NCBI GenBank assembly: GCA_963810935.1
Contig: CAWEPK010000015.1
Coordinates: 1 to 64,000 of the forward strand
Source: an uncultured delta proteobacterium
GTDB taxonomy: Bacteria; Desulfobacterota; Syntrophorhabdia; Syntrophorhabdales; WCHB1-27
DNA: 64,000 bases
Direction of reading: 5' to 3'
Both the position numbers and the translations under genes were made by a program. Of this stretch, positions 1 to 64,000 are shown piece by piece; within the stretch, counting starts at the first letter, position 1; each line of letters opens with the position of its first letter. The notes below the pieces were generated by a model that saw only the letters and a program-made list of their open reading frames with translations, was not told where the DNA came from and made no database searches.

Positions 1-2
1 GT

Positions 3-1067
3 TTGAAAGAAGACCGGCTGACAATTATCGTCGAGATGGTAGTCGACCCGGACGGGTCGGTTCGGGACTCGGATATCTCAAGGGCGTGGGTGCGCAACCA
101 GGCGAAGCTCTCATACCATGCAGTCGGCGCATGGCTCGAAGGCGGCACCATGCCGGCAGGAGTCTCGGCCATCCCGGGGCTCGATGAGAACCTCCGAATG
201 CAGGACCGGGTAGCCCAGCGCCTGAAAGCCCTGCGCCATGCCCATGGGGCCCTTGATCTTGAAACGGTCAAGGGAACGGCGATCTTCGAGGACGGCCGGC
301 TCCGCGGGTTCAGCGTCGAGAAGAAGAACCGGGCACAGGACCTCATCGAAGACTTCATGATCGCGGCAAATGGCGTCACCGCCCGCTATCTGTCATCTCG
401 AAACTTTCCTTCCCTCCGACGTGTGGTAAAGACTCCAAAGCGATGGGTACGAATTGTCGAGCTTGCCAGGGAACACGGGTTCCAGCTTCCCGACGTACCC
501 GACTCTGCCGAGCTCGACAAGTTCCTGATGAAGCAAAAGGCAGAGGATCCCCAAAGATTCCCCGACCTGTCCCTCTCAATCATAAAGCTCCTGGGGCCGG
601 GTGAATATGCGGCAGAGCTCCCGGGAGACAGGCCCATCGGTCACTTCGGCCTCGCCGTCAGGGACTATGCCCATTCCACTGCCCCCAATCGCCGGTATCC
701 CGACCTTGTTACACAGCGATTGCTCAAGGCCGCAATGGCTCACGAGCCCGCGCCCTACCAAATAGACGAACTTGAGACCCTCGCCAGACACTGCACACAA
801 GAGGAGGATGAAGCGAAGAAGGTCGAGCGGCAGGTGGAGAAATCGGCAGCGGCGTTGCTGCTCGAGTCACGCATCGGGGAACATTTCGACGCGATCGTGA
901 CTGGTGCTGCGCCCAAAGGAACATGGGTGCGCATTCTTTATCCTCCCATTGAAGGGAGGTTAGTGCATGGCTTCGAAGGACTCGACGTGGGCCACCGGAT
1001 CAGGGTGCAGCTGATCAACACGGATGTGGAGCGGGGATTCATCGATTTCAAGAGGGCCCATAGATAG
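3..1067 (+). CDS. RNB-domain exoribonuclease (RNase II/R family), 5'-truncated by window edge
   Basis: LIEDFMIAAN, HFGLA..YAHSTAPNRRYPDL motifs and C-terminal S1-like domain. Confidence 0.9.
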   Translation: MKEDRLTIIVEMVVDPDGSVRDSDISRAWVRNQAKLSYHAVGAWLEGGTMPAGVSAIPGLDENLRMQDRVAQRLKALRHAHGALDLETVKGTAIFEDGRLRGFSVEKKNRAQDLIEDFMIAANGVTARYLSSRNFPSLRRVVKTPKRWVRIVELAREHGFQLPDVPDSAELDKFLMKQKAEDPQRFPDLSLSIIKLLGPGEYAAELPGDRPIGHFGLAVRDYAHSTAPNRRYPDLVTQRLLKAAMAHEPAPYQIDELETLARHCTQEEDEAKKVERQVEKSAAALLLESRIGEHFDAIVTGAAPKGTWVRILYPPIEGRLVHGFEGLDVGHRIRVQLINTDVERGFIDFKRAHR

Positions 1068-1096
1068 GAACGTCATGATTTAATGAAACCCCGATG

Positions 1097-1735
1097 CTAA
1101 GAACGAGCGGAGATATACGGGTTGGTCGCTTTTTCCATGTCTATCGTACTTTTCGGCGCGCTGCCGTAATTATGGCCCGGCAGCACCAAGGTGTCATCAG
1201 GCAGGGTGTAGAGCTTGTTGCGAATGGATGTGGCAAGCGCCTCCCAGGAGCCGCCTCCCCCGTCGGTTCTGCCGACAGCCCCGATGAACAGGGTATCGCC
1301 GGTGAAGACAACTCCCTTATGGTACAGGCAGATACCTCCGGGAGAATGGCCCGGGGTGTGAATGACGGACAGGCTTACCTCGCCCACGGTAACGACGTCG
1401 CCGTCCTTGACGGTCCTGCCGGCAGGAGGCGAACCCTCAGCCCCAAACATCCTCAGCATCTCCGGGGATTGGTGGGTGAGGGCGTAGGCTTCCAGCTCGT
1501 GGATGACGATAATCGCTCCGGTCGACTCCTGCATGCGCTTGTTCCCCAGGATATGGTCCACATGGGAATGGGTGTTGAGAATGTACTTTATCGTGAAGCC
1601 CCTCCTTGCGGCTTCCTGGAGAATGCGGTGCTCGTCGCCCGCAGGGTCTATCACCAGCGCTTCTTTCGTTTTCTCGCAGCCGACGAGATAGGCAAAGACC
1701 GCCATCTGTCCCACTTGCATCTGCTTTACCTTCAC
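1097..1735 (-). CDS. MBL-fold metallo-hydrolase (glyoxalase II-like)
   Basis: THSHVDH, HTPGHS, FTGD and PGH motifs. Confidence 0.9.
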   Translation of the reverse strand: MKVKQMQVGQMAVFAYLVGCEKTKEALVIDPAGDEHRILQEAARRGFTIKYILNTHSHVDHILGNKRMQESTGAIIVIHELEAYALTHQSPEMLRMFGAEGSPPAGRTVKDGDVVTVGEVSLSVIHTPGHSPGGICLYHKGVVFTGDTLFIGAVGRTDGGGGSWEALATSIRNKLYTLPDDTLVLPGHNYGSAPKSTIDMEKATNPYISARS

Positions 1736-1895
1736 GTGCGCTCCAATTAATCGAAATCACTAACAATGCTATCGTTCAAGGGAGACATGCAAGCAAGAAT
1801 CGCCTTGGACAACTTCGTCCTTGTCCCGGAGGGACAGATGAAAGTCGAGGGTCGCCACCGTAGATAGCTGTCATTCTACACCGAACAGATGTTTT

Positions 1896-2147
1896 TTAGT
1901 TCCGCCGTGAAAGACAGTCTTCACAGATCCATCCTTCGTCCAGTTCTTCCGCGCCGGCTATCGGCATTACTCTGACGCAGCACATGCACCTTATTTCCCT
2001 AACACCGAGGGCCATAAGCTGGAGCTTCCTCGGGATGGGAGTCTTTATCAATACAACGGTTCTATCCCGGCTCTCATCATCCGGCGTCGTCTCCTCGTAG
2101 TCCCATTCCCCTTCATAAGCCTCGGCGGCACTTGTGTTTCTTCCCAT
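1896..2147 (-). CDS. small hypothetical protein with acidic N-terminus and C-terminal CxxC...CxxC putative zinc finger
   Basis: CMCC and CEDC motifs; ATG at 2147 (alternative TTG at 2159 after AAAGGA). Confidence 0.6.
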   Translation of the reverse strand: MGRNTSAAEAYEGEWDYEETTPDDESRDRTVVLIKTPIPRKLQLMALGVREIRCMCCVRVMPIAGAEELDEGWICEDCLSRRN

Positions 2148-2165
2148 ACTATCACCCAAATCCTT

Positions 2166-2249
2166 TCACCTAATCCGGACTGTTATCGGTATGCTCGGAT
2201 TCTCACTTGTATCGGCTCCGATCACCTGTTTTCTTTGACCACCGGCCAC
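2166..2249 (-). CDS. 27-aa peptide whose N-terminus is homologous to the DnaK N-terminus (MAGGQRKQVIGAD vs [13 protein letters not shown])
   Basis: GTG start after GAGG; aligns with dnaK at 43420-43458. Confidence 0.5.
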   Translation of the reverse strand: MAGGQRKQVIGADTSENPSIPITVRIR

Positions 2250-2319
2250 ATTGTCCTCGTTGCGGTCAATATCAATTGTATACAATCGAAGATAATCCGC
2301 CTCCCCGGTTTTGTCAAAT
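2250..2319 (-). promoter_or_regulatory. sigma70 promoter TTGACA-N17-TATCTT with ATTGTATACAAT palindrome; near-copy of the dnaK upstream region
   Basis: direct alignment with 43459-43527; palindrome at 2275-2286. Confidence 0.75.
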
Positions 2320-2731
2320 AGACCTCTTCCTGACCGACCGGCCGGGAGCCGGCCGACCGGCGCGTCCGGGTTCGGAAAACCCGTGCGTGAGGTTCTCTTA
2401 TAGGCAGGAAGACATGGTCGCACGACCCTTATATTGCGTCGTTCTGTCTAATTGAAAAGGCATTTGGAGAACAATGCAAGTTAGGGCATTGTAGGTTGCG
2501 TCCGCACTCTCCGGTATGCGCTCCCGAAAAGGATTGCCGCCACGAACGATGACAACGGCGATGGCATGTAATCCATACCTCGGGCTGGATAGAGCCTGCG
2601 TCGGCGTCCTTCCTGGAGTCCTTAACCCTGACTCTCTCCGTTCGATAGGCGAATTGGCGCGGTAATCGTGAGCGGGCACAAAGAAAGCGGAGTCATTCCT
2701 GCACCCCGTTTCTCGGATGGCCCAATCCTCC

Positions 2732-3608
2732 TTACTTCTTGAACCTTCTCCGTACAACCCCGAGAGCTATGAGGCCGGGGCCGAGAAGGAGCACGGCAGG
2801 AGGAAGCGGGGTAGGCGTCGCGAGGAAGCCTTGCTCCTTGGTTCCATTGAAATATTGCCCTACGATGTTGCTGCCGTCTGTGCCAAGGGCTTCAGTACTG
2901 GTCCCACCCGGAACGTTGAGGGTGGTGTAATTGGTACCGTCATAGAGGAACCCGTGAGAATTGCCGCTCGCGTCGATGTAGTACCCTACGATGTCGCCCC
3001 CGTTTATTCCACGGGCCGCAGTGGATGTTGCGCCCGGAACGCTGAAAGTGGTGTAGGTCTGAGTTGCAATGTCATAGATGTACCCATTCCCGGAATACGA
3101 CCCCCACTATGCTGTTGCCGCTTATGCCGTAAGCGGGAGCGGGTAAATTGAGGGTAGTCCAGGTCGTAGTCGCACTGTTATAGAGAAACTGATAGGTTAC
3201 ACCGGCTTTTACGTAATGGCCCACGATGTTGTTGCCGTCTATGCCCACGGGCGTAGTCGAGCTTGCGCCCGGAGCGTTGAAAGTGGTGTAGGTCTGGGTC
3301 GTGATGTCATAGGTGAAACCGGGGGCGCCCTGCTCGTTTGCGTACCCCACAACCAGGTTGCCGCTTATGCCCGTAGCCGGACTATTGGCAGAACCCGGCA
3401 CGTAGATGGGGCTGCCGTAAGTCCCGGTTGCGACGTTATATAAGTACCCAATGCCGGGACCCACCAGGACGTTGCCACCGCTTATGCCGTAGGCGACAGT
3501 GCTGCCTCCGAGATTGAGGGTCGTATAGGTATAATCGGCACGGGCGGGGCCGAATGACAGCAATGTTATCAGGATGAAAAACGACGCCGTCAGAATCGTG
3601 TTTCGCAA
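2732..3608 (-). CDS. exported repeat protein with PEP-CTERM/VPLPA-CTERM-like sorting signal (frameshift at C5 run 3101-3105)
   Basis: signal peptide; YTTxNxPGAxSTxxxGIxGxNIVG repeats continue in the shifted frame; ends TPLPPAVLLLGPGLIALGVVRRRFKK*. Confidence 0.8.
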
Positions 3609-3639
3609 GTAGTAGACCCCCTATTTCAACTCCGTTATT

Positions 3640-3745
3640 CTCTGGCGGCCCTGCTGTCTTGCTCGTGGGGTGTCTTTAGAAAGGCGTCGTTGAGACCCGT
3701 TGGCTTTCCGTCCCACCGTCACGGATGGTTTAGCTTTAGCTGATT
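3640..3745 (-). ncRNA. GEMM-I (c-di-GMP-I / 3',3'-cGAMP class) riboswitch
   Basis: minus strand GCTAAACCATCCGTGACGGTGGGACGGAAAGCCAACGGGTCTC...AAGACAGCAGGGCCGCC matches the deltaproteobacterial GEMM-I pattern; lies in the 5' UTR of the CTERM gene. Confidence 0.85.
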
Positions 3746-4128
3746 GCGCTATTGTAAAACAATGCATAAAGCGTTGTAAAGAACAAAACAGGCCGTGGAT
3801 TAATATTTTCTGAACCTTTCGAGTGATATTGCGCATTTTAACCCGACAAGCTAAAGCATGGACTGGTAGGTGACATCGACAAGCGGCCGGGGGTGATAGG
3901 ATATGCGGATTACGCCTGCGGTGCGGACTCAACGGCATTGTGAAGAAGCGTGTTACCTGTCTTACATCATTCTTTCGTTCGGAAGGAGCTGCGGCGAGGA
4001 CGGGCCTGTCGGCACGGAGCCGACGAAAAGGCACTTACGGGGGAAACGGGAGGGGCTGGTCCGACCGGGACAGGGCAGGGACATCAGGCATCGCGTGGGA
4101 GGGACGGGGCAGGCCCCCTTTGTGCCTT

Positions 4129-4455
4129 TTAGTCCATCGACAGATGGGCGGACATCTCCGAAAGCTCGATCTCCGTTACGCCTTCGGGTCCGTATCGCAG
4201 GACCTTGCTTCCGAAGTCTTCCTCGTCGATCTTGCCCCTGACCCACTCGTCCCAGGATTCTTTACGGGCCGAGACGATGGACTCGAAATCTCCCGATTTG
4301 CCGAAGCCGGGCAGCGCCTCATCCTCTATCCAGACGCAGTAGTTGGTCCTCTTCTTTCCCTCTTCCGAGACGACGTAGAAATACTGAAAATGCTTGCTCC
4401 CCGGCTTCAAACCGTCTTTGATGTCGTAGCTCTTATAAGACCATTCTTGCTCCAT
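4129..4455 (-). CDS. hypothetical protein (108 aa)
   Basis: purine-rich SD before ATG; protein-like composition; no recognised family. Confidence 0.7.
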   Translation of the reverse strand: MEQEWSYKSYDIKDGLKPGSKHFQYFYVVSEEGKKRTNYCVWIEDEALPGFGKSGDFESIVSARKESWDEWVRGKIDEEDFGSKVLRYGPEGVTEIELSEMSAHLSMD

Positions 4456-4761
4456 CCTTCCCCTCCTCTTTTGGGACCGCCGCTTTCAGGCGCGGACCTT
4501 GCGCCGGGTTGAGGCGACCGGTCCGACTCTTTAGCGACGTCGATACCCCTCATTAGTCAATGTAATGCCGTCCCCTTCGTGCGGCAATTTGCGCCCGGCC
4601 CTCCGGGTGTGAGCTGCGACGTGCTTCTTTGCAGTCTACAACATGTCGGCGGCCCCTGGTTGGCAATTCCGCCTTTCACGCCTAAATTCTCTCAAGGCTT
4701 TTCTTTCGGACGGGAATCCTCAACTTTTGGCGACCATGCGGACGCCTTCTTTGCAGGTGTT

Positions 4762-5073
4762 GTTGATACCCGATCCGCCTTACTCTTCCGCTGTCCATAA
4801 TATCGCGTCTTATGTTTTATCCCCGAAGGGGCCGGGAGATTTTGGACGGGGCACCCGCCCGACGTGAGGAGGGGAGGGTCGTTCGCGTTGCTTTCCGACG
4901 AAGCGAACCGGAGCGTATAAAATAATAGCCGGGGCGACCCGCCTGTGGACGGCGGGTGCCCGCACCATTGGCGCTCCGAGCTTGCGGGCATCGCCAAGCG
5001 GTCGGGCGGGTGGCAAGTGAGGATTCGCGCCCGAGGAAACGGCGCGAAGGCCGCCAAAAGATCCCGGCCCCCC
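4762..5073. repeat. MITE-like palindromic element, copy 1 (long form)
   Basis: homologous to 10363-10590; imperfect terminal IRs GGGGCCGGGA..TTTTGG / CCAAAA..TCCCGGCCCC. Confidence 0.75.
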
Positions 5074-5097
5074 ACCCTTTCCCGGCGCGGGGTGCGG

Positions 5098-6784
<1,687 letters not shown>

Positions 6785-7111
6785 CGTTACAGCTCATCCT
6801 TTATACGAGAGATTCAATTTGCACGATCTGAAGTATATCATAATCACGCTACCCTCCGGAATAGATGCACCTGCGGTACGCCCTTTTCTGTCGCAATCCG
6901 TGGTAGAATAGATACGTTGCGCTGGTGGCTGGCGCCGATCAACCCACGTTTAACCGCTTCTGCGTATTCCTGAAAGAGCCATCCGGGGCTCGGGGCGCCG
7001 TTATAGACCCCCAACTAAAGATAGGCGCCGTTTCAGACCACGAGCGGCCGTCTCGCATACTGACCGAGGTTACGGGTGCCAAACGACAAACCCGGGCAAG
7101 GAGTGCCACAC

Positions 7112-7408
7112 ATGGAAAACAGTACAGGTATGAAAAACTTCAACGGCCGATTTTTCCCGAAAAGGACCTTAATACGTACGAAGGAAAAGCCGTTCCGCAC
7201 GAAGAAGTACCTCGACTTCCTGGTTCACTATGATGCGGAGCTATCGCAGGTTGATGGGCCAATAATGGTAGTCAAAAGCAAAACCGGCGTCGAATTGCCG
7301 TTAGAGCAAAAAGGCAAGCTGCAAATGGTAAGGGCCCTGCTCGATGAATTTACAACGGTCAAGGGGGCCAACGATGCGATAGAAAAGTACAGGGCCTCGC
7401 ACCCTTGA
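7112..7408 (+). CDS. hypothetical basic protein
   Basis: AAGGAG SD; stop overlaps the next start (TTGA). Confidence 0.65.
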   Translation: MENSTGMKNFNGRFFPKRTLIRTKEKPFRTKKYLDFLVHYDAELSQVDGPIMVVKSKTGVELPLEQKGKLQMVRALLDEFTTVKGANDAIEKYRASHP

Positions 7409-7938
7409 ACCCTTCCGGCGTTATCGACCTTTCCGGCATGAGGTTTCCCAGACAGTTGGAGGCCGACTACGGCGCCGACGCCATCCGCCGCGTGCTCGCG
7501 GACGTGACCCGTAAGCTCTGGTCCGGCGGCGACCTCGACGTTCCGCTGATCGCGCTGAATGACCCGTTGAAGAAGGCGCTCCAGGCGGCCATGCTCAAAG
7601 GCCGGTTGTGCTGCGGGTTCGAAGCAGTTGCGCAAAAGCTGAATAATGAAAAAGCGGGGATTGAGCACGTCAGCGAACGCAGCGATGTCTCCCCCGGCGA
7701 GCGCATTTCCCGCCTCATACTTCTTTCGAACGACGGCGCTGAACGCCTTTACCGGCATGCCGAACAGCTCCTGCGGTCCCATGCCCCCCGGCTGCTCGTG
7801 TGTCTTCTCGACGCGGACAGCAGCATCCTGGGCAAGCTCATTACCGGCAAGGACAGGCAGATAAAATTGGTGATGGCGGATCACAAAGATGCCGTTTCCG
7901 GGATATTGCGCGCGGTCCTCGGTGCGCCGCCGACGTGA
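7405..7938 (+). CDS. hypothetical protein with L7Ae/L30e-like fold
   Basis: KGRLCCGFEAV, RLILLSNDGAER, LGKLITGK pattern resembles the L7Ae/YlxQ consensus (judged by eye). Confidence 0.55.
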   Translation: MNPSGVIDLSGMRFPRQLEADYGADAIRRVLADVTRKLWSGGDLDVPLIALNDPLKKALQAAMLKGRLCCGFEAVAQKLNNEKAGIEHVSERSDVSPGERISRLILLSNDGAERLYRHAEQLLRSHAPRLLVCLLDADSSILGKLITGKDRQIKLVMADHKDAVSGILRAVLGAPPT

Positions 7939-8093
7939 GAGCGTGACTCGCGACCGGGAAAACAACGCGAAAAACGCGTAACGTGTCGGCCAAGATGCTT
8001 GCTTCCTGTACCCGATAATGCTCAAATTTATATTACATTGGCAGAATGCGGACGGCCAATGCATCGTTAAACAAACGGGATGGGTGGGGCCAC

Positions 8094-8636
8094 ATGAAAA
8101 AAATGGAGATAGGCAAAGCATTCACGCTGATGGAATCCGGGCCGGTCGTTCTGGTTACCACAAATGATGGAAACAGGAACAACATAATGACGATCTCGTG
8201 GACCATGGTAATGGATTTTACGCCGATATTCGCCATAACCACCGGGCCATGGAACTACTCCTATGCCGCTCTTCAGAAAACGAAAGAATGCGTTATTTCA
8301 ATCCCCACCGTTGACATGCTCGATAAAGTCGTTGGAGCGGGAACATGTTCCGGCGCCGATACGGACAAATTTGAAAAGTTCATGCTGACTCCCGTGAAGG
8401 GAAAGCATGTCCGAGCGCCCTTGATAAAGGAATGCCTGGCGAATATAGAGTGCAAAGTTATCGACATCGTCAAAAAGCACAACATCGTGGTCCTGGAAGG
8501 CGTTGCAGCATACTTTGACAGCTCCCGAAAGGAGAAGCGAACTCTTCACGCAGTCGGCGATGGAACTTTCATAGTGGACGGCGGCAAGCTGAACCGGAAG
8601 AAAATGATGCGCGCAAAACTTCCGGCCGGCCTCTAA
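8094..8636 (+). CDS. flavin reductase family (flavoredoxin-like) protein
   Basis: GPVVLVTT, NIMTISW, GTCSG..DKF, APLIKEC..NIEC motifs. Confidence 0.85.
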   Translation: MKKMEIGKAFTLMESGPVVLVTTNDGNRNNIMTISWTMVMDFTPIFAITTGPWNYSYAALQKTKECVISIPTVDMLDKVVGAGTCSGADTDKFEKFMLTPVKGKHVRAPLIKECLANIECKVIDIVKKHNIVVLEGVAAYFDSSRKEKRTLHAVGDGTFIVDGGKLNRKKMMRAKLPAGL

Positions 8637-8822
8637 CTCGTTGACGTGTTCCCGGTCCCAACCCGGTCTTATCAGCTAATCATACGACCGAACACTTCCC
8701 GGGTTTCTTGCGAATACAATTTCATCTTGATCTTATAGGCCTGAGTTCGTAGTATGTGTAAACTAACATCGCAGAGGAAAACTCCGCACGCCAAGAGGCG
8801 GGGCACGGAGGGAAAACAGACA

Positions 8823-10184
8823 ATGAGACCACCTACCTGGGACCGCGAAGCAGACCTGGTGATTGTAGGCAGCGGCTATGCGGGTCTGGCCGCCGCGATT
8901 GAAGCAGAACGCCTCGGCGTGTCAGTTATCATCCTCGAGAAGATGGATAGACCCGGCGGCAACTCGTTGATAGCGAGAGGAGGAGCCAACGCGGTCGACC
9001 CGGAGCGGCAGCAAAGACAGGGTATCGACGATTCATGGGACCTTCACTTTTCGCAAACCATGAAAGGGGGAGACGGCATCAACGACCCCGAGAAGGTCAG
9101 GTACATGGTAGAGCACGCGCTGGAGGGTTGCATACTTTTTTTGGAGGACCTCGGGGTGGCGTGGCCGGACAAGGTCATCAGGGGCTACGGTGCGCTTTAC
9201 GAGAGAACGCACGATGTACCTTCATACCGGGACCGGAACGGGCGAACATGGAAGAGAGGAGCCGCCAGCGTACACGCGATGCTCGATTACCTGCGGGAGC
9301 GCGGCCGGCACGTTTTGTGCGGCCACGCCGTCACGCAGATAATCAGGGAAGAGCCGCTCGCCGGGCGGGTGACAGGTGTTGAGATTGAGGCAAGAGAGGG
9401 GACCGCATATATAAAGGCTGCAAAAGGCGTCATTCTCGCCACCGGCGGGTTCGGCGCAAATCTCGAATGGGTCACGAAGCACGACCGGAGGCTGGCCAAT
9501 ACGGGTACAACCAACCATCCGGGCGCCATCGGAGAATGTATCGCATACGCCCAGGATGTGGGGGCGGACACCCTCCATATGGACTACATCCAGGCCATAC
9601 CCCACACCGGCGTTCGGCCCCCGTTCAAAGGCATGTTCTACACGATCGACAGCGAGGAAATTCGCTCCTTTTCGAGCTCGCTGCCTTACCGGATATTTGT
9701 CAACGCGAACGGCAACAGGTTTGCCGATGAGGGCGGACGGCGCGACGTAATCACAGACGCGTGCCTTGGGCAGCCTCTATTCGAGCCCGCCCCTGCGATC
9801 CGGTGCTCTGTTATCGAGGAAATAGAGTCTGCGCTCGGGATCCCGCACGGTAATCTCGTGAAAACGATCAGCCGGTACAACGCGGCGTGCGCCGCGAAGC
9901 AGGACGCCGAGTTTGGTAAAGACGTTTCTCTCCTGATACCTTTGACGAAGCCGCCATTCCGGGCGATGTCGAGCGCAATTCAGCGACATCATACTATGGG
10001 TGGCTTGCGGGTGAAGGGGGCCACGGGCGAGGTGCTCGACAGGAGCGGAGTTGTAATTCCCGGCCTGTATGCGGCCGGCGAGGTGACCGGGGGGACACAT
10101 GGGGCAAACCGTGTCGGGCATAATGCGACCGTAGATTGCATAGTGTTCGGACGCGCTTGTGCCCGTGCTGCATTTTCCACTTAG
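8823..10184 (+). CDS. flavocytochrome c flavin subunit family FAD oxidoreductase
   Basis: GSGYAG, GGNS, ATGGF, HHTMGG, GLYAAGEVTGG..GANR motifs. Confidence 0.88.
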   Translation: MRPPTWDREADLVIVGSGYAGLAAAIEAERLGVSVIILEKMDRPGGNSLIARGGANAVDPERQQRQGIDDSWDLHFSQTMKGGDGINDPEKVRYMVEHALEGCILFLEDLGVAWPDKVIRGYGALYERTHDVPSYRDRNGRTWKRGAASVHAMLDYLRERGRHVLCGHAVTQIIREEPLAGRVTGVEIEAREGTAYIKAAKGVILATGGFGANLEWVTKHDRRLANTGTTNHPGAIGECIAYAQDVGADTLHMDYIQAIPHTGVRPPFKGMFYTIDSEEIRSFSSSLPYRIFVNANGNRFADEGGRRDVITDACLGQPLFEPAPAIRCSVIEEIESALGIPHGNLVKTISRYNAACAAKQDAEFGKDVSLLIPLTKPPFRAMSSAIQRHHTMGGLRVKGATGEVLDRSGVVIPGLYAAGEVTGGTHGANRVGHNATVDCIVFGRACARAAFST

Positions 10185-10362
10185 GGAGAACTTTCTCGCG
10201 TCTTGAATCTATAACCTGCAAATATATTATGCTTGAATAGATCAGGGAATTATCTCGCCTACTTCCTGTACTCGATAACGTTAAAGTTTCTCTGCATGAT
10301 CCGAATGCGCGTGGTAATCAATAGAGGACGGGTCCCAGCCAGAGATCAAGGATGGTAGGCGA

Positions 10363-10590
10363 TTGTCGATACCCAATCTGACTTACTCTTCTGCTGTCCC
10401 ATAATATCGAGGCCTATCTTTTTACCTCCAAAGGGGCCGGGAGGTTTTGGACGGGGCACCCGCCCGACGTGAGGAGGGGAGGGTCGTTCGCGTTGCTTTC
10501 GACGAAGCGAGCCCCAGCGTACGTAGTTGGTACGTGAGGACTCGCGCCCGAGAAAACGACGCGAAAGGCGCCAAAAGATCACGGCCCCCC
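10363..10590. repeat. MITE-like palindromic element, copy 2 (short form, CGTAC...GTACG central hairpin)
   Basis: 56-bp stretch identical to copy 1; same terminal IRs. Confidence 0.75.
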
Positions 10591-10636
10591 TCGCCTGCCC
10601 CTCGAAAACGGCCCTCATAAATAGTAATATAAATAC

Positions 10637-12889
<2,253 letters not shown>

Positions 12890-13061
12890 GCACGTTTCAC
12901 GCTTCCAACAGCGGGTAAAAGCAAAGAGTAAAAAAAAGCCACTGCGGAGTAATGCGGGCGGCCGCAATCGAATAAAGAGCATTATTGGGCGGCGGTAAGA
13001 GCAGGTTGTACTATGGATATAGGTGGGATACTGAGACGTAAATACGATGAGATGCCTCTTT

Positions 13062-13175
13062 CCTCCGTCATACCGGCGAAAGCCGGTATCCAGGTATTTC
13101 CCAGGCCTGGAACGGTCTGGACCCTGGCTCCCGGATTGAAACATTCCGGGACAGGCTTCGCCAGGGTGACGGAGG
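13062..13175. repeat. REP-like doublet (GTCATACCGGCGAAAGCCGGTATCCAG family) with nested hairpin insert
   Basis: outer IR CCTCCGTCA/TGACGGAGG; same arm at 38542 and 40955. Confidence 0.7.
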
Positions 13176-13229
13176 GGGGGAGACGTATCTTCTGTTGCCT
13201 CTCCCCTTGGGGGGGTGAGGGGTAGATAT

Positions 13230-14390
13230 CTAGAACAGTAATAGCGATAACCCTGCTGCGGGGAGGACTATGTAGAGTACGTCTACCTTGAATAGAAGGG
13301 CTGCCAGGCCGGCCAGGGCCATGAGCACGCGGAGCGGGGTCCAGGGGACGGCGATGGCGAATGTAATGGTTACGAACAGCAGCAGGCCGACGAAGGAGGC
13401 TAGTATGCCCTGCGTCGCCTTTTGGAAAACGGGCGATCGGCTCAGTCTGTCGAAAAACGGGGCGCAGACTACTACCATCAGGAAGGACGGCGTGAATATC
13501 GCGGCTGCCGCGACTGCGGCGCCCGCAATGCCTTGCACGACGTACCCTACGAACGCGGCAGTGATCACTATCGGCCCCGGCGTCACCTGACCGAGGGCTA
13601 TGCCGTCCATAAACGTGGCGGCGTCCATCCATCCCTTTACATGAACGACCTGCTGGAGCATGAGCGGCAGGGACGCGAAGCCCCCGCCGAAGGCGAAGAG
13701 GTCTACCTTGATCATCAGCAGGGCCAGGTCGAAAAGACGCGGAAGGAAAAGATAGCAGGCAAGGAGGGCGAGTGCGGCGGCGGCCGGGCAGGCAATAAGG
13801 GCTGCCGGTGAAACGTGAATGTCGCGGCCGGCTTCCGGGTGCGCCCGGCCGGTGGCGCGCACAAGCAGAATGCCCGCGAGCGCCGCGCCCGCAATTACCA
13901 AAAACGGGCTCACGCCCACCCGGAAGGCAACGGCTGAGGCAACGGCAAGGAGCACGTGCGCCCAGCTTTTCAACGATGTCCTGCCGAATGTGTACGTCGC
14001 GTTGGCGACGAGGGCGACGACGACCACCTGCAATCCTGAAAAAAGAGACGCAGCCTGCGGCAGGCCATGCGTAGCGCCGTATAGCGCGGACAGGAGAAGC
14101 ATGAGGCAGAAAGCGGGCAGGCCGAAGCCTGTATAGGACGCAAGGGCGCCCGGTATGCCGGCCGCCCGCAGGCCCGTGTATGCGGCAGTCTGCATAGCAG
14201 TCGCGCCGGGGACCGCCTGGGCGAGAGCCACGCCCCCTTCGAATGCCCCCTCGTCGAGCCAGCCTTTCCGCTTGACCGCCAGCTCGCCCATATAGGCGAT
14301 CATCGCAGGCCCGCCGAAAGCAGTCAGGCCAAGACGCAGGAATGAAAAGAATATGTCGCCCGTCCCGGGCGGTTCCGGCCTCTCCAACAC
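13230..14390 (-). CDS. chrA: chromate efflux transporter (long-chain CHR)
   Basis: two homologous halves with AFGG and Q.xPG motifs. Confidence 0.9.
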   Translation of the reverse strand: MLERPEPPGTGDIFFSFLRLGLTAFGGPAMIAYMGELAVKRKGWLDEGAFEGGVALAQAVPGATAMQTAAYTGLRAAGIPGALASYTGFGLPAFCLMLLLSALYGATHGLPQAASLFSGLQVVVVALVANATYTFGRTSLKSWAHVLLAVASAVAFRVGVSPFLVIAGAALAGILLVRATGRAHPEAGRDIHVSPAALIACPAAAALALLACYLFLPRLFDLALLMIKVDLFAFGGGFASLPLMLQQVVHVKGWMDAATFMDGIALGQVTPGPIVITAAFVGYVVQGIAGAAVAAAAIFTPSFLMVVVCAPFFDRLSRSPVFQKATQGILASFVGLLLFVTITFAIAVPWTPLRVLMALAGLAALLFKVDVLYIVLPAAGLSLLLF

Positions 14391-14483
14391 ACCGCTATCC
14401 TAAACGCCCGCCCACTCCCTGTCAAGCGTATTCAACGCTTTTTGATTGAGGCGCGTCGAACCATGGCGCATTATATTGTCGAT

Positions 14484-15323
14484 ATGCACCTCGACATGCT
14501 GTCGCTGCTGCTCATCTCTCTGCCCGTCGGCCTTCTCGGCAGCCTCACCGGCCTGGGCGGAGCGAGCATCCTCGTCCCCGTCATGGTCTTCTTCGGCGTC
14601 CCGGTCAAAGAGGCCATCGCCTCCGGCATGGTCAGCATCATCGCCACCTCCAGCGGCTCCGCCTCCGCCTACGTCAAAGAAGAGATCGCCAACGTCAAGA
14701 TCGCCATGTACCTCGAGATGTATACGAGCGTGGGCGCAATCATCGGCGCTACGATCACGACCCTGATCGCGCCCGTCCTCCTTTATTTCTTTTTCGCCCT
14801 CTTCCTCATGACGTCGTTCCTCAAATTCAGGACGCACGCATCCGCGTACGCTGCTTCCCGACCGGCCGCGCAGCTTTCATGGCTTTCCCGCAGGCTCGAC
14901 CTCAAAGGCGGCTACTACGACGCTGCAAGGCGCGGGCGGGTCCATTACCGGGCCGTCCATCCGCTCCTCGGCGGCCTCGGCATGGGCATCGCGGGGCTCG
15001 CCGCAGGCATGCTCGGCATCGGCGCCGGGGCGTTCAAGGTGACTGTGCAGGAGAACGTGCTGAGGCTGCCGTCGAAGGTGGCGAGCGCGACGAGCAACTT
15101 CATCATCGGCATGACCGCCCTGGCGGGCACGAGCGTCTACCTCAAGAGCGGGCTGCTCAACCTGACGCTGGCCGCGCCCATGGCTATAGGCACGACCATA
15201 GGCGCAATCGTGGGAGGGCGGGTGCTCAACAGGCTGCCCGACCGCCTGCTCCGGGTGCTTTTCGTCGCAGTGGTCGTCGTGCTGATCGTACAGATGCTCT
15301 ACAAGGGGTTCATTTCACTATGA
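14484..15323 (+). CDS. TauE/SafE sulfite exporter family protein (start may be 14463)
   Basis: GSLTGLGG and GMLGIGAG motifs, ATSNF, multi-TM. Confidence 0.87.
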   Translation: MHLDMLSLLLISLPVGLLGSLTGLGGASILVPVMVFFGVPVKEAIASGMVSIIATSSGSASAYVKEEIANVKIAMYLEMYTSVGAIIGATITTLIAPVLLYFFFALFLMTSFLKFRTHASAYAASRPAAQLSWLSRRLDLKGGYYDAARRGRVHYRAVHPLLGGLGMGIAGLAAGMLGIGAGAFKVTVQENVLRLPSKVASATSNFIIGMTALAGTSVYLKSGLLNLTLAAPMAIGTTIGAIVGGRVLNRLPDRLLRVLFVAVVVVLIVQMLYKGFISL

Positions 15324-15730
15324 GCCGCAAACAAAAACGCGGGACAAACGACCGGAAGGCGGGCCTCGCGCGCCTGGAAGCGATGATAAGCTACGTCCTC
15401 ATCATCGGCGTCATCGCGAGCCTGCTCCTGGAGGCGGTCGGCCTTTTCCTTTATTACCGCACGTTCGGCACCGTCGCCATCTCCTACGACGGGCGGCTCG
15501 TCCTTTACGCGCACGACTTTTTCGACTTCCTGGTCAGCCTCTTTCGCGGACCCTTAGGAGGCAGCGAAAGCGCCGTAAAACTGATGGCCCTCGGCATGGC
15601 TATACTCATCCTCACGCCTTACGTACGGGCCGTGCTGTCGGTCGTCTACTTCGCCTCCCGCAAAAACCTCACGTACCTCATCGTCACGCTCTTCGTCCTC
15701 ATAGTATTGACGCTAAGCATGCTTCAGTAG
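15320..15730 (+). CDS. DUF1634 family membrane protein
   Basis: ISYVLIIGV...LILTPYVR motif; ATGA overlap with TauE, its usual partner. Confidence 0.8.
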   Translation: MSRKQKRGTNDRKAGLARLEAMISYVLIIGVIASLLLEAVGLFLYYRTFGTVAISYDGRLVLYAHDFFDFLVSLFRGPLGGSESAVKLMALGMAILILTPYVRAVLSVVYFASRKNLTYLIVTLFVLIVLTLSMLQ

Positions 15731-15736
15731 GCTGTC

Positions 15737-16281
15737 CTACTGTGCCTGTCCCGGAGGCACCGGTATGGGCTGTGCCGGCTGCGCATACGGGTTGGGCTGC
15801 TGTTGCCCTCCTTGAGGCGACGGACTTACGGGCACCCACCCGCCGGGGCACGTAGAAACGTAGGGGTAATAGGCGTTCGCCTCCTTACAGTAATACCAGT
15901 ACGACGGCTGCGGCGCGCTGGGAGCGGGTAAAGCAGCGGAAGCCGAATAATCGGGATATGAGTATGGATACTGATAGATATAGGGATTGGAGTAGGGATA
16001 CGCATACGGATAGCCGTAAGCGTAGCCCCACCCGGGCCAGCCGCCCCAACCCCACCAGCCCCACGGGCCGTAATAGCCCCCGCGCCAGCCGTAGCCGCCC
16101 CAGCCTCCGTGCCAGCCGCCATAATAGCCGTGGTAGCCCCCCCGTGCCAGCCGCCGCCGTGATAACCGCCTCCGCCGCCACCGTGGCCGCCGCCCCCGCC
16201 GCCGTGTTGGGATAGGGCGACTGATGGGAGGCCCGTACAAAGCAGAATGCCTATTACAAGGATGAGGACCGCCTTCTTCAT
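15737..16281 (-). CDS. exported Gly/Tyr/Trp/Pro-rich protein (frameshift at C7 run 16137-16143)
   Basis: signal peptide in one frame; YWYYC...YYPYVSTCPGGW motif in the other. Confidence 0.75.
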
Positions 16282-16363
16282 CTTTCGCCCTCCTTATTAC
16301 ATAATTTAAGCCCGAAACGCCGGGACCGCAATTTGATCGGCCGCCCGGACGACGGCTCGTCCG

Positions 16364-16750
16364 TTATGTCCTGGCTGCCCTGCGGACGGCAGTCAGCCAT
16401 AGCCAGCCTGCGGCGCTCCCGACGAAATAGTAAGGGAAGTCGGACCATGCGAAGGTCGTCCCCAGGATCGTCCTGCCGATGAAACAGTTCCTAAGATATT
16501 CCAGAAACGGAGGGTGCCAAAGCTGCATGAATTCGAGCGCGCAGGTAGAGGCGAGCACCACGGCCGCAATCACCAGCGGCCTGCCGCCCGGGAACGCAAA
16601 GAAGGCGGCCAGGCACCAGAACATGTCATAGAACGCCCCTCCCAGGGAATCGTTCACCCACACGTGCGCCGGACCGCCGTAGAACTTGCTCTCAAATCCT
16701 ATAGGGACGATAGCCGCCAGGGAGATAATGGTCAATGCCCTTCGTGACAT
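16364..16750 (-). CDS. DUF2809 family membrane protein
   Basis: EFMQLWHPPFL...GRTILGTTFAWSD motif. Confidence 0.8.
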   Translation of the reverse strand: MSRRALTIISLAAIVPIGFESKFYGGPAHVWVNDSLGGAFYDMFWCLAAFFAFPGGRPLVIAAVVLASTCALEFMQLWHPPFLEYLRNCFIGRTILGTTFAWSDFPYYFVGSAAGWLWLTAVRRAART

Positions 16751-16777
16751 GCTCGTTTCCGTCCGTCCCCTTGTCTC

Positions 16778-17473
16778 CTACTGTATCGCGATCAGGTTTA
16801 TCTCGAAGATCAGCGTTTCGTTAGGCCCGATGGCGGGCGGTGCGCCCTGCGGCCCGTAAGCTAGCTGGGCAGGCACGAAGATCTGCCACTTGGAGCCGAG
16901 GGGCATGAGCTGGAGCGCCTCGGACCATCCCCTTATCACACCGTTGACCGGTACGGCGAGGGGTTGCCCCCTGCGGTACGAGCTGTCGAACTCGGTCCCG
17001 TCGATGAAGGTGCCCCTGTAATTGACGACCACCCTGTCCGTAGGCCGGGGCAAGCGCCCTGTGCCGGCCGTAAGCACCTTGTATTGCAGACCGTCGGAGA
17101 GCGTCCTGACGCCGGGGGCGTTCCTATTTTTGGCAAGGAATGCCTGCCCATCCTCCAGGTTCTTCTGGGCGTCCTCCTTCATCACCTCCGCGCTCTTCGC
17201 TGCCATCTGCTTTTGCGCATCGGCCGACAACTGCGCTATCTCCTGCTCGCTCAAAAGGAGCTTGTTCCCCCGGTATGCGTCCTTGAAGCCCTTTGCCACG
17301 TCATCGGGATTCAGGTTCATCTTAAACCTCTTCATGTCCCTGCCCATCTGCACGCCCACCGCGTAGCTCGTCTTCGCCTGGTCCGTCCCGAGCGCCTGGC
17401 CGCTCGCCCCAGGCGCCGTCCCCGCCAGGAATACCGCTGCAGCAATTACGACCGCTCCGGTACGATATCGCAT
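16778..17473 (-). CDS. FKBP-type peptidyl-prolyl isomerase (Mip/FkpA-like, exported)
   Basis: signal peptide, SYAVG, GLQYKVL, FDSSY, VIRGWSEALQLM, LIFEINL. Confidence 0.92.
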   Translation of the reverse strand: MRYRTGAVVIAAAVFLAGTAPGASGQALGTDQAKTSYAVGVQMGRDMKRFKMNLNPDDVAKGFKDAYRGNKLLLSEQEIAQLSADAQKQMAAKSAEVMKEDAQKNLEDGQAFLAKNRNAPGVRTLSDGLQYKVLTAGTGRLPRPTDRVVVNYRGTFIDGTEFDSSYRRGQPLAVPVNGVIRGWSEALQLMPLGSKWQIFVPAQLAYGPQGAPPAIGPNETLIFEINLIAIQ

Positions 17474-17742
17474 GAGAAACCTCCGGCTTTTTCTTTTAAT
17501 TGTAGGCCGAAGGGGAGAAAAAGACAAGGAACTCCAGCCGCTCGACGGTTTTGTCGAGCGTGCCTCCCCGTTACGACGGCTTTGGCGGCGGCAAGCGGTT
17601 CCGGCATTCGGCATTCCGTGTAAATACCGTACCTCTATAGATACCGCGCCCATGGCACGCTAGTTGCCATACAGTTTCTTTGTTCACACAGTCGCCGGCC
17701 TTCGGGGCCGGCAATGAGATTGCGAAAGCAAGGAGGGACAAC

Positions 17743-17892
17743 ATGAGAAAGATTGTTTTGCTCGCGGTCCTGCTCGCCACTTTAGTCGGCTGCGCCGTCG
17801 TCCCCGTCGCCCCGGCGCCCCGCTACGGCTACCCGGTTTACGCACGCCCGGCTTACGGGCCACCGGTCTACTACGGACCGTATTACAGGTAG
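17743..17892 (+). CDS. small Pro/Tyr-rich lipoprotein
   Basis: AGGAGG SD; lipobox LVGC. Confidence 0.7.
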   Translation: MRKIVLLAVLLATLVGCAVVPVAPAPRYGYPVYARPAYGPPVYYGPYYR

Positions 17893-18118
17893 GGACCGAA
17901 GCCGGACGGGCTTTTCCGGGGACTGGCGAATCGGAAAAACGGTCCTATATTAAATTCTCAGGACCGGCCCTGATCTGCTTCCATCCTTCGAAAGTCCGCT
18001 CCGGCCGGCAACCTCGCCCCTTGTTAGGGGCAAAGGCGCGACCGGGTTGCCTTAATTCACAACGCACTTAAGGGGAAATCCCCTGAAACTGTCACCTGGA
18101 AGACGGTCAGGTCCGCTC

Positions 18119-19676
18119 ATGGCGCTCCTCGCCGTCTGCGTCATGCTCTATGCGTGCCCGGCCCGCGCCTTCGACGGCCGCTCCATGTCATTCTTTTCTC
18201 CTTTGCCACCCTCCAGCCTGCCCTCGCAGGCTGAGAATTACACGCTCCTTGCGCCTGCGCCTTCGGCCTCCCCGTACGTCTCCCTTATCGCCCGGACGTC
18301 CCCGGAGCAGCAGGACACGACAAAAACGGGCAAAAAGGTCCTCTCGTGGGAGACCGGGGAGGGCAAAAGCTACCTCATCCCCGCGATAGAAATCCCGTCC
18401 TTCGTACTGGCCCTCACGCTCGCATCCAGGGTGATCCTGCCGAACGACCGGGAGAACGGGAAGTTGACGTATCAGTCCACCCCGTCCACCTTCTTCGACC
18501 ACCTCTTTCACCCGCACTGGACGTTCGACCTCGACAACTGGAAAACGAGCCAGATAGATCATCCTTACAACGGTACGATCTACTATGGGTTCGCCCGCTC
18601 CGCGGGGAACGACTTCTGGACCTCGCTCGGCTATACGTTCATGGGCAGCTTCCTGTGGGAGACGGGCGGGGAGACCGACCCGTCCTCGATCAACGACCAG
18701 ATAATAACTGGCATCATAGGCGCATTCTTCGGTGAATCGCTTTTCAGGATGGCGAGCCTCCTTTTGGAGGGCGGCGGCGAGACCCGGGCTTCTGGCGCGA
18801 GCTGGGGGCGACGCTTATCTCACCGTCGACAGGCTTCAACCGGTTCGTTTTCGGCGAGCGGTTCGAGCCGTCTTCCCGAGCCGCGACCCGGCCCTTTTCT
18901 GGCGGCTCGACGCAGGAGGGACGGTCCTGGAAAGCTCGTCCGGCCACGTGACGGGCGTTCCGGAGTTCTCAGCAGGCGCAGATTATTCCCTATTGTACGG
19001 GTTGCCGGGGAAACCGGGCTACGGCTACGACCGGCCCTTCGATTATTTCGATTTCGAGATAGCTGCGGGCACCGGGCCGGATAACCTCCCCTCGAAAATA
19101 ATAACGAAGGGCCTCCTGGTCGGCACCGATTATGAGGCCGGGGAGAGCTACAGGGGCGTATGGGGCCTGTACGGGAGCTTCGATTATATCAATCCCAACG
19201 ACTTCAGGGTCGGCACGGGGGCCGTGGACGTAGGGACCAACGGCCAGTGGCGGCTCTCTGAACGCACGGCGCTTCAACTATCCGCCCTCACAGGCATCGG
19301 CTACGGGGCCGCAGGTACTGTACCCGGCGCCAACCCGGACTACCACCATGGAGGGGCCGCCCAGGGCCTCCTCAACCTCCGGTTCATCCTCGGCGACCTA
19401 GCGACGATCGAAGCCGGGCAGCGCGAATATTACATCGACCAGTTCGGCTCGTCGAAGCCGAAGGGCAACGAGCTGATGGGGCGCACCGAGGCGGGGATCA
19501 CGGTGCGCATAGTGGGGAACCATGCCATCTCCTTCCGCTTCCTTTCCGCACGACGCGACGAGTACCCGCCCGGCACTCACAACGTACAGACGATGAACGA
19601 AGTCACCCTGAGTTACACGTATCTCTCCGACGAGCGCTTCGGGGCCGTGGAATGGCGCAACGGGGAAGGGCGATAA
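18119..19676 (+). CDS. DUF3943-domain exported/outer-membrane protein (two frameshifts near 18785 and 18870)
   Basis: D..W..QIDHPYNG..YYGFARSAG..W...GSFLWE..GE...SINDQI motif; PGFWRELG..SP..GFNR appears in the intermediate frame. Confidence 0.75.
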
Positions 19677-19997
19677 GCGACGTCGCCCTTGTCACCGTGC
19701 GGTTTGACGGCCCGATATACCCGCCGCATGTACCCCTCGAAAGAGGACTCAAAAGTGGCAACGAACGGGGTCACTAAAAACAGGGGCTTCAACACTAAAG
19801 ATATCTTTATTCCCTTATAGCGCTTCGTTAAATTCTTATATCACAAAGGTTTACCATCCGGGGGCGCGGCTGGCTGCGGCCTGCGAAAAGTGGGTCGCCT
19901 TTTAGGCGCACACAGGCCATTTAGCCACGGCGCGCGCAGGATGCGTCCGTCGCTGCAAACAATCCGGCCACGCAAAGGCAGGAGGAGGAAGTCTTAA

Positions 19998-22900
19998 ATG
20001 ATTCGAGCGGTAGTCGATTTCGCCCTAAGCCACAGATGGCTCATGCTCGCTTTCGGCGTTTTCCTGTTCGGTATAGGGGTTGTCCAGTTCCAGCACTTAT
20101 CCATCGAGGCATATCCGGACGTGGCCAACAACTATGCCTGGATCATCACGCAGTGGCCCGGCAGGGCCGCCGAGGAGGTGGAACAGCAGGTAACCATCCC
20201 CATTGAGAACACCATGAACGGCATACCCTACCGCACGTACCTCAGGTCGGTCTCTATTGCCGGGCTGTCCGTCGTCATCATAACGTTCGAGGACAACTCG
20301 GACAATTTCCAGAACCGGCAGAGGGTGCTCGAGCGCATCTCCATGGTGACGCTGCCTTCCAACCTCCAGCCGGCCATCGGCCCGGACTTCAGGCCCGTCG
20401 GGCAAATCTATTTCTTCACGCTGCGGAGCACCAACCCCGCATACGACGCCATGGAGCTGAAGACCCTGATGGACTGGACCCTCGTCAAGCAATTCAAGTC
20501 GGTGCCGAACGTCGTTGACGTCGCGCCCTTCGGCGCGCCGACGCGCGAGTACCAGGTGCGGGTGGACCCCGATAAGCTCGTCTCCTACGGGCTCTCCATC
20601 GGCCAGGTGGAGCAGCAGCTCACGAACAACAACGTGAACGCGGGGGGCAGCTTCATAGAGGCGGGCATGCAGCAGATCAACGTGCGGGTCGTCGGCCTCG
20701 TGCACAACATACAGGACATCGAGGATACGGTCATCACGGCGAAAAACGGCACCCCGGTGCGCGTCAAGGACATCGCCGTAGTGGCGCAGGGCCCCAAGAT
20801 CAGGCTGGGCCAGTTCGGCAGGGCGATCCACCGGGCGGACGGCAAGATCATCGACAACGACGACGTCGCCTCCAGCATCGTGCTCATGCGTAAAGGGGCG
20901 CCTTTCGACGAGACTATCGTCGGTGTCGAGAAAAAGGTCAAGGAGCTGAACAACGGGATACTGCCGCCTGGCGTGAAGGTCGTCCCCTTCAACGACCGTG
21001 GAGACCTCGTCCATTACACGACCCACACGGTGCTCCACAACCTGACGGAAGGCTTCATCCTCGTCACGATCGTCCTCCTCCTCTTTTTGGGGAGCGTCAG
21101 GGGCGCTATCGTCGTCGCTTTGACCATCCCCTTCGCCCTCTTCTTCGCTGCGAGTCTGCCTGCACTTAAGGGGGATACCGGCGAACCTCCTTTCCCTTGG
21201 CGCCCTCGATTTCGGGATGGTCGTGGACGGGGCCATCGTGATGGTGGAGAACATCATCCGCCATATCGGCCACAAGGATCCCCGGCGTGCCGCTTTCGGG
21301 CAGGATCAGGGCCGCGGCGCATGAGGTGCAGAGGCCCGTCTTTTACGCGATCCTCATCATCATCACCGCCTATCTACCCATCTATACGTTACAGAGCGTC
21401 GAGGGGCGCCTCTTCAGGCCGATGGCCCTGACCGTCGGCTTTGCACTTCTGGGCGCGATGATATTCTCCGTAACACTCGCCCCGATACTCTTGAGCTTCC
21501 TCTTCCGCAAAGAGACGGCGGAGTGGAAAAACCCTGTAGTTTCCCGCCTCACGAAGCTCTACCGGTCGTCCCTCACGTGGTCGATACATCACCGCAAGGT
21601 AATGATCGGCGTTGCAGTGCTCACCCTTTGCGGCACCGTATACCTGGTCGAGAGCGGGGTCATCGGCTCGGAGTTCCTCCCCCACCTGGACGAGGGCGCG
21701 ATCTGGGTCAGGGGCACGCTTGCCCCGAGCACCGGCCCCACCGAATCGATCCAGGTGGCGAACCGGACCAGGGTCATCCTCGCCTCTTTCCCTGAGGCAA
21801 CACAGGTAACCAGCCAGGCCGGACGGGACGATTCGGGGCAGGACTTTACGGGATTCTTCAACACGGAGTATTGCGTCAACCTGAAGCCCAAGAAAGAATG
21901 GCGCTCTGTCTTCCACCAGGATAAAGACAAACTGATCTCCGCGATGAACCGGGAGCTTCAAAAAACTCCCGGCGTAATATGGAACTTCTCCCAACCCATC
22001 CAGGACAACATGGAAGAGGCGATGAGCGGCATCAAGGGGCAACTTGCAACGAAGATTTACGGCGACGACCTGCGGGTGCTGGAGGCCAAGGGGCAGGAGA
22101 TCATAAATATCATGCGCAACATCAAGGGGATAAAAGACCTCGGCCTTTTCCGCGTTGTCGGCCAGCCCAACCTCAATTTCGTAGTGGACAGGGCGCAGGC
22201 CGCCCGTTATCCAGATCAACGTCGCCGACATACAGGACGCCGTCCAGACGGCCGTCGGGGGGAACGCACTTACCCAGGTACTCCAGGGCGAGCAGCGGTA
22301 CGACCTCGTCATGCGCTATCTTCCCTCCTACCGCGACACGAGGGAGGCGCTGGAGAAGATCCGGCTCCTCAGCCCTTCCGGTGAAAGGGTCTCCCTGGCA
22401 CAACTTTGCAGGGTGGAGATGCGGGACGGCGCGAACCAGATCTATCGTGAAAGGAACAGGCGCTATATCGCTATCAAATACAGCGTAAGGGGCCGCGACC
22501 TCGGCAGCACGATCGAAGAGGCTATAGAGAAGGTGAAGACAGGTGAAGCTGCCGCAAGGTTATTCCATCAACTGGATGGGTGAATACGAGAGCCTGAAGC
22601 GGGCCGAAGCACGGCTTCTTATCATCGTGCCCGTCACGGTATTCTTTATATTCATGATTATATACGGCGCCTTCGGCTCTGCCAAATGGGCCTGCCTCCA
22701 TATGGTCAACGTAGCGGTTGCGCGCATAGGGGGCCTCCTCGCCCTCCTCGTGACAGGTACCTTTTTCAGCGTCTCCTCAGGGGTGGGGTTCATGGCTCTC
22801 TTCGGATGCTCGGTGCAGACGGGCGTCGTGATGGTGGAGTATATCAATCAGCTCCGGGCAAGGGGATACCCTGTTGTCGAGGCTGCGATAGAGGGGGCGA

Positions 22901-23173
22901 CGCGCCGCCTGAGGCCCATCATGATGACGATGCTCGTTGCGACTCTCGGGCCTTTTGCCTGCGGCCATGTCCCACGCCATAGGGTCCGACTCGCAGCGGC
23001 CTTTCGCCATAGTCATCGTTGGGGGGCTGATCGCCGACCTTTTCATGAGCATCTACCTGTTGCCTACCTTCTACGTATGGTGGGCGCGGCCCACCGATCA
23101 CCTGCCCAAACCGGACGAAGCAAAGGACATAGATGCTGAAGACGAGCGGCGGGAGGGGATAAACGGCGATTAA
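19998..23173 (+). CDS. CusA/CzcA family heavy-metal RND permease (about 5 frameshifts)
   Basis: IEAYPD, EEVEQQVTIPIE, NLLSLGALDFG..VDG..VMVEN, GSEFLPHLDEG, RLRPIMMT, QRPFAIVIVGGL spread over successive frames. Confidence 0.88.
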
Positions 23174-23325
23174 CTAAGTTGTTGTTTTCTCACGGAAGGC
23201 CGTGAAAAGCGAACGGCTTGAGGCTCGGGAGAGGCACCGTGGTTCGTGGTATACTAGATAAAGAAAGCCAGCAGGACGGGCAGAAGGCAGGAGGTAAACG
23301 CCGCGCCGGCCCGTCGGGAGCAGTT

Positions 23326-24726
23326 ATGAACCTGTTTCTGCGCCTGTCGCAGGGAAGCCGTTGGACAATACTTGCAACCGCCGCGGTGCTCGTCGGCGTC
23401 GTCGTTCTCGTCGACTGGAAAAACCCCGTCAACGCATATTTCGGCTTCCTTTACGTATTCCCCATGCTCCTGGTCGGGGCAGTCCTTTCGAGCTGGCAAA
23501 TAGCCTTGATCGCCTTAGGCTGCACCCTCCTGGCCGAGACCTTCGACCCGTTCCCCTTCGTGCCCGCAGAGGCCGGACCGCAGGACATCCTCCTCTTCAT
23601 CGCCCTTGCGGGGATTGGCCTGTTCTCCCGCGAGGCGACCGTCAACCGCAAGCTGGAGGTCGAGAACCGCCTGAAAGTCGAAAAGGAAGCGGCCACGCGG
23701 CGCGAGGCGGAGGAGCAGCTCGCATTTATCATACAGACGAGCCCGCTGGCCATTATCGTAACGGGCGGGAGCGGAGAGATCCTCCTGGCTAACGGGGCGG
23801 CAGGCTACCTCTTCCGCGCTCCGGAGACCGAGCTTTTCGGGCGGAACATTTCTCGCTACATTCCGGCCCTCGGCCTTGTCCCTTCCGCGGAGCATGCGGG
23901 CAAGACTTTCCGCACGGAGATGCAATGTCCCGGAAAACGGGGCAACGGCGAGATATTCATGGCCTCCGTCTTCTTTTCCACGTATAAGACCGCCCTCGGC
24001 CCGCGCCTGGCCGCCCTCGTGGTAGACACCTCGGAGGACCTGCGGGGGCGCGCGGAGTACGGCCTGGAGCAGCTCATGACCGGCTCGCGCATACTCGTCG
24101 GCGCCGTCTTCCACGAGGTGAGGAATGTGTGCAGCGCCATCGCCGTCATGTACGAGAACCTCGAGCGGGGCGGCATTTTCAAGGGAAGCGCGGATTTCGA
24201 AGCGTTGGGCTCGCTGGTTGAAGCACTCAACAGGATCGCCTCAACGGAGCTGCGAAAGAGCACAAGCGGGGCGGCGGCAGAGACGGTTGATCTGGCCTCT
24301 TTTATCGACGAGGCGCGCATCGTTCTCGGGCCTTACTGCGCGGAGTCCGATACAGCCATCGATTGGGAGGCACCCGACGCACTGCCTGCGGTCTGGGCCG
24401 ACAGCCACAGCCTCCTTAACGTGCTCCTTAATCTTGCGAAAAATAGCTGCCGCGCCCTCGAAGGGTCGGACCTCAGGAAGATAAAAGTCTCGGTGACGCC
24501 GCGACGTGAAAAGGTGTCGATCAGGTTTTGTGACTCGGGGCCGGGCATAGCCTCGCCTGAAAAACTCTTCCAGCCACTCCAGCAGGGTGCAGATGCGACG
24601 GGGCTGGGGCTGTTCCTCTCGCGCGCTTTCGTGAGGTCTTTCGGGGGCGACCTCAGGTACGAGCCGGGCTGGGGCGGGTGCTGCTTCGTCATCGACCTTG
24701 CCATAGCGGGCGACGCAGAAGTCTGA
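23326..24726 (+). CDS. membrane-bound PAS sensor histidine kinase
   Basis: N-terminal TMs, PAS, H-box FHEVRN, N-box LLNLAKNS, DSGPG, GLGL. Confidence 0.88.
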   Translation: MNLFLRLSQGSRWTILATAAVLVGVVVLVDWKNPVNAYFGFLYVFPMLLVGAVLSSWQIALIALGCTLLAETFDPFPFVPAEAGPQDILLFIALAGIGLFSREATVNRKLEVENRLKVEKEAATRREAEEQLAFIIQTSPLAIIVTGGSGEILLANGAAGYLFRAPETELFGRNISRYIPALGLVPSAEHAGKTFRTEMQCPGKRGNGEIFMASVFFSTYKTALGPRLAALVVDTSEDLRGRAEYGLEQLMTGSRILVGAVFHEVRNVCSAIAVMYENLERGGIFKGSADFEALGSLVEALNRIASTELRKSTSGAAAETVDLASFIDEARIVLGPYCAESDTAIDWEAPDALPAVWADSHSLLNVLLNLAKNSCRALEGSDLRKIKVSVTPRREKVSIRFCDSGPGIASPEKLFQPLQQGADATGLGLFLSRAFVRSFGGDLRYEPGWGGCCFVIDLAIAGDAEV

Positions 24727-24741
24727 CAAAGGGGAAAAGAG

Positions 24742-25392
24742 ATGGATCGCATACGACTGCTGCTCGTTGACGACCACCCGCTCTTTCGGGAGGGCCTCAA
24801 CCGCCTCCTCACCTCGGAGCCCGGCCTGGAAGTCGTCGCAGCGTGCGGGACCGCCTCCGAGGGATTGGAAGCCCTGAAATCCTTGGATGCAGATATAATC
24901 CTGCTAGATTTCGACCTCGGGACGGAGCACGGCAACCAGTTCATATCGTCTGCCCGCGAGTCGGGATACACAGGTAAGATACTTATGGTGACCGCGGGCA
25001 TGAACGCCATACAATCATCTACCGCTCTCAAGCTGGGCGCATCGGGCATCATCCTCAAGACCAGCTCTCCGGGGACCCTTGCGAACGCCATCAGGCTCGT
25101 TGCGGCCGGGGAGATATGGATCGACCAGAAGGTCGTCCAGGAGATGGCGGACCGCGCTCTTGCGGGCGGACAGCAGGTATTGCCGCGGACCCTTACCGAA
25201 CGGGAGGGCCAGGTGCTCCAGGGGGTGTTCGAGGGGCTGACTAACAAGGAAATAGGTGTTAAGATTGGTGTATCGGAGGATTCAGTAAAGACGACGCTCA
25301 AATACCTGTTCCACAAAACGGGAGCAAAGACGCGCGGGCAACTGGTATGGATCGCGCTTCAAGGCTCGCTTCAAAAAGACAAACCTGCATAA
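24742..25392 (+). CDS. NarL/LuxR family response regulator
   Basis: LVDDH receiver, LTERE...GLTNKEIG HTH. Confidence 0.92.
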   Translation: MDRIRLLLVDDHPLFREGLNRLLTSEPGLEVVAACGTASEGLEALKSLDADIILLDFDLGTEHGNQFISSARESGYTGKILMVTAGMNAIQSSTALKLGASGIILKTSSPGTLANAIRLVAAGEIWIDQKVVQEMADRALAGGQQVLPRTLTEREGQVLQGVFEGLTNKEIGVKIGVSEDSVKTTLKYLFHKTGAKTRGQLVWIALQGSLQKDKPA

Positions 25393-25423
25393 GGCGCATA
25401 TCAACGGGAGGAGTTAAGACAGA

Positions 25424-25969
25424 ATGAAAAGAAACGCGATGCTGCGGAGTTTCATAGCGATGCTGGCCCTTGCGGCCCTGACGGCCTCGGGCTGCTCGGT
25501 CTTCGGCCTTTTTTCGAAAGACCATGATTATACGGTCAAAGAAAGCTGGGAGATAAAGGCGCCGGCGCCCGGCCTTGTAGACGCCATAGCGGAGACGGCG
25601 AAATCGATGGATTTCGATGTCGAGAACGCGGAGACGGGCAACCCCGCGCCCGGCCTGGTGCCCGGTCAGACAGCGCGGCCGCCCCTTGCGGGCGTCAGCG
25701 ATTCCAGGTTCAAGGCCGTAGTGCTCTCCCGCAACGAGCTTACCGGCTTCAAGGCAGCTTTCGTGGGCAGCCGCAGCGCCTCCGGCCTCACCTTCTACGC
25801 CTGGCAGGACGGCAGATATATCGAGGTCTACGCGATGGTCGAGGGCAACCTGGGGTCCGGCAAGCAAAAGGCCGCGATGGACCTGCTGTCCGATTTCAGG
25901 AAAAAGCTCTCTGAAAAAGTCGGCGAGATCGTTGTGATAAAGGCAGGCATAAGCCCGGTCCCAGCCTGA
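25424..25969 (+). CDS. hypothetical lipoprotein
   Basis: GGAGG SD; lipobox ASGC. Confidence 0.7.
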   Translation: MKRNAMLRSFIAMLALAALTASGCSVFGLFSKDHDYTVKESWEIKAPAPGLVDAIAETAKSMDFDVENAETGNPAPGLVPGQTARPPLAGVSDSRFKAVVLSRNELTGFKAAFVGSRSASGLTFYAWQDGRYIEVYAMVEGNLGSGKQKAAMDLLSDFRKKLSEKVGEIVVIKAGISPVPA

Positions 25970-25997
25970 TAAGGCCCACCGGGGCGAAAGCAGTGCA

Positions 25998-26690
25998 TTA
26001 ATCGCCGTTCGCCATCCTGTATCCCACCCCCGACTCCGTTATGATATGGGTTGGATGATTGGGGTCGGATTCGATCTTGTGCCTCAACTGGGCGATGTAG
26101 ACCCTTATATAATGGGAGTCCTCCTGGTGGTTGGGTCCGCGCACGGCGCGCAGTAACTGGCCGTGGGTCACCACTTTCCCCATGTGGAGCGCCAGGTGCC
26201 TGAGGATCTCGTACTCGGTGACCGACAGCCTCACTTTCTGCCCCCGCACGATTATCAGGTGGCGCCCCAGGTCCACCGTCATGTCCCCGTGAACGATCAC
26301 GCCTTCGTCCTCTTCCCTCGAGGCGCGGCGCAGGGCTACCCGCACGCGCGCAAGAAGCTCCCCCATGGCGAAGGGCTTGGTAACGTAGTCGTCCGCGCCT
26401 GCGTTCAATGCCTCTATCTTATCTTCTTCTCCCTCTCTCACCGACAGGATAATGATCGGCGTCTGCGTGAATTCACGGACCCGCCTGATGACCTCTATGC
26501 CGTCGATGTCGGGCAGTCCAAGGTCGAGGATGACGAGGTCCGGCTGGTGGAGGGCCGTCCGGCTCACGGCTTCTCCGCCCGATTCGGCCTCCACCACCTC
26601 ATTGCCCCGGCTCGCCAGCGACGCAGCCAGGATGCGGCGTATCTGCTTCTCGTCGTCCACTACCAGTATGCGGGCGGCGCTAGTTTCCAC
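25998..26690 (-). CDS. kdpE: KdpE response regulator (OmpR family)
   Basis: VVDDE, LDLGLPD, GADDYVTKPF, LRHKIE, ITESGVGYR; follows kdpD; GTG start after GGAGG. Confidence 0.9.
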   Translation of the reverse strand: METSAARILVVDDEKQIRRILAASLASRGNEVVEAESGGEAVSRTALHQPDLVILDLGLPDIDGIEVIRRVREFTQTPIIILSVREGEEDKIEALNAGADDYVTKPFAMGELLARVRVALRRASREEDEGVIVHGDMTVDLGRHLIIVRGQKVRLSVTEYEILRHLALHMGKVVTHGQLLRAVRGPNHQEDSHYIRVYIAQLRHKIESDPNHPTHIITESGVGYRMANGD

Positions 26691-28279
26691 GGCCCCCTCC
26701 TTCCTCTTCTCGGCACTTCCCTTCACGCCCCGGCAACGGCAGCGAGAAGGTGAACCTGTTGCCCGGCCCCGGCGAGCGGTCGAGCCATATCATGCCGCCG
26801 TGGCCCTCGACGATACCGCGGCAGATGGAGAGTCCGAGCCCCGTGCCGTCCATGCTCTTCGCGTATTCCAGGCGATAGAACTTGTCGAAGACGTGCTCCC
26901 GCTCGCCCTCGGGGATCGGCTGCCCCATGTCGGATACGGTCACGAGGAGCGCACGTTCGACCTGCCGCACTTCTATTCCGATCTCGCTTCCCGGCGGGGA
27001 GTATTTAACCGAGTTCTCCAGGAGGTTTATCATCACGTGCTCGATGAGGCCGAAATCTACCTCGACGAGGGGAAGGCCCGGCGGAATATCCGTGGCTACC
27101 GCGTGCTCCCGCAGGGATTCCGCCATCTCCTTGAGGGAGACGCCGATGATGTCCTGGACGTCGTGCCATTCCTTCCTGAGCCTTAAGGTGTCACTTTCGA
27201 GGCGGGCCATGTCGAGGAGGTTTGCGACAAAGCGGTTCAACCGCAGGGCGCCGTCCCTTATCATCTCAAGGAACGACTTCGTCGTCTGCACGTCGTATGC
27301 GCTTTCTTCATCGAGAAGCCCGGTCACGGCCCCCATGACCGAGGCGATGGGCGTCCGCAGGTCGTGGGAGATCGAGTTGAGCAGTGCCCGGTGAAGCTTT
27401 TCCGACTCGGCCAGCCATTGCGCCCGCTCGGCCTCCTGCGACAGCCTTATGCGCATTATGGCTACAGCGGCCAGGTTTGCGAAGGCCTCTATCAGACGGG
27501 CCTGCTCGGGAGGAAGGGCCTCCGTTTTTACGTCCAGGTCTATGGCCAGGGCGGCCACAGTTTTGCCGTCCGCCTTTGCGGGGAAAATCAGACTCGCTCG
27601 CGTCCCGTAAGGTGTCCGTTCCCCTGCCCGCCGGTCTGCCCCACCCGAGGACCCATTGGATGACTGCATGCTCTTTTTCATCAAGCCCGGCATTGCGGGC
27701 CGGATAGGAAGCGACTTCGCGCAGGCCCCGCCCGTCTTTCTCCGGCATGATAATCGACACCTTGCCGGCTGTGCTTTCCGCCGCCGTCCTTGCGAAAGAG
27801 CCGGCGAGCTTATCCAGGTCTGCCTCCGACGCCATCTGCCGGCTGAGACTGTAAAGGGCAAGGTTTCTTTTCTCCCTCTGCCTCGTTTTTTCCGCTTCGC
27901 TGCGGGCCTTCGTCGCCATGCTCCCCGTGACTATCCCGACCAGCAGGAAGATCGCGAGGGCGGCCAGGTCCTTGTGGTTGGCTACGGCGAAGCTGTAAAG
28001 AGGAGGCACGAAGAAAAAGTCCAGGGCCAGCACCCCAAGGAAAGAAGCGAAGAGCGAAGGCCCCCGTCCCCAGCGCAGGGCGCTGGCAAGGACGGGCAGC
28101 AGGTACAGGAGGGTAAGCGTCGCTATATCGAAATACCCTATGATTATCTCGCCTATCAGCGTGGCGAGAGCGACACAGACGGATGCGCCGATATAGGCTG
28201 CGGCCGGGACGGTGCGCGAGAGAGACGGACCGGCAGGGACCGTCTGACCGATTGATGTCTCCGACGCAGTCGCATTCAT
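26680..28279 (-). CDS. kdpD: short KdpD-type sensor kinase (TM-GAF-HisKA-HATPase), frameshift near 27592
   Basis: DFFFVPPLYSF TM domain, AGRGTDTL GAF, LLNSISHDLRTP, GTGLGLSIC. Confidence 0.85.
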
Positions 28280-28359
28280 GGCCGTCTCCTCATACCTGCC
28301 GCAGCGGGATGATAAGGGGGGCCGGGCGGGAGACCCGGCCCCCGGGTTGAGAGGAGAAA

Positions 28360-29376
28360 CTATTTTGGCTCCCCGAACTTCTTTCGAAGCTCGAGGTTGA
28401 CTTCAAGCACATTGATGAACTTCTCCCCCGCCAAGCCGAACCAGGGGCTTTCAGCCGCAGCGTGCAGCACGCCGGAGACCTCTTTCTTTACCTCCGACGG
28501 GTCGCGCTTCAGGCTTGCCGCCCATTTGGACGCCACGCGGTCGAGCTGGTACTCCGCGTTCTGCAGCGTAATGTGCGGGTCGAGGCCCGAGGCGGAGGCC
28601 GTGACGAGGTCGCCGGGCACGTCCTTGAGGTCCGCCCTGGGGTGCTCCTGTAGCCACATGTCGAAGAATGTCGCCTGTATGTCGCTCCCCTCACCGGCCG
28701 GCTCTATGGCAGTTGCGTCTTTGCCGTCCGCCCCCTTATGGGTCACGGGCGCCGGGAACCTGCCGGGGTAATCTTTAGAAAACGTCTCGAAAAAGACGAC
28801 CGCAAGGTCCGTCGCTGCCGGTTTCGGCGTGCCGGGGTTATCCCCGGCCCATTTCGCCACGAGGTCCGGGTGCTTCTTTGCCCATTCGTCTACATAGGTC
28901 GCGTGGGTCGCGTCTGCCTTCACCCACCCCTGGGCGGAGCCGTTGTGCATGTCTGCCCACTGAGCGACGATGCCTCCCTTGCCCTGGAACCTGTCCTGCC
29001 TGAACCATGCCTCTATATCCGGCCCTGCGGGTTTTCCCGCGTCGGGACCGCTTTTGTATGTGACTATAGGGCCCAGCGTATGGGCGACGCGGTCGCGCAG
29101 GGCATAGTTGGAAACCGCCAGCGATGACGAGGCGGAGGCGGAGGCGTCATAAGACGGCGATGAGGGCCTCGGCTGGAAATACTCGTCTTTCGTGAACGGC
29201 TGGGCGATGAGCCGCGAGCCGACGATCTTGCCGTCAGGCCCCTTTATCATGCTGCCGTTCGCCTCGAAGGGGCAGGCTACCTGTCCTATCGCCCACAGGA
29301 CCAGGGGGTAGAGCAGGCAGCAGATGACCAGCCCGAAAAGAAGAAGCAGGATGCTCCTTGAAATGTCGCGTGCCAT
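28360..29376 (-). CDS. kdpC: K+-transporting ATPase subunit C, unusually long (338 aa)
   Basis: ANGS, GSRLIAQPF, YFQPRPS, DLVTASASGLDPHI, INVLEVNL. Confidence 0.88.
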   Translation of the reverse strand: MARDISRSILLLLFGLVICCLLYPLVLWAIGQVACPFEANGSMIKGPDGKIVGSRLIAQPFTKDEYFQPRPSSPSYDASASASSSLAVSNYALRDRVAHTLGPIVTYKSGPDAGKPAGPDIEAWFRQDRFQGKGGIVAQWADMHNGSAQGWVKADATHATYVDEWAKKHPDLVAKWAGDNPGTPKPAATDLAVVFFETFSKDYPGRFPAPVTHKGADGKDATAIEPAGEGSDIQATFFDMWLQEHPRADLKDVPGDLVTASASGLDPHITLQNAEYQLDRVASKWAASLKRDPSEVKKEVSGVLHAAAESPWFGLAGEKFINVLEVNLELRKKFGEPK

Positions 29377-29390
29377 GTTTATGCCTCCCT

Positions 29391-31580
29391 TTAGACCAAA
29401 TGCAGTCCGACCATGATCAGGTCTATCAGTTTTATTCCTATGAACGGCGCTACGATGCCGCCCAGGCCCCATATGGCAAGGTTCCTCCGCAGGAGCGCGT
29501 CCGCGCCGAGCGCCATGTACCTGACGCCTTTGAGCGCCACCGGGATGAGCAGGGGGATGATGATGGCGTTGAAGATGACCGCGGACAGGATGGCCGACGT
29601 CGGGGAATGGAGGTGCATGATATCTATCATGCCTAGCCACGGGAGCGTCCCCGCGAACAGGGCGGGGATGATGGCGAAATACTTCGCCACGTCGTTCGCA
29701 ACGGAGAAGGTCGTAAGGGCCCCGCGCGTGATGAGGAGCTGCTTGCCGATCTCGACGACCTCGATCAGCTTCGTCGGGTCGCTGTCGAGGTCTACCATGT
29801 TGGCCGCTTCCTTGGCCGCCTGGGTGCCCGCGTTCATCGCAAGGCCCACGTCGGCTTGCGCCAGGGCCGGGGCGTCGTTCGTCCCGTCTCCCATCATGGC
29901 TACAAGCTTGCCGCCTGCCTGCTCCTTCCGGATGTAGGCGAGCTTCGTCTCGGGCGTCGCCTCCGCGAGGAAGTCATCGACCCCGGACTTGGCTGCAATA
30001 AAGGCCGCGGTTAAAGGGTTGTCCCCCGTTATCATGACCGTCCGCAGGCCCATCTTGCGCAGGCGCGCGAAGCGCTCGCTCATGTGGGGCTTCAGGATGT
30101 CTTCGAGGACAACCACCCCTGCCACCCTTGCCCCATCGGCTACGACGAGGGGCGTAGCGCCGTTCGAAGCAGCCGTATGGACGATAGTCTCCAAATCCTG
30201 CGGGACCGTCCCGCCGCTTGCCTTGACGAACTCGGCTACCGCATCCGTCGCGCCTTTCCGGATGCGCCTGCCGTCCGGCAGGTCGACGCCGCTCATGCGC
30301 GTCTGGGCGGAGAACGATATGAACTCAGCACCGGGCGGCGCCATGACTGCACTCCTGCCCTCCTTCTCGAAGAGGCGCACGATGCTTTTGCCCTCGGGCG
30401 TCTCGTCCGCCGCCGATGCAAGGGCCGCGAGCAGCCCCAGCTCGCTCGCGGTGTAGCCGGATACAGGCAGGAAGGTCGTGGCGTTCCGGTTGCCGATGGT
30501 AATCGTCCCCGTCTTGTCGAGGAGCACTACGTCGATGTCCCCTGCCATCTCGACCGCCTTGCCGCTCTTGGCTATGACGTTCGACTGTAGCGCCCTGTCC
30601 ATGCCCGCTATGCCTATAGCAGCCAGGAGGGCGCCGATGGTGGTCGGGATGAGACAGACCAGAAGGGCGATCAGGGTAGGCACGTCGGTGCCGAGGCTTT
30701 TGAGCGGCCCCTGGACGCCTAAGTATCCCTTCATGTAGTTCTCCGCGTTCCAGGCCATCGGCCATAGGGGTATCACTACGATAAGAAAAACCAGCGTGAA
30801 GGCGGACAAAAGCAGCGTAAGGGCGATCTCGTTGGGGCTGCGCTGGCGGATGGCCCCTTCGACGAGGGCGATCATCCTGTCTAGGAACGACTCGCCCGCC
30901 CCTGTCGTAATCTCGACCACGATCTTATCGGAGAGCACCACTGTACCACCCGTGACGCCCGAGCGGTCGCCCCCGGCAGCCCTTATGACAGGTGCGGACT
31001 CGCCCGTGATGGCTGATTCGTCAACGGACGCCACCCCTTCGATGATATCTCCGTCGCCGGGGATCGTCTGCCCCGCCTCTACGACGACCCTGTCGCCGGG
31101 CTGAAGGGCAGCAGAGGAGACTTCCTCGATGGCGCCCGCCGCAGTGAGGCGGGAGGCGGTGGTTTCGTGGCGCGCCTTTCTGAGAGATTGCGCCTGGGCC
31201 TTGCCGCGCGCCTCCGCCAGGGCCGTCGCGAAGTTCGCGAAGAGCACGGTGAGGAAAAGCCACGCGTCGAGGCCGATGAAATAGCCCATGGAGACCTGGC
31301 TTGCCCCCTTGCCGAAGGCCGCCTCGATTATGAAGAGCAGTGTAAGGAAGGCGCCCACCAGTACGACGAACATGACGGGGTTCTTCCACTGTATGTCCGG
31401 CCGGAGCATGACGAAGGCCTGTACCAGAGCCGCCTTCGCGGTCTCCGGCTCCAGGAGCTTCCGCCCCTTCTGGCGGCGCTCCCCGGAAGGAAGCCTCATC
31501 CCGGCCGGTGCGGCTATTGGTTCGGTTGTTTCGTTCATTTCAGGTTCCTTTGGCGTAGCGCTTCGTGATTTACGTTCCAT
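29391..31580 (-). CDS. kdpB: K+-transporting ATPase subunit B
   Basis: [38 protein letters not shown]. Confidence 0.96.
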
Positions 31581-31581
31581 G

Positions 31582-33420
31582 TCAGCCTCCGAATGGTACC
31601 GGTCCCAGGTGGTCGGCTATAGGGCCGAGCACGGCGACAGGCAGGAAGAGCAGGGCCCCGACGATGAGGATGGTGCCGAGGAGCAGTATGCCGAACGTGA
31701 CTGTGTCCGTGCGGAGCGTGCCCAGTCCGAAGGGGGCCGATTTCTTCTCCCCCAGGGAGGCTGCAAATGCAAGGGGGGCTACGATGGGGAGGTAGCGGCC
31801 GAAAATCATCACGAGGCCCGCTGCAATGTCCCAGGCCACGGCGGTCGGGGCCGGGTTCGCGTTGGCGGCGAAGCCGTAGACGACCCCCAGGCCGTCAAAG
31901 GCGGAGCCGTTGTTGGCCGCTGCCGAAGAAAACTGGTAGACCATCTGGGATAGTCCGTGCGCGCCTGGGTTGCTCGCCGCAAGCAGCCCATAGTGCGTGG
32001 CCGCGAAGAGCCCCGTCGGCATGAGGATGCAGAAGGGATGGACGAGGAGGGCGACGATGGCCAGCTTCACCTCCTTGGCCCCGATCTTCTTGCCCAGGTA
32101 TTCGGGGGTCCTCCCTACCATCATGCCTGCAACGAATATGCCGATTATGACGTAAATGAGCATATTGATCATGCCGACGCCCTTGCCGCCGAAGACGCAG
32201 TTCAGCCACATCCCTATCATGGGTGAGAGGCCGGCCAGCGGGTTCAGGCTGTCCGCTTCCGCGTTGATGGAGCCGCACGTCACGTCCGTCGTCACGGCGG
32301 CGTAGGTCGCCCCTGCGGAGGTGCCGAAGCGCATCTCTTTTCCTTCAAGGTTGCCGAGGTGCTGGTCAACGGGCAGGCCGGCAACTGCGGGTGATGCAAC
32401 GTCCAGCTTGCCGCCCGGGGCAGTCGCGCTTGGGATTTGGTACATCCGGGCCTCCGCGTGCGCAGTGAGGCCGGGGTTCGGAAAGAGCGTGTCATAATAG
32501 ACGGACATGAAGATCGTGCCCGCCATCAATAGGAGCATCACCCCGAAGACCACACAGGCGTGGCGCATGCATCTCAGCATGCGCCCGTACATGAGGACCA
32601 GGGCGAAGGGGAAGATCATCATTGCCAGGCAGTTGAAGAAATTCGTCAGGCCCGTCGGGTTCTCGTAAGGGTGGGCGGCGTTCATGCCGAAGAAGCCTCC
32701 CCCGTTCGTCCCGAGCATCTTGATCGACTCGAAGGCTGCGACCGGGCCGACGACTATCGTCTGCTGCTTCGGCTCCCCCTTGTCTGTCGTCCCCATTGCG
32801 GCAGGCTCCAGGGTCGAGACGGTGTGCGTGCTCTTATACGTCATCGGGGTGCCCTGGAACATGAAGATCAGTCCGAAGACGATGGCGACAGGCACGAACA
32901 TATAGACGACCGCCCGCCACATGTCGAGGAAATAGTTCCCTACGCTAGAGTCGCTCCGAAGGGCGCGGATGATCGCGACGAGGGCCGAGAGCCCCACGGC
33001 GGCGGACAGAAAAAGGTTCGATATGGCCCAGACGATCTGACTGAAGTTCGACAGGTGCTGATCGCCGGAATAGTGCTGGAGGTCCGTATTGGTCATAAAA
33101 GAGATGACGCTGTGAAAGACCGTCGTCGGGGCAAGCTGCCCGAGGCCGCGGGGGTTAATGGGCATCCATTGCTGGATCGACAGCACTACGTACCCGAAGA
33201 TGAAGAGGACCACATTGAAGATCAGGAGCGACGCCGTGTACCGCTTCCAGTCCTGGGGACCGCTGTCAAGGCGCCTCTCGCACCAGGCGAAGACGCCCCA
33301 CGGCCTATATTTCCCGTCCATGAGCCAGGCCATGTACCGGGACAGGGGAAACGCGACGGCCGTCGCGACCAGGAGAAGCATAAAGGGGGGTAACCAGACT
33401 TGTATGCCGGACATTGTCAT
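31582..33420 (-). CDS. kdpA: K+-transporting ATPase subunit A
   Basis: filter motifs [37 protein letters not shown]. Confidence 0.95.
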
Positions 33421-33451
33421 TACTCCTTGGGCCTTAGCGGGGCAGCCATTT

Positions 33452-33532
33452 TTAGAACCATTCGGGCCTTATAAGGGCCGCGACCAGGTAAACGAACAAA
33501 AAGACTGCAACTATGGCAGTGAGATAGATCAT
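33452..33532 (-). CDS. kdpF: KdpF peptide (MIYLTAIVAVFLFVYLVAALIRPEWF)
   Basis: YL..ALIRPE.F signature; GAGG SD; directly upstream of kdpA; missing from the ORF track. Confidence 0.85.
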   Translation of the reverse strand: MIYLTAIVAVFLFVYLVAALIRPEWF

Positions 33533-33546
33533 CTGTCACCTCGCCG

Positions 33547-33654
33547 TCAGATTTTTTCACATACTTTCATGAACAGATAAACCAGAGCCATCCCGACAAT
33601 TCCCAGTACGAACATCGCGGGTACCCAAAATCCAAGGTTTGTCTCGAGCTCCAT
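33547..33654 (-). CDS. 35-aa single-TM peptide, first gene of the kdp operon (MELETNLGFWVPAMFVLGIVGMALVYLFMKVCEKI)
   Basis: GAGGAGG SD, hydrophobic core, ends 14 nt before kdpF. Confidence 0.7.
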   Translation of the reverse strand: MELETNLGFWVPAMFVLGIVGMALVYLFMKVCEKI

Positions 33655-33751
33655 TTTCGTACGCCTCCTCAACGCGTCTGTGGGCAAGGGCCCTGGGGCC
33701 GGGACCCGTCTGCCGTTCTCTCTATAGCTGATAATAAAATAGGTCTTTAAT

Positions 33752-33800
33752 TATCAATTGGGCGTAAAACTATCAGGGAAACACGTCAGGAAGATATAAA
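33752..33800 (-). promoter_or_regulatory. putative KdpE-binding direct repeats
   Basis: minus strand TTTATA-N5-CTGACG and TTTACG-N5-TTGATA, resembling the E. coli TTTATA-N5-TTTACA site. Confidence 0.5.
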
Positions 33801-33891
33801 GATCGCGCCGCGCAGGTTCAATGCAGGCTAAGCCGCCGCACCGTCCTTCCCTCCGCGCCAAGTCTGCGGAACTCCAAGCGAAAAAAAATAC

Positions 33892-33933
33892 TTGACATGT
33901 AATACACAATGTAATACCATGTCATGTATGACA
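33892..33933 (+). promoter_or_regulatory. sigma70 promoter TTGACA-N17-TACCAT with TGTCAT-GT-ATGACA palindromic operator
   Basis: seen directly; ATGTAATAC is also repeated twice. Confidence 0.6.
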
Positions 33934-34259
33934 GGCACAGATAGATCAGGTTCAGTTACGCTTTTACATAGGTTCAATCCTTCCTTTTGTTACCTCCGCC
34001 CCGGAACCCCAACATCGCTCCTCTCACGCGTTTTCGTCGCCGTCGCACAGGTGACGGCAAGGAGAGTCGCAGCAACCTAACGTTCGCGGGCACCCCCTGC
34101 CCGCGAATTCTTCCGGCCGCTTGCTTCCAGGGCGGCGGCGGCCGGAAAAAGACCTCCCCGGCATCTTTACCTTTCGCGATTTTCCTTTGTCCCATCCCTT
34201 TCTGAGAGTATAATTCACGCAGGTAAAGTAACCGGGAGCTGCAAAACAAGGAGGTCCGG

Positions 34260-35198
34260 ATGCGGATTGCGATTTTCGGCGCAGGCGGCGCGGGCGGCTA
34301 CTTCGGCGCACAACTGGCCCGTGCAGGTGAGGACGTTGTCTTTATCGCGCGCGGCAGCCACTTGCAGGCAATTCGGGCAGAGGGCCTGCGCGTGGAGACG
34401 CCCGCGGGGGAGATCGCCATCCGGCCCGCACATGCAACGGACGACCCGGCCGAAATCGGCCCGGTCGACGTCGTGATCCTCGGCGTCAAGACCTGGCAGG
34501 TGACAGAGGCGGCCGAGGCCATGCGCCCGATGATAGGCCCGGATACGTTCGTCGCGCCGCTCCAGAACGGAGTGGAGGCAGCTTCCCAGCTTGCGGCGGT
34601 GCTCGGTACACGGCACGTTTTGAACGGCCTGTGCGGCACCATCAGCCAGGTCGTCGCCCCGGGCCGCATCCGCAGCATCGGCGAGGCCCACTTCATCAAG
34701 TTCTCGGAGATCGACAAGCGGCCGAGCGAGCGCACCGAGCGGCTCCGGCAGGCCTTCGAGCGGGCGGGTGTCAAGGTGGAAGTCCCCACTGATATCGATG
34801 TTGCATTGTGGGAAAAATTCCTCTTCGTCGTCTCCTTCGGCGGCGTCGGCTCGGTGACGCGGGCGCCCATAGGCGTCATCCGGACGCTGCCTGAGACGCG
34901 GCGCTTGCTCGACCGCTGCCTGGCCGAGCTTTTCATCGTGGGGCGCGCACGCGGCATCGCACTTACCGACGACAGCGTCGCACGAGCTAAGGTCTTCCTT
35001 AACTCCCTGCCTGCAGGCGGGACGACGTCCCTTCAGAGGGACATAGCGGACGGCAAGCCTTCCGAGCTCGAGGCGTGGAACGGCGCGGTGGTGCGCCTCG
35101 GCAGGGACGCGGGCATAGAGACGCCGCTGCACGAGTTTATTTACAACAGCCTGCTGCCGCTTGAGATGCGGGCCCGTGGCCGGCTGGAGTTCGCGTGA
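34260..35198 (+). CDS. panE: 2-dehydropantoate 2-reductase (ketopantoate reductase family)
   Basis: GAGGAG, VK, LQNG, WEK, SLQRD...SELE motifs. Confidence 0.88.
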   Translation: MRIAIFGAGGAGGYFGAQLARAGEDVVFIARGSHLQAIRAEGLRVETPAGEIAIRPAHATDDPAEIGPVDVVILGVKTWQVTEAAEAMRPMIGPDTFVAPLQNGVEAASQLAAVLGTRHVLNGLCGTISQVVAPGRIRSIGEAHFIKFSEIDKRPSERTERLRQAFERAGVKVEVPTDIDVALWEKFLFVVSFGGVGSVTRAPIGVIRTLPETRRLLDRCLAELFIVGRARGIALTDDSVARAKVFLNSLPAGGTTSLQRDIADGKPSELEAWNGAVVRLGRDAGIETPLHEFIYNSLLPLEMRARGRLEFA

Positions 35199-36103
35199 AT
35201 CCTGCGAGCGCATCGGCAAGGCAGAGTCTTGCGGCCAACGCGGGCGTGCTCGTGTCGGCGATTCTTTTCGGAGCGTCGGTAGTCGCTGTGCGCGTAGCGG
35301 TGCGCGAGGTGCCGCCCCTGATGCTCGCGCTTTTGCGGTTCGCCCAGGGGGGCTTCCTGCTGCTCTTTTTTCTCCTGGTCCGCTCCCGCCCATTGCTTCG
35401 CATCGCGTGGAGAGACGTCCCTTACCTTGTTTTGCTGGGCGCCGTCTTTTTCACGGTATTCCCTGTGACCTTCAATATGAGCCTGCGGCTGACCGAGGCG
35501 TCGCGCGGCGCTCTGCTGCTGGCAACGATGCCCCTGTGGAGCGTGCTGATCGCGCGGGCAGCAAAGAAGGAGCGCCTGAGCGCGCGCCAGATGTGCGGAG
35601 TGCTGCTCACGTTTGCGGGCATCGCGGCCGCGGTTGCCGAGCGGGGTTTGACATTTTCCGGCGATGGCTGGTCGCTCGCAGGGGACGCGCTGATGCTCGT
35701 AACCGCCCTGTGCGGCGCGGTCTACGGGGTGCTGGCAAAGCGGATGCTCAGCCGCTACAAGGCATTGACCGTGACTGCATATGCAATGCTGTTCGGCACG
35801 CTGCTTCTGGTGCCTGCCGCGATTTTCGAGCGCGCGCCCATGGCCGCGATGCGGACTGAGACGGTGATGCTCGTTTTGTTTCTGGGGATATTCGGCGGCG
35901 CGATCGCGTTCTACCTGTGGACGTCGGCGCTGGCGCGGCTCTCTCCAACGCAGGTAGCGGTCTACGTCAATATCAACCCGATGGTGGCGACGCTTCTCGG
36001 CGCGACGCTGCTTGCGGAGAGGTTGACGGGTGTCTTCATCGCGGGGTTTGCGGCGGTGATTGCCGGCGTGCTGCTGGTGAACGTGCCCGGCCGGCGCAAA
36101 TAG
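35195..36103 (+). CDS. DMT/EamA family transporter
   Basis: two EamA repeats, ~10 TMs; GTGA overlap with panE. Confidence 0.88.
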   Translation: MNPASASARQSLAANAGVLVSAILFGASVVAVRVAVREVPPLMLALLRFAQGGFLLLFFLLVRSRPLLRIAWRDVPYLVLLGAVFFTVFPVTFNMSLRLTEASRGALLLATMPLWSVLIARAAKKERLSARQMCGVLLTFAGIAAAVAERGLTFSGDGWSLAGDALMLVTALCGAVYGVLAKRMLSRYKALTVTAYAMLFGTLLLVPAAIFERAPMAAMRTETVMLVLFLGIFGGAIAFYLWTSALARLSPTQVAVYVNINPMVATLLGATLLAERLTGVFIAGFAAVIAGVLLVNVPGRRK

Positions 36104-36113
36104 GACAATCCTG

Positions 36114-36542
36114 TTATTTAACCGGCAGGCAGGCGGGGCAGTAGCCCATGATTTCGAGCGTGTGGCGGACGGGCGTGAAGCGCTCGTGGCGGCATATCTC
36201 GTCCTGGAGCATTTCGAGCGTAGGGGAGTAGACTTCTATTGCCTTTCCGCAGGAAAGGCAGATCAGGTGGTCGTGGTGCGCCTTCCCGATCGCCTTCTCG
36301 TAATGGGCATGTTTCTCCGTCCTCTGGACCTCGACAATGACGCCGTCGTCGATAAGGAGAGGTATCGCCCGGTAAACGGACGCCCTGGACACCCTGGCCC
36401 CTCCGGCCTTGAGCCTGTCATATAGCGATTGCACGTCGAAATGTCCCTTGATCGTATCTATGGCAGCCAGGATCTCCTGCCTCCCCGCGGTCTGCCGCTT
36501 TCCATGGATGGCAGGCGCCTCTTTCGCGTCTTTCTTTCTCAT
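36114..36542 (-). CDS. Fur family metal-sensing repressor
   Basis: SRASVYR HTH, HHDHLICLSCG, C-terminal CPAC. Confidence 0.92.
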   Translation of the reverse strand: MRKKDAKEAPAIHGKRQTAGRQEILAAIDTIKGHFDVQSLYDRLKAGGARVSRASVYRAIPLLIDDGVIVEVQRTEKHAHYEKAIGKAHHDHLICLSCGKAIEVYSPTLEMLQDEICRHERFTPVRHTLEIMGYCPACLPVK

Positions 36543-36578
36543 GGGCCCTTCTCTCCCCCAATAGCGACCTGATCCTAT

Positions 36579-36700
36579 ATTTTACAGGCAAAGGCGGCCT
36601 TTTTCAATAATTTGATAATCAGTCTCATAAAGGTGCAGTTTTTCCTTGACTCATAGGCCGGTATGATATATCCTTACAATGTAACTGAGATACAGTCTCA
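36579..36700. promoter_or_regulatory. divergent promoters with two Fur-type boxes
   Basis: minus TTGAAA-N17-TAAAAT (36579-36607); plus TTGACT-N17-TATCCT (36646-36674); boxes TGATAATCAGTCTCA (36613-36627) and TGAGATACAGTCTCA (36686-36700). Confidence 0.7.
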
Positions 36701-36725
36701 TTAATCAACAGGACCGGCGGGCTTC

Positions 36726-37022
36726 ATGCTAAGGCTAAGACCGATAGACAAAAAACTGCTTTTTCTCTTCTCCGTCTACCTGCTTTTTGCAGTGACGGTG
36801 GTCGCCTTCGACCCGCACGGCGCATTGCCCAGTAAGACATGCACGATCTGCTTCATGGGCATTTCCCTTGCTTCCGCCGTAGGTCAGGCCCATGTGACCT
36901 GCGACGTCTATTTCGACAGGCAATATGTGCAGATGGCAGACGAGATTTGCCGGCTCTACCCGTCGGTACCCCTCTCGGCCATCTCGTACAGGGGACCGCC
37001 CGCCTCCTCCTTCGTTCTTTAA
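36726..37022 (+). CDS. DUF2946/CruR-like leader protein (TM/signal, CxxC, C-terminal RGPP)
   Basis: hydrophobic residues 11-28, CTIC at 39-42, RGPP at 89-92. Confidence 0.7.
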   Translation: MLRLRPIDKKLLFLFSVYLLFAVTVVAFDPHGALPSKTCTICFMGISLASAVGQAHVTCDVYFDRQYVQMADEICRLYPSVPLSAISYRGPPASSFVL

Positions 37023-37125
37023 TCGATTTACGACAAGTCAGGCACGATTACAGTACAGGTAAGGCGAAAGGGCGCCGGACGTCCCGATAGCGCGGCCTGC
37101 GCCCTCTAGAGATGAGGAGCAATCG

Positions 37126-38528
37126 TTGAACCCGATATATTTAATGAGACGCCTGCGCGTTGCGCGCAAAGGCGTCACGACGATAGCATTATTGTTCGTA
37201 TTCGCGATTCTATTTATCGTCACTGCGCCGCGTGCAGCTTACGCGCAGGATACAAAGTCCTCCCTCCCCCCTGGTTCCCCCAGCTCTTAGGCGCACAGGT
37301 AAACGGGGTCTACCAGAACTCCCCTTCCTTCCATAGCCCGTACACGGGAGACAAGAGCTTTATCTTCGATCATAGCTTCAAGCAGCGCGTTACCGATGTC
37401 TACGGCCTCTATTTAGGCTCGCAGATCACCCCCTCGCTCCAGGTCTACGGCGACTTCGAGATGTTCAGGGGGTCGGGCATATCGAACGGTTTCGGCTTGG
37501 GTGGATATACCAATGCAGACGTAATAAGGGCAGGGCCTGCCAATTTAGGCCAGGAGCCCTACCTTGCCCGCCTCTATGCCAGATACGTCATCCCCTTATC
37601 GAATGCCGTGACGGACCCGGTAGAGAGGGGCATGGACCAGATACCGGGTAGCCAGGCTGCGGACCGCATAGAGATAAAGGCAGGCAAGCTCGCCCCTACG
37701 GACGACTTCGACCAGAACCGCTATGCCAATAACGGCCGCACCCAGTTCATGAACTATGACTTCCTCTTCAATACCGCCTGGGACTATGCATCCGATACAA
37801 GGGGATACTCCATAGGCTTCTCCGCCGCCCTTGTCCATCCGGCATGGAGGCTTATCTTAGGCAGCTACCAGGTCCCTACCACAAGAAACGGCATGATCCT
37901 GGACAATGAGATCGCAAGGGCGCGTGGAGACCAGTTGGAGCTAGACATAGCCAGATGGGAGAAAGGACCCGTTGTCCGCCTTTTGGCCTTCAGGAACGAA
38001 GGTAGGATGGGGGACTACAGGGACGCAATAGCCTTAGGTGCATTAACAGGCACGGTACCCGATACTACCATACAAAACATACCCGGAAAGGTGAAGTACG
38101 GCTTCGGCTTAAACATAGAGCAGCCCCTTGCCAATGACGGGGACACGGGCATCTTTGCAAGGTTCGGCTGGGCCAACGGGGATAACTCCAACTGGTCCTA
38201 TACCGAATCCGACAGGCACGCAAGCACAGGCGTCCAGATAAGCGGCAAGAACTGGGGCAGGCAGGAGGACCAGGCAGGCCTGGCCTTCGGCGTCAACGGC
38301 ATCACCTCATCCCACCAGCACTACCTCCAGCAGGGAGGCATAGGCATGCTCGTAGGGGACGGGGCATTGAACTACGGCCTGGAGCAGGTGACGGAAGCCT
38401 ACTACAGGATACAGGTAGGCAGGTACGTGCAGATAAGCCCGGACTTCCAGTACATCTGGAACCCAGCTTACAACAAAGACAGGGGGCCGGTGCAGGTCTA
38501 CGGGATGAGGATGAGGGTGTACTACTAA
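37126..38528 (+). CDS. OprB-family porin, MnoP-like (frameshift at C6 run 37266-37271)
   Basis: GAGGAG SD, signal peptide, FHSPY.G, YLARLY, FDQNRYAN..RTQFMN, AWDYASDTRGYS, GDGALNY, NPAYNKDRGPV; terminal aromatic residue. Confidence 0.85.
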
Positions 38529-38541
38529 CTACCGCTCTCTT

Positions 38542-38690
38542 CCGTCATGCCGGCGAAAGCCGGTATCCAGTGTTCCCCTGGCAGGATACCCCTCACCCTG
38601 CCCTCTCCCCGAAGGGGCGAGGGGACAAAAAAAATGCATGCGCAACAATTGTCCCGTGTAGGGGCCGGGCATGCCCGGCCCGTTCGACAA
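38542..38690. repeat. mosaic of three REP-like palindromes
   Basis: GTCATGCCGGCGAAAGCCGGTATCCAG; CCCTCACCCTGCCCTCTCCCC..GGGGCGAGGGG; GTAGGGGCCGGGCATGCCCGGCCC. Confidence 0.7.
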
Positions 38691-38741
38691 TTGCAGCAAC
38701 TGCGGGTGGTCGGTAATCGGCAAGGTTCATGTAAGAATATA

Positions 38742-40837
38742 TCAGGCCCGGCCCGATTCACCCAAAAGACCTAGCATCGCGTCTGCGTCGGCAACCGGCG
38801 TCGCGCAGGCGTTGTTCGAGCAGACATATGCACGGGGTTTGCCGCCTTCGGATTGGAAGTCTTTAAGGAATGGGGCGAGGTCGGCGAGGCGCGGTCCTTC
38901 GGCCCTAGCGCCCTCGGCTGCGACAAGGACAACCGTTTCGGGCAGGAAGCGCGAGCGCAGCGCTTCGATCATGGCGCTGAGGCCTGCCGACGATTCCGGT
39001 CCTGCCAGCACGACCTCGTGTGACGGGCCGAGGGCTAAACTCAGTGCGCAAAGCATCTGCGTGAAACCTGCCGGATACTGCGCCACCCTGCCGGAAAGGG
39101 CCTCGCCGAGCCGGGCGGCCTTGCTTTCCAGGTCCGCATTACCCGTAAGCCTGGCGAGGCGCAGGAGGTTCGTCATAGCAACCGAGTTGCCGGACGGCAC
39201 GGCCCCGTCGTAGGCGTCCTTCTGGCGGAGCGGCAGCGGCTCGCCGTCATCAGCAATGAAAAAGAACCCTTCTTCCGCATCGTCCCAAAAGTGGTCTATC
39301 TGCTCTGCATTGAGCCTGAGTGCTTCCGCTAGGAAGCGCGGGTCAAACGTCGCCTCATAAAGCTCGATGCAGCCCCAGGTGAGAAACGCGTAATCGTCCA
39401 GGTTCGCTCTAATCGACGCCTCCCCGTCGCGGAAGCGGTGCAGGAGCCGCCCGTCCTTGGCCGTCATGCGCTCCGTGATAAACGCGAGCGCCTTCGCAGC
39501 GGCACGGGCATATGCCGCCTCCCCCAGCACTTGAGCGCCCCTTGCGAGGGCGGCGATCATCAGGCCGTTCCAGTCGGCCAGCACTTTGTCGTCCTTATGG
39601 GGATGGACGCGCTTCTCGCGCTCTGCAAACAGCCGCTGCCGCGCCTGCTCGATCGCGGCGGTCCCGCCCTCCGGCGCGTCGCCGCCTTTCAGGTGGAGTA
39701 TGTTGCTCCCTGCATCGCCTTCGCCCCTGGTGTCCCAGTTGCCGTCCGTGCTGACGTTGAAGCGGCGTATGATAAGGCCGGCGGAGGCATCATCGAGGGC
39801 GTCCCTTATCTGCCTTTCCGTCCAGACGTAGAACCTGCCCTCTACGCCTTCGCTGTCCGCGTCTTCGGCGGAATAGAAGCCGCCTTCGGGCGATGTCATA
39901 TCACGTAGCACGTAAGTGAAGACCTCGCGGGCCGTCCTGCCGTATTCGGCCTTGCGCGTCGCCTGGTGCGCCTCCAGGCAAGCAAGGGCGCACATTGCCT
40001 GGTCGTAGAGCATCTTCTCGAAGTGCGGCACGAGCCAGGCCGCATCCGTCGAATATCTGTGGAACCCAAACCCCACGTGGTCGTATATGCCGCCCTGCCG
40101 CATCGCATGAAGCGTCTTCTCTACCATGGCGAGGGCGCGGCCGCTGCGGCGGCGCTTCCAATAGCGCAGCAGGAAACTGATGTTGTGCGCCGTGGGGAAT
40201 TTGGCGCTTCGGTCCGAAAGCCGCCGAAGCGCTCGTCGAAGCGTTCCGAAAGGACGTCGAAAGCCGCGTCGAGGGTCTTTTCGGAGAGGCCGGCAGGCGG
40301 GGGCGTCTCCATCAACTGCCTCAAGTTCTCCACGTGCTTCCGGCCGGAAGCGAGCAGCTCTTCGCGCCGGTTGCGCCAAAGCTCCTTGACGCGCGGCACG
40401 ATATCGACGAGGCCCGGCCTGCCGTACCTGCCCTCTTTCGGGATATACGTCGCCGCGTAGAACGGTGTCTTGTCCGGCGCGAGCAGGATGGTGAGGGGCC
40501 ATCCGCCGCTTCCCGTGAGCATCTGGCAGACCGCCATGTAGACGTTGTCGATGTCGGGCCGCTCCTCCCGGTCCACCTTGATGCAGATAAAGGCGTCATT
40601 CAGCAGTGCCGCCGCCTGCCCGTCCTCGAAAGACTCCCGCTCCATCACGTGGCACCAGTGGCACGTCGAATAGCCTATGGAGAGGAAAACAGGCTTGTCC
40701 TCGGCAGCCGCAGCCGCAAACGCCTCGTCGCCCCACGGCCGCCAATCGACCGGATTGCCCGCGTGCTGCAAAAGATAAGGGCTTTTCTCGTATTGAAGCC
40801 TGTTGCGGCCGGATCCGCTGGTCCGTTGATCGTCCAT
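38742..40837 (-). CDS. thioredoxin-domain DUF255 protein (YyaL/SSP411 family), frameshift near 40205
   Basis: [52 protein letters not shown]. Confidence 0.92.
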
Positions 40838-40954
40838 ACGCTCTTTCCGTTTCCGATAATCTATATCTTGCGCGGCACATCGGCCACACCTGGGTATTCT
40901 GGCGAGGGGAGAAAAGATATGCATGTGAAGGGAAAAATGAGCGATCCCCCAATT

Positions 40955-41020
40955 CCGTCATACCGGCGAAGGCCGGTATCCAGGCCTACGCTGGATGCCG
41001 GATCGAGTCCGGCATGACGG
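40955..41020. repeat. REP-like doublet of the GTCATACCGGCGAA family
   Basis: inverted arms CCGTCATACCGG...CCGGCATGACGG. Confidence 0.7.
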
Positions 41021-41242
41021 CACTTGATCCCCCTTGACTCCTGGGCCGAGGGATAAAAGAAAAGTACCCACGCCGCAATTGTCCGACCGTAAGGCCAATT
41101 GCGGTACGTGCACTCACCTCAATGCAAAAACTGTCTCTTAGCTTTTTTCCGGCACCAGCCGGCAGATAAAGATTTGCCGATGCCGACCACCCCTAACAGC
41201 AATTGTCCGCCCAGGCGGACAAATGCTGTAGTGCCCGGAGGA

Positions 41243-41446
41243 GCCGCATGGAGGATGCTTCATATGCGGATGCAATGTGAGCCGTGGCGGCCGGAGATCG
41301 TACATTCGTACATCGGAGGCCCCACGGCCTCGATTTCAAAGCAAGCGAATGCGCCGCGCCGAGCGGGGAGGCTCGCCGGGCTTTGCCCGGCGAGGGGTGC
41401 TGAACCCCAGTACTGCGCGCCGCAGAGGGAGCATCCTCCATGCGGC
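41243..41446. mobile_element. 204-bp MITE-like element with perfect 17-bp terminal IRs
   Basis: GCCGCATGGAGGATGCT / AGCATCCTCCATGCGGC; internal GTAC-ATTC-GTAC. Confidence 0.6.
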
Positions 41447-41498
41447 GAGTCCAAGCCTGCCAAAACCCGTTAGTTGTTTTTCCCTAATCACCCGTGGA

Positions 41499-41537
41499 TT
41501 AAAAACCCGGGCGGCTGCCTTTCGCAACCGCCCGGGT
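41499..41537 (-). terminator. rho-independent terminator of dnaK
   Basis: ACCCGGGCGGTTGC-GAAAG-GCAGCCGCCCGGGT followed by a T-run on the minus strand. Confidence 0.8.
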
Positions 41538-41544
41538 CAATGTG

Positions 41545-43458
41545 CTATGCCGACTTTCTCACGTCCTCATACTCCGCGTCTATCGTTTCGTCGCCGGGGC
41601 CATGCCCGTTGCCGCCCGCGCTGCCGCAGCCGGCCCCGCAGCCGCCTCCGGCCGCCTGCTTATAGAGCCCCTCCGCCATACGGTGGGACGCCTTCGTCAG
41701 TTCTTCTCCGGCCTGCTTCATACGCCCGGCATCTCCACTCTTCAGGGCCTCTTTCGCACGCCCCAGGGCGTCCTCGGCCGCGCTCACGTCCTCGGCGGCC
41801 AGCCTGCCCCTGCCTTCGCCCAGCGTCTTCTCCGTCTGGTAGACGAGGTTGTCCAGATGGTTCCTTGCCTCCACTTCGTCCTTCTTCGCATGGTCCTCCG
41901 CGCTGTGGGCCTCCGCGTCCCTCACCATCTTCTGAATGTCCGCCTCGGAGAGGCCGGTCGAAGCCGTGATCGTGATCGCCTGCTCCTTGTTCGTCGCAAG
42001 GTCTTTCGCCGACACGTGGAGGATGCCGTTCGCGTCTATGTCGAACGTTACCTCGATCTGCGGCAGGCCGCGCGGCGCGGTCGGCAGTCCCATCAGGTGG
42101 AAGCGGCCGAGCGTCCTTGCGTCGCGCGCCATCTCGCGCTCGCCCTGGAGCACGTGGACCTCGACGCTCGTCTGGTTGTCTTCCGCTGTCGAAAATACCT
42201 GGCTGCGCTTGACCGGTATAGTCGTGTTCCTCTCGACGATCTTCGTCAGTACGCCGCCCAGCGTCTCGATGCCGAGTGAAAGGGGCGTAACGTCGAGGAG
42301 CAGCATGTCTTTCACCTCGCCCGTCAGTACTCCGCCCTGCACGGACGCGCCCAGGGAGACCACTTCGTCCGGGTTGACGCCCTTGTGCGGCTCCTTGCCG
42401 AAGAAGTCTTTGACCATCTGCTGTATCTTCGGGATACGCGTCGAGCCGCCGACGAGCACTACCTCGTTTATGTCGCTTACCGAGAGCTTAGCGTCCGCCA
42501 TCGCCTTCTTGCACGGCTCTATCGTCCTTGCGAAGAGGTCTTCGCATATCTGCTCCAGGCGCGCCCTAGTCAGCTTGAGGGCAAGGTGCTTCGGCCCGGT
42601 CTGGTCGGCCGTGATGAAGGGCAGGTTTATCTCCGTCTCCATCATCGAGGAAAGCTCTATCTTAGCCTTCTCCGCCGCGTCCTTGAGGCGCTGCAAAGCC
42701 ATGCTGTCGCGGGAAAGGTCGATCCCCTGCTCTTTCCTGAATTCGGCCGCGAGGAATTCGACGACCCTCTGGTCTACGTCGTCGCCGCCAAGGTGCGTGT
42801 CGCCGTTCGTCGAGAGCACCTCGACTACGTTGTCGCCCACTTCGAGGATCGAGATGTCGAATGTGCCGCCGCCGAAGTCGTAGACAGCGATCTTTTCGCT
42901 CTTCTTCTTATCGAGGCCGTAGGCCAACGCCGATGCTGTAGGCTCGTTGACGATGCGCAGCACGTTGAGGCCCGCGATCCTGCCCGCGTCCTTGGTCGCC
43001 TGACGCTGGGAGTCGTTGAAGTATGCGGGCACGGTGATGACCGCGTCTTCCACGGTCCGGCCGAGGTATGCCTCCGCCGATTTCTTCAGCTTCTGGAGGA
43101 TGAGGCCCGATATCTCCTGGGGCGTATACTGCTTGCCGCGCACTTCGGCGCGCGCGTTGCCGCTCGAGTCAGCGACCACCTTGTACGAGACCTTCTCGTC
43201 TTTGACTTCCGTATAGCGCCTGCCCATGAACCTTTTGATCGAGAATATAGTATTCTCCGGGTTCGTGATCGCCTGCCTTTTCGCCACCTGGCCTACGAGC
43301 ACCTCCCCGTCCTTCGTGAAGGCGACCACGCTCGGGGTCGTCCTCTGCCCTTCTTCGTTGACGATGACCTTCGGCTCCCCGTTTTCCATCACGGAAACGA
43401 CCGAAAACGTTGTTCCCAGGTCTATACCGATTACTTGTTTTCTCTGTGTATCAGCCAT
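41545..43458 (-). CDS. dnaK: molecular chaperone DnaK (Hsp70)
   Basis: [41 protein letters not shown]; ends DAEYEDV. Confidence 0.98.
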
Positions 43459-43527
43459 ATTTTCCTCCTTGCGGTGAATATCATTGTATACAAGCTAAGA
43501 TAATCCGCCCACCCGGTTTTGTCAAAT
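43459..43527 (-). promoter_or_regulatory. dnaK sigma70 promoter TTGACA-N17-TATCTT with TTGTATACAA palindrome and AGGAGG SD
   Basis: seen directly; palindrome at 43484-43493; conserved in the copy at 2250-2319. Confidence 0.75.
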
Positions 43528-43571
43528 CGGCTGCGCCCCCTTCTCTCTCCTTCCCCGGCAACCGCGCTTGC

Positions 43572-43777
43572 GGAAAGGCAAGGACACGTCACTGAGCCGC
43601 GCATTGCGGAGCGACCGCTATCAGCGTTGGCGCAGCCTGAGCGTCCGCCCGAAGGGTGGTGCTGCGAGTCGCTTGTACCCGCTTCTCGTACACCGTCTCG
43701 CAGCAAGCGAAGCGGAGCCTTACGCTGATCGGGAGCGGAAGCCCAGGCGCGGCGAAGGGACGTGTCCTTGCCTTTCC
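43572..43777. mobile_element. 206-bp MITE-like element with perfect 19-bp terminal IRs
   Basis: GGAAAGGCAAGGACACGTC / GACGTGTCCTTGCCTTTCC; internal TGTAC...GTACA. Confidence 0.65.
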
Positions 43778-43933
43778 CTGCCCGTCTTGTCGAAACGCCT
43801 CGACAATATTGTCGCGCTTCATCCGGCAGCCGCCTTTCGAATCCCCGCAATAGCGCGTTTTTCAACGGTGCAGCGCCCCGGCATGGTAGTTGCTTATAAA
43901 CTTCAATAAGAATTACGTTGGGAGGCATTGAGC

Positions 43934-44096
43934 ATGAAAGCAAAACTGGTCGTCCTGGTTACTCTTTTTATGGTAGCCGTATCGACCCTCGCGTTCGTCC
44001 CGCCGGCAGACGCCGCATCGAGGCATCGTCATCACCGGCACCACTATAGTCACCAGCCACCAGCAGCATCATCACTTCCATCACAACCACCGCTAA
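43934..44096 (+). CDS. small exported His-rich peptide (probable +1 frameshift near 44057; uncorrected ORF runs to 44200)
   Basis: GGAGG SD, signal peptide ending ADA, RHRHHRHHYSHQ then HQQHHHFHHNHR* in the next frame. Confidence 0.6.
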
Positions 44097-44371
44097 CGGG
44101 CACTATGTGCCCGACACACAAAGGTTGCAGGCCGGCCCCCCCTCCAAATTGCCGGGACGGCCTGCAACCCCTTCCTCAGCCGCACTGTCCGGAATCTTGA
44201 CAGCTCCTTGTAACGATTCCCTACACTTCAGGGGCCTTTTTCCCCGGAAATGGCGTTATCAGGCCGTTTTTGTCCGGTACGGTAATTGCAAAACTATCCG
44301 TCACAGCTCCGGGGGCCATATGCACCGGGCCCGATTGCGGTGTATACTGTCCGGATGGTGAAGGAGGCGGG

Positions 44372-45667
44372 ATGGATCCTACGGTGACTCTGGAGCGTTT
44401 GCGGGTAGCGGCGGGAGACCTGCTCTCTGTCGCCCCTAACATAGCGGCCGCCGTGGCCATACTCGTCATCGGCTATGCAGTAGCGCGCATCGTGAGGTCG
44501 GTCCTCGTCAGGCTCCTGCAATCGACTACGGTCTTCGGCGAGCGCACGGGTGCGCCCGGCGAGCCCTCGGCCGCTACCATCGGCACCTTCGTCTTCTACT
44601 TCATCATGCTCCTCGTCATCCTCGCATCCTTCAACGTGCTCAACCTCTCGCTGACGGATGCGATCGTCAACACCATAACCGCCCTGCCCATCGTTGCCGC
44701 GGCATCCGGCATGCTCGTCCGCACCTTATCCGCGTCGATGCTGGTTATCTCGGGTGCGGTCCTCGTGATCCTTTTTGCATGGGTGCTGGCAAGACTGCTC
44801 TTCTTTTTCTCCGTGAAGGCGGTAGGGGGCGTGAGGTCGAGGTCCGCCAAAGCGCGCCTTGCCCCTACGTCTTTCCCAGCGGGCGCCGGGAAAGCGCCAC
44901 GCTATAAAAACGAGAACGACGCGGCACTCGACCTGATTAAGGGATTCATCAAACAGACCGACACTGAGCCGGAAGAACCGACGCGGCGCATGCCTGCCGG
45001 CGGCGGCGCCAGGCGCGAGGCCGATGCGGCCGCTTTGTCGCGTGAGCCGGCAGCAGAGACGGACAACGCCCGGCAGGCAGATAAGCCGCACCCGGCGGCG
45101 CAAGAGAAAACGCACCCGGCCGTCCGCCAGAGACCCGGCCGGATGCTCCTCATAGAAGCGGCGAAGTATGACGATTACCAGCCTGCGGTAAAACCGGACG
45201 TGCATGAGGCTGCCGCAAAGCGCGAGGCACGCCGGCCGTCCGCGAAAGCGGCGGCTGCCGCAGCCGCTCAACCAGCCGGACAGGCGGGCAGCGCTGCCGC
45301 ACCCTTAAAGCCCGCTAAGGCAGCGCTTCGGCGGACAGCCGGTGCAGCAAAGCCCGTCAGCCGCACCAAATCCGCTGCCGTACCCGCAAAGCCTGCTTCC
45401 AGCCGTGCGAAGCCGGCCGCACCGCCTGCAAAACAGCCAAAGGCGGCGCCTGCCGAGGTTAAACCCGCTTCAGCGCCTGCGAAACCGAGGGCTGCCTCCG
45501 CAGCGAAGCCTGTTGCCGAACCTGCAAAGCCAACCCTTGTCTCAAAGAAATCTACATCCGGCGGGCCGAAGTTTGCGGCAGCGGGCCGTCACCTGGAAGA
45601 GGCGCTCCACGACGAACCGGCCAGGCCCGCCGCTTTGAAGAAAGGCCCCAAACGCGGGTTGCGGTAG
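44372..45667 (+). CDS. membrane protein with CmpX/MscS-type N-terminal TM helices and long Ala/Pro/Lys-rich tail
   Basis: AGGAGG SD; PNIAAAVAILVIGYAVARIV...FVFYFIMLLVILASFNVLNL; PAKP repeats. Confidence 0.65.
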   Translation: MDPTVTLERLRVAAGDLLSVAPNIAAAVAILVIGYAVARIVRSVLVRLLQSTTVFGERTGAPGEPSAATIGTFVFYFIMLLVILASFNVLNLSLTDAIVNTITALPIVAAASGMLVRTLSASMLVISGAVLVILFAWVLARLLFFFSVKAVGGVRSRSAKARLAPTSFPAGAGKAPRYKNENDAALDLIKGFIKQTDTEPEEPTRRMPAGGGARREADAAALSREPAAETDNARQADKPHPAAQEKTHPAVRQRPGRMLLIEAAKYDDYQPAVKPDVHEAAAKREARRPSAKAAAAAAAQPAGQAGSAAAPLKPAKAALRRTAGAAKPVSRTKSAAVPAKPASSRAKPAAPPAKQPKAAPAEVKPASAPAKPRAASAAKPVAEPAKPTLVSKKSTSGGPKFAAAGRHLEEALHDEPARPAALKKGPKRGLR

Positions 45668-45937
45668 GTCTCTGGAACACGGCATAACCCCGTGACTCTC
45701 TTTGGCGGAAAACCCCGCCTTGCGACTACGGATAATAAAAGCCGCCGCCTCGCTGGTTCGGCCCAGAAAGGCGGCGGCGGTCGGTGCGATGGAAGGCAGA
45801 GGAAGCCCCCGGCGCTACTGGTGGGCCTTCCACATGACAATCAATGGGGCTAGCGTCGCCCCCTCCACGAACAAAGTCCGTCGGGGTACCCGCTTCAGCG
45901 GGTCGTCCCCCTCATAAAAAGGAAGAGGCATTTTCCT

Positions 45938-47546
45938 CTACTGGTGGTCCTTCCACATGCCGTACTTCTCGCTCAATACCCTGTGCAGGATCTTTCCGTT
46001 GCCCGTGCGCGGCATCTCCTCGTCTTTGATGAAGACGATGCTCTTGGGCACTTTAAATCCCGCGATCTTGCCTTTGCAGTGGCCGCTGATCTCTTCCGGG
46101 GTGGCCGTCTGCCCTTCGTGCAGCACGACGACAGCCATGACCGATTCGCCCCACTTCTCGTGCGGCACGCCGATGACCGCCACGTCCTTTACCTTAGGAT
46201 AGCCGCCCAGGCAGTTCTCCACTTCGGACGGGAAGATGTTCTCTCCGCCGGAGATGATCATGTTGGCCTTCCTGTCAACGAGGAACAGGTAGCCCTCCTC
46301 ATCCTTGTAGCCCATGTCGCCCGCGCTGAAATACTCGCCCTTCATCGCGGCCTCCAGCTTCTCCGGCTCCTTCCAGTAACCCGTAAGCAGCATGGGGCTC
46401 CTGTGAGTAGACCTCGCCGACTTTATTCGGCTCGGTGACGAGTTTCCCATCCTCGTCGTAGAGCTGCAGCAGGTCGGACCCTATGACCTCGCGGCCGCAC
46501 GAGCCGAGCTTCGTTAGCTGCTCCTCCGGGTGAAGGATGGTGACGCACCCCGCCTCCGTAGACCCGTAAGCCTCGTCGAGCTTCGAGTTCGGGAACATCT
46601 TGAGTATCCCGATCTTCGTGTCCCTGCGCGCAGGCGCGGAGGAAATGAGGAGCTTCTTGATCGAGTTCAGGTCGTACTTCTGCTTCACCGCGTCGGGCAG
46701 CGCGAGCATCATGATGTAGTGCGTCGGGACGAGCGAGGTGAAGGTGACCCTGTGGTCCGAGAAGGTCTTGAGCAGGTCTTCCGGGTCGAAGCTTATCATG
46801 TTGTAGCACATGACCGTGCCGCCCACCCAGGTATTCACGAACGAATAGTTCAGGGAGTTGATATGGCAGCACGGCATGACGAGGAGCGTCACGTCGTTGA
46901 AGTCGAAGCCGTGGTCGTAGATCATGATGAAGTACTGCGACACCAGGGAGCGGTGGCTCTTCATGACCCCCTTGGGCCTGCCCGTAGTGCCGCTCGTGTA
47001 CATGATGATCCAGATGTCTTCCGAATCGACTTCTGTCGCCGGCTCTTCAGGGCTCGCCGCGGCCATTGCGTCTTCGAGCGGAATGTACCCGTCATACTTC
47101 GGGTTGTCTACTGCGAAGGAGATGTACTTCTCGACCGTGGGCAGGTTCTTTCTCATCCCGTTGACCATCTCTATCCACGGGTAGTCCTTGCCGTCCCGGA
47201 GGTTTTTGCCGCCCTGGACGAGGAAGACCTTCGCTTCGCTGTGCGTTATGTTGTATTCCATCTCCGGTGCGGAAAGCCTGAACATGATAGGCACGACGAT
47301 AAAGCCGCCCTTGGCTGCTGCTGCGTAGATGTCCATCCACTCGACGCAGTTGTACCCGAGCGCCGCGAACCTGTCGCCCTTCTTCATCCCCATTCCGGCG
47401 AGCAGGTTCGCGAGTCTGCACGCCCTTTCGTTCCATTGCGCGAAGGTGTACTCCTTATAGAGGTCTTTCGCCCCTATCTTGTTCGGCCATTTACTGGCGT
47501 TCACCTTCAGCACTTCCTTCGCCGTCATCCATTTCTTCATTAGCAT
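45938..47546 (-). CDS. AMP-binding acyl-CoA synthetase (frameshift near 46402)
   Basis: YTSGTTGRPKG, YGSTE, GD, DRK..MIISGGENI.P.EVE, GKI. Confidence 0.9.
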
Positions 47547-47602
47547 GATGTCCTCCATATTTGGTCTATCTTAAACCCCTGGCCTTGTGCGCTCTATGAT
47601 CT

Positions 47603-49418
47603 TCATCCCCCAGGCTTTATGGCCCCGAACTTACATATCTGGCTGCACACCTCGCAGCCGACACATTGTCCCTTGTTGATGAATACGGTCCCCTTCCTCT
47701 TGCGTCCGTCCTCCGTCGTGCCCGCCGCATCAAGCCAGCTTATGGCCGGGCAGCCGATCTCGAGGCACGCCTTGCAGCCCCTGCACACGCTTGCGTCTAT
47801 CGTCAGGTACGGGTTTTTGAACCTCTCAAGCGGCTTCGCCCTGCGCAGCAGCATGCAAGGGCTGTTCTCCGTGATGATGACGGAAGCGGCGTCCCTCTCG
47901 ACTTCTTCCTTGACGACCTTCGTCGTCTCCGCAAGGTTGTAAGGGTCCACTTTCCTTATGTGCTTGATCCCGACCGCTTTTACCAGCTCCGCGTAATCGA
48001 TCGCGTTGGCCGCCTCGTTCTTTATGGTGTAGCCCGTGCCGGGCGTCTCCTGGTGGCCCGTCATGGCGGTGATGCCGTTATCGACTATGATCGTTGTAGC
48101 ATATCCTTTGTTGTATGCAGTGTCCATAAGGGGCGTCACGCCGCTGTGGAGGAAGGTCGAGTCCCCGAGCACCGCGCAGACCTTGCCGAGCCCTTCCTTG
48201 CCCAGAACCTTACCCGCGCCGTACGCCCCTCCCACACCCGCGCCCATACAGGTAGAGGCGTGCATGGCTGAAAGCGGGGGCGCTACCGCCAGCGCGTAGC
48301 AGCCGATGTCGCCGAAGACGAAAAGCCCGAGCTTCTTCAGTGCGTAGAAAAGCGGCCTGTGGGAGCAGCCGGCGCAGAGGTTGGGCGGCCTCTTCGGCAG
48401 CTCTTCGGGATTGACGCGCACCGCGGGCGCCTTGTACGCCTTGCCGGTTACGGCCTTTGCAAGCGCCTTCTCGACGACGGCAGGGCGAAAGCTCGCTTAT
48501 CGCTGGGGATAAGGTCTTTGCCGTGCCAAACCTTATATCCCTTCGCCCTGATCTCCGTCTCCAGGAAGGGGTCAAGCTCCTCGACCACGATCACTTTTTT
48601 CACCTTCTTGAAGAACGTGTCGATCATGCCCCACGGCAGCGGCCAGACCATGCCCAGTTTCAGGAACGAATACTGCGGGAAGACGTCCTTCGTGTAGAGG
48701 TACGAGACGCCGGATGAGATGAACCCGACGGACGGGTCGTTGATCTCCATCGCATTATATTTCAGCTTCTCGGCGTACGCGGAGAGCCTGCCGATCCTCT
48801 CCTCCACGAAGACGCGGCGCACCCTGGCGAAAACGGGGACCATGACGTGGTTCGGCGTCTCGGCCTGCGAGAGGCCTTTGGGGATTGACGATTCCTTCCT
48901 TTCTCCGAGCTTCACGAGGGAATCGCAGTGGGAGACCCTCGTCTCGCCGCGCAGAAGGACGGGGGCGTCGAACCGCTCGCTGATATCGAAGGCGATCTTC
49001 GTGAAGTCCTTACACTCCTGCGCGTCCCCCGGCTCCAGCATGGGGACCTTGCCGAAGCGCGTCCAGTGCCTGGAGTCCTGCTCGTTCTGGGAGCTGTGCT
49101 GGCCGGGGTCGTCGGCGACGACGATCACGAGGCCGCCCTTTACGCCGGTATATGAGATGGTCATCAGCGGGTCGGAGGCGACATTAAGCCCCACGTGCTT
49201 CATGCAGGCCATCGCCCTTCCCCCGGCAAGGGAGGCGCCGTGCACCACCTCTACGGCCACCTTTTCGTTGGGCGACCACTCCGTATAGATCTCGGGGTAT
49301 CCGGCAAGCTCCGCCATGATCTCGCTGCTCGGCGTACCGGGGTATGCCGCCCCTACGGTCACCCCTGCCTCCCAGGCGCCCCGCGCTATCGCCTCATTGC
49401 CCTGCATAATTTTTTCAT
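47603..49418 (-). CDS. iorA: indolepyruvate/arylpyruvate:ferredoxin oxidoreductase alpha subunit (frameshifts near 49410 and 48485-48508)
   Basis: GNEAIARG, YPGTPS, NEKVA, KHVGLNVA, SSQNEQD, CAGCSHR, GDIGCY, GDSTF, two C-terminal ferredoxin motifs. Confidence 0.9.
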
Positions 49419-49750
49419 CGTGCCTCCTGGTTGTTGCCTCTATCTCTCGCCAGCCCGGCTATTCCTGTTTGCCGGGCGCCGCCCGCGAATGCCGGCTGCC
49501 GGCATCCGGTCCCCATATGCGTCTTCCCTTTTTTTCTTTCGATGCGCCTCCCGGTCAGCGTCTCCCACAAGAGGCGTGAAACATTATTTCGAAATGACGC
49601 CGGTCTTGTCAAGGACAAAAAACGGCAAAAACGCGCACCGGGAGACCCCCTTATAAAAAATATCTTGACAGGACGAGGAAAATTGGGTAAACGTTTAATT
49701 AACAAACTAAACGGTCAGTCAAGTTTTTGTGGCCTTCCGGAAGAGGGACC

Positions 49751-50425
49751 TTGAAAAATAATTTTAAGCTCATGAAGGACAACATAGTGAAGGAAAGCGC
49801 CGGTCTCTTCCTCCATAACGGCTTCCAGGGTACGACCATCAAGGACATCACGGACGCGGTGGACCTGACGAAGGGAGCTTTCTACTGGTACTTCAAGAGC
49901 AAGGACGAGCTTTTGGAGGCGATCCTGGAGGAATGGGAAAAAACGTTCCTCGACGGGCTGATCGCCGGCAACCAGAAGGTTCAGGGCGATTTCTTCCTGA
50001 AATTCAGGGAATACCATAAGTATTCGACGGAATACGCGGTGCTTTACCGCGACCTGGCCATGGTCTGGACCCTGCTGGCCGCGGAGCTGACGCGCAGCGG
50101 CCTCAAGGCGGAGAAGACGTTCCGGAGGATCCTCGACCGGTATACGAGTTTCGTCCAGGCCCTTATCGAGCAGGGTAAGGCGGAGCGCGCGGTGAAGACG
50201 GACCTCGACACGCGCGTCCTCGCCAATACGATAATCGCCATCCACAACGGCGTCCTACTGCAATGGTACATGAGGCAGGACGACATCGACGGGCCTCAAC
50301 TCGCAAGGACCTTCAGGAGCGTCCTCCTGACAGGCATAACCGCGGGCGCGCCCAAGGCGAATGGGGGGAAGGTAAACACGCAGGCCGGGGGCGGCAGGCG
50401 TAGAAAAACCACAAAAGGGGAGTAA
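49751..50425 (+). CDS. TetR/AcrR family regulator (start may be 49772)
   Basis: GFQGTTIKDI...KGAFYWYFKSKDEL HTH; upstream ACTAAACGGTCAGT operator-like site. Confidence 0.9.
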   Translation: MKNNFKLMKDNIVKESAGLFLHNGFQGTTIKDITDAVDLTKGAFYWYFKSKDELLEAILEEWEKTFLDGLIAGNQKVQGDFFLKFREYHKYSTEYAVLYRDLAMVWTLLAAELTRSGLKAEKTFRRILDRYTSFVQALIEQGKAERAVKTDLDTRVLANTIIAIHNGVLLQWYMRQDDIDGPQLARTFRSVLLTGITAGAPKANGGKVNTQAGGGRRRKTTKGE

Positions 50426-50426
50426 C

Positions 50427-51599
50427 ATGAGTGACGTGGTAATCGTAGAAGCTACACGATCACCGATAGGGACGTTCGGCGGCGCCCTGCGGGACGTAAC
50501 GGCAATCCAGCTCTCTCAGTTCATCATCGAGTCCATCGTCAAGCGCTCCGGATTGGAAAAGAATCTTATCGACCAGGTCATCATGGGCAACTGCTTCGAG
50601 CCCATCGACCATAACGTCGCCAGGATAGGCCTCGTAAAAGCGGGGCTTCCCCTCGAGACTACGGCGTTCCATATCGTGGCCACCTGCGGCTCGGGGATGC
50701 AGGCCATAATCTCCGGCCTCCAGAGCATCAACGACGGCAACGCGGAATGCGTGATCTCCGGCGGCATCGAAAGCATGAGTACTGCGCCCTACCTGCTACA
50801 GACTGCGCGGTGGGGTTACCGGCTCCAGCACCATCAGGCGGTAGACATGATCTGGAAGTCGATGCAGGAGCATCCCATCGGCGGGGGGATGGGCCTGACG
50901 GCCGAAAGGCTGGCCGAGCAGCACTCGATCTCCAGGGAGGAGCAGGACGCCTTCGCGCTGCGGAGCCAGCAGAACGCCGGCAGGGCGATCAGGGAGGGGC
51001 GCTTCAGGGACGAGATCACGCCCTATCCCCTTCCCCAGCGTAAAGGCGACCCGAAGATGTTCGACACGGACGAGTATCCGAAGCCGGACATGACGATGGA
51101 GAAGCTGGCCGCCCTTCCAGCCGCTTTCAAGGAAGGCGGGACCGTTACGGCGGGAAACGCATGCGGCATCAACGACGCGGCGGCTGCCGTCATCATCATG
51201 TCTGAAAAACGCGCCAAGGAGCTGGGGAAGAAGCCTCTTGCGCGCATCGCGGGATACGCAGTGGCGGGCGTAGACCCGGAAATCATGGGCATAGGGCCCG
51301 TGCCTGCGACAAAGAAGGCCCTCACACGTGCGGGTTTCAGCCTGGGCGACATCCAGCTTATCGAGATAAACGAGGCCTTCGCGGCCCAGTACCTCGCATG
51401 CGAGAAGCTGATAGGCTGGGACAGGCAGATAGTAAACGTCAACGGCAGCGGCATATCCCTGGGACACCCCGTTGGGTGCACGGGCGCAAGGCTGGTAGTT
51501 ACGCTGCTTCATGAGATGATGAAAAGGGACCTGCATCGCGGGCTGGCTACGCTCTGCGCGGGCGGCGGCCAGGGCTTCGCGGTGGTCCTGGAGAGATAG
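50427..51599 (+). CDS. acetyl-CoA C-acyltransferase (thiolase)
   Basis: CGSG, NEAF, GHP, CAGGG catalytic motifs. Confidence 0.95.
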   Translation: MSDVVIVEATRSPIGTFGGALRDVTAIQLSQFIIESIVKRSGLEKNLIDQVIMGNCFEPIDHNVARIGLVKAGLPLETTAFHIVATCGSGMQAIISGLQSINDGNAECVISGGIESMSTAPYLLQTARWGYRLQHHQAVDMIWKSMQEHPIGGGMGLTAERLAEQHSISREEQDAFALRSQQNAGRAIREGRFRDEITPYPLPQRKGDPKMFDTDEYPKPDMTMEKLAALPAAFKEGGTVTAGNACGINDAAAAVIIMSEKRAKELGKKPLARIAGYAVAGVDPEIMGIGPVPATKKALTRAGFSLGDIQLIEINEAFAAQYLACEKLIGWDRQIVNVNGSGISLGHPVGCTGARLVVTLLHEMMKRDLHRGLATLCAGGGQGFAVVLER

Positions 51600-51694
51600 A
51601 GAAAATAACTGCCTGCGCGCGGGGGCGCGCGCCGGTGGGGGCCTGAAAGCAACGGGCCCGTTTTACGTTTACTTGTCCAGGGGGATGGGGGGGT

Positions 51695-53297
51695 ATGGAT
51701 ACGCTTGCCATTAACTCGGGTTGGGAGTTATCGGAGGAGGAGCGTCCCGGCTTCAAGGGCCGTATCATGCGGCACAGGCCGGCCAGCGTTGTGGAGCCTG
51801 CTGGAGAATACAGTCGGGCAGTTCCCGGAGCGCGTCGGGTTCATTGCCGACGACCGGCGCATGACTTACGCCGCGTTCGACGAGGCGGTAAACCGGGTGG
51901 CGTCCGGCTTGGAGGCCGCGGGCATAGGCCGGGGCGACCACGTGGCCGTCCTTCTCGGCACGCAACTCGAATTCCCCATCACATTTTTTGCGGTCATGAA
52001 GCTCGGCGCGGTAATCGTGCCCCTGAACACCAGGTTTAAGGGCGAGGAGCTGGCGTACGAGATCAACGATTCCGAGAGCAAGCTCCTCATCGTCGATGAG
52101 AATTACTGGCAGTACGTCGAGCCCGTAACGGGGCAGTTAGAGACGGTCAAAGCGATCTTCTTCAACGGGTCCGCGCCGCCAAAGGGCGCCCTGCCCTTTT
52201 CGCAACTTGCACAGCACGCGGGGACCGCTTTCCGGCGCGCCTCGCTGACGGAAGACGACATAGCCGGCATCATGTACACTTCCGGCACCACGGGCAAGCC
52301 GAAAGGCGCCATCCTGCACCAGCGGGGCCTCGTAGTCACCGCGATGCTCGTGGCCGATTTCATCCAGTACCGGCCTGATGACAAGATGATATGCTCCATA
52401 CCGCTTTTCCATATCACGGGTATGTCGAGCGTAATGCTGCCCCCGATCTTCAGCGGGGCGGCGTGCGTCTATATGAAACAGTTCAAGACCAGGGATTTCC
52501 TGGACCTCGTCGCTTCCGAAAAAGTGACGCACTACATGGGCGTCGTCAACGTGGTCTGGCTCATGGTCAACCATCCCGATTTCGACCGGTACGATTTCTC
52601 TTCCTTCAGGACGGTCCTTTTCGGCGGCTCTTTTGCTACGGAAGAAATGGTCAGGGGCATTTTCGACAAGCTGCCGCACGTCCGCGTCAGCGTCGGGTAT
52701 GGTCTGACGGAAAGCTTCGCCATCGTGACGTCTACGCCGTTCGAAGACGCCCTGCGCAAGATAAACGCGGTGGGCAAGCTGCTGCCCACCATGGACGCGA
52801 GGATCGTTGACGACAACGACAAGGCCATGCCCGTAGGGGAAATCGGCGAGATCGTGCTCAAGGGGCCGAAGGTCTTCAAAGGCTATTGGAAAAAGCCGGA
52901 AGCAACGAAGGAGACCATAATCGACGGCTGGCTCCATACGGGCGACATAGGCAAGATCGACGACGAAGGGTTCATTTACATACTCGACCGGAAGAAGGAC
53001 ATGATCAACCGCGGCGGGGAAAAAATATACTGCCTCGAAGTCGAGAACGTCATATCGTGCATCCCCAAGGTGCTCGACGTCGCGGTCGTCGGCGTACCCG
53101 ACAGGATCATGGGCGAAGTGGTAAAGGCGTGCGTAGTCGTGAGGCCCGGCGAGGAGGCGACGGAGGAAGAGATCAGGCAATACTGCGCCGCAAGCCTCGC
53201 GGATTACAAGGTGCCCAAGATAGTGAGCTTTCTGGAAAGTCTTCCCAGGAACCCGGCAGGCAAGGTGAATAAAGCCGAGCTGCGCCGCAGCGTCTGA
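51695..53297 (+). CDS. AMP-binding acyl-CoA synthetase (frameshift near 51788)
   Basis: YTSGTTGKPKG, PLFH, GYGLTE, HTGD, DRKKDMINRGGE; N-terminus in the adjacent frame from ATG 51695. Confidence 0.9.
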
Positions 53298-53341
53298 AAA
53301 AAGGCGGCGAAATAACCGCTTTCAGGCGAAAAGGCAGGACC

Positions 53342-54083
53342 ATGGAGAAGAAAGTCGCCCTCGTCACCGGCTCAGCACGCGGCATAGGCCGCGCCATAGC
53401 GGTCGGCCTTGCAGCACAAGGCGCGCAGGTAGTGATCAATTACCGCACGAGGCGGGACGCAGCGGATGACGTCGCGGCAGAGATCGAAAAAGCCGGGGGC
53501 GAGTGCCTTGTCGTGGAAGGCGACGTCGCCGATGACCGCGCGGTCAACGCGCTGGTCGAACAAGTCGGCGAAAAATGGGGCGCCATCGACATCCTCGTTA
53601 ATAACGCAGCCCTCCACAGGGGCGGCAGGATCCAGACGATTTCAACAGAAGACTGGCGCCTGGTGATCGACACCGCGCTCGGGGGTGCGTTCAACTGCTG
53701 CCGGCAGGTCGTCCCCATGATGGTGAGTAAGGGATGGGGCAGGATAATCAACCTGTCGTCGTATGTGGCGCTCCACGGCTACCCCGGCGATACGGCTTAC
53801 GGGGCGGCGAAGGCGGGCCTCCTCGGCCTTACCATGTCCCTTGCCAAAGAGGTGGCGTCGAAAGGCGTCACCGTCAACGCTGTCGTGCCGGGGTTTGTCC
53901 CTACGGATATGACGCGGGGCCTTTTCGATACGGAGGAGAAAATGGAGCGGGAGGCTGAAGAACATCCCCATGCGCCGCCCCGGCAAACCGGAGGACGTCG
54001 CGGAGATGGTCGGCTTCCTGGTGTTCAAAGCGGATTACGTGACGGGCGCGATCATACGCGTCGACGGCGGCCTTGCCATATAG
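53342..54083 (+). CDS. SDR oxidoreductase, FabG/PhaB-like (frameshift near 53955)
   Basis: TGSARGIG, NNA, YGAAK; IPMRRPGKPEDVA...YVTG..IRVDGG in the next frame. Confidence 0.9.
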
Positions 54084-54119
54084 CAGCGTAAAAGCGGAAG
54101 CAGCGGAGGGTATAAGACC

Positions 54120-55553
54120 ATGAGAGATGCCGCGCAGTACATCGAGAGCCTCAGGGACGGGCGTGAGGTCTATATCCACGGCGAGCGCGTCGAAGACGTC
54201 ACCAGGCACCCTTCCCTGCGAAAGGCCATCGATCACGGCGCCATCGATTACGAGCTCGACAAGCAGGCGGAGCTGCGGGACCTGCTGGTCATGCGCTCGC
54301 CGGAGACGGGCAACGAGATCAGGCGGTATTTCGAGCTGCCCAGGACGCCCGAAGACCTGCTGCGCAGGCAGGAGGTCATCGAGACGACGACGCAAAACGG
54401 TGCGTCCATCGTGATCTTCATGAAGGAGATCGGAACGGACGCGCTCAACGCGCTCAACATGATGTGCTACGAGATGGACAAGAAGTTCGGCACCCCCTAT
54501 TCGGAGAGGGTGGCGGAATACAGGCGCTACCTGGAAGAGAACGACCTCAGCATGGCCGGCGCGGTGACCGACGTGAAAGGCGACCGGCAGCTCCGGCCGT
54601 CCCAGCAGGAGATGCCGTACTATTACCTGAAGGTCATAGAGAGGCGCGAGGGCGGCGTAGTGGTAAGGGGATGCAAGGTGCACACGACGTCGGCGCCCAT
54701 CACGAACGAGCTGCTCGTCCTGCCGACGAGGGCCATGACGGAGGCGGACAGGGATTACTGCATCGCCTTCGGCATACCGGTCAACACCAAAGGCGTGAAA
54801 ATCATCTCCAGGCCGGAGCGGGGCGACCTCGGCGCCTTCGACTATCCTCTAAGCGGACGCCACACGACCCTCGAAGCCATGACGATATTCGACGACGTCT
54901 TCGTGCCGTCGGAGCGGATATTCATGGACGGGGAGTGGGAGTTCGCGGGTAGCCTGGCCAACTGCTTCGCTACGTGGCACCGCTTCACGGGCGTCTCGTA
55001 CAAGTATCCCTTCGCAAGGATGATGATCGGCGCGGCCGCGCTGATCGCGGATTATAACGGCGTGCCGAACGCCTCCCACATCAAGGACAGGATAACGGAC
55101 CTCGTAATCTATGCCCAGTCGATCAAGACCTTCGGGCAGGCGGCGGCCAGGGAATGCGTCATAACGGAGAACGGCGTCGCCTATCCCAACCCGCTTTTGT
55201 GCAATATCGGCAAATACCTGTTCGCGACGAACTACCATGTCTCCATGAAGGCCCTCCAGGAAGTGGCCGGCGGGCTGGCGGCGACAGGGCCTACGGAGGC
55301 CGATTGCAGGAACCCGGCGACAAAGGAGCTGATCGAGCGCTACCTGGGCGGGCGCAACGGCGCGGACGCGATCAGCAGGCTCAAGGTGATGAAGCTTATC
55401 CGCGACATGGGCGGCACGGAAGGGGCCGGCGAGTGGTGGGTAGGCACGCTCCACGGCGAGGGGTCGCTCCAGGCCCAGAGGATGTCGATCGGCCGGGAAT
55501 TCGATGTGGCCGGGTGTGTAGATTACGTGAAGCACCTGCTCGATGTGAAATAA
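54120..55553 (+). CDS. 4-hydroxybutyryl-CoA dehydratase / HpaB family flavoprotein
   Basis: YIESLRD, TDVKGDR, VVRGCKVH, FDDVFVP.ERIF, LHGEGS.QAQR. Confidence 0.88.
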   Translation: MRDAAQYIESLRDGREVYIHGERVEDVTRHPSLRKAIDHGAIDYELDKQAELRDLLVMRSPETGNEIRRYFELPRTPEDLLRRQEVIETTTQNGASIVIFMKEIGTDALNALNMMCYEMDKKFGTPYSERVAEYRRYLEENDLSMAGAVTDVKGDRQLRPSQQEMPYYYLKVIERREGGVVVRGCKVHTTSAPITNELLVLPTRAMTEADRDYCIAFGIPVNTKGVKIISRPERGDLGAFDYPLSGRHTTLEAMTIFDDVFVPSERIFMDGEWEFAGSLANCFATWHRFTGVSYKYPFARMMIGAAALIADYNGVPNASHIKDRITDLVIYAQSIKTFGQAAARECVITENGVAYPNPLLCNIGKYLFATNYHVSMKALQEVAGGLAATGPTEADCRNPATKELIERYLGGRNGADAISRLKVMKLIRDMGGTEGAGEWWVGTLHGEGSLQAQRMSIGREFDVAGCVDYVKHLLDVK

Positions 55554-55677
55554 GGCCGGGGTGCGGGGGCGCACCCGCCGGGCCCGTAATACAGGAAAAA
55601 TGGGATCGTGCACATGTTGTGCCCGCTCCGGTAAAAACTAGGGAGCAAGCAGTACTCAAGCAAAGGGGGGTATCGTT

Positions 55678-56706
55678 ATGAAGGTTTCCAGGGGTAGCTT
55701 CTTTTCCATCTGTCTGGTCGCGATCGTTGCCTGCGCTCTTGCGGCGCCCGCCTTCTCGGCGGAACAGGTTGTAAGGCTGAAATACGCAATGTTCATGCCG
55801 CCCACGCACCCGATCACGCAGTTGGCCGAACAGTGGGGTAAGGAGCTGGAGAAGAGGACGAACGGGCGCGTCAAGACCGCCTTTTTCCCGGCGGGCACGC
55901 TCGTCTCGGCAAACCAGACGTATGACGCCGTCGTGAAAGGCATCGTGGACATCGGCTGGAGCATCATGTCATATACGCCGGGCAGGATGCCGCTGTCGGA
56001 GGTCATTGTCCTTCCCCTCGGGTACAAGAGCGGCGCCCAGTCCACCCGCATGTCGAACGCATTTTACAAGAAGTTCAAGCCGCATGAGTACGACGACGTG
56101 AAGCTCTTCTACCTGCACGCCCACGGCCCCGGCTTTTTCCACACCAAGAAACCCGTGAACAAGATCGAGGACCTCAAAGGACTGCGCATAAAGAGCGACG
56201 CGAATACGTCCAAAGTCGTCACGGCAGCCGGCGCGACGCCCACGACAATGCCTATGCTCGAGACGTACGACGCCCTGAAACGGGGCCTTGCGGACGGCGT
56301 GCTCCTTCCCATGGAGACCCTCAAAGGCTGGAAATTCGGGGAGCCCTGCAAGTATTCGTATGTGAACCTCGGCAATAGTTACGCGAACGGGTTTTTCATC
56401 GCCATGAACAAAGAAAAGTGGAACTCGCTCCCGAAGGACGTCCAGCAGATCATCGACAAGCTGAACGAGGAGTGGTTCGACAAGCAGGCGAAGCTCTGGG
56501 CATGGGTCGATGAAGACGGGCTCGAGTTTGCAAAGAAGGCGGGGCAGAAGTTCGTTCACGCGGACGCAGCCGACGAGGCGAAGATGCGTGTCCGCATGCA
56601 GCCGCTTCTCGACAACTATGTAAAGAGCATGAAAGAAAAGGGCCTGCCGGGGGAGGAGGTCCTTAAGTGGTGCCAGAACTGGCTGAAGAACACATCGGCC
56701 GAATAG
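55678..56706 (+). CDS. dctP: TRAP transporter solute-binding protein
   Basis: signal peptide, DLKGLRIK, YDALKRGLADG, MNKEKWNSLP. Confidence 0.92.
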   Translation: MKVSRGSFFSICLVAIVACALAAPAFSAEQVVRLKYAMFMPPTHPITQLAEQWGKELEKRTNGRVKTAFFPAGTLVSANQTYDAVVKGIVDIGWSIMSYTPGRMPLSEVIVLPLGYKSGAQSTRMSNAFYKKFKPHEYDDVKLFYLHAHGPGFFHTKKPVNKIEDLKGLRIKSDANTSKVVTAAGATPTTMPMLETYDALKRGLADGVLLPMETLKGWKFGEPCKYSYVNLGNSYANGFFIAMNKEKWNSLPKDVQQIIDKLNEEWFDKQAKLWAWVDEDGLEFAKKAGQKFVHADAADEAKMRVRMQPLLDNYVKSMKEKGLPGEEVLKWCQNWLKNTSAE

Positions 56707-56780
56707 GCCGTCTTTGTTCAGGCCGGGCAACTTGAAAACTTATAATCAACCACGCGTTTTAGTGTGGGGAGGGGGAGTCC

Positions 56781-57254
56781 ATGCTGTCTACCCTTGAGAA
56801 AAGGACGTGCACCGTCCTTCTTCTCGTCGCGGAGTTAACACTCGCCTTCATGTTCGTCTTCACCCTCGCGGACGTTATCATGAGGGGGTTGGGTACGCCC
56901 ATGGTAGGCGACTATGAGGTCATCTCGTTCCTGGGGGCGGTCGTCATAGGCTTTTCCCTTCCCTACACCTCGTCTTTAAAGGGGCATGTCTATGTCGACT
57001 TCCTCATAGAGAAGCTCCCTCCCCGCTGGAAGGCGGCCATGGAGATATCCACCCGGATCATATCCATTGCCCTCTTCCTCTGGATAGGCTGGAACTTCGT
57101 CGTGATGAGCCTGGACCTCATCAAGTCGAAAGAGGTCACCCCGGTCTTCAGGCTGCCCTTCTACCCGATCTCTTTGGGACTCGCCCTCTGCTCTTTAGTC
57201 CAGTGCGTGACTTTTTTAGGCCAGATCGCCCGGATCGCCCGGAGGCAGGCATGA
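56781..57254 (+). CDS. dctQ: TRAP transporter small permease
   Basis: 4 TMs, DVIMR, GHVYVD. Confidence 0.88.
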   Translation: MLSTLEKRTCTVLLLVAELTLAFMFVFTLADVIMRGLGTPMVGDYEVISFLGAVVIGFSLPYTSSLKGHVYVDFLIEKLPPRWKAAMEISTRIISIALFLWIGWNFVVMSLDLIKSKEVTPVFRLPFYPISLGLALCSLVQCVTFLGQIARIARRQA

Positions 57255-58549
57255 GTGAGGTAACTACCGGCATCATCGGCATAGTCGTTTTGCTTTTAAT
57301 GTTCTTAACAGGCATAGAGCTCGCCTACGGGATGACCATAATAGGCTTTTTAGGCATCGCATACCTGGGCAAGATGAGCGCTGCGTCCAACCAGGTGGTC
57401 AAGGATTTCTTCGACACCTTCACCTCCTACGGCTTTACCGTTATCCCCATCTTCGTCCTCATGGGCCAGATCGCCTCCAACTCGGACATTGCCAAGAAGC
57501 TCTATAACTCGGCGGAGAAGTTTGTGGGCCACATACCCGGCGGGATCGCGATGACGACAGTCGTGGGGGCAACGCTTTTCAAGGCGATGTGCGGTTCCAC
57601 TATGGCGACGTGCGCTACGTTCGCCGGCATTGCCATTCCCGAGATGACCCGTCTGGGGTACAGTAAAAAGCTCTCCCTGGGGGTTGTCGCCTCGGTCGGC
57701 ACTCTGGGGATGCTCATCCCGCCCAGCGTCTCGCTGATTATTTACGGCATTGTCACCGAGCAGTCGATAGGGAAGCTCTTTCTCGCGGGCATTATCCCCG
57801 GTGTTCTGATATCCTTTTTCTTCATATTAGTCATTTACGGCTGGGTGAAGATCGACCCGTCGGTCGCACAGATGGCGCCTAAGTCCACCTGGCCCGAGAG
57901 GATCAAATCCTCCCCCGATTTCTTCTGGGTGGCCGTCATCTTCGTAGTCGTCATAGGGGGCCTCATGGAGGGCTGGTTCTCCCCCACCGAGGCAGGCAGC
58001 ATAGGCACGGCCGCAGTCCTGGTCCTTGCCCTGTCCAAGCGGACCCTGCCCTTCGGCAAGCTTCAAAAAGCCTTCGAGGAGTCCTTGCGGACCGCCTGCA
58101 TGGTCCTTCTTCTTATCGCAGGCTCCCAGGTCTTCGGCCACTTCCTTGCCGTAACATCGATCCCCTTTATAGCGGCGGACTGGATATCGGGGCTTCCTTT
58201 GAACAGGAACCTCGTTATGATCCTCATCATCTTTATCTACCTTTTAGGCGGCTCCTTCATAGACGACCTTGCCTTTATGATCCTTGCCACCCCCATCTTC
58301 TTCCCTGCGGTCGTCAAGCTGGGCTTCGACCCCATATGGTTCGGCATCATGGTCGGCATAACCATAATGATAGGTGTCGTCATACCGCCTGTGGCAATAG
58401 CGGTCTTTATAGTCAAGAACATAACCGGGGAGCCGTTCAACGTGATCTATGCGGGGGTATACCCGTTTTTGCTCGCTCTCATAGCCTGTGCGGCGCTTCT
58501 CTTTTTCTTCCCGCAGATCGCCACATGGCTGCCTTCGGTTCTGGGGTAG
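57251..58549 (+). CDS. dctM: TRAP transporter large permease
   Basis: IPIFVLMG, GTLGMLIPPS, FSPTEAG, GFDPIWFG; ATGA overlap with dctQ. Confidence 0.92.
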   Translation: MSEVTTGIIGIVVLLLMFLTGIELAYGMTIIGFLGIAYLGKMSAASNQVVKDFFDTFTSYGFTVIPIFVLMGQIASNSDIAKKLYNSAEKFVGHIPGGIAMTTVVGATLFKAMCGSTMATCATFAGIAIPEMTRLGYSKKLSLGVVASVGTLGMLIPPSVSLIIYGIVTEQSIGKLFLAGIIPGVLISFFFILVIYGWVKIDPSVAQMAPKSTWPERIKSSPDFFWVAVIFVVVIGGLMEGWFSPTEAGSIGTAAVLVLALSKRTLPFGKLQKAFEESLRTACMVLLLIAGSQVFGHFLAVTSIPFIAADWISGLPLNRNLVMILIIFIYLLGGSFIDDLAFMILATPIFFPAVVKLGFDPIWFGIMVGITIMIGVVIPPVAIAVFIVKNITGEPFNVIYAGVYPFLLALIACAALLFFFPQIATWLPSVLG

Positions 58550-58605
58550 GGGGACAAGATGCCGTTTAACAAAACGGCTGAAAGGATAAAGGGAGGGGGG
58601 TTTAC

Positions 58606-59493
58606 ATGGCATTCAAAAAAATAGGCGTGGTCGGATGCGGGGCGATGGGCGCGGGGATTGCGCAGCTTGCAGTGCAGGCCGGATACGATGTCGCAGTCAG
58701 CGACGTAGACACGGCGTTCCTCGACAAAGGCCTGGCGCGCGTGCGCGGCGGGTTGGAAAAGCTGGTGCAGAAAGGCGCGCTCACCGCGCCCGACCGGGAC
58801 GCGATGCTCGGCCGCCTGTCGGGAAGCACGGCACTTGAAACCTTCGCGGGCTGCGATCTTGTCATAGAGGCGATCGTCGAGGACATCGACGCAAAGAAGG
58901 CCGTCTTCGCGCGGCTTGACGCGATATGCGCTAAAGAGACGATCTTTGCCAGCAACACTTCGTCCCTTTCGGTGAGCACGATGGCCGCAGCCACGTCGCG
59001 CCCTACCCGCTTCATCGGCATGCATTTCTTCAACCCGGCAACCGTCATGCCCCTCGTGGAGATCATAAAGACCATAGCGACGGAGCCGCAGGTAGTCGAT
59101 GCGGCCTTCGAAGTAAGCAAGGCCCTCGGGAAGGCGCCGATACTGGCGAGCGACAACGCGGGCTTCATCGTGAACCTGCTCCTTACGCCTTATTTGATGG
59201 ACGCCATGCGCGCGGCCGGCACGGGGGTCGCCTCGGTCGAGCATATCGACATGGGCATGAAGCTCGGCTGCAACTACCCGATGGGGCCGCTTATGCTTTC
59301 GGACTTCATAGGCCTCGACGTCCTCATCAAGGGCGCGGCCAGGCTTTTCGAGGAATACGCAGACAGCCGGTACGCGCCTCCGCCGATCCTCAAACGGATG
59401 GTGACGATGGGATACTACGGGTTTAAAACCGGGAAGGGCTTTTACGACTGGTCCGACCCGAAGCACCCGGTACCGGGCAAGCTGGATTTATAG
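58606..59493 (+). CDS. 3-hydroxyacyl-CoA (3-hydroxybutyryl-CoA) dehydrogenase
   Basis: GCGAMGAGIA, IEAIVE, SNTSS, GMHFFNP, PMGP, DFIGLD. Confidence 0.93.
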   Translation: MAFKKIGVVGCGAMGAGIAQLAVQAGYDVAVSDVDTAFLDKGLARVRGGLEKLVQKGALTAPDRDAMLGRLSGSTALETFAGCDLVIEAIVEDIDAKKAVFARLDAICAKETIFASNTSSLSVSTMAAATSRPTRFIGMHFFNPATVMPLVEIIKTIATEPQVVDAAFEVSKALGKAPILASDNAGFIVNLLLTPYLMDAMRAAGTGVASVEHIDMGMKLGCNYPMGPLMLSDFIGLDVLIKGAARLFEEYADSRYAPPPILKRMVTMGYYGFKTGKGFYDWSDPKHPVPGKLDL

Positions 59494-59518
59494 CCTTCAC
59501 CGAGGAGAGCGATTAATT

Positions 59519-60298
59519 ATGCCGGACGTTCTGTGGGAGATCAAAAACCGCATCGGGTACGTGACGGTCAACAGGGCGCACTCGGCGAACAGCATCACGA
59601 AGCCGTGCGTCGATGACTTCTCCGCAGCCATCAAGGCATGCAGGGAGGACGACGCCTGCCGCGCCGTCATCATCACGGGCGCGGGAGAGAAGGCGTTCTC
59701 CGCGGGCGCCGACGTCAACACTTTTCTGGAAGAGATAGAAAAGCCCATGGGCGGAAGGGAATGGTCCAGGTACGGGCAGGCGGCCTTCAATCTGCTCGAC
59801 CGCCTCGGTAAGCCGACGGTCGCCGCGATTAACGGCCTCGCCATGGGCGGGGGGCTCGAGCTTGCCCTCGCCTGCACGTTCCGCATCGCCTCGCAAAGCG
59901 CAAGGCTCGGCTTCACGGAGATCAACCTGGGCCTTCTGCCCGGCTGGGGCGGCCATTCGCGGCTGACCAGGCTCGTCGGCAAAAGCAAGGCTGCCGAGCT
60001 TCTTTTGACAGGTGATTTGATAGGCGCGGAAGGCGCGCTTGCTATGGGCCTCGTCGATAAAGTGACGGCCCCGCAGAACCTGATATCCGAATGTGAGGCA
60101 CTGCTCGCGAGGATCATCAAGCACAGCCCGGTGGCGGTGCGGGTCGTCCTTGAGGCCCTGCATTACGCGCAGTACCAGCCGCTGGAGGACTCGCAGGTAC
60201 TCGAATCGAACCTGGGAGGGCTTGCCTGCGGAAGCGCGGAAGCGCAGGAAGCGCTCAAGGCGTTTATTGACAAAAGAAAGGGCGGTGCGAAGGGGTAA
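59519..60298 (+). CDS. enoyl-CoA hydratase (crotonase)
   Basis: FSAGAD, GGGLELAL, FTEINLGLLPGWGG; both catalytic glutamates present. Confidence 0.92.
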   Translation: MPDVLWEIKNRIGYVTVNRAHSANSITKPCVDDFSAAIKACREDDACRAVIITGAGEKAFSAGADVNTFLEEIEKPMGGREWSRYGQAAFNLLDRLGKPTVAAINGLAMGGGLELALACTFRIASQSARLGFTEINLGLLPGWGGHSRLTRLVGKSKAAELLLTGDLIGAEGALAMGLVDKVTAPQNLISECEALLARIIKHSPVAVRVVLEALHYAQYQPLEDSQVLESNLGGLACGSAEAQEALKAFIDKRKGGAKG

Positions 60299-60320
60299 GC
60301 TTAAAGCAAAGCCATTTTGA

Positions 60321-60641
60321 TTATTCCACGCTGCCCGGCAGCAGAAACGAATCCGCCCACTTCATGACCCTCTTCTCGTCCTCCGGGTCGATGCCCGGTG
60401 CCTCCTGAGACGACACCACCGGCGGGGATATAAGGTTGTTTCTCACCAGGTCCTCCGCCTCCTCCGGCGGGAGGCCGGTCTGCTCGAGCTCGACGGTCCT
60501 CGCAAGGGCCGCCGCGGTCTTATCGTCGAGGTAGTCCTTAAGCTCTCCCCTGTGGAAAAGGCCCAGGGTCTTATCCGGCCGGTTCTCCAGCATCCACAAC
60601 AGGTGTTCCCTCCACATGGGGTCGAGATGAAGTCTCTTCAA
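60321..60641 (-). CDS. hypothetical protein (106 aa)
   Basis: GGAGG SD before TTG; helical protein-like composition. Confidence 0.6.
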   Translation of the reverse strand: MKRLHLDPMWREHLLWMLENRPDKTLGLFHRGELKDYLDDKTAAALARTVELEQTGLPPEEAEDLVRNNLISPPVVSSQEAPGIDPEDEKRVMKWADSFLLPGSVE

Positions 60642-60672
60642 TGTCGGCCTCCTTCCGGCCTTGCGGGCTTGC

Positions 60673-61344
60673 TTATCCTCTCGGTCTATCGCCCGGGGCG
60701 GTGTAGTAATCGAAAAAGTGCTTGAAGTCGTCGAAGCTGAGCCGGGCCAGGGCCGAGACGTCGTGCCTCGCGAATTCCCTGATGAAGACGGGGACAATCC
60801 CGGCCGAAACGGCTGCCTCGATCCCTGCCCGCGCATCCTCGAACCCCACTACGCGGCCGGGGTCGACGGACAGGTATTCCAAAGCCATGATGAAGCCGTC
60901 AGGCATCGGTTTTCCGTTCCTGTACTCATCGACGCTGAAAACCGCGTCGAAGCGGCCGGACAATCCGGCGTTGTCCAGGATCATGAAGGTCTCTGCGCGG
61001 CCGCTGCCTGTGACGATCACTTTCCTTTGGGGCAGGCCGAGCACCTTATCGAGCCCGCTCGCCACGCGCAGGGCGGACGTCTTCAGGCATTGCTCTTTCT
61101 TCTTTAGAAAACCTTGCTGGATGCTCTCCGGCGTAGCGGTGATGGAATATTTGCGGATCAGGAACTCGAAAATGTCGGGCCAGGCGCGCCCGAAGACGAT
61201 CTCCGCGTCTTCACTGTCGAGCCCGATGTGCCACTGCTCCCTGAAATACGCGCCGATCAAATCGACGTTAAGCTGCTCCGTCTCCACGATTGTATCGTCC
61301 AGATCGAATATGAAGGCTTCTACCGGAAACATTGGCGCGTCCAT
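60673..61344 (-). CDS. HAD-superfamily phosphatase (beta-PGM-like)
   Basis: FDLDDT, KPMPD, GFEDA..G motifs. Confidence 0.88.
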   Translation of the reverse strand: MDAPMFPVEAFIFDLDDTIVETEQLNVDLIGAYFREQWHIGLDSEDAEIVFGRAWPDIFEFLIRKYSITATPESIQQGFLKKKEQCLKTSALRVASGLDKVLGLPQRKVIVTGSGRAETFMILDNAGLSGRFDAVFSVDEYRNGKPMPDGFIMALEYLSVDPGRVVGFEDARAGIEAAVSAGIVPVFIREFARHDVSALARLSFDDFKHFFDYYTAPGDRPRG

Positions 61345-61544
61345 GGGCTTGCCCGGATATTATATCATCAGGAAGCGCCTGTTGCCACAGTAGCGCGTAA
61401 GCCAGGGGACAGCCGAGGGAAAGAATGGCGCGGCGGCCCGGAAAAGGGCATCCGGGGGGTACTTGCTCCTCCGCTTCGGTTGACGTTTCGCGGTCGCCCT
61501 GTTAATATTAAGTAAAGACAGGGCCTTACAGGAATGAAGGTTAA

Positions 61545-61877
61545 ATGACCGGTACACACGGGACGTTTGCCGCTGTTAAGGATTTGGTTGAGCGCGGGCA
61601 TGTCGTAGTGTCGGAACACGGCTACGATGAGCTTGCGAATGACGGACTCTACGTGAGAGAAATCGCACAGGGTGTTGCTGCGGCGCTTGTTGTGGAGGAT
61701 TATCCGGAATACCCGAAAGGTCCCTGCGTTCTGACCCTTCAGGCCGACCACGAAGGCCGGCCGATTCACGTTGTCTGGGGTATACCGAAAGACAAGGCGT
61801 CTCCGGCTGTACTCGTAACGGCCTATCGGCCCGATCCGGGCCTTTGGACGGAAGATTTCAAGAGGAGAAAGAAGTGA
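61545..61877 (+). CDS. DUF4258 family protein (putative RelE-like toxin)
   Basis: SEHG..E, VVEDYP, IHVVWG, VLVTAYRPDP..W motif. Confidence 0.8.
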   Translation: MTGTHGTFAAVKDLVERGHVVVSEHGYDELANDGLYVREIAQGVAAALVVEDYPEYPKGPCVLTLQADHEGRPIHVVWGIPKDKASPAVLVTAYRPDPGLWTEDFKRRKK

Positions 61878-62089
61878 GAAAGAAACGGTATTCCAAGCTT
61901 GTGCAAGAAGGTGGATATGTCGCGGCAGTTGAGCTAGATTTGATCGAATCCGAGGAAGGCTGGTCGCCTTACATTAGCCTCGATGACGCCTATAAGCTGG
62001 ACGATGTCCGCGATGCCCTGCGGAACGGTGATCTTCGACGGGCCGCGCGCAACGCCAGCTTGTACAAGCTCACGCCTATCGCCGTCTAA
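61874..62089 (+). CDS. small protein translationally coupled to DUF4258 (putative antitoxin)
   Basis: GTGA overlap; 71 aa with acidic core. Confidence 0.7.
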   Translation: MRKKRYSKLVQEGGYVAAVELDLIESEEGWSPYISLDDAYKLDDVRDALRNGDLRRAARNASLYKLTPIAV

Positions 62090-62116
62090 ATGTCCTCCCC
62101 CCAGCATAGCATCTTG

Positions 62117-63547
62117 CTATGACCTTTTCAGCTCGATAATCTCCATGCGGTGGTTTGCCTCTGGGTGTCTCGACGAGGGGCCCTCCATCAGAAAAACCAG
62201 GTCTCCGGGAAGGCCGAGGCCGGCGACGCAGTTTCGCACGTATTCGTTCCATGTATCCGGAAGGCGCGCCTCGTACACCGGGTAGACCCCTGAAGAGAAT
62301 TGCAGTTGCTGGAGCGTTGCGTCATTGGAACTGACTGCTACGGTCCAGACAGGTAGACGGAACCGCGTTACGCTCCGGGGAGTCGCTCCGCTCCTCGTAG
62401 GGACAAAAACGGCCGCGGGCGTCACGCGCATAAGGCAATCCTCTACGCTGAGGGCAACCAGGCGCCCCGGCTCCGGCTTTCCTTCGATGTCAGCCCGCCT
62501 GAACATCTCTTCCGCCCTGATCATGGGCCTGTGCTGCTCCGCTACGGAAGCAATTTTGGCAAGCATCGCTACCGCATCGACCGGATACCTGCCCATGGCG
62601 GATTCCTCCGACAGCATGACGCAATCGGTCCCGTCCAGGATCGCATTCGCCACATCGGTCGCCTCGGCCCTGGTAGGGAGGCGGTTATCCGTCATCGACT
62701 CGAGCATCTGCGTTGCGGTTATGACCGGCTTGGCGCTCGTGTTCGCCAAACGCATAAGATGCTTCTGCACGATGGCGATTTGCTCGATCGGGACCTCGAC
62801 GCCGAGGTCTCCGCGGGCAATCATGATGCCGTCGGCCGCCTCGATGATTTCGTCTATGCGGTCCAGCGCGCCCGAGCGCTCTATCTTTGCAATGATAAAC
62901 GGCCGGTGACCCATTTCGGCAGCGGCCCGGCGCACCGCGTTTACGTCCTCTGCCGCCTCGACAAAGGACTGGCTTACCGCATCGACACCGTTTTCGAGGG
63001 CAAATTGCAGGCAGTCGCGGTCGTGCCCGGTAAACGCGCTTATGCCGAGGTCGATGCCGGGGAGATTAAGCCCCTTGCGCGAGCGAAGCTCGCCGCCCGC
63101 CCTCACCCTGCACGTCACATCGTTGCCCGCCACCCGGACAACTTCGAGCTGGATGTAGCCGTCATTCAAAAATAGCGCGTCGCCGGGCTTTACGGACTTC
63201 GGAAGACCGGCAAACGAGACGGAAACGCGGTCTTTATTTCCCGTGATATTTTCGGTTGTCAGAATAAATTCGTCGCCGGATCGAAGCTCCACGGGCTCCG
63301 GCGAGATTGTGCCGACCCGCATTTTAGGGCCCGGAAGGTCAGCCATGATCGCTACCCTCCGGCCAGTCGATTTCGATGCGGCCCGCAGGTCTTCGATGAT
63401 TTTTTTATGGGTCGGGAAGTCGCCGTGCGAAAAGTTGAGCCGGGCGACGTCCATGCCCGCTTCGATCATCTGCACCATCACGTCGATTGACTCGGAGGCC
63501 GGTCCGATGGTGCATACGATCTTTGTCTTCTGAGAAGGGAGTTTCAT
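62117..63547 (-). CDS. pyk: pyruvate kinase
   Basis: TKIVCTIGP, RLNFSHG, DLPGPK, AKIE, ARGDLGVE, ATQMLESM, PTRAE. Confidence 0.96.
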   Translation of the reverse strand: MKLPSQKTKIVCTIGPASESIDVMVQMIEAGMDVARLNFSHGDFPTHKKIIEDLRAASKSTGRRVAIMADLPGPKMRVGTISPEPVELRSGDEFILTTENITGNKDRVSVSFAGLPKSVKPGDALFLNDGYIQLEVVRVAGNDVTCRVRAGGELRSRKGLNLPGIDLGISAFTGHDRDCLQFALENGVDAVSQSFVEAAEDVNAVRRAAAEMGHRPFIIAKIERSGALDRIDEIIEAADGIMIARGDLGVEVPIEQIAIVQKHLMRLANTSAKPVITATQMLESMTDNRLPTRAEATDVANAILDGTDCVMLSEESAMGRYPVDAVAMLAKIASVAEQHRPMIRAEEMFRRADIEGKPEPGRLVALSVEDCLMRVTPAAVFVPTRSGATPRSVTRFRLPVWTVAVSSNDATLQQLQFSSGVYPVYEARLPDTWNEYVRNCVAGLGLPGDLVFLMEGPSSRHPEANHRMEIIELKRS

Positions 63548-63617
63548 AGTCCGGCCTGGTTTCTACGTTACATCTTTTCTGCCTTCTTAGTCAATACAGC
63601 CTCTTCCCATTCCTGAA

Positions 63618-63657
63618 TAAGCCAAAGCCCCGCTGGTTGTCGCGGGGCTTTGGCTTA
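63618..63657. terminator. 16-bp stem hairpin, probable terminator of the MFS gene
   Basis: TAAGCCAAAGCCCCGC / GCGGGGCTTTGGCTTA. Confidence 0.6.
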
Positions 63658-63679
63658 AACGACAATTGAAAGACTTTCT

Positions 63680-64000
63680 TTAGGCAGCCGCTGCCGCCGC
63701 GCCGGACGCCTGCTTGGCCCTTCTTACGACGTGCCCCTGCAGGATCAGTAGAAAAACGGCGACGACGAGCCCCAATGTGGCCTGAGTGGCGCAGATCTGG
63801 AAGACGCTCCAGTTCATGGTGAGGAGGTATCCGCCAACCGCCGGGGCGCCCATCGCCCCGATCTTCGCTACCGCGTAAGCCCAGCCGATGCCCGACCCCC
63901 TGATGTCGGAAGGATACGAAACGGTCGTCACGGCGAGCGTCCCCGTCTGGCTGCCGTTGATGAAGAGACCGCAGACGACTGACATGGCGGCGATTGCGAG
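63680..64000 (-). CDS. MFS transporter, aromatic acid:H+ symporter-like (C-terminal part only)
   Basis: YPSDIRGSGIGWAYAVAKIGAMGAP motif; runs off the window. Confidence 0.8.
   Translation of the reverse strand, partial: LAIAAMSVVCGLFINGSQTGTLAVTTVSYPSDIRGSGIGWAYAVAKIGAMGAPAVGGYLLTMNWSVFQICATQATLGLVVAVFLLILQGHVVRRAKQASGAAAAAA

Follow-up and report, generated by a model that had tools for sequence, protein, structure and literature searches.

The promoter, 5' UTR and first codons of an accessory dnaK gene lie as a diverged second copy in front of an unrelated small zinc-finger gene, and with moderate confidence we read this arrangement as a promoter capture, in which the copied promoter would be kept for transcription and the short peptide encoded behind it would be a dispensable leftover. 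The window analyzed here is a stretch of 64,000 nucleotides from an uncultured delta proteobacterium; G000 denotes the genome containing it, G002 a genome of the same genus, G019 a genome of another genus and L058 a metagenome locus. On the minus strand, window positions 2319-2218 match positions 43527-43427 with 83.3% identity over 102 nt (E 2.7e-23), which bears out the alignment of 2319-2211 with dnaK 43527-43420 reported in a first-pass annotation of the window. The genome sequence search proposed in that annotation returned one strong second match in the 4.06-Mb genome G000, with nothing else at E <1, plus alleles in relatives; the sequence TTGACAAAACCGGG occurs exactly twice in G000. Ahead of the start codon the copy differs from the window dnaK2 by 7 substitutions and 1 indel in 70 nt, and the start codon itself carries an A to G change, in agreement with the roughly nine differences counted earlier. 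When compared with the dnaK2 allele of G002, the homology reaches ~6 nt farther upstream, to ~2325. The dnaK2-derived promoter core and 5' UTR spans 2250..2325 (minus strand; 83% identical to window 43527-43459); since the G002 allele matches it better than G000's own dnaK2 does, the copy did not arise by recent duplication of the dnaK2 gene now found in the window.

Within this core we find a predicted sigma70-type -35 hexamer TTGACA (2317-2312, minus strand), a 17-nt spacer, a predicted -10 hexamer TATCTT (2294-2289, minus strand) and, over the predicted transcription start, the palindrome TTGTATACAA (2285-2276), a candidate GntR/FadR-type repressor site. All three elements are intact, as had been claimed, and each is invariant in 5/5 aligned copies and donors. 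The sigma70-type site at 2317-2289 scores 10/12, while by score alone such sites are about as frequent as chance predicts (2 found vs 1.4 expected). The Shine-Dalgarno sequence, which had been listed as part of the copy, is not intact: at 2261-2255 (minus strand) AAGGAGG has become AACGAGG, a weakening common to the window and G019, and the leader starts with GTG. L058 and both contigs of the sequencing run X7 retain the G, unlike the window and G019.

The donor is an intact gene with a donor-type promoter (41545..43527, minus strand; start 43458). It had been annotated simply as dnaK and is indeed a true DnaK gene, passing TIGR02350 (966 vs 822.55 bits) and PRK00290 (999 vs 648 bits), but it is an accessory paralogue, dnaK2; the housekeeping gene, dnaK1, sits on contig C8 (G000:C8:430444). 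G000 encodes two true DnaK genes, both above the TIGR02350 cut-off. All rows went into the tree of 29 dnaK loci from 22 family genomes, with the G002 sequence read through a frameshift and the G021 sequence incomplete. It separates, at 100/100, a set of 22 loci with a single member in each genome from a set of 7 confined to 4 genomes; the window gene at 43458 falls in the patchy 7-locus group, dnaK2. In G019 (C10, C25, C26) and in G014 (C124, C145) there are two or three dnaK2 copies in differing surroundings, and these multi-copy loci suggest that dnaK2 is mobile. A second relic of a dnaK2 5' end was noticed at L063 (G003:C52:3335-3430), where the -35 hexamer, the Shine-Dalgarno sequence and ~7 codons are kept and the -10 hexamer is deleted; it adjoins Fur-like and rubrerythrin-like genes, near the gene that succeeds dnaK2 in the window. 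A crude genome-wide screen for other 5'-end copies gave 54 raw, unvetted candidates among 2673.

The recipient gene (1896..2147, minus strand) encodes an 83-aa protein with an acidic N-terminal part and a CxxC-x17-CxxC zinc finger, predicted to be treble-clef-like; alignment with relatives places its start at the ATG at 2147. It was found in 12 of the 22 family genomes, and a search of 1.84 billion sequences yielded 23 representatives at E up to 0.001, the last two of them weak; the four cysteines are invariant in 23/23 aligned sequences. Sequence, profile and fold searches assign the protein to no named family: Pfam gave no family above its cut-off and NCBIfam 0, the PDB sequence search had no match below E 0.37, and the ESM Atlas returned just unnamed clusters with low recognition. 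The structure model, confident over residues 31-79, weakly resembles small zinc folds (best Foldseek E 0.28, best VIA Z 2.6), among which the ClpX-type C4 domain 2ds5 (Foldseek E 3.7, VIA Z 2.2, rmsd 2.2 over 34 residues) ties with others.

The upstream motifs of this family, which we take to be promoter types, are sigma54-like (GGC-N7-TTGC) at 11 of 20 family loci, TTAATC-type repeats at 5 and dnaK2-type at 3, with no recognised motif at 1; one TTAATC-repeat locus also gave a distant sigma54-pattern match, which was not counted. The dnaK2-type region is thus absent from 17/20 zinc-finger loci. The three proteins with dnaK2-type upstream DNA form a single clade (100/100) amid relatives of other types, which indicates that the dnaK2 head is derived and arose once. 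The native promoter motif is missing at all 3 fused loci. None of the 12 family representatives read (of 23) has a DnaK-like N-terminus. Across the family (L008-L023, L059) the upstream motif changes by lineage, and the TTAATC repeats have an 11-base period.

The same fusion occurs in three lineages. In G019 the junction is part of a 3.1-kb block with 91-95% identity to G000, against only ~65-80% for the surrounding DNA; in the window the shared block covers 1..2617 and holds the copy, the zinc-finger gene, an MBL-fold hydrolase gene (1735-1097) and an RNB-family gene. From these identities, the block was likely transferred laterally between the two genera. The left edge of this block is marked by a ~140-nt stretch (window 2475-2617) with a terminator-like hairpin (2559-2536), which recurs at G000:C9:7781-7926. 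The MBL hydrolase gene was considered as part of a conserved unit and rejected, as L058 has a convergent gene in its place and the upstream region does not occur at 13 other MBL loci.

L058, one of two metagenome loci found, has the same promoter, Shine-Dalgarno sequence, ATG and 26 DnaK codons, followed by a tail; its 43-codon ORF ends 4 nt before the zinc-finger ATG and is called on 3 contigs. The dnaK match stops at codon 26; the 46 nt behind it match the native UTR of G001 from their very first base onward (1/1000 shuffles), which places the junction directly after that codon. The tail also aligns with the upstream region of L059 (0/1000 shuffles); of the nine upstream regions compared with it, these 2 match at <=1/1000 and the other 7 do not. 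In G019 ATC stands in place of the start codon, the frame is shifted and a stop comes after 14 codons, with the zinc-finger gene intact (96%). A contig of run X1 provides a fourth allele, with an ATG start, that differs from the window at 0/84 positions in the promoter, 4/84 in the leader and 10/146 in the gene. The four alleles form a decay series, from L058 with 26 codons, Shine-Dalgarno sequence and ATG through the window with 13 codons and GTG to G019 without start and frame.

That the arrangement is an assembly chimera or a common dispersed repeat is hardly conceivable. The window assembly is error-prone, with several split reading frames, but the copies are 17% divergent and there are only two in the genome, and the junction recurs in G019, in L058 and in short-read contigs of X1, X2, X3 and X7. 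Contigs from X2 and X3 bridge it with 0 differences to the window; X1-X3 are one study and may be the window genome's source campaign. X7 comes from another study, and one of its contigs has an L058-length fusion with exactly the L058 spacing, that is, 131 letters between 2245 and 2147. In these junction counts X5, with <31 letters to one side of the junction, was excluded, and neither X6 nor X9 covers it. The first-pass annotation had itself named a chimera without spanning reads and a common dispersed repeat as cases that would overturn it; the spanning contigs and the count of two copies in G000 dispose of both. No further fusion turned up when the L058 head was searched as DNA against 96 genomes of the order. 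Strict exact-pattern promoter scans gave 0 matches in metagenome contigs and 0 in viral contigs, counts that do not imply absence, and 1 match in genome contigs, the G002 dnaK2.

We then compared what is kept and what decays between alleles. Between the window and L058 there are 0/22 changes in the -35 hexamer, the -10 hexamer and the palindrome, the last of which was chosen as a motif after being seen, vs 15/54 in the remaining promoter and UTR (P=0.004) and vs 8/23 at four-fold sites in the gene (P=0.004). Between the window and G019, the 13 codons show 11/38 changes and an indel vs 1/76 in the promoter (P=2e-5), and they change faster than the non-coding flanks (11/38 vs 29/451; P=7e-5). 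Promoter capture, one of the explanations originally offered, thereby gains support on two sides: the captured type is a derived clade, and the motifs are conserved while the codons are not. We consider it quite unlikely that the copy is instead a neutral scar left by a dnaK2 that was deleted or only partly copied, a 5' end that does not drive the gene and looks preserved because of recency or gene conversion. Such relics do arise, as the comparable one in G003 shows, with its -10 hexamer lost and no gene in line behind it, and against G019 the promoter does not change significantly more slowly than the flanks (1/76 vs 29/451; P=0.10); the promoter likeness could also come from gene conversion with dnaK2. 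However, all 22 of 22 motif positions are unchanged over a divergence that altered 8/23 four-fold sites, and the fused loci have lost the native promoter motif. Moreover, the zinc-finger gene itself has accumulated 19 synonymous vs 13 non-synonymous codon changes relative to L058 with 4/4 cysteines kept, from which we conclude that it needs a promoter. As an account of where the fragment came from, the earlier suggestion of a relic of a second dnaK agrees with capture, whereas a functionless relic is disfavoured.

The coding part of the copy behaves differently from its promoter. The first 13 dnaK2 codons, starting with GTG, remain at 2249-2211 (minus strand), a remnant of the 26 in L058; compared with 43458-43420 they carry 6 synonymous and 4 non-synonymous codon changes, so the six synonymous third-position changes noted at first are confirmed. 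They open a 27-aa leader ORF, also as first described, from the GTG at 2249 to the TGA at 2166, in frame with the zinc-finger gene; its peptide is not conserved. It had been said to stop a few nucleotides before that gene; the actual gap to the ATG at 2147 is 18 nt. The rest of the leader region (2148..2210, minus strand) derives partly from the zinc-finger gene's native 5' UTR and ribosome-binding site and can be aligned to the tail of L058 (8/1000 shuffles).

It is very improbable that this short ORF encodes a working mimic of DnaK, such as a decoy or sensor peptide. The 6 synonymous vs 4 non-synonymous changes relative to dnaK2 and the VIGIDLGTT retained in the L058 leader speak for it, but between two intact dnaK2 genes these 13 codons likewise carry 6 synonymous changes, and pairs of fused alleles never show fewer non-synonymous than synonymous changes (pair ratios 5:5, 6:2 and 7:4, written as non-synonymous:synonymous). 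In addition, the 43-aa form has no homologue but itself (1/1 candidates), and the G019 allele, without start and frame, largely refutes such a role. The selected DnaK-derived leader peptide of the first-pass annotation is consequently not supported.

A second alternative, which we hold to be unlikely though not negligible, is that the copy serves as a promoter and also as a translational relay: ribosomes entering at the dnaK2 start would first translate the leader and then start anew on the zinc-finger gene, translation and not sequence would be under selection, and G019 would be a degenerate or compensated case. Indeed, the leader ORF is open in 3/4 alleles (L058, X1 and the window; lengths 43 and 27 aa), ending 4-18 nt ahead of the zinc-finger gene; the L058 allele has a Shine-Dalgarno sequence, ATG and a 43-codon ORF seen on 3 contigs, the X1 allele keeps the ATG, and, counted to the window stop, the length difference between L058 and the window comes to a net 36 nt, which keeps the frame. 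On the other hand, the remaining allele of the four, G019, has lost its start and its frame and nevertheless has an intact zinc-finger gene, the Shine-Dalgarno sequence is weakened in the window and in G019, where a new G-C pair strengthens the stem over it and the start, and the zinc-finger gene carries its own family-type ribosome-binding site. The new pair (window 2253/2267) is present in the window and G019 and is a mismatch in both intact dnaK2 leaders; it possibly reflects selection to silence the leader stub. Read-through of the TGA from the leader into the zinc-finger gene was rejected, with L058 being in another frame and G019 lacking a start. One database protein, P0006, has a window-type leader running in frame into the zinc-finger gene and breaks off ahead of the finger; it is likely an indel-error version. 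An RNA thermometer also found no clear support: the weak stem over the leader Shine-Dalgarno sequence and start is shared, but its unpaired fraction in the window is nearly flat, going from 0.53 to 0.59 between 20 and 50 C, and leader fold z-scores range from -0.8 to +1.0. Rfam gave 0 matches in window 1700-2800.

Under promoter capture, the history would probably have been as follows. A single old illegitimate recombination would have fused the dnaK2 promoter, 5' UTR and first codons to the zinc-finger gene, replacing the gene's own promoter. The origin was presumably of the duplication type, although the same product would result if a deletion had run from a further copy of dnaK2 into a zinc-finger gene lying downstream of it. 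In this respect, a second X7 contig has the same upstream flank as the fusion and runs on as dnaK for 183 letters (30 of them read) without a match to the zinc-finger gene; the two X7 contigs suggest that the donor allele and the fusion share upstream DNA, favouring duplication. The 3.1-kb block would later have moved between genera, in either direction. Selection to transcribe the zinc-finger gene would have retained the predicted promoter, with the DnaK codons, no longer needed, left to decay. Today, transcription would begin at about 2283, a GntR/FadR-type factor bound to TTGTATACAA across the start site may repress it, and the zinc-finger gene would be translated from its own ribosome-binding site. 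The single RNA contig, from run X13 (depth 2.5), which spans 1900-2118, the gene body only, and may be DNA, is a weak hint at transcription of the zinc-finger gene.

As for the candidate operator, G000 contains 12 exact TTGTATACAA sites vs 1.0 expected, making it the second most enriched of 942 ten-mer palindromes scored. It lies upstream of 2/29 dnaK loci (2/7 dnaK2) as an exact match, a third dnaK2 has a two-mismatch version at the same register, and 1/19 GntR genes in G000 has it upstream. Besides those at the copy and dnaK2, there are ten more exact sites in G000, at C7:120293, C7:220266, C8:209407, C8:412400, C9:132000, C9:337998, C10:30048, C10:97717, C12:119031 and C17:222486; several of these lie in promoter-like A/T-rich DNA, one is upstream of a GntR gene, and a regulon is possible. 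The palindrome fits the FadR-subfamily consensus NyGTM-N0-1-KACNy as given in PMC4494728, and like the FadR-subfamily operators described in that source it is A/T-rich and palindromic; in G000 it is enriched and found upstream of one GntR gene. The 10-mer itself is absent from the main text of PMC4494728 (TGTATAC, 0 occurrences), and TTGTATACAA is a candidate site.

The zinc-finger gene is likely co-regulated with dnaK2, probably by a GntR-type repressor, to judge from the shared promoter and palindrome. Scans with the CIRCE consensus found no site within 6 mismatches at the copy, dnaK2 or dnaK1, and likewise none at the other groES, clpB, four hsp20 genes and hrcA. G000 does encode HrcA, and one groES (upstream of G000:C17:62687) has a CIRCE-like inverted repeat; given the lack of CIRCE at the copy and at both dnaK genes despite an encoded HrcA, we do not infer membership of the HrcA heat-shock regulon for the zinc-finger gene. 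The earlier idea of capture into the dnaK regulon is supported as regards capture, but the donor is dnaK2, without CIRCE. Nor do we propose a heat-shock sigma motif: the context GGATTAT(A/C)TT is common to dnaK1, dnaK2 and clpB but is not enriched over the genome (17 vs ~14). A bolder reading, in which the dnaK2 head is a portable stress-control cassette of promoter, GntR-type operator and translated, DnaK-derived coupling leader, selected because the zinc-finger protein is an adaptor or client-sensor of DnaK2 whose production has to go along with that of DnaK2, and in which the module has spread between genera, seems distinctly improbable to us.

In the rnk-citT module of Cit+ Escherichia coli, part of the donor gene's 5' end was reportedly also carried along. 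That module arose through promoter capture by duplication, as outlined in PMC4718724 (citing Blount et al. 2012), and in the account given there, as at our locus, a rearrangement sets the promoter of an existing gene before another gene. Unlike rnk-citT, the present case is natural, old and dispersed, with the copy 41 kb from the intact dnaK2 and not in tandem, in three lineages and with a decay series, and it is known from sequence. Promoter capture by deletion or translocation is described in the E. coli long-term experiment (bioRxiv 10.1101/2023.11.15.567300); in both cases a pre-existing regulatory sequence is fused to a new downstream region, and deletion from a second dnaK2 copy would be the same route, but our recipient is an established family member that had its own promoter, so that replacement and not proto-gene birth is at issue. 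Myxococcus has the duplicated paralogues DnaK1 and DnaK2, as G000 has two true DnaK genes, although dnaK2 is patchy here (4/22 family genomes). As MxDnaK2 is down-regulated by heat according to PMC11019930, and the heat responses of dnaK paralogues can thus be opposite, the promoter of a dnaK paralogue need not be a heat-shock promoter.

In the literature we found no description of this locus. Promoter capture is a well-known kind of event, and the value of this case is its allele series together with the candidate operator. The locus documents a natural promoter replacement cleanly and from both sides: relatives still have the ancestral promoters, and over four alleles the carried coding stub is lost stepwise while the promoter motifs stay fixed. 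The series serves as a phylogenetic footprint that highlights TTGTATACAA as a candidate operator for a CIRCE-less accessory dnaK, and it links an unannotated, lineage-restricted zinc-finger family to dnaK2, its sole functional lead. The fusion is hosted by several related, uncultured soil and peat bacteria.

Upstream of the -35 hexamer lies a GC-rich hairpin stretch (2326..2420, minus strand), which is itself flanking DNA shared with the L058 locus. The first-pass annotation had seen here a small inverted-repeat element (2321-2419) abutting the copy. The stem is real as a fold (2321-2420, z -4.0), but it is not an insertion: the arms are not retained in L058 although the enclosed sequence is homologous there, which argues against an inserted element. 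A MITE or another non-autonomous inverted-repeat element is also rejected on the grounds that the hairpin is single-copy in G000 and present in 2/22 family genomes. Its right arm overlaps bases common to the G002 dnaK2 promoter, and the upstream stretch is common to the X7 contig that continues as dnaK. Elsewhere in the window, an ABC-F ATPase gene, a thioredoxin-domain-like gene, an AMP-binding enzyme gene and a gene with a PEP-CTERM-like tail are split over two reading frames, likely by assembly indels (split-frame genes at 5098-6784, 38742-40961, 45938-47558 and 2732-3608). Finally, just upstream of the dnaK2 promoter there is a 206-nt MITE-like element (43572-43777) with 56-nt imperfect terminal inverted repeats; G002 lacks it at the corresponding site, and partial relatives of it occur on C7 and C12.

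Follow-up and report, generated by a model that had tools for sequence, protein, structure and literature searches.

The window (the whole 64,000-nucleotide stretch of DNA analysed here) carries a short leader gene flanked by a divergent regulator gene and a porin gene. The leader ORF (36726..37022, plus strand), recognized by its motifs, homologues and dN/dS, encodes a 98-residue protein that resembles the leader peptides CruR and CutF. Upstream of it lies a Fur-family repressor gene (36114..36542, minus strand; PF01475, 93 bits), and downstream, behind a 103-nt spacer, a predicted OprB-family porin gene (37126..38528, plus strand) with a frameshift in a run of C.

The leader ORF

The N-terminus of the leader (36726..36806, plus strand) is signal-peptide-like, consisting of a basic n-region, a hydrophobic helix and V-V-A followed by F28-D-P-H31; cleavage would fall after V-V-A, ahead of F28. 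The signal was called from hydropathy (peak 2.5) and residue pattern rather than with a dedicated predictor. Small residues occupy positions −3/−1 in 15 of 25 homologues, and a low-confidence, mostly unpacked AlphaFold model (pTM 0.32) has a helix at residues 6–27. The CxxC motif (C39-T-I-C42; 36840..36851, plus strand) forms, with D29 and H31, a putative metal site. A predicted arrest motif, RGPP (36990..37001, plus strand), follows at a C42-to-R89 interval of 46 residues, and the ORF ends in a C/U-rich tail (37002..37022, plus strand) that includes CTCCTC (37004-37009) and lies at the centre of a C>G bubble. These motifs (98-aa ORF, H31, CTIC at 39–42, RGPP, CTCCTC), together with GAGGAG before the porin and the arms of a 7-bp hairpin in the spacer, had been reported in an earlier note on this DNA and were all confirmed in sequence and position.

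The leader has five close protein relatives and 23 representatives at E ≤ 0.001. In an alignment of 25 proteins, from which P0001 (a near-duplicate), P0023 (truncated) and the long P0027 and P0028 were excluded, five residues never vary (D29, C39, L48, R89 and P92), and conservation of H31, C42, S50, G90 and P91 is at least 90%; mean column identity is 29%. The distance from CxxC to RGPP is 46 residues in 21 of the 23 leaders that could be scored, and 45 and 47 in one each, which bears out the conserved spacing that the earlier reading implied. In most close leader loci RGPP stands 6–7 codons ahead of the stop. With dN/dS values of 0.06–0.39 over 11 pairs, the leader is, on comparative grounds, a genuine gene under purifying selection. 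The RNA run X7 has no coverage of the leader.

The leader profile is found in at least 4 of 401 genomes at E ≤ 1e-6 (a phylum-wide scan in which 12 candidates per genome were scored). Pfam and NCBIfam assign the leader to no family. It does not match PF11162 (DUF2946) at the curated cut-off of 23.7 bits, and because this cut-off is not reached it is not a formal DUF2946 member; 3 of the 25 homologues match weakly, with 13.4–18 bits. Its anatomy is nevertheless that of a CruR/CutF-type leader: it has the properties by which CutF-like leaders were collected, namely a Sec-type signal, fewer than 150 residues, PP within the last 15 residues and a same-strand gene within 1 kb downstream (PMC9973294; here, as for the other sources cited, the part of the text that was available). 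The likeness to CruR and CutF proposed earlier thus holds for motifs, 46-residue spacing and conservation, and fails at the PF11162 cut-off. ESM Atlas neighbours of the leader include an automatically named DUF2946 cluster (0.94), which serves as a lead only.

The porin and its frame

The porin matches PF04966 with 107 bits (cut-off 22.9), and the closest structure to its model is OprB (4GEY; E 8e-16, TM 0.66, identity 16%). Its Shine–Dalgarno (SD) sequence GAGGAG (37114-37119) stands 6 nt 5' of a TTG start at 37126 (37114..37128, plus strand). GGAG...TCGTTGAAC is retained at G002 and L029, which with the window are the only porin-heading loci among 16 close leader loci. Reading from this TTG gives a signal peptide and meets a stop near 37288; the barrel lies in a different frame, the break falling at a run of six C (37266-37271). 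An extra C in this run occurs in one contig from each of three DNA runs and the assembled form in none; the contig of run X2 that has the extra C reaches from the leader into the porin and shows 24 differences, and contigs at that depth may derive from relatives or paralogues. The porin is in frame in the paralogue on C8, another contig of the window's genome (G000), and at L029. In view of the read contigs with the extra C and of these two in-frame genes, the frameshift is probably a homopolymer assembly error. A true pseudogene or phase variation was considered and is unlikely given the extra C in read contigs. The G002 porin has the same break plus a second one in the same gene, and other genes in the window are also split.

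Bradyrhizobium japonicum MnoP is reportedly a Mn-selective porin under Mur/Fur control. Among the 120 homologues listed for the window porin, eight (57–64% identity) bear the JGI label 'high affinity Mn2+ porin', and it is through such homologue names alone that the porin resembles MnoP (blr0095, mentioned in PMC6011978) as an OprB-type metal porin. The earlier description as MnoP-like is therefore sound as a family name and goes no further, since the paralogues sit in cobalamin-riboswitch, Mg-leader and feoB contexts, which do not indicate Mn specificity. The contexts of such porins vary: a cobalamin riboswitch (L008; L023, with cbiM), a conserved MEDDPGG micro-ORF found likewise ahead of mgtA, feoB, and RND operons. 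Genome G000 alone has three porin copies, 87–94% identical, under RGPP/Fur, cobalamin riboswitch and MgtL-like leaders. Three copies under three metal-sensing leaders suggest a general divalent-metal channel rather than one specific for Mn.

The Fur paralogue and its boxes

The clade of the Fur paralogue is patchy: of 96 genomes from the order (the names of close homologues point to Syntrophorhabdales), nine have it, and six of these nine also have a strong leader match. In G017, G087 and L032 a clade member is transcribed divergently from an immediately adjacent leader; in G014 and G007 its divergent neighbour is feoAB, and the box there is the one described below for the window. In G004 the gene is set off by two insertion elements and precedes the porin.

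A box consensus derived from homologous loci, WTGAGAC-N3-GTCTCAW, is matched twice at 12/14 in the fur–leader intergenic region of the window, a result seen in 0 of 5000 shuffles. Box 1 (TTGATAATCAGTCTCAT, 36612..36628) is probably the autoregulation site of fur. Box 2 (CTGAGATACAGTCTCAT, 36685..36701) lies just 3' of the −10 element of a sigma-70-like promoter candidate, 41 nt 5' of the leader start. The promoter candidate (TTGACT-17-TATCCT; 36646..36674, plus strand; 9/12 matches in a consensus scan) is, taken alone, not above shuffle expectation. A box at −37 to −47 from the leader is also found at L036 (14/14), L063 (13/14), L037 (11/14) and L030 (10/14), and farther upstream at L032 and L033. 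G002 and L029 have neither a Fur-type box nor an adjacent fur gene, and the leaders of G014, G008 and G019 have no Fur-type box. In G000 itself feoAB has no such box (best 9/14), and a scan of the whole genome gave no convincing further regulon members. The exact pattern occurs in 6 of 96 genomes and a reversed control in 5, so the genome count is not evidence; five of the seven exact sites fall in the promoter of a fur gene, a leader or feoAB, and two look like chance. The divergent PF01475 gene and the two conserved boxes uphold the Fur-family control that had been proposed for this locus.

We take 3MWM, the best PDB match of the paralogue, to be a Zur. The paralogue has the YE and HHDH pattern seen in 5FD5 and lacks the Cys of 3MWM, all of these presumably being ligand residues; it falls below every NCBIfam equivalog cut-off. 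Judged by its residues alone, it could be a Fur, a Mur or a Zur. Iron is favoured over manganese because the same Fur clade and box precede feoAB in relatives, and the paralogue is most likely Fe(II)-loaded. Manganese, to which the earlier note had leaned by way of MnoP, loses ground for this reason.

A Fur-boxed OprB porin precedes feoAB in Geobacter sulfurreducens, where it is predicted to take up Fe(II) (PMC545781). Likened by description, the two are delta-proteobacterial OprB proteins (PF04966) predicted to be Fur-repressed; the Geobacter box, WTGAAAATNATTTTCAW, differs from the WTGAGAC-N3-GTCTCAW found here, and the available part of that source describes no leader.

Comparison with CruR and CutF, and a proposed switch

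In CruR (Bp2923, Bordetella pertussis; DUF2946/PF11162), CxxC and the arrest motif are 45 residues apart, a distance kept to ±1–2 in more than 2000 DUF2946 proteins, and the insertion of five residues abolishes regulation (PMC9426467). When CruR arrests, the P and A sites are occupied by its two prolines, and RGPP is the strongest RAPP-like arrest core (PMC12992588). The window leader shares with CruR its place as first gene of a metal operon, an export signal, CxxC, a C-terminal RxPP, a long spacer, nearly the same spacing (46 versus 45) and a C>G bubble over the leader 3' end. It differs in having RGPP instead of RAPP, in its length of 98 residues and in falling below the PF11162 cut-off. 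In place of a TonB receptor it is followed by an OprB porin, or in relatives by CzcB/CzcA efflux genes, and it has a Fur-family box upstream in a context that suggests iron rather than copper.

CutF of Rhodobacter capsulatus likewise has a Sec-type signal, a Cys motif and a proline-rich C-terminus, and its RBS-hiding stem in the spacer has a predicted counterpart at the window locus (PMC9973294; 10.1101/2025.02.05.636593), but its Cys motif is CxxxC and its proline motif PPP, whereas the window leader has CxxC and RGPP, which belongs to the EF-P-refractory class. CutF stalls upon Cu binding (10.1101/2025.02.05.636593). RND efflux genes are the commonest neighbours downstream of CutF-like genes (PMC9973294), just as they follow 12 of the 16 close leader homologues studied here. 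CruR and CutF, the two characterized leaders of this type, are copper sensors of opposite polarity whose outputs differ.

Arrest-based control of some form is very probable at the window locus. The form that we propose, at a little short of an even chance, is a two-layer metal-starvation switch in which a stall on the leader keeps the porin on. In the first layer, to judge from boxes and synteny, the Fur paralogue, most likely loaded with Fe(II), would repress the leader–porin promoter through the box at 36685-36701, and iron shortage would lift the repression and let the leader and porin be transcribed. In the second, by analogy with CruR, the ribosome, its P site occupied by Pro91, would arrest at RGPP and cover the C/U-rich RGPP codons and tail, which could then pair with neither spacer nor SD. 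A 7-bp hairpin could then hold a local anti-SD (37103-06), and the porin would be translated. D29, H31 and CxxC, which lie 46 residues upstream, would have just emerged from the tunnel or translocon and would bind metal; metal-driven folding or export would pull on the nascent chain, the ribosome would finish, and the SD would be hidden and the porin off. As for the ligand of the leader, Fe(II) is a plausible candidate at well below an even chance, a standing that Co, Ni, Zn and Mn reach together; Cu(I) is less likely, and no ligand or a redox signal would be a surprise.

Predicted RNA pairing across the leader family

Twelve loci, those whose start is clear, went into the switch tests; L041, L043, L045 and L048, whose spacers are long or ambiguous, were omitted. 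In 9 of these 12 loci, as against 3 of 56 control gene pairs, pairing of the SD with the leader tail is predicted at p > 0.5, and the helices are long in L030, L031, L077 and L042; the pairing is absent from the window, L033 and L037. Masking of the tail eases RBS opening by at least 2 kcal/mol in five of the 12 loci and in 7 of 56 controls. Third positions of leader tails are enriched in U and depleted in G: at four-fold sites, pyrimidines make up 58/70 in tails versus 298/493 in leader bodies, with U rising from 98/493 to 27/70 and C from 200/493 to 31/70. Synonymous recoding preserves much of the tail:SD pairing (null means 0.14–0.80, combined p 0.06), and covariation between tail and SD, measured as own versus other, is not significant (p 0.15); because the loci are related, the p values overstate the case. 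The covariation that the earlier idea of an anti-SD called for is therefore not borne out. Its central proposal, that a stalled ribosome masks the anti-SD and turns the porin on, agrees with a predicted trend across the family, and the model of the window locus points the other way. Rfam, searched with leader and spacer of 20 loci at the gathering threshold, gave no RNA family.

The same tails could serve a different output. A stalled ribosome may cover a C-rich rut site around RGPP, release leading to Rho-dependent termination in the 103-nt spacer, with the complementarity to the SD a by-product of C/U richness. CruR uses this route (PMC9426467). A C>G bubble is centred on RGPP in all 15 loci examined, with a mean C−G of +11.7 per 60 nt; at the window, 36960-37019 has 27 C versus 13 G and 20 YC. 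Rho is encoded in the window genome, the spacers of the family, at 100–360 nt, agree with this route, and so does the non-significant covariation. Bubble and rho gene together keep a CruR-type Rho output live. Pro-Pro codons, however, force part of the bubble, the synonymous bias of the tails is towards U and not C, and four loci have long tail:SD helices; we regard the Rho output as unlikely, though as an explanation to be taken seriously.

The predicted fold of the window locus

At the window locus itself, the segment 36980-37170 folds no better than shuffled sequences (z −0.14). The helix that the earlier note had made the main gate, CTCCTC:GAGGAG, is a minor fold, with a pairing probability of 0.00–0.39 depending on the span folded and an energy 0.6–2.1 kcal/mol above the ensemble, and the effect of masking runs against it. 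Opening the RBS is predicted with ViennaRNA to cost 3.8–4.6 kcal/mol with the tail free and 7.0 with the tail masked, because CCUC (37103-06) then pairs with the SD in a local hairpin, CCUC-N7-GAGG (37103..37117, plus strand). This SD-hiding hairpin is predicted in all three porin loci (−5.4, −2.5 and −4.4 kcal/mol); one of its pairs is C-G in the window and U-A in G002, which would amount to a single compensatory event. It competes with the 7-bp hairpin (37069..37105, plus strand), whose arms are AGGGCGC (37069-37075) and GCGCCCT (37099-37105). Because the 3' arm overlaps the local anti-SD, the 7-bp hairpin is a candidate anti-anti-SD. With the tail masked, the two hairpins are within about 1 kcal/mol of each other, and an indirect route to a stall that turns the porin on, through the 7-bp hairpin, is possible at this locus. 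The spacers of the porin loci are poorly conserved in sequence. A helix between stop and start (37018-28/37121-30) that seemed conserved in the three porin loci was rejected, at −6.9 kcal/mol against a control mean of −6.6.

Taken at face value, the window model would reverse the polarity. The free tail, with the RGPP codons, would pair with its predicted competing partner AGGCG (37062..37066, plus strand) or with AGGGCG and leave the RBS more open, and a stall would close the CCUC:GAGG hairpin; or metal may prolong the stall as in CutF, the gene being metal-induced. The predicted shift on masking is −3.2 kcal/mol, induction by metal would suit the 12 efflux targets among the 16 loci, and CutF is itself switched on by metal (10.1101/2025.02.05.636593). 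Yet the sister porin locus G002, with a 96%-identical leader, directly predicts that the stall turns the porin on (+2.8 kcal/mol), L029 weakly so (+0.8), and shifts of −2 or more arise by chance in 8 of 56 control pairs. We think a reversed polarity rather improbable.

Genes headed by the leader family

In all 16 distinct close loci the leader is the first gene before metal genes. Twelve leaders head an RND adaptor or CzcA-type permease, three a porin and one a ferrosome-type cluster; the efflux count includes L032 and L036, in which the contig stops inside the adaptor gene. Four of the permeases were tested, and all four score above the TIGR00914 cut-off. The cluster headed by the G478 leader includes a P1B ATPase with DYSCA and HNxxT, the FezB signature of ferrosomes (10.1101/2020.01.10.902569). 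A design specific to porins, as first supposed, thus finds no support in most close homologues. Leaders are about 70–80% identical whether they stand before a porin or before efflux pumps, the three leader-linked porins fall in one well-supported tree clade together with G001 and the other G000 copies, and L029 carries the leader cassette where G000:C8 has a different leader. The single clade and this swap make the porin link secondary. It would appear that CzcB/CzcA efflux is the usual target of the cassette (fur, box, leader and RBS), which became linked to the porin in one genus-level clade.

A link of this kind raises the question whether the leader is a passenger that came with its Fur promoter from an efflux locus, or a monitor of Sec export, so that the porin is in effect controlled by Fur alone. 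The confinement to three of 16 loci in one porin clade, the poorly conserved spacers and the ambiguous switch predicted at the window locus would suit such a history. Selection argues against it: porin-linked leaders are still under purifying selection (dN/dS 0.07 and 0.11), they have kept CxxC and H31, and those of G002 and L029 persist without adjacent fur and box. A passenger role is improbable. The ORF is less likely still to be a small periplasmic metal-binding protein acting in trans, with RGPP incidental, for, although it has a signal peptide and CxxC and the CzcI protein that precedes czcCBA is of this type without a proline motif (PMC9973294), RGPP hardly varies and keeps its distance from CxxC, the linker being free to change, proteomes strongly avoid RGPP (PMC12992588), and the model of the leader is mostly unpacked.

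The proposed switch, in which the stall keeps the downstream gene on and bound metal turns it off, is counter-intuitive for efflux targets unless the ligand is iron. Efflux and release into the off state would be most easily reconciled with iron as the ligand, the pumps serving to rid an iron-starved cell of competing metals. One could then speculate, at considerably less than an even chance, about an iron-responsive branch of CruR/CutF leaders, with the nascent chain reading Fe(II) at the ribosome or translocon exit, the Fur paralogue reading cytoplasmic iron, and a portable cassette switching on a porin, a ferrosome-type cluster or an efflux pump that purges competing metals under iron starvation.

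Place among known leaders

The leader is a real feature built on a known principle and represents a new branch of CruR/CutF-type leaders. Its distinctive traits are the coupling to a dedicated Fur paralogue, probably iron-sensing, and the way in which a single cassette recurs ahead of efflux pumps, a ferrosome-type cluster and a porin. No Fur-boxed or iron-linked CruR/CutF-type leader was found in the literature searched, in which subscription journals are thinly covered. The placing of a porin where a TonB receptor was expected, offered at first as new, has a precedent in the source data of PMC12992588 (Fig. 4B), where 'carbohydrate porin' is found downstream of 54 RAPP versus 5 AAPP leaders (42-fold, adjusted p 2e-29). 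The same source data place CusA/CzcA downstream of 50 RAPP versus 7 AAPP leaders, many of the leaders having His, CxxC and RAPP. ORFs in these data resemble the window leader in having a signal, His, often CxxC, and RAPP at the C-terminus, directly ahead of a porin gene some 450–470 codons long; they differ in being given as tables only, and in the part available no Fur link, metal or mechanism is attached to them. The word 'porin' is absent from the main text of PMC12992588 and from three supplement files of PMC9973294, in the part available. Because the general design, including a leader before a porin, is already on record, the advance is a small one unless the leader proves to sense iron. 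The family offers a natural experiment on how the mRNA spacer rewires a single sensor peptide, and it also probes whether arrest peptides sense metals besides copper.

RAPP leaders that are more distantly related stand ahead of genes for other outer-membrane proteins, among them a TonB-receptor-like gene on contig C7 of G000, whose identity NCBIfam did not confirm at E 1e-40. More than half of the words of the region occur in four soil metagenome runs of one study, and runs X5–X7 hold small shares.

Porin paralogues and their leaders

The genome of the window carries three porin paralogues, 87–94% identical, each of which lies behind a different leader. The copy in the window (37126–38528) follows a Fur box and the RGPP leader, the copy on contig C8 (locus L018) follows a micro-ORF beginning with MEDDPGG, and the copy on contig C7 (locus L023), which is accompanied by cbiM, follows a cobalamin riboswitch. 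Identity with the C8 copy is uneven along the gene: successive 150-nt windows give values between 81 and 100%, and this variation suggests gene conversion.

The MEDDPGG micro-ORF is 25–28 residues long and, together with its own Shine–Dalgarno sequence (SD), is conserved upstream of the porin at six loci. It is also found, again with an SD, upstream of mgtA (TIGR01524 score above the cut-off) on C8 and in the related genome G012. On C8, the micro-ORFs are located at 32434 (plus strand, L018) and 38173 (minus strand); further loci are L002, L003, L005, L006, L009, L010 and L014. Their acidic, proline-containing start is like that of MgtL. An Rfam search of the micro-ORF loci gave no match. These micro-ORFs are a candidate Mg-sensing leader family.

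Other leaders of the RGPP/RAPP type

A second leader of the same kind as that in the window, with HHH, CxxC and RAPP motifs, is found on the minus strand of C7 (140487–140882; L073/L100), where the next gene is TonB-receptor-like and a Fur-family gene and a ZnuABC-like operon lie ~5 kb away. Two small signal-bearing or hydrophobic ORFs that end in YRGPP and lack CxxC are present on contigs C3 (~145870–146157), upstream of a gene for a Gly/His/Tyr-rich secreted protein, and C17 (39012–39353).

In the related genome G087 (L063), an early TAG leaves the leader a tail of only two residues. The pyrimidine tract persists 3′ of this codon and is predicted to pair with the SD, which hints at RNA-level selection. 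In G004 (L050, 7569–10140), two identical insertion-element genes separate fur from the leader–czcBA-type operon, and the porin is located on the other side of fur, downstream of it. In G478 (L082, 8437–14258), an RGPP leader homologue heads a ferrosome-type cluster. The cluster includes small GxxxG proteins and an HMA-like protein, as well as a pair of P1B ATPases, of which the first carries the FezB signature (DYSCA and HNxxT).

Frameshifts also split an operon of the window for a CzcA-type permease, which lacks an RGPP leader (19998–24726), and a YyaL-like gene with a thioredoxin domain (38742–40924); both cases are consistent with long-read assembly errors.
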